Positions 1-18,295 of a stretch of 18,295 nucleotides of DNA are shown in pieces. Position numbers and translations under genes: made by a program. Location of the stretch: assembly GCA_965649115.1 (NCBI GenBank), contig CBFGJN010000039.1, forward strand, positions 1 through 18,295, in the 5' to 3' direction. This DNA is from a candidate division WOR-3 bacterium (lineage in GTDB: Bacteria > Hydrothermota > Hydrothermia > LBFQ01 > DSFT01). How positions within the stretch are numbered: position 1 is the first letter of the stretch; each line of letters opens with the position of its first letter. Below the pieces are notes generated by a model. The model saw only the letters and a list, made by a program, of their open reading frames with translations, made no database searches and was not told the DNA's origin.

Positions 1-119
1 GAATAGTTTTTATAGTTATAGTAATTTGGCTGATTGAGGGGTTGATATGGGAGGGGATGAGTTAAAATATAGTGGGGGTATCCATAGGGAAGGTAGAGGG
101 GGAATTATTGGACAAGGCA
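1..119 (+). mobile_element. Degenerate partial copy of the intergenic MITE-like repeat (right end)
   Basis: Ends in GAATTATTGGACAAGGCA (102-119), matching the right terminus of other copies (e.g. GAATTTTTGGACACAGCA ending 4183). The G-rich interior loosely resembles the internal segments of full copies. Confidence 0.7.
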
Positions 120-138
120 GACAAAGAAGCATTTTATC

Positions 139-150
139 CTTTAAAATTTT
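139..150 (+). promoter_or_regulatory. Putative -10 element CTTTAAAATTTT of a leaderless transcript
   Basis: TAAAAT at 142-147, 7 nt before ATG 155. The same motif recurs before six other transcription-unit starts. Confidence 0.65.
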
Positions 151-154
151 CACT

Positions 155-427
155 ATGCGTAGGATTGATCTTATTAGGAAGGTTTCTGCAAGGACAGGCA
201 TACCTCAAAGAGATGTTTCCCTTGTAGTAGATGCATTGTTTGAAGAAATGAAAAATTCATTAGCAAATAAAGAGGAAATACAAATAAGGGGATTTGGTAG
301 TTTTAGAGTAGTTAAGATGAAGCCAAGAAAAGCAAGGATAATAAAAACAGGGCAAGAAATAATAATTCCTCAAAGGTTTACAGTTAAATTTAAACCATCT
401 AAAAATTTATCTATAAAAGGAGGTTAG
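155..427 (+). CDS. HU/IHF family DNA-binding protein (90 aa; start ATG 155 rather than 47)
   Basis: MRRIDLIRKVS...IQIRGFGSF...KTGQEIIIP...VKFKPSKNL is the HU/IHF signature. The upstream extension lies within the repeat remnant. Confidence 0.92.
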   Translation: MRRIDLIRKVSARTGIPQRDVSLVVDALFEEMKNSLANKEEIQIRGFGSFRVVKMKPRKARIIKTGQEIIIPQRFTVKFKPSKNLSIKGG

Positions 428-431
428 AATT

Positions 432-524
432 ATGCCTTGCGGGAGGAAGAGAAAATTAAAGAAAATAAAGAGACATAAGTTTAAGAAGAGAAGAAAGAAG
501 ATGAGACATAAAAAGAAAAAGTGA
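432..524 (+). CDS. 30-aa basic protein, AURKAIP1/COX24 (bS22/mS38-like) small ribosomal protein family
   Basis: Reads MPCGRKRKLKKIKRHKFKKRRKKMRHKKKK*. It fills the HU-wecB gap exactly and its TGA overlaps the wecB GTG (GTGA). Too short for the ORF track. Confidence 0.85.
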   Translation: MPCGRKRKLKKIKRHKFKKRRKKMRHKKKK

Positions 525-1600
525 AAATTTTTTTTATAGTTGGTGCAAGGCCAAATTTTGTAAAATTAAATCCAGTATATAAAACATTTTCAAAAGAATT
601 TAAGGATTTAAAAATTGTTCATACAGGACAACATTATGATTATGAATTGGATAAAGTTTTTTTTGAAGATTTTGAAATACCTAATCCTGATTACTATTTA
701 AATGTTGGTTCTGATACTCATGCTAAACAAACTGCAAAAATCATGATCAAATTGGATGAATTATTTGAGCAAGATAAACCTGATTGGATATTTGTTTTTG
801 GAGATGTTAATTCCACAATTTCTGCAAGTTTGACAGCAATAAAAAGAAATATAAGAATTGCTCATGTTGAGGCCGGTTTAAGAAGTTTTGACTTATCAAT
901 GCCTGAAGAAGTAAATAGAATTTTGACAGATAGAATATCAAACGTCCATTTCGTTAGTGAACCCTCTGGTGTTTCAAATTTATTAAAAGAAGGAATTAAT
1001 TTAAATTCCATATATCTTGTAGGGAATACCATGATTGAGAGTTTAATAGGTGTTTTGAAAATTGTAGATAATAGGTTTAACAATTTAAGTGAAAAATTTA
1101 AAATAAAAGAAAAGAATTATGCTGTTTTGACTCTTCATAGACCATCAAATGTTGATAATTTTGAAAAATTAAAGGAAATAATGGGTATAATTGAGGAAAT
1201 TTCAAGTCATATAAAAATTATTTTTCCTGCTCACCCTAGAACACTTAAAAACCTACAATCATTTAATTTTAAAAATATCTTAATTACAAAACCTTTAAGA
1301 TATTTAGATTTTATTTCGTTATTGAAATTTTCAAAGTTTGTTCTTACAGATTCGGGAGGAATTCAAGAAGAGACAACTTATCTTAAAATTCCATGTTTAA
1401 CGCTTAGAGAAAATACAGAAAGACCAATTACAATTGAAAAAGGAACAAATGTTCTTGTTGGAACAAATAAAGAAAAAATCATTTATTATTTCAACGAAAT
1501 TATGAATAATAAATTTAAAAATGGGACTGATATTGAATTTTGGGACAATTTAGTTTCTAAAAGAATTTTAAATTCTTTTATAGGACACTGTGCCCAATAA
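521..1600 (+). CDS. wecB: UDP-N-acetylglucosamine 2-epimerase (non-hydrolysing)
   Basis: Motifs GARPNFVK, HTGQHYD, GDVNST, HVEAGLRS, MPEEVNR, TDSGGIQEE, RENTERP. Confidence 0.95.
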   Translation: MKIFFIVGARPNFVKLNPVYKTFSKEFKDLKIVHTGQHYDYELDKVFFEDFEIPNPDYYLNVGSDTHAKQTAKIMIKLDELFEQDKPDWIFVFGDVNSTISASLTAIKRNIRIAHVEAGLRSFDLSMPEEVNRILTDRISNVHFVSEPSGVSNLLKEGINLNSIYLVGNTMIESLIGVLKIVDNRFNNLSEKFKIKEKNYAVLTLHRPSNVDNFEKLKEIMGIIEEISSHIKIIFPAHPRTLKNLQSFNFKNILITKPLRYLDFISLLKFSKFVLTDSGGIQEETTYLKIPCLTLRENTERPITIEKGTNVLVGTNKEKIIYYFNEIMNNKFKNGTDIEFWDNLVSKRILNSFIGHCAQ

Positions 1601-1686
1601 ACAGTTCTAAGTGCTTGATAATCAGTACCAAAAGATTGGGTATTTATAATCGGAAGGATTAATATCAGGGTGGTTGGGACACACCA
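1586..1686 (+). mobile_element. Degenerate, internally deleted MITE copy
   Basis: Left end CACTGTGCCCAATAA, right end TGGGACACACCA. Retains an IHF-like site (1608-1620) and hairpin TAATCGGAAGGATTA. Confidence 0.7.
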
Positions 1687-1694
1687 ATAAAATT

Positions 1695-1796
1695 TGCTTT
1701 GTCCAAAATATGAGCATTTTTAAGCCGAGGGCTTAATTATAGGGTGGGTGGGAAAAATAAGAAAAATAAATGTTTCCAGAATTATCAGACACACTA
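1695..1796 (+). mobile_element. Internally deleted MITE copy
   Basis: Left TIR TGCTTTGTCCAAAA, hairpin TAAGCCGAGGGCTTA, AGGGTGGGTGGGAAAAAT, degenerate right end TTCCAGAATTATCAGACACACTA. Confidence 0.8.
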
Positions 1797-1813
1797 AAGC
1801 CATTTATCAAACT

Positions 1814-1827
1814 TGCTTTAAAATTTT
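1814..1827 (+). promoter_or_regulatory. Putative -10 element TGCTTTAAAATTTT
   Basis: TAAAAT 1819-1824; recurring motif, 27 nt upstream of ATG 1852. Confidence 0.55.
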
Positions 1828-1851
1828 CAAGGTTTTGTTTGTAAAAAGTGA

Positions 1852-3213
1852 ATGTTAGATACGAAATTTTTAACAAAGTTTCAAGTTTCATCTTTTAAGT
1901 ATATATTTTCAATGCTTTTATCTGATATCTTGGCTATTGCTATTTCAATAAGTGTTGCTTTTATCTTAAAATTTGGAGGTTCTTATTTTGAATTTCAAAA
2001 CCGAATAAAAGAAATTCTAATTATAGCATTTTTTATAATAACGATTTTCTTTATAAAACGTTTGTACACCCAAAGGAGATTATTTTATGAAGAAAGTAAG
2101 GATATTATAGAAGGCTTATTTTATTCATTTGTTCTTATTTTTAGTATTTATGCTATGACTAAAACGAAACCCGATTTTTCAAGATTATTTCTTGGTTATT
2201 CAATAATGTTTTCTGCTTTCTTTATCCCTTTATTTAGGTTTGTCACTAAACGTGTTTTGAATGGTTATTTAAAGGAAAAAATTTTAATTATTGAAGGTCC
2301 TGATAGTGATAAAATTTATGATTTTTTTAAGAAGGAGTGGTATTTAGCTTATGAACCTGTTGGCGTCGTAAAATTTTCAGAGGTTGAAAAATATAAAGGT
2401 GAAATTTTTAATGTTGTTATTCCAAGATTGCCATTTCTAAATGAGTTTTATAATGAAATATCAAATTTATCTTTGAAATTTAAGAGAATATTTTATGTTC
2501 CTGATATTTCTGGACTCTCATTTACAAACCAAATATTACATTTCTCAATAGCTCAGAATTTACCCATTTTTGAAACTTCAACTAAGTTTGACTCACAAAT
2601 AAACAGAATTGTTAAGCGAACATTTGATATTTTATTTTCATTATTAGTTATTATCGTTCTTCTTCCAGTATATATTATTATTGCTGTTTTAGTTAAAATT
2701 TCTTCAAAAGGTCCAATTTTTTATAAACACAAAAGGATAGGCAAAGATGGGAAATGTATTGAAATATATAAATTTAGGACAATGTACGAAAATGCAGATG
2801 AAATGCTTAAAAAAATTCTTGAAAATGATGAAAATCTTAGGAAAGAGTGGGAAAATTATTATAAATTGAAAAATGACCCAAGAATAACACCAATAGGTAA
2901 AATTTTAAGGAAGTTTTCATTAGACGAATTACCTCAATTTTTAAATGTCCTAAAAGGAGACCTTTCCGTCGTTGGACCAAGACCTGTTGTTAAGGATGAA
3001 CTTGAAAGATATTATGGAGATTTTAAGAAGTTTTATCTTGTTGTGAAACCTGGTATTACAGGATTATGGCAGGTTAGTGGAAGAAGTAATACAACATATG
3101 AAGATAGAGTTAAACTTGATACGATATATGTAATAAATTGGTCATTGTGGCTTGATATAATTATTATTTTAAAAACAATAAAAGTCATGATTAAAAAAGA
3201 GGGAGCTTATTAA
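1852..3213 (+). CDS. Undecaprenyl-phosphate sugar phosphotransferase (WbaP/WcaJ family)
   Basis: N-terminal TM helices plus C-terminal KRTFDI, YKFRTM, DPRITPIGKILRKFSLDELPQFLNVLKGDLSVVGPRP, KPGITGLWQVSGRS. Confidence 0.93.
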   Translation: MLDTKFLTKFQVSSFKYIFSMLLSDILAIAISISVAFILKFGGSYFEFQNRIKEILIIAFFIITIFFIKRLYTQRRLFYEESKDIIEGLFYSFVLIFSIYAMTKTKPDFSRLFLGYSIMFSAFFIPLFRFVTKRVLNGYLKEKILIIEGPDSDKIYDFFKKEWYLAYEPVGVVKFSEVEKYKGEIFNVVIPRLPFLNEFYNEISNLSLKFKRIFYVPDISGLSFTNQILHFSIAQNLPIFETSTKFDSQINRIVKRTFDILFSLLVIIVLLPVYIIIAVLVKISSKGPIFYKHKRIGKDGKCIEIYKFRTMYENADEMLKKILENDENLRKEWENYYKLKNDPRITPIGKILRKFSLDELPQFLNVLKGDLSVVGPRPVVKDELERYYGDFKKFYLVVKPGITGLWQVSGRSNTTYEDRVKLDTIYVINWSLWLDIIIILKTIKVMIKKEGAY

Positions 3214-3221
3214 GTTTTGAA

Positions 3222-3896
3222 ATGTTTTATTTTTATAAAATTATAAAGGGTTTAGTTTTTCCTCCTGGAATTTTTATTTTAATTTTTCTATTGAATTTTT
3301 TCATTATCAAAAATAAAATTTTAAGGATTATAAATTTTTTATGTGCTTTGATTTTATATGTTTTTTCAATTTCACCAACTACTGATTTTTTAAAAGAATT
3401 TTTAAAGGTAAAAAGTAATAGTAATTTTCAAAAACCGGATGTAATTTTTGTACTTGGTGCTGGACTTTCTGATGAAAGTATTTCAAGAATTGTAAAGGCA
3501 TATGAATTATACAAAATTTATAATGTTCCTATTGTTATATCAGGTTATAAAGTTGAAGCAAAAATGATGAAAAGCAAGTTGTTAATGTTTTCAATTTCAG
3601 ATAGTATGTTAATTTTAGATAGTTTGTCAAGAAACACTTATGAAAATGTTCGTAATTTCATTAAAATCGCAAAAATTAAAAATTTTAAAAATGTGATTGT
3701 TGTTAGTTCGGATTATCATTTAAAAAGAATTGAAAAAATTTTTAAGAATTCAGATTTTAATATAAAATATATTTCATCTAACCAAGTTGATTGGACAGCT
3801 AAAACAATTCTTGATATTGTTCCATCTTATGCTTCTTTTAGTAGGAATATTCGTTATTTAAATGAAATTTTAGGTTATTTTTTGCTTTTCCAATGA
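3222..3896 (+). CDS. YdcF/ElyC-like (DUF218) envelope protein
   Basis: N-terminal TM segments with PPG, VLGAG, SRNTYEN, VSSDYHLKR and terminal EILG. Confidence 0.85.
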   Translation: MFYFYKIIKGLVFPPGIFILIFLLNFFIIKNKILRIINFLCALILYVFSISPTTDFLKEFLKVKSNSNFQKPDVIFVLGAGLSDESISRIVKAYELYKIYNVPIVISGYKVEAKMMKSKLLMFSISDSMLILDSLSRNTYENVRNFIKIAKIKNFKNVIVVSSDYHLKRIEKIFKNSDFNIKYISSNQVDWTAKTILDIVPSYASFSRNIRYLNEILGYFLLFQ

Positions 3897-4015
3897 AAAA
3901 CTCATTAAGACTGATGTTAAGTTGCTCAAATTATTGATTTAATAGGGAGGCTATGCTTTCCAAAAGCAAAAGTTGGGGTATTTTAAAGCGGAAGGCTTAA
4001 TTACTAGACAAGGCA
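3883..4015 (+). mobile_element. Degenerate MITE copy (distal member of tandem pair)
   Basis: Left end TGCTTTTCCAATG, internal GGGTATTTTAAAGCGGAAGGCTTAA, right end ATTACTAGACAAGGCA. Confidence 0.7.
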
Positions 4016-4024
4016 ATTTTCTAC

Positions 4025-4183
4025 TGCTTTGTCCAATAATTATTGTTAAATCCTTGATTATCAATAACTTATAAAAGCTTTGAGGAAATTATAGATTTAA
4101 ACGGGTATTTATAAGCCGAAGGCTTTTATTTAGGGTGGGAAAATAAAGAAAAATAAATAATTCCAGAATTTTTGGACACAGCA
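4025..4183 (+). mobile_element. MITE copy with perfect 9-bp target-site duplication
   Basis: TIRs TGCTTTGTCCAATAAT / ATTTTTGGACACAGCA, flanked by ATTTTCTAC at 4016-4024 and 4184-4192. Confidence 0.9.
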
Positions 4184-4192
4184 ATTTTCTAC

Positions 4193-4206
4193 TGCTTTAA
4201 AATTTT
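4193..4206 (+). promoter_or_regulatory. Putative -10 element TGCTTTAAAATTTT of leaderless nuoA
   Basis: TAAAAT 4198-4203, 8 nt before ATG 4212; no Shine-Dalgarno. Confidence 0.65.
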
Positions 4207-4211
4207 GAACT

Positions 4212-4568
4212 ATGGAAATTTATCTTAAACTCTTTCTAATGTTAATTTTTTCCCTACTAATACCTATCGGAATGATATTTTTACAAAAGCTCCTTTCACC
4301 AAAGCCTTCCGATTATGGTGATAAATTAAAGCCTTATGAATCAGGAGAGGTGCCTATAACTGATGCTTGGATAAGATATCCAATAAGATTTTATATTATT
4401 GCTTTTCTATTTCTTCTGTTTGATATTGAAACTGCTTTTATATTTCCCTTTGCTGTTGTTTTTAAGAAACTTGGACTATTCGTAATTATTGAAACGTTTA
4501 TTTTTATTTTTGTTCTACTTATAGGATGGCTTTATTTGTATAGGAAAAAAGCTTATAAATGGGAGTAA
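4212..4568 (+). CDS. nuoA: NADH-quinone oxidoreductase subunit A
   Basis: KLKPYESGE, RFYIIAFLFLLFDIETAFIFP, three TM helices, C-terminal WE. Confidence 0.93.
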   Translation: MEIYLKLFLMLIFSLLIPIGMIFLQKLLSPKPSDYGDKLKPYESGEVPITDAWIRYPIRFYIIAFLFLLFDIETAFIFPFAVVFKKLGLFVIIETFIFIFVLLIGWLYLYRKKAYKWE

Positions 4569-4574
4569 TTAAAT

Positions 4575-5162
4575 ATGGCAAAACTTAAAATTATAAATAA
4601 AGATGGTGTAAATGTTAAAGTTTTGGAGCAAATCCATCAGAAGGAAAACAATACTTCTATTCTTGAAGATTTAATTTTTAAATTTGAGAAATTTCCTGGT
4701 GGTGAAATTTTAATTACTTCAACTTCATTATTATTAAATTGGGCAAAGGCAAAAAGTGCTTGGGGATTGACATTTGGGCTTGCATGTTGTGCTATTGAAC
4801 TTATGGCAACGTATGGTCCCGAGTTTGATGCAGAAAGGATTGGTTCAATATTGAGAGCAACTCCAAGACAAGCAGATTTGATGATTGTTGCAGGAACAGT
4901 TACAATAAAAATGGCACCAAGATTAAGAAGACTTTATGAACAAATGCCAAATCCAAAGTGGGTTATTGCTATGGGGAGTTGTGCTATAAGTGGAGATCAT
5001 TATAGAAATGTTTATTCAGTTGTTCCTGGTGTTGATCAAGTGGTTCCTGTTGATGTTTATGTTCCTGGTTGTCCTCCAACACCTGATGCTTTATTAAATG
5101 GTATTATGAAATTGGCTGAAAAAATTGAATTGGAATATAAACAAAGAAGGGGGAAAATTTGA
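4575..5162 (+). CDS. nuoB: NADH-quinone oxidoreductase subunit B
   Basis: [49 protein letters not shown]. Confidence 0.95.
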
Positions 5163-5671
5163 AATTAAAAACAAATAAAGTTTGGACATATAAAGATTTT
5201 TTAGAAGGTAAGTTAAAGGAATGGGAGGAGATTGTTGATGGAAAAAGGGTTAAAAAGATGCCTGCTTATAAAAGACATGGTAGTTTAAATGCTGAAATTG
5301 TAAGTAATTTGTCAGATATAAAAAGGAATTACAAAATTCTTTCAGGAGAAGTTGCTATTAAGATAGATGAAAAAACAATAAGGGCAACAGATATTGCTAT
5401 TGTTAGAAAAGATATTTATGAAAACAATTTTGGGGCTTTGGATTGTGAAATTGAATTAGTTATTGAGATAGAGGAGGGTCAATTAAAGAGGAGATATATA
5501 AATAAGAAGATAGATGATTATTTAAAATTTGGTATTAAGAGGCAAATATGGATATTTCTTGACAAGGAAGAAGTTTGGGATATTGATAATTTAGGGGATA
5601 AAAAAGTTTTAAGCTTTGATGATGAGATTGATATTTTTGGTGTTAAAATTAAATTAAGGAATTTGATATGA
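5159..5671 (+). CDS. Uma2 (DUF820) family PD-(D/E)XK endonuclease-like protein, copy 1
   Basis: EIVDG..MP...[28 protein letters not shown] pattern. TTG start overlaps the nuoB stop. Confidence 0.8.
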
Positions 5672-6183
5672 AGACGAAGACAAAGAAAGTTTGGACATAT
5701 AAAGACTTTTTAGAAGGTAAGTTAAAGGAATGGGAGGAGATTGTTAATGGAAAAAGGATTAAAAAGATGCCTGCTTATAAAAGACATGGTAAGCTTTTAA
5801 ACAAAATTTCAAATGTTCTAACTGAGAAATTAGAAAATGAATTTGAAATTCTTGTTGGAGAAATAGCAATAAAGATAGATGATTATAATATAAGGGCTGC
5901 TGATATTGTTTTAATAAAAAGGGAGAATTATAAAGATGATTTTGAAGCTGTCAAAGAAGTTCCCGATTTAATTATTGAAATAGAAGATAGCAAAAAATCA
6001 ATTCGCTATATTAAAAGGAAAATTTCTGATTATTTAAAATTTGGTATTAAGAGGCAGATATGGATATTTCTTGATAAAGAAGAAATTTGGGATATTGATA
6101 ATTTGGGCAATAAAAAAGTTTTAAGCTTTGATGATGAAATTGATATTTTTGGTGTTAAGTTTAAAATAAAGAATTTATTATGA
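5668..6183 (+). CDS. Uma2 (DUF820) family PD-(D/E)XK endonuclease-like protein, copy 2
   Basis: EIVNG..MP...HG, RAADIVLI, PDLIIEI, KISDYLKFGI; tandem paralog of the previous gene. Confidence 0.82.
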   Translation: MKTKTKKVWTYKDFLEGKLKEWEEIVNGKRIKKMPAYKRHGKLLNKISNVLTEKLENEFEILVGEIAIKIDDYNIRAADIVLIKRENYKDDFEAVKEVPDLIIEIEDSKKSIRYIKRKISDYLKFGIKRQIWIFLDKEEIWDIDNLGNKKVLSFDDEIDIFGVKFKIKNLL

Positions 6184-6857
6184 CAATTGATATTATTAGT
6201 GCTGTTATTAGAATTTTTGATAGTTTTTTAGAATTTGGACCTGTTAAGAAAGCAATTGAAAAGAATGTTCTAAAATTGAGATTTTTTAATTTAGTTGATT
6301 TTGCGAAGCATCCAAAAGATATTGATGATTATCCCTATGGTGGGGGTAGTGGAATGGTTATGAAAATTGAACCTATTTATAATGCTTTAATGAAAGCAAA
6401 AGAAGGTTTTTATGAAAATTATGTAATTTTATTATCACCGCAAGGAAAATTATTAAATCAGAAGAAAATTAGGGAGCTTTTGAGAAAAAAACACTTAATT
6501 TTAATTTGTGGAAGATATAAAGGTATAGATGCAAGAATTGAATTTTTCATAGATGAAGAAATATCCATCGGTGATTATATTTTATCAGGTGGGGAGATTG
6601 CTGCTATGGTTTTGATAGATGCTATTTCAAGATTATTGCCCGGTGCAGTTAATGATCCCAATTCAGTTGAAACTGATTCATTTGAAGATGGATTGTTGGA
6701 TGCCCCTTATTATACAAGACCTGTTGATTTTATGGGTTATAAAGTTCCAGATGTTTTATTAAGTGGTGATCATAAAAAAATTGAAGAGTGGAGAAAACAA
6801 GAAAGAATTAAAAGAACCTTACAAAAAAGGCCAGATTTATTAAATAAAAAAGAATGA
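6180..6857 (+). CDS. trmD: tRNA (guanine37-N1)-methyltransferase
   Basis: DDYPYGGGSGMVM, LSPQG, LICGRYKGIDAR, SIGDYILSGGE, YTRP, VPDVLLSGDH. Confidence 0.96.
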   Translation: MTIDIISAVIRIFDSFLEFGPVKKAIEKNVLKLRFFNLVDFAKHPKDIDDYPYGGGSGMVMKIEPIYNALMKAKEGFYENYVILLSPQGKLLNQKKIRELLRKKHLILICGRYKGIDARIEFFIDEEISIGDYILSGGEIAAMVLIDAISRLLPGAVNDPNSVETDSFEDGLLDAPYYTRPVDFMGYKVPDVLLSGDHKKIEEWRKQERIKRTLQKRPDLLNKKE

Positions 6858-7612
6858 CTATTCCTATTCTTTGCTATCACAATATAAGTAGAGCACCATA
6901 CTTTGGTGTTAAGAAAAGAAGCTTACATACAACACCTTTAAATTTTTATTTGCAAATGAAACTCCTTTCTATTCTTGGATATAAAGGACTTTCAATCTCT
7001 GATGCTTGGGATTACTTAATTGGTAATAAGTTTGGAAAAGTTGTTGTTTTAACATTTGATGATGGATATTATGATAACTTCAAAAATGCTTTAAAAATTC
7101 TAAAAAAATTTAATTTCACCGCTACCTTATTTGTTGTAAGTGATTTAATTGGAAGCTATAATAAGTGGTACTATAAAGAAGCTAATATGATTAAGAGGCT
7201 TATGAATGAGGATGAAATTGAAATTTGGTTAAATAATGGTATGGAAATAGGTAGTCATACAAGAACTCATCCAATTTTAACAGAATTAGATGAAGACAAA
7301 TTAATAGATGAAGTGTTTTTAAGTAAAGAGATTCTTGAAAGAAAATTTAAGGTAAAAATTAGGCATTTTTGTTATCCTTATGGTAAATATAATGATTTGG
7401 TTGTTAATTATGTTAAAAAAGCAAATTATGAAAGTGCTTGGACACTTGATAGAGGAAGATTTAGGGTTGGAGATGATTTATTCAAAGGTAAGCGAATTAA
7501 TATCCCAAAAGATGCTAATATATTGAGATTTTATTTAAAGTTATTTACTGATTATGAGGATAAAAGAGCAAAAAATTTAGCTTCTCAAATACAAATAAAT
7601 CCTTCTTGCTAA
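6854..7612 (+). CDS. Polysaccharide deacetylase (NodB/CE4 family)
   Basis: IPILCYH, LTFDDGY, EIGSHTRTH, FCYPYG. Confidence 0.9.
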   Translation: MTIPILCYHNISRAPYFGVKKRSLHTTPLNFYLQMKLLSILGYKGLSISDAWDYLIGNKFGKVVVLTFDDGYYDNFKNALKILKKFNFTATLFVVSDLIGSYNKWYYKEANMIKRLMNEDEIEIWLNNGMEIGSHTRTHPILTELDEDKLIDEVFLSKEILERKFKVKIRHFCYPYGKYNDLVVNYVKKANYESAWTLDRGRFRVGDDLFKGKRINIPKDANILRFYLKLFTDYEDKRAKNLASQIQINPSC

Positions 7613-9355
7613 TTTTTCGCCAATACCAGGGACTTTTTTTAATTCTTCAATATCCGCTTTTTTAATTTTTTCAATACTTCCAAAATATCTTAAAAGTTCT
7701 AACTTCTTTTTATCCGAAAGTCCTGGAATTGTTTCAAGAATTGAACTTTTAATTTTTGGTTCTCTTAATTTTCTTTGATAAATTAAAGCAAATCTATGAG
7801 CTTCATTTCTAATATGTTGAAGTAATCTTAATGAAAATGAGTAAATTGGAAGACTTAAAATTCTACCATTTTCTAAAATAATCTCTTCATTTCTTTTTGC
7901 AAGACCTATTGCCTTTACATTTAAATTGAATTCTTTTAATACTTTAATAGCACTTCTAAGCTGACCAAGACCACCATCAATTAAAATTAAATCAGGAAGT
8001 TCTTTATTTTCATCTATTAATCTTCTTATTCTTCTTCTTAGAACCTCTTCAATTGCTTTATAATCATCTATTTTTCCTTCTTCAATTGTTTTAATTTTAT
8101 ATCTTCTATATTCTTTCTTATTTGGCTTACCGTTTATAAATACAACAACTGAACCAACTTTCCCCTCACCATAATAGTGAGATATATCAATTGCTTCAAT
8201 TCTTTCAAGTTTTTCTAATTTTAGAATTTTTTTCAACTCCTCAATACCTGGATGTTCTCTTTTCTTTGAAATATCGTTTATAAATTTCTTTAAATTTTCT
8301 TCTGCATTTTCAATTGCTATTTTGTATATTTTCATTTCATCACTTCTTGGTTTTCTTATTTCAATTTCTCTATCTGTTCTAAATTTAATAAGATTTTTAA
8401 AATCATTAATGAAATCTTTTGAAAAATCCCAATCAATTACAATAGCTCTTATATTCAAAAAGGCACTTTCATAGTGTCTCAATAAAAATTCTTCAATTGG
8501 TTCATTAATAGAATCCGTTATTATATAATCCTCCTTTCCTACGATTCTACCATTCCTCCAAACAATTTTAGATAAACTATAATAATCATTAGCCTTAGCA
8601 TAACCAATAAAGTCTCTATCTTCCGAACCATCAATCCAAACACCATTTGAACTACCAATCTCTAATATACTTCTCAAAGCATCTCTTAATTTAATTGCTT
8701 TCTCAAATTTGAGCTCACCAACAGCTTTATCAATTTCATCTCTTAAAAACTTTTCAACATTATAAGTATTACCTTTTAGTAATTCTATTGCCATATTAAC
8801 ACTTTTTTGATAATCTTCCAAACTAACTAACTTAGCACAAGGACCCAAACACCTTCCAATATGATATTCTATACAAACCTTATGAATTTTATTTGAAGGT
8901 AATTTTAAATGACAATTTCTTATCTTAAAAATTTCCCTTGTTATTGAAAGTAAATTTCTAACAAAACTTGGGTTTACAAATGGTCCAAAGTAAATTTTGT
9001 TTTGGTCACTATTATTTCTTGTTATTTCAATTCTTGGAACTTGTTCTTTTGTAATAGCGATATATGGATATGGTTGTCCTTTTAATCTAATGTTATAGGG
9101 TGGGTCGTACTTTTTAATTAGTGATAATTCTAAAAGCAAGGCAGATTTTTCATTATCTGTAATTATGTAGTCTAACTTATTTGCTTTTTGAAGCATCTCC
9201 AAAACTTTTGGATTATTTTTCTCATTTAAATAAGAGCTTAAACGATTTCTTAAATTATAAGCCTTACCAACATAAAGAACATCACTATCTTTTTTGAATA
9301 AATAAACGCCAGGTTTTTGAGGAATTTCATTTATAATCTCTTTTAAATTTATCAT
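7577..9355 (-). CDS. uvrC: Excinuclease ABC subunit C
   Basis: GIY-YIG ([18 protein letters not shown]), Cys cluster, UVR domain, RNase H-like ([28 protein letters not shown]), C-terminal HhH. Confidence 0.96.
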
Positions 9356-10017
9356 TTCAAAAATTCAAATATACTCTTAAAAATATAATACCCGTCTTTT
9401 GAACCTTCTCCAAGAATACCTTCGCTTCTCCTTTCAGGATGAGGCATAAGTCCTAGAACATTAAATTTGGAATTAAAAATTCCCGCAATATTCATAACTG
9501 AACCATTAGGATTATCAACATATTCAAATGCAACTAATTTTCTCTGATATAATGAATTTGGTTCATCATGAAGAAATCTCCCTTCCGAGTGTGCTATTGG
9601 AATTCTAATGATTTGTCCTTTTTCAAAAAATTTCGTAAAAGGTGTATCATTATTTATAACTTTAAGTTCAACTAACTTACATATGAATTTATTATTTAAA
9701 TTTTTTGTTAGTGCTCCTTCAAGAATTTGAGCTTCTGTTAAAATTTGGAAGCCATTACATATTCCAATAACCAAACCCATTTGACTTTCTATAAATTTAT
9801 ATATACTTTCCATAACAGGGGAAAATTTTGCTATTGCACCAGCCCTTAAATAATCACCGTAAGAAAATCCACCAGGAAGAACAATCAATTTATATTTAAA
9901 TACATCTTTATCTTTATGGAAATGATAATAAGGTTCAAATCCTAAAATTTTTAGGACATGAAATACATCTCTATCACAATTTGAACCAGGAAAAACAACA
10001 ATTCCTGCTTTTATCAT
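9352..10017 (-). CDS. purQ: Phosphoribosylformylglycinamidine synthase subunit PurQ
   Basis: [51 protein letters not shown]. Confidence 0.96.
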
Positions 10018-10334
10018 ATATTAAAACCAAATGTCCTTAAAACTTCTCTGCCTTCTTCTGTTATTCTATCAATTGTCCAAGGTGGATCAAATGTAATTTC
10101 AACTTCAACATCACTTACACCTTCAATTTGTAAAAGCTTATCTTTAATTTCAAAAGCAATAGTATCGCCAATTGGACAACCAGGAGCAGTTAAGGTCATT
10201 AAAATATAAACTTTTCCATTTTCATCTATTTCAATACCATATACAAGTCCCAAATCAACGATATTAACAGGAATTTCAGGGTCATAAACAGTTTTAAGAA
10301 CCTCAATTATTTCATCTCTTGAAACCTTAGCCAT
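10014..10334 (-). CDS. Metal-sulfur cluster assembly factor (DUF59/SufT/PaaD family)
   Basis: [32 protein letters not shown]. Confidence 0.92.
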
Positions 10335-10337
10335 ATT

Positions 10338-10351
10338 AAAATTTTAAAGCA
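10338..10351 (-). promoter_or_regulatory. Putative -10 element TGCTTTAAAATTTT of a leaderless DUF59-purQ-uvrC transcript
   Basis: TAAAAT on the minus strand (10341-10346), 6 nt before the ATG at 10334. Confidence 0.65.
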
Positions 10352-10368
10352 TATTGTGTTGTGTTTAG

Positions 10369-10572
10369 TGCTGTGTCCAATAATTCGGAAATCATTTATT
10401 TTTCATATTTTTCCCACCTACCCTACGATTAAGCCTACGGCTTTAAAATGCCCATATTTCGGTTATGGGGGACGAAGCCCCCCATCAAACCCCCCGTAAA
10501 ATCAATAATTTTCTTAAATTTTTTATAAGTGGTTGATAATCAATAACTTAACAATAATTTTTGGACAAAGCA
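10369..10572 (-). mobile_element. Full-length 204-bp MITE copy with perfect 9-bp target-site duplication
   Basis: TIRs TGCTGTGTCCAATAATT / AATTTTTGGACAAAGCA, flanked by TGTGTTTAG at 10360-10368 and 10573-10581. Confidence 0.92.
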
Positions 10573-10581
10573 TGTGTTTAG

Positions 10582-10715
10582 TGCCTTGTCTAGTAATTCT
10601 GGAAACATATATTTTTCCCACCCACCCTAAATTTAAGCCTTCGGCTTATAAATGCCCATTTTTCGGCTGAGGGGGCGTAGCCCCCCTAAAATCCCCCCGA
10701 TTATTAGACAAAGCA
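10582..10715 (-). mobile_element. Internally deleted MITE copy (tandem)
   Basis: TGCCTTGTCTAGTAATT ... TTATTAGACAAAGCA; both internal hairpins retained. Confidence 0.85.
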
Positions 10716-10742
10716 AAAAAATAAATAATTTCCATAGTAAAA

Positions 10743-10809
10743 TGCTGTGTCCAAAAATTCTGTAAATACGATTATTTCTATATTTTGCCCATCCACTCCG
10801 AAAATAAGC
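10743..10809 (-). mobile_element. Truncated MITE copy (one end only)
   Basis: TGCTGTGTCCAAAAATTCTG...TTTCTATATTTTGCCC...AAATAAGC matches the corresponding end of the copy at 12478. Confidence 0.8.
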
Positions 10810-10816
10810 ATTAAAA

Positions 10817-11725
10817 CTAAGGTTTTAATATATAAACATTTCTATCTTTGTCAAGTCCTCCACTAACTATTAAATTATCAGAGCAAATAATCCACTGAGT
10901 CTTTAAATTCATTTTTTCATCTACAATACCATTAAAATTGATTTTATATATATTCTCACCATCAATTAAGACAATATAATTTTTAAGAATACAGGCAGTG
11001 TTATCACCTTCAACATAACTCATGCCTTTCTTAAATAAAATTGAAAAATTCTTTAAATTAACTAAATTCACAAATCCTCCTTCTCTGAAATTATAATGAG
11101 CAAAAAGTAAATAATCGTTATTCAAAGCAAGGAGAGAAACATAAACCCACTTTTGATTATAGAATCTTTTGACTTCATTCCCAAGACTATCGTAAATTAT
11201 TAATTTATTTGTTAAATCTGAAAAAACACAAAAATTATTATTACATAAAAACTTACCCATTCCAAGTTCAGAGATATTTCTTATTTTCTTCTCTTCCTTA
11301 TTGTTTTTTAAATCGTAAATATAAATTGTTCCATCTACAAAAATAAAAGCTTTATTTTTAAGAATTCCAAAATCAACAATATCACCACCAAGCGAAATTT
11401 TCCCATCGTTAAGTTTTACTTCATAGCCTTCCTTCTCACATCCAACTATAAATCCAATTTTTTTATTATCAAAAGATGTTTTATAATAAGATAAACAACT
11501 TCCATCAGTTCCTCCTGAAAATTCATATAGTTCATTATTATACAAAATTGTCCATTTTTGATTATTTTTCAAAATTTTTCCATCTTTACTTAAAAGGACA
11601 CTACCCCCACTTCTGAAATTTATTACGATTGTATCTTTGTATAAAAAGTTATTTGGAGATAATTCGTTTTTTAAAGTGATTTTATTTAAAAGGACAAAAG
11701 ACAAAAGAACTATGTTAATTTTCAT
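10817..11725 (-). CDS. Hypothetical, probably exported beta-rich (propeller-like) protein
   Basis: Long ORF. ATG 11725 overlaps the mazG stop (ATGA) and gives a short hydrophobic N-terminus MKINIVLLSFVLL. Repeated beta-strand-like units (IYIYDL, LIIYDS, IYKINF). No family recognised. Confidence 0.7.
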   Translation of the reverse strand: MKINIVLLSFVLLNKITLKNELSPNNFLYKDTIVINFRSGGSVLLSKDGKILKNNQKWTILYNNELYEFSGGTDGSCLSYYKTSFDNKKIGFIVGCEKEGYEVKLNDGKISLGGDIVDFGILKNKAFIFVDGTIYIYDLKNNKEEKKIRNISELGMGKFLCNNNFCVFSDLTNKLIIYDSLGNEVKRFYNQKWVYVSLLALNNDYLLFAHYNFREGGFVNLVNLKNFSILFKKGMSYVEGDNTACILKNYIVLIDGENIYKINFNGIVDEKMNLKTQWIICSDNLIVSGGLDKDRNVYILKP

Positions 11726-12447
11726 TTGACCTTTTCCCAAATTTCGTCAATTTCTTTTAGTGTCATATTTTCTATTTTTAGATTATTTTCTTTGATATAT
11801 TCAAGAACCCTATTTAAACGATTTAAGAATTTTCTTGTAGCGTTTCTTAAAGCATCTTCTGGATTTACTTTATAGTGTCTTGATAAATTAACAATAGTAA
11901 ATAATAAATCTCCAATTTCTTCAAAAATTTCATTTTCACTTTTAGCATTTTTCAATTCTTCTATTTCCTCATAAACCTTTTTTAAAACTTCTTCTTTATT
12001 CTCCCAATCAAAGCCAATTTTTTCAGCCTTTTGAGTAATTCTATATGCCAAATATAAGGCAGGCATAGAAAAATTTATATTTTTAAATAATTCTTCTCCT
12101 TTTGATTTTTCCCAATTTTCAAGAACTTCATCAGCACTATTTAATTTCTTATCAGAGAATACATGAGGATGTCTTTTAATAAGCTTATCAATAAGTTTTG
12201 AAATAACGCTATTTAAGCTTGTTAAATTTTTTTCTTGAGCAATTTTTATATGCATTAGGGCTACTAATAAAATATCACCTATTTCTTCTTCAAATTTTTG
12301 CCAATTTTTATCATCTATTGTATTTATTACTTCATAGCTTTCCTCAATTAGTTTATACTTTAAGCTTTCATTCGTTTGCTCTCTATCCCAAGGGCACTTT
12401 TCTCTTAAAATGTTTATTATCTCCCATAACCTTTGGAAATTTTCCAT
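11722..12447 (-). CDS. mazG: Nucleoside triphosphate pyrophosphohydrolase MazG (start ATG 12447)
   Basis: LREKCPWDREQT, EESYE, EEIGD, KLIKRHPHVF, GFDW, EEIGDLLF. The 28-codon upstream extension lies in the repeat and promoter. Confidence 0.93.
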   Translation of the reverse strand: MENFQRLWEIINILREKCPWDREQTNESLKYKLIEESYEVINTIDDKNWQKFEEEIGDILLVALMHIKIAQEKNLTSLNSVISKLIDKLIKRHPHVFSDKKLNSADEVLENWEKSKGEELFKNINFSMPALYLAYRITQKAEKIGFDWENKEEVLKKVYEEIEELKNAKSENEIFEEIGDLLFTIVNLSRHYKVNPEDALRNATRKFLNRLNRVLEYIKENNLKIENMTLKEIDEIWEKVK

Positions 12448-12477
12448 AAGTTCTAAAATTTTAAAGAAAAAATAATA

Positions 12478-12681
12478 AGCCTTGTTTAGTAATTCTGAAA
12501 ATATAATCATTTCTATATTTTGCCCGCCCACCCTACGAAATAAGCCTTTGGCTTATAAATGCCCATTTTTATGCCTTGGGGGGCGAAGCCCCCCTATAAT
12601 CCCCCGAAAAATCAATAGTTTTAAATGAATTTTATAAGTTATTGACAATCAAGGACTTAACATAATTTACTGGACAAAGCA
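12478..12681 (-). mobile_element. Full-length 204-bp MITE copy between divergent mazG and sucC
   Basis: Colinear with 10369-10572 and the same length; ends AGCCTTGTTTAGTAATT / TTTACTGGACAAAGCA; no intact TSD seen. Confidence 0.88.
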
Positions 12682-12715
12682 TAAGCCCTTTTAAAAAAAT
12701 TGTTTTTTAACCTAA

Positions 12716-12727
12716 CTTTAAAATTTT
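12716..12727 (+). promoter_or_regulatory. Putative -10 element CTTTAAAATTTT of leaderless sucC
   Basis: TAAAAT 12719-12724, 7 nt before ATG 12732. Confidence 0.65.
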
Positions 12728-12731
12728 CAAT

Positions 12732-13871
12732 ATGAAGCTTCTTGAATACCAAGCGAAAGAAATTTTTAAAAATTATCAAATGCCTGTTCCTGATGGCTTT
12801 TTGTGTAAAAGCATAGAAGAGGTTGAAAATGTTTTAAAATCTATAAAATTTCCTGTTGTAATAAAGGCACAAGTTCCCGTAGGTGGTAGAGGAAAAGCAG
12901 GTGGTGTAAAGCTTGCTATGAATTATGAAGAAGCAATTGAAAAATCAAAAACTATATTAAATATGAAAATAAAATCAATTCCTGTTAAGAAAATTCTCAT
13001 ATCTCATGCAGTTGATATTAAAAAAGAATTTTATCTTGGAATAACGCTTGATAGAAAAATTAATAAGAATGTAATAATAACCTCAAAAGAAGGTGGAGTT
13101 GATATTGAGGAAGTTGCTAAAACAAACCCTTCTGCAATTTTAAAATATGAAATAGATCCATTTATTGGTTTAAGAGATTATGAAACAAGAGAAATTGCTT
13201 ATAATTTAATTGATGATAAAACTATTGCTATGGAAATTTCAAAAATTATAAAAAAACTATATCAAGTTTATATTGATTGTGAAGCTCAACTTGCCGAAAT
13301 AAATCCACTTGTAATAGATAATGAAAATAAAGTTTGGGTAATAGATGCAAAAATTCTTACAGATGATAATGCGTTATTTAGAAAAAGCTTTTTAGAAAAT
13401 TATAGAGATTTAGATTATGAAAATCCTTATGAAATTATGGCAAAGGAATATGGACTTTCCTTTATAAAACTTGATGGAAATATCGGAAATATGGTTAATG
13501 GAGCAGGTCTTGCAATGGCAACTATGGATGTAATTAAATACTATGGAGGAGAGCCTGCTAATTTCTTAGATGTTGGTGGTTCGTCTAATCCATTAAAAAC
13601 AAAGAAAGCAATGGAAATTATATTATCGGACAATAATGTTAAAAGTGTGTTTATAAATATATTTGGAGGTATTACAAGGACTGATGATATTGCACAAGGA
13701 CTAATTTCAGCATTTAAAGAAATAGAAATAAATGTTCCCGTAGTAGTAAGACTTACAGGAACAAACGAAGAAATAGCTAAAAGGATGCTTAAAGAAAGTG
13801 GTTTAAACTTAATAATCGTTGATAGTATGTCAGAAGGTGCAAAAAAAGCAGTAGAATTGGCAAATAAGTGA
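12732..13871 (+). CDS. sucC: Succinate--CoA ligase (ADP-forming) beta subunit
   Basis: LLEYQAKE, KAQVPVGGRGKAGGV, EINPL, DDNALFR, NGAGLAMATMD, PANFLDVGG, INIFGGI, RLTGTN. Confidence 0.96.
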   Translation: MKLLEYQAKEIFKNYQMPVPDGFLCKSIEEVENVLKSIKFPVVIKAQVPVGGRGKAGGVKLAMNYEEAIEKSKTILNMKIKSIPVKKILISHAVDIKKEFYLGITLDRKINKNVIITSKEGGVDIEEVAKTNPSAILKYEIDPFIGLRDYETREIAYNLIDDKTIAMEISKIIKKLYQVYIDCEAQLAEINPLVIDNENKVWVIDAKILTDDNALFRKSFLENYRDLDYENPYEIMAKEYGLSFIKLDGNIGNMVNGAGLAMATMDVIKYYGGEPANFLDVGGSSNPLKTKKAMEIILSDNNVKSVFINIFGGITRTDDIAQGLISAFKEIEINVPVVVRLTGTNEEIAKRMLKESGLNLIIVDSMSEGAKKAVELANK

Positions 13872-15001
13872 ATTTAATTTTTTTTCTTGGAATTGTTTCA
13901 CTATTTGCAGATATTACTTATGAGGGAGCAAGAAGTGTAATTGGACAATACTTATTCGTTCTTGGTTCAAGTTCATTATTTGTTGGATTTATCGCTGGGT
14001 TTGGTGAATTTATAGGTTATTTTTTAAGGATATTGTTCGGATACCTTGCTGATAAGACAAGAAATTACTGGTCATTTATGATAATTGGATATTCTTTAAA
14101 TGTCCTTTCTGTTCCACTTTTAGCATTTACTGATAATTACATAATAGCAGGAATTTTAGTTTTATTGGAGAGACTAGGAAAAGCAATTAGAACACCTTCA
14201 AGAGATACTATCATTTCATTTATTGGAAGCAAATATGGATATGGAATTTCATTTGGAATCCATGAGTTTTTAGACCAAATTGGTGCGTTAAGTGGTCCTT
14301 TACTTATTTTTGTAATCCTTTCATTATCTAAAAATGATTATAAATTAGGTTTCTTAATTCTTATTATTCCTGCTATTTTGTGCTTAATTTTTTTACTTTG
14401 GACAAAAATTAATTTTTCAAGTGTAAGGGAAATTGAAGTAAAAAGAAAAAATTATGAAAGTTTGAAAGCTAGTAAGAAATTTTGGATTTATACAATTGCT
14501 ATTGGATTTGTAAGCTTTGGCTTTATTGATTTTGCCTTGATCTCTTATCACTATAAAAGAATAAATTTATTTGAACCTAATGTAATTGTTATTTTATATT
14601 CAATTGCAATGATAACCGATGCCATTGCTTCAATAATTCTTGGGAAATTATTTGATAAATTTGGAATAAGAATTCTTATAATTTCAGTTTTTTTAACCAC
14701 TTTTTCAAATCCACTATTATTTTTTTTTAACGAAAAAACTTTAAGTTTTTTAGGAATAGTTCTTTGGGGTATAGGAATTGGAAGTCAAGAGTCAATAATG
14801 AGAGCTTATATTTCAAATATAATAAAAAAAGAGGAAAGAGCTACTGCTTTTGGAATTTTCAATTCAATATATGGATTTTCTTGGTTTATTGGTTCATTAT
14901 TAATTGGTTATCTTTATTCAATTTCATTAGTTTATATGGTTGTTGTATCATTTTTATTTCAAATTTTTGGTCTCTTGATACTATTAAAATTTATGCTTTA
15001 A
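13868..15001 (+). CDS. MFS transporter
   Basis: About 12 hydrophobic segments; GYLAD and GKLFDKFG motif-A loops; ERLGKAIRTPSRD. Confidence 0.9.
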   Translation: MNLIFFLGIVSLFADITYEGARSVIGQYLFVLGSSSLFVGFIAGFGEFIGYFLRILFGYLADKTRNYWSFMIIGYSLNVLSVPLLAFTDNYIIAGILVLLERLGKAIRTPSRDTIISFIGSKYGYGISFGIHEFLDQIGALSGPLLIFVILSLSKNDYKLGFLILIIPAILCLIFLLWTKINFSSVREIEVKRKNYESLKASKKFWIYTIAIGFVSFGFIDFALISYHYKRINLFEPNVIVILYSIAMITDAIASIILGKLFDKFGIRILIISVFLTTFSNPLLFFFNEKTLSFLGIVLWGIGIGSQESIMRAYISNIIKKEERATAFGIFNSIYGFSWFIGSLLIGYLYSISLVYMVVVSFLFQIFGLLILLKFML

Positions 15002-15006
15002 AATTT
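14994..15006 (+). promoter_or_regulatory. Putative -10 element TGCTTTAAAATTT for the tmRNA precursor
   Basis: TAAAAT 14999-15004 overlaps the MFS stop codon, 27 nt upstream of mature tmRNA. Confidence 0.5.
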
Positions 15007-15031
15007 AGGACTTGACAACTTGTTGTATAAA

Positions 15032-15368
15032 GGGGGTGTACGGATTCGACGGGGGTTTGGGGCCTTCAAGGAGCATGCCCCTAGCCCAGGGTTAAAGGGC
15101 AAGCACGATAAGTGCAAACGCTAACTATGCTTTGGCTGCCTAATTGAAGGCAGCGGGCTCGTAATCTTCTACCCACCTGGAAGATTGCGAGCTTGAAATT
15201 GAGGTGGGGGTAGATAACCTTGGTCCCGGGTTATCTACCTACAACGGGACCTACGCCCTAAGGGTTTTGGCAAGCTTTCCCTTAGGGAAGAGATTAAAAG
15301 CTTGCCTAAGCATGTAGAGCCTTGGGGGCTTCAACCCTCGGACGCGGGTTCGATTCCCGCCACCTCCA
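15032..15368 (+). ncRNA. ssrA: tmRNA; tag reading frame ANANYALAA* (15114-15143)
   Basis: 5' GGGGGTGTACGGATTCGAC and 3' GACGCGGGTTCGATTCCCGCCACCTCCA form an Ala-type acceptor stem with G3:U. Tag ends YALAA; CCA tail not encoded. Confidence 0.97.
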
Positions 15369-15392
15369 TTTTGTTGAAAAGGAGGAAGTAAA

Positions 15393-15800
15393 ATGGCAGA
15401 GAGAAAGGAAAAACCTAAGAGTATAGAAGAAAAAGTAAGGGAGATAAAAGAAAAAGGATATCTCAACTACGAAAGTCCTCGTATAAATAAGTACGAATCA
15501 AGGTCAAGAAAAATCATAGCTGGGACTGTTTTTCCATCTGACGAAAGGCTAAAAGAAAATATAATGAGTATTGAGAATGCTCTTGGCATAGTTATGGCTT
15601 TGAATGTTTATAATTTTAAATGGAAGGGAACTGATGTAGAGGATACAGGCTTACTAGCACAGGAAGTTGAAAAAGTTTTTCCAAAAGCTGTAAAAACACT
15701 TGAAAATGGCATAAAAGTTATTGATTATAATAAACTTATTGCTTTAATAATTCAAGCTATAAAGGAGATAAAAGAAGAAATTGATAATTTAAAGTCTTAA
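15393..15800 (+). CDS. Small peptidase S74 (intramolecular chaperone auto-processing) domain protein with ~49-aa N-terminal peptide
   Basis: SDERLKENI, GLLAQEVEKVFP, IDYNKLIALIIQAIKE plus coiled-coil end; strong SD AAGGAGG at 15379-15385. Confidence 0.88.
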   Translation: MAERKEKPKSIEEKVREIKEKGYLNYESPRINKYESRSRKIIAGTVFPSDERLKENIMSIENALGIVMALNVYNFKWKGTDVEDTGLLAQEVEKVFPKAVKTLENGIKVIDYNKLIALIIQAIKEIKEEIDNLKS

Positions 15801-15805
15801 CAAGT

Positions 15806-15880
15806 GCCCTCATCGTCTAGCTTGGCCTAGGACGCCAGGTTCTCAACCTGGAAACCCGGGTTCAAATCCCGGTGGGGGCA
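15806..15880 (+). tRNA. tRNA-Glu (anticodon CTC)
   Basis: Acceptor GCCCTCA/TGGGGGC, anticodon arm CCAGG-TTCTCAA-CCTGG, T-arm CCGGG-TTCAAAT-CCCGG; CCA not encoded. Confidence 0.96.
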
Positions 15881-15881
15881 T

Positions 15882-16094
15882 ATGAAAAAGAATATCCACC
15901 CAAAATACTATGAAGATGCTGTAATTGTATGTGCTTGTGGAAATAGGATAAAGACAGGTTCAACAAAAAAAGAAATTCATGTTGAAATATGTTCAGCTTG
16001 TCATCCATTTTATACAGGACAGAAAACACAAATTGTAGATACAGGAGGAAGGATTAAACGATTTAAAGAAAAATATGGAATAAAAGATGAATAG
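15882..16094 (+). CDS. rpmE: 50S ribosomal protein L31 (zinc-binding type)
   Basis: [33 protein letters not shown]. Confidence 0.97.
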
Positions 16095-16521
16095 GATAAT
16101 ATTATTATTAGTTTTTTTAATATCATGTTCATCAAGTAAGGTTATATTTTCACTGGCAACACCTGATGAGTTTCAACCAGTTTCCTTAACATCATTTAAA
16201 TCTGATGAGAAAAAAGATACAATTAAACAAGAAAAATCTTCTGAATATACTTGGAAAGCAGAAGCTGTAAAAGGTGCATTCGTTTATGGTTATCGCATTC
16301 AAGTTTTAGCAACATCAAATAAAAAACAAGTTGAAAAATTAAAAGAAGAAATATCAAAAAAAGGTATTAATTACCCAATTTATGTAAAATATGTTCCACC
16401 AATGTACAGATTGAGAATTGGAGACTTTCAAAATTATGAAGAAGCACAAAAAGCATTATCTCAAATAAAGAATTTAGGTTATAGGGATGCTTTTATTATT
16501 GAAGATTTTATAAATAAGTGA
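16087..16521 (+). CDS. SPOR-domain lipoprotein
   Basis: Lipobox-like LISC; C-terminal GYRIQVLA...YRLRIGDF...GYRDAFI. Confidence 0.85.
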
Positions 16522-16778
16522 TTTTTTTATTAACATTTGGCTTTGAAAAAAACGATTCTTGGATATCAAAAGATAAATTCAAACATTTTTTTGTATCATA
16601 TATAATTTTTTCAGTTTCTTACGATGCAACCAATAAAAAAGAAAATTCAGCTATAATAACATTTTCAATAGGAATTTCAAAAGAAATTTATGATGGTTTT
16701 AAAAAAGAAAAATTTGGTTATAAAGACTTAATCTGGGATTTGCTTGGAATATCTTTTGGTTTAATTTTACTAAGATAA
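16518..16778 (+). CDS. YfiM/DUF2279-like small membrane protein
   Basis: DSW..DKFKHF, GISKEIYD, KDLIWDLLG pattern. Confidence 0.7.
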   Translation: MIFLLTFGFEKNDSWISKDKFKHFFVSYIIFSVSYDATNKKENSAIITFSIGISKEIYDGFKKEKFGYKDLIWDLLGISFGLILLR

Positions 16779-18295
16779 ATTAACATTATCAAAACTGAAA
16801 TGAAGTAATTTCCTGCTACAAATCTCCAATCACTTGATATTGTTATAAAAATAAAGATAATTGTATTTAAAATTGTAGGAATTAGAATTAAACGATAATT
16901 TTTCAGTTTAAAAAATAAAAATATCACTAAATAAAAGTAAAATGATGCTGTTGTTAAAATTTTAAAATAATTAAAAATTAAATCTGTAATTTTTTCAATA
17001 ATTTTTTGAATTTGTGGAAGTTTAGGATTTTTATAAAGACCAATAGAATAAATTTTGGCATCAAAATGGATATATCTTTCATATTTATATTCATTAAAAA
17101 AACAAGGAACTGATAAGTTCCAAATCCAAGCTGATGAAAATATCTCGTGCTCTAAAAATGTTCCAAAATCAGAAAATACAAGCTTTAAAGCTAATTTTCT
17201 TAATTGCTTCCTATATTCTCTAAAATTTTCAAAGTTAATAAAATCACCTTCTTTTCCCCAAAATAAAGAACTTACACTTCTTGAATATCTTTCTTTAATA
17301 CTATTAAAACTTAACATTTTTTCAATTAAATTTTTCTCTTCTTGACTAAATGGATAATTATTAACAACATAAGCGGAGACAATATAAAAGTCCTTTTGAT
17401 AGCGAAAAGCGGTTTTATTAACTTTTAGAATTTCATAAAAGAAAAAATATGAACCTAAATAAATCAATATCAAAGAAAGGAAAATAATTCCAATTTTTTC
17501 AATTTTATCTTTAAACAATATAATCATAAAAACTAAAAGCAATGGAACAAGAATAATTCCATTATATCTAAAAAGCATTATAAAAGAAAGTGATATAATA
17601 AAAGCTAATAAATTAAATTTATTTTCTTTATATGAAAAATAAACTAAAAATGAAAACCAAATCAAAGAAAGTGTCCAAGGTGTATCTTTCCAAGCAGTTA
17701 TTAAGAAAAGTGAAGTTAGTGGAAATGAAAAGAATAAAACTATAAATATCTCCTTAATTTTAAATTTACTTGTAATCCAAGCAAACAAAATTGAACTTAT
17801 AATAATTTGAATGAAAACATAAAATCCAATGTGCTTAAAAATTTTTAAAACTATTAAAAATGTTAAGGTATGAAAAACTGCTTGCCAATCCTCTATGTTA
17901 TAATAAAAAATTCTTAAAATTTGCCATAATTGATTTACACTATCACTATAGTAAATTCCTGGGAAATAAGCAAGAAAATAAATAAAAAGAATTGTAAAAA
18001 TTATTGAAAAATGCCTCAAAAATAAATTTTTTGAAAATGTTAAAATAGCTGAAAAAATAAAACTATAAAAAATAACTACTAAAACATTCAAAAAAATTAA
18101 AAAGTAATTTAATTTCAAAGACTTTTTAACATTATTGTCTAATATAACTTCTTTACTTTCAGGTGATATTGAAAAACTCAAAAGCTCATTAACATAAATA
18201 GTATCCCATTTAACATAAGGGCTATCGCTTGATAAATTGAAAATTTTTTCAACATTATCAATTTTTACTTTTACTATTCCATATGTGGGATGATA
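16718..18295 (-). CDS. Large polytopic membrane protein, probable GT-C-type glycosyltransferase/DUF6020-like; 5' end outside the window
   Basis: The frame stays open from 18181 to the window edge (YHPTYGIVKVKIDN...). Motifs FPGIYYSDS, DWQAVFHT, WKD, RYNG, DWRF; many TM helices. Confidence 0.7.
   Translation of the reverse strand, partial: YHPTYGIVKVKIDNVEKIFNLSSDSPYVKWDTIYVNELLSFSISPESKEVILDNNVKKSLKLNYFLIFLNVLVVIFYSFIFSAILTFSKNLFLRHFSIIFTILFIYFLAYFPGIYYSDSVNQLWQILRIFYYNIEDWQAVFHTLTFLIVLKIFKHIGFYVFIQIIISSILFAWITSKFKIKEIFIVLFFSFPLTSLFLITAWKDTPWTLSLIWFSFLVYFSYKENKFNLLAFIISLSFIMLFRYNGIILVPLLLVFMIILFKDKIEKIGIIFLSLILIYLGSYFFFYEILKVNKTAFRYQKDFYIVSAYVVNNYPFSQEEKNLIEKMLSFNSIKERYSRSVSSLFWGKEGDFINFENFREYRKQLRKLALKLVFSDFGTFLEHEIFSSAWIWNLSVPCFFNEYKYERYIHFDAKIYSIGLYKNPKLPQIQKIIEKITDLIFNYFKILTTASFYFYLVIFLFFKLKNYRLILIPTILNTIIFIFITISSDWRFVAGNYFISVLIMLIYLSKIKPKDIPSKSQIKSL

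Follow-up and report, generated by a model that had tools for sequence, protein, structure and literature searches.

A MITE family placed in one orientation and at fixed distances upstream of predicted -10-only promoters in an uncultured bacterium

Introduction

A few families with Mutator-like transposases are known to aim their transposition at bacterial promoters, and how these find a promoter is unsolved. In the sections of Guerillot et al. (2014; PMC3942029) on these families, TnGBS ICEs, the ISLre2 family and the ISKra4 group are treated as carriers of prokaryotic Mutator-like transposases. The elements are described there as autonomous, with inverted repeats of 18-39 bp that end in a conserved C, and as inserting 15-17 bp upstream of the -35 of sigma-A promoters. 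The discussion of the same paper names yeast Ty3 as an analogy. Correia/NEMIS and other promoter-associated bacterial MITEs are small, abundant and intergenic, carry terminal inverted repeats (TIRs) and often lie just upstream of genes; in the passages of PMC10969869 on insertion preference, no fixed distance to a host promoter is reported for Correia elements and no promoter-measured targeting is described. IS903, of the IS5 family, is listed with a 9-bp target duplication (PMC9282650).

We examined a DNA stretch of 18,295 nucleotides (the window) in which a first-pass annotation had read five junctions between a MITE-like element and a promoter, and the genome and genus from which it comes. 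The MITE host is an uncultured hot-spring bacterium.

Results

Element structure and abundance

The family consensus, built from 90 copies, is 205 nt long. Its ends are imperfect TIRs, 5'-TGCT(T/G)TGTCCAA...TTGGACA(A/C)AGCA-3', with TG...CA (5'-T...A-3') termini. The two ends, designated A and B, are unlike and diverge from position 5 inward. The interior holds two G+C-rich hairpins and no ORF, and the element has no coding capacity. The 12-nt TIR tip (≤2 mismatches) was found 917 times in the genome and 124 times in a shuffled genome. Complete copies of up to 330 bp numbered 181, with a mode of 200-219 bp (93/181), and element-like DNA made up 95.7 kb, or 5.2%, of the 1.85-Mb assembly. This assembly is a 99-contig MAG broken at elements, and the counts given here cover assembled junctions. 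A TIR lay within 300 nt of 113 of the 198 contig ends; the genus genomes assemble poorly because the element sits at more than half of contig ends. Median pairwise identity among copies was 0.785 and reached at least 0.95 in only 21 of 4005 pairs. Most copies are old, so there has been time for selection to remove insertions at other sites and to sharpen the pattern described below.

Elements and promoter boxes in the window

The window opens inside an element whose 3' part, cut by the contig start, occupies 1-119 (+) and ends with the A end (..TTGGACAAGGCA) at 119. The HU promoter box CTTTAAAATTT follows at 139-149 (+), with TAAAAT at 142-147, 22 nt past the element end. The HU gene begins with ATG at 155, 7 nt past the box, and position 1 of the Pfam HU profile falls on residue 1. 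Upstream of the Bac_transf (WbaP-like) gene, a decayed older copy with approximate borders (1601-1685, +) and a 9-nt spacer (1686-1694) precede an internally deleted copy of 102 bp (1695-1796, +). The A end of the latter, at 1796, lies 22 nt from the TAAAAT at 1819 in a box at 1816-1826 (+), assigned by box match and Pfam.

At nuoA, an older copy with a truncated B side and an approximate left border (3905-4015, +; A end 4015) is followed by a complete 159-bp copy (4025-4183, +), inserted into the 9 bp that separate the older copy from the nuoA promoter. The target duplication ATTTTCTAC stands on both sides of it, at 4016-4024 and 4184-4192. The nuoA box TGCTTTAAAATTT (4195-4205, +) has its TAAAAT at 4198, 14 nt past the element end, and the ATG is at 4212.

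The two remaining junctions are on the minus strand. The FeS_assembly_P (DUF59) box (10339-10349, -; TAAAAT 10346; ATG 10334) is faced by an array, the first member of which is a complete 204-bp copy (10369-10572, -) with its A end at 10369, 22 nt from TAAAAT. This copy is flanked by the target duplication TGTGTTTAG at 10360-10368 and 10573-10581, the second of which is also the spacer to an internally deleted copy of 134 bp (10582-10715, -). A third, truncated copy consists of the A-end part only (10743-10800, -; right border approximate). The mazG box (12456-12466, -; TAAAAT 12463; ATG 12447) lies next to a complete 204-bp copy (12478-12681, -) whose A end, with a degenerate tip, is at 12478, 14 nt from TAAAAT. 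The B end of this copy, at 12681, is 37 nt from the box of a sucC-like gene (12716-12726, +), a non-preferred distance. One box match, upstream of tmRNA (15032-15371), is unoccupied (14996-15006, +). Pfam searches identified the five genes with A-end junctions as HU, Bac_transf (WbaP-like), NuoA, FeS_assembly_P (DUF59) and MazG.

Seven exact matches to the box CTTTAAAATTT were counted in the window, where 0.47 were expected, and none of 200 shuffles reached seven; an A end faces five of these boxes, a B end at 37 nt (12681/12716) faces the sixth and the seventh is free (14996). The five junctions of the first-pass annotation (ends 119, 1796, 4183, 10369 and 12478; TAAAAT at 142, 1819, 4198, 10346(-) and 12463(-)) were recovered with gaps of 22, 22, 14, 22 and 14 nt, and the same end, A, faced the gene at 5/5 loci.

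Distance and orientation across the genome

Element ends were surveyed genome-wide with a box match of ≤2 mismatches. A box was faced by 192 of 359 A-type ends: 145 lay 21-23 nt upstream of TAAAAT, including 108 at exactly 22 nt, and 33 lay 14-16 nt upstream. A further 90 faced the TIR of the next copy, across a 9-nt spacer in 83 cases; 71 faced neither box nor copy and 6 ran off the contig. B ends faced a box in 20 of 232 cases; their distances were distributed evenly from 3 to 49 nt, and 5 of them fell within the 21-23 or 14-16 nt ranges. When A-type ends next to another copy or a contig end are set aside, 178 of the remaining 263 lay at 21-23 or 14-16 nt, compared to 5 of 171 B ends (Fisher p = 1e-47). 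At the preferred distances the A end always pointed at the gene, and the same A-end/box spacing was seen in a second species. These results support integration aimed at promoters with single-base accuracy.

The oriented, fixed-distance placement proposed from five loci thus holds genome-wide, and the A ends show neither the random orientation nor the flat distance distribution that the first-pass annotation had set against its own reading. Its two gap values correspond to real preferred distances, but across the genome these are two narrow clusters, 21-23 and 14-16 nt, rather than two single values.

The promoter box

The genus-specific box is CTTTAAAATT(T). At 396 of 737 genome boxes, an ORF of 60 aa or more has its start codon 6-11 nt past TAAAAT, and a box lies ≤25 nt upstream of 32 of 45 tRNA genes. 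A leader with AGGAGG is present 3' of some boxes. The box has no -35 partner, sequence information is absent further upstream than about -5 from TAAAAT, and the 13 nt between duplication and TAAAAT are otherwise unconserved. In the element-free congeners G001 and G004, 170 and 243 sites with box plus ATG were counted, compared to 4 and 10 for a control pattern. The box characterises the entire genus, two element-free species among them, and so precedes insertion.

By its position, the box is predicted to be the -10 element of leaderless-type promoters; the box-to-start layout matches 'group C' as described in the relevant part of Lomsadze 2018 (PMC6028130). The first-pass annotation had proposed that -10-dominated promoters are targeted, and the fixed distance and missing -35 signal agree with this, the -10 role being assigned from position. 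MITEs occupy 128 of 405 gene-type boxes, about 32%. The first-pass annotation had suggested that the element may rewire expression; that the occupied promoters serve such genes as nuoA, HU and tRNAs argues that insertion is tolerated rather than disruptive.

Target duplications and arrays

Of 171 complete copies, 75 stand between perfect 9-bp target duplications, compared to 0.7 expected from shuffled pairings; 9 further copies have 9-bp flanks with one mismatch (0.5 in shuffled pairings). Among the same 171 copies, perfect flanks were found at 8 nt for 9 copies and at 7, 10 or 11 nt for none. Since there are no perfect 10-nt flanks, a border shift of one base would abolish the duplication. 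Duplication length tracks the distance of the A end to the box: an 8-bp duplication was seen in 5 of 9 copies at 21 nt versus 2 of 31 at 22 nt (p = 0.003). Information content across the duplicated 9 bp is about zero, with no target motif, indicating that the distance to the box, and not the target's own sequence, sets the insertion site.

In 27 pairs of array neighbours, median identity was 0.837, compared to 0.841 in 150 random pairs; the head-to-tail arrays are thus independent hits by unrelated copies on the same 9 bp. Two dimers with a common inner 9-mer, AGAGTTAGT, each have their own outer duplications and hence moved as units.

Orthologous sites and search for a transposase

At the nuoA promoter, G001, G003 and G004 have no copy, G002 has one and the window has two; in the mazG/sucC spacer, only the window has a copy. 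The comparison of empty and filled sites in relatives that the first-pass annotation had suggested therefore yields both states at both loci. The TIRs, 9-bp duplications, absence of an ORF and empty orthologous sites together point to a mobile, non-autonomous element, as it had proposed.

A transposase flanked by TGCT(T/G)TGTCCAA ends, for which the first-pass annotation had proposed a search of the genome, was not found there, and none of the long TIR-bounded units in the window's genome (G000) encodes a transposase. Ten transposase families were sought in the genus, and none was detected save one IS256 (PF00872) match in G003, a 58-residue remnant; IS copies are often missing from MAGs. IS256 copies of other genera do not carry the TIR of this MITE. 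DDE_Tnp_1 and DDE_Tnp_1_2 transposases gave no match in the genus, and NF033529, NF033572 and MULE gave none in the five genus genomes; UPF0236/ISLre2 (PF06782) matched 0 of 21 relatives, but the same model also matched 0 of 14 control genomes, which makes this search uninformative. Apart from chance matches, TIR scans of genome, metagenome and viral collections returned nothing but copies of the MITE in a single related MAG. With no transposase and no long copy bearing MITE ends, mobility is deduced from footprints.

Discussion

We consider it highly probable that these repeats are a MITE family moved by a trans-acting transposase whose integration is aimed by a fixed distance from the box. 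The transposase would be supplied in trans from outside the assemblies and would act by cut-and-paste or copy-paste, making staggered cuts of 9 bp, sometimes 8 bp. The promoter-proximal cut would fall about 13 nt upstream of the TAAAAT of CTTTAAAATT(T), leaving the A end pointing to the gene, 22 nt from TAAAAT (21 with an 8-bp duplication); in a minor class the A end lies at 14-16 nt. Since insertion leaves the box intact, the same 9 bp have been hit repeatedly, giving head-to-tail arrays split by identical 9-mers. The site may be a safe haven, because these promoters need nothing upstream of about -5 and still serve essential genes. The transposase could read either box DNA or box-bound RNA polymerase holoenzyme, and we lean slightly toward direct reading of the DNA.

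The case is unusually clean, with hundreds of junctions, one dominant distance, one orientation and stereotyped promoters that have no -35. With a non-autonomous element, the activity that reads the target is also separate from the mobilised DNA. Natural replacement of everything upstream of -22 or -14 shows how little DNA these promoters need. On the more tentative reading given next, the 178 promoters left with just 22 or 14 bases of native sequence ahead of the -10 box would form a natural, genome-wide promoter-deletion series, which would define the minimal promoter of an uncultured lineage. Recovery of the transposase would make promoter reading by a transposase directly testable in vitro.

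Tentatively, promoter targeting may here be independent of the Mutator-like families. The transposase, perhaps of another superfamily or on an unassembled replicon, would then read the -10-only leaderless-type promoter, perhaps via the RNA polymerase holoenzyme, and integrate, accurate to a single base, 13 nt upstream of it; the inserted ends may since have been co-opted by the host. We find it rather unlikely that the element derives from an ISLre2-, TnGBS- or ISKra4-type element and uses the sigma-A promoter recognition of those families, a tie that the first-pass annotation had drawn. As far as the target-site account in PMC3942029 describes those families, they and the MITE alike insert in one orientation upstream of promoters, duplicate 8 or 9 bp and have unlike inverted repeats that set the orientation. 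Against the tie, NF033529, NF033572 and MULE gave no match in the five genus genomes and IS256 only a remnant in G003, although a MITE need not encode a transposase itself; the distance is 22 or 14 nt from a -10 box and not 15-17 bp upstream of a -35, which these promoters lack, and the MITE termini are T/A and not a conserved C.

It is improbable that the transposase targets sequences like the TIR tip (TGCTTT) and inserts at 9 bp from them, the tie to promoters being a by-product of the many boxes that begin with TGCTTT. In the 83 cases with a 9-nt spacer, the A end has N9+TGCTTTGTCC, from the next copy, as its outward flank, and in the 14-nt class this flank is N9+TGCTTTAAAAT in 9 of 19, compared to 18% with TGC in empty boxes (p = 0.005). 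In the 21-23 nt class, however, a TGC start is seen in 24 of 135 boxes, the same share as in empty boxes (46/253), and the lack of conservation between duplication and TAAAAT also speaks against such aiming. It would account for the minor class at most, which could equally arise by deletion between the B tip and the CTTT of the box.

We give very little credence to insertion that was random or merely region-biased, with purifying selection sparing one harmless position. The age of most copies, the expected loss of insertions into genes and the harmlessness of a site upstream of which promoters need nothing are all compatible with it. Selection does not account, however, for single-nucleotide precision (108 ends at exactly 22 nt), for strict orientation when B ends are flat in the same intergenic regions, or for repeated independent hits on the same 9 bp, and no hits (0/85) were found beside harmless box-like motifs inside elements. 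Least probable of all is that the repeats are not transposons but regulatory or structural modules of the host (UP-like element, insulator or terminator) that recombination has spread, which would fit the promoter location, the two hairpins and one window copy scored as terminator-like (4113-4125), but not the TIRs and 9-bp duplications, the empty and filled sites in congeners, the dimers that move as units, the window's count of terminator-like sites, three compared to a lower-than-reached mean of 7.2 in shuffles, or an Rfam scan of the window that matched tmRNA and tRNA alone and not the MITE.

Aimed integration of a MITE therefore remains our preferred reading, and it can be set beside the described systems. 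Like TnGBS, ISLre2 and ISKra4 in the features given for them in PMC3942029, the family has 8- or 9-bp duplications, unlike inverted repeats tied to orientation and no conserved target sequence. It differs from them as a MITE of 205 bp with TG...CA termini, at 22 (or 14) nt from a -10-like box of promoters without a -35, and in that no such transposase was found in five genus assemblies; the link to ISLre2/TnGBS may be drawn as an analogy only. Correia elements, as the promoter passages of PMC10969869 describe them, bring their own promoters, whereas the MITE lies at a measured distance from a promoter that belongs to the host. The 9-bp target duplication of the MITE is like that of IS903. The 18-bp inverted repeat of IS903 presumably resembles the B-end tip at most positions, and IS903 is not known to be promoter-targeted. 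Ty3 is a eukaryotic LTR retrotransposon that relies on its integrase and Pol III factors, and its integration is positioned by the transcription machinery or promoter and not by target sequence. Ty3 and the MITE share no homology, but they are alike in positioning.

Element junctions in the window

The first-pass annotation described a MITE-like element that faces five gene starts of the window in a single orientation, at a gap of 22 or 14 nt from the promoter. All five junctions proved exact to the base: element ends at 119, 1796, 4183, 10369 and 12478 lay 22, 22, 14, 22 and 14 nt, respectively, from a TAAAAT hexamer, with the identical end towards the gene at every locus. The genes behind these junctions were assigned by Pfam to HU, a WbaP-like sugar transferase, NuoA, an FeS_assembly_P (DUF59) protein and MazG. 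A motif scan for the complete box that holds the hexamer, CTTTAAAATTT, returned seven sites in the window (0.47 expected), at 139-149, 1816-1826, 4195-4205, 12716-12726 and 14996-15006 on the forward strand and at 10339-10349 and 12456-12466 on the reverse strand. Five boxes were accompanied by an element, one lay 37 nt from the opposite end of a copy, and one was free, 27 nt upstream of the tmRNA (15032-15371, forward strand; Rfam). Rfam also placed a tRNA gene at 15806-15880 (forward strand). The window is one entire contig (18,295 bp) of a 1.85 Mb assembly with 99 contigs and 27.6% G+C.

Two further observations concern small ORFs on the forward strand. A Lys/Arg-rich ORF of 30 codons directly 3' of the HU gene (432-524) may encode a very small basic protein of ribosomal type. 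Within the nuo region, neighbouring ORFs of 170 and 171 aa (5159-5671 and 5668-6183) are paralogous, with 70-92% DNA identity over three stretches, and close paralogues are also present on contig C35.

Element structure and mobility

The 12-nt tip of the terminal inverted repeat (TIR), TGCTTTGTCCAA, occurred 917 times in the genome at up to 2 mismatches, compared with 124 times in a shuffled genome. A stricter tip pattern gave 750 ends genome-wide: 359 A-type, 232 B-type and 159 unclassified. The A-type ends are marked by TGCTGTGTCCAA, a stretch resembling AATTCTGGAAA and a block of CCCACCCACCCT; B ends have TGCTTTGTCCAATAATTATTGTTAAG together with a palindrome, TTGATAATCAA. When ends were paired, 181 complete copies no longer than 330 bp emerged. 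Of these, 93 measured 200-219 bp, and the shorter ones are internal deletions. The consensus of 90 full copies is 205 nt long, and identity between these copies had a median of 0.785, reaching at least 95% in 21 of 4005 pairs. Element-like DNA adds up to 95.7 kb (5.2% of the assembly). Contig ends were concentrated near TIRs (113/198 within 300 nt), so near-identical copies break the assembly. An Rfam search with the element gave no match, and one copy folded as RNA showed nothing unusual (z = -2.2).

The element is a transposon. Perfect 9-nt flank matches were found in 75 of 171 copies and matches with one mismatch in 9 more, against 0.7 and 0.5 in shuffled pairings; nine copies had an 8-bp duplication in its place. 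In the window, the identical 9-nt flanks ATTTTCTAC and TGTGTTTAG mark target duplications around 4025-4183 and 10369-10572, respectively. Two-copy dimers at C1:59266-59683 and C3:37424-37815 of the same assembly have a common inner 9-mer, AGAGTTAGT, and differing outer duplications, and therefore seem to have moved as single units. Within arrays, the promoter-side 9-mer recurs as the spacer, and neighbouring copies are no closer than random pairs (identity 0.837 and 0.841, respectively), indicating independent repeat insertions at one site and ruling out tandem duplication as the origin of the arrays.

Both empty and filled states, a comparison proposed in the first-pass annotation, were seen at orthologous promoters of congener assemblies (G001-G004). 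At the nuoA promoter the element is absent from G001, G003 and G004; G002 has one copy at 14 nt, and the window has that copy and a second. The mazG/sucC spacer contains a copy in the window and none in G002 or G004, and G001 has no copy at the DUF59 promoter. No base-perfect empty site was present among the congener loci, where flanks were too diverged, and contigs from four hot-spring or other runs ended at element borders with no clean empty-site joint. Occupied promoters include those of nuoA, HU and tRNA genes; the genes they serve suggest that insertion is tolerated there.

Orientation and distance across the genome

We read the outward flank of each of the 359 A-type and 232 B ends and counted boxes at up to 2 mismatches. 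The flank was a box at 192 A-type ends, with 145 at 21-23 nt (108 at exactly 22) and 33 at 14-16 nt. At B ends it was a box in 20 cases, one at 21-23 nt and 4 at 14-16 nt, and distances were flat over 3-49 nt. The remaining A-type flanks were the TIR of a next copy (90, with a 9-nt spacer in 83), a contig end (6) or neither box nor TIR (71); the corresponding B counts were 57, 4 and 151. Of the ends flanked by neither a next copy nor a contig end, 178 of 263 A-type and 5 of 171 B ends lay at the preferred distances (p = 1e-47). Viewed from the boxes, a TIR end was found at 14-16 or 21-23 nt in 167 of 737 (C/G)TTTAAAATT sites, and 128 of the 405 gene-type boxes (start codon 5-12 nt behind) were occupied.

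Neither the duplicated 9 bp nor the 13 nt between duplication and TAAAAT contained sequence information, so the insertion site is measured from the box. Duplications of 8 bp tracked the 21-nt distance (5/9, vs 2/31 at 22 nt; p = 0.003), which puts the fixed cut about 13 nt from TAAAAT, on its promoter side. Matching spacings recurred in a second species (83-93% identical), whose examined loci gave 22, 22, 22, 23, 15, 14 and 12 nt. These junction counts rest on a single fragmented MAG plus a few dozen second-species loci, and because most copies are old, selection may have sharpened the distance distribution.

The box as a promoter

At 396 of 737 boxes, an ORF of 60 aa or more has its start codon 6-11 nt after TAAAAT. 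The HU protein, read from an ATG 7 nt after its box, aligns to the Pfam profile from position 1. Boxes also lie within 25 nt upstream of 32 of the 45 tRNA genes, and some are followed by a leader with AGGAGG; the box is thus a signal for transcription and not for translation. Its position would fit a -10 element. Upstream of 253 unoccupied gene-type boxes there was no -35 or other signal, and a canonical sigma-70 -35/-10 scan of the window showed no excess (118, shuffle mean 107). Lomsadze et al. 2018 (PMC6028130) call this layout, in which a Pribnow box stands 6-10 nt ahead of leaderless genes, group C.

Counts of box plus ATG were 170-274 per genome across the five genomes of the genus, about 24 in a sister genus and no more than 7 in other relatives (controls, 0-10). 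The five include G001 and G004, in which no element was detected, so the box predates the element and does not depend on it. The possibility that the element carries the box was rejected, as duplications separate the two and relatives have empty boxes.

Recognition of the target

A box-like GGCTTTAAAAT(A/G)CC is present on the A-to-B strand of every element (for example, window 10436-10450, forward strand) and overlaps a small AAGCC...GGCTT hairpin. Although insertion there would be harmless, none of 85 such internal motifs had a copy at the preferred distances, whereas 165 of 597 boxes continuing TT(T/C/A) were occupied (p = 1.5e-11). CTTTAAAAT alone is therefore insufficient. The internal motifs would be passed over on either of two readings: the two T's after TAAAAT are part of the recognised DNA, or targeting requires a working promoter with bound polymerase.

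The minor 14-nt class showed a feature of its own. At 9 of 19 such junctions the box starts with TGC, reading N9+TGCTTTAAAAT; the share is 18% both in empty boxes and in boxes at 21-23 nt (p = 0.005). The TIR tip also reads TGCTTT. Insertion may have been drawn to a spot 9 bp from a TIR-like tip; alternatively, a deletion running from its tip to the CTTT of the box may have removed a downstream copy.

Search for a transposase

The element is non-autonomous, as first proposed; a transposase for it was found neither between TIRs of the window's own assembly nor by family searches of the five genus assemblies. Long TIR-bounded units of the window's own assembly encoded no transposase and enclosed ordinary genes, including a restriction-modification pair and a Uma2-like ORF. 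The pair, a DNA methyltransferase-like ORF of 717 aa and a 238-aa ORF between two TIR-like ends at C19:23598-26445, is probably of restriction-modification type, and the interval may represent a composite with cargo genes, or its two ends may be stray. Judged by eye, nothing transposase-like was present among close-paralogue ORFs (45 blastp pairs, at least 70% identity) or among open ORFs of at least 70 aa at 85 non-MITE contig ends.

Ten transposase families, including PF06782, PF00872, PF01609, NF033572, NF033529, PF00665, PF13586, PF10551 and PF12762, gave no match in the five assemblies except a decayed IS256-type remnant on G003:C103 (locus L033), with 58 residues matched, an internal stop and no TIR of the present family. 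For PF06782 control genomes likewise had no match, so that search carries little weight. IS256 and DDE_Tnp_1 copies of other genera lacked the TIR of the present family. When genome contigs in public collections were scanned for the TIR, a single MAG titled 'Candidatus Hydrothermia', a congener, gave multiple matches among the matches listed, the others being chance; the element's inner motifs were in 0/97 metagenome and 0/101 viral stretches with TIR matches. IS copies are often lost from MAGs, and the autonomous partner may therefore simply be unassembled.

Comparison with known systems

Papers retrieved for MITE together with ISLre2 were all unrelated. A review of MITEs in prokaryotes from 2024 (PMC10969869) describes MITEs carrying promoters, and its passages on insertion-site preference mention none that is positioned at a set spacing from promoters of the host. 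In a recent survey of genomes from the phylum (PMC12542636), a term search found no mention of transposons, repeats or promoters.

The first-pass annotation likened the family to ISLre2/TnGBS. Guerillot et al. 2014 (PMC3942029) show that insertion of TnGBS, ISLre2 and part of ISKra4 has a single orientation, owing to unlike inverted repeats, and falls 15-17 bp upstream of the -35 of sigma-A promoters, with 8- or 9-bp repeats and inverted repeats of 18-39 bp with a conserved terminal C. Relative to that account, the present family differs in two defining features, distance and terminal base; their transposase was not found in its assemblies, and the promoter type is different. The likeness holds for oriented insertion, duplication length and promoter targeting.
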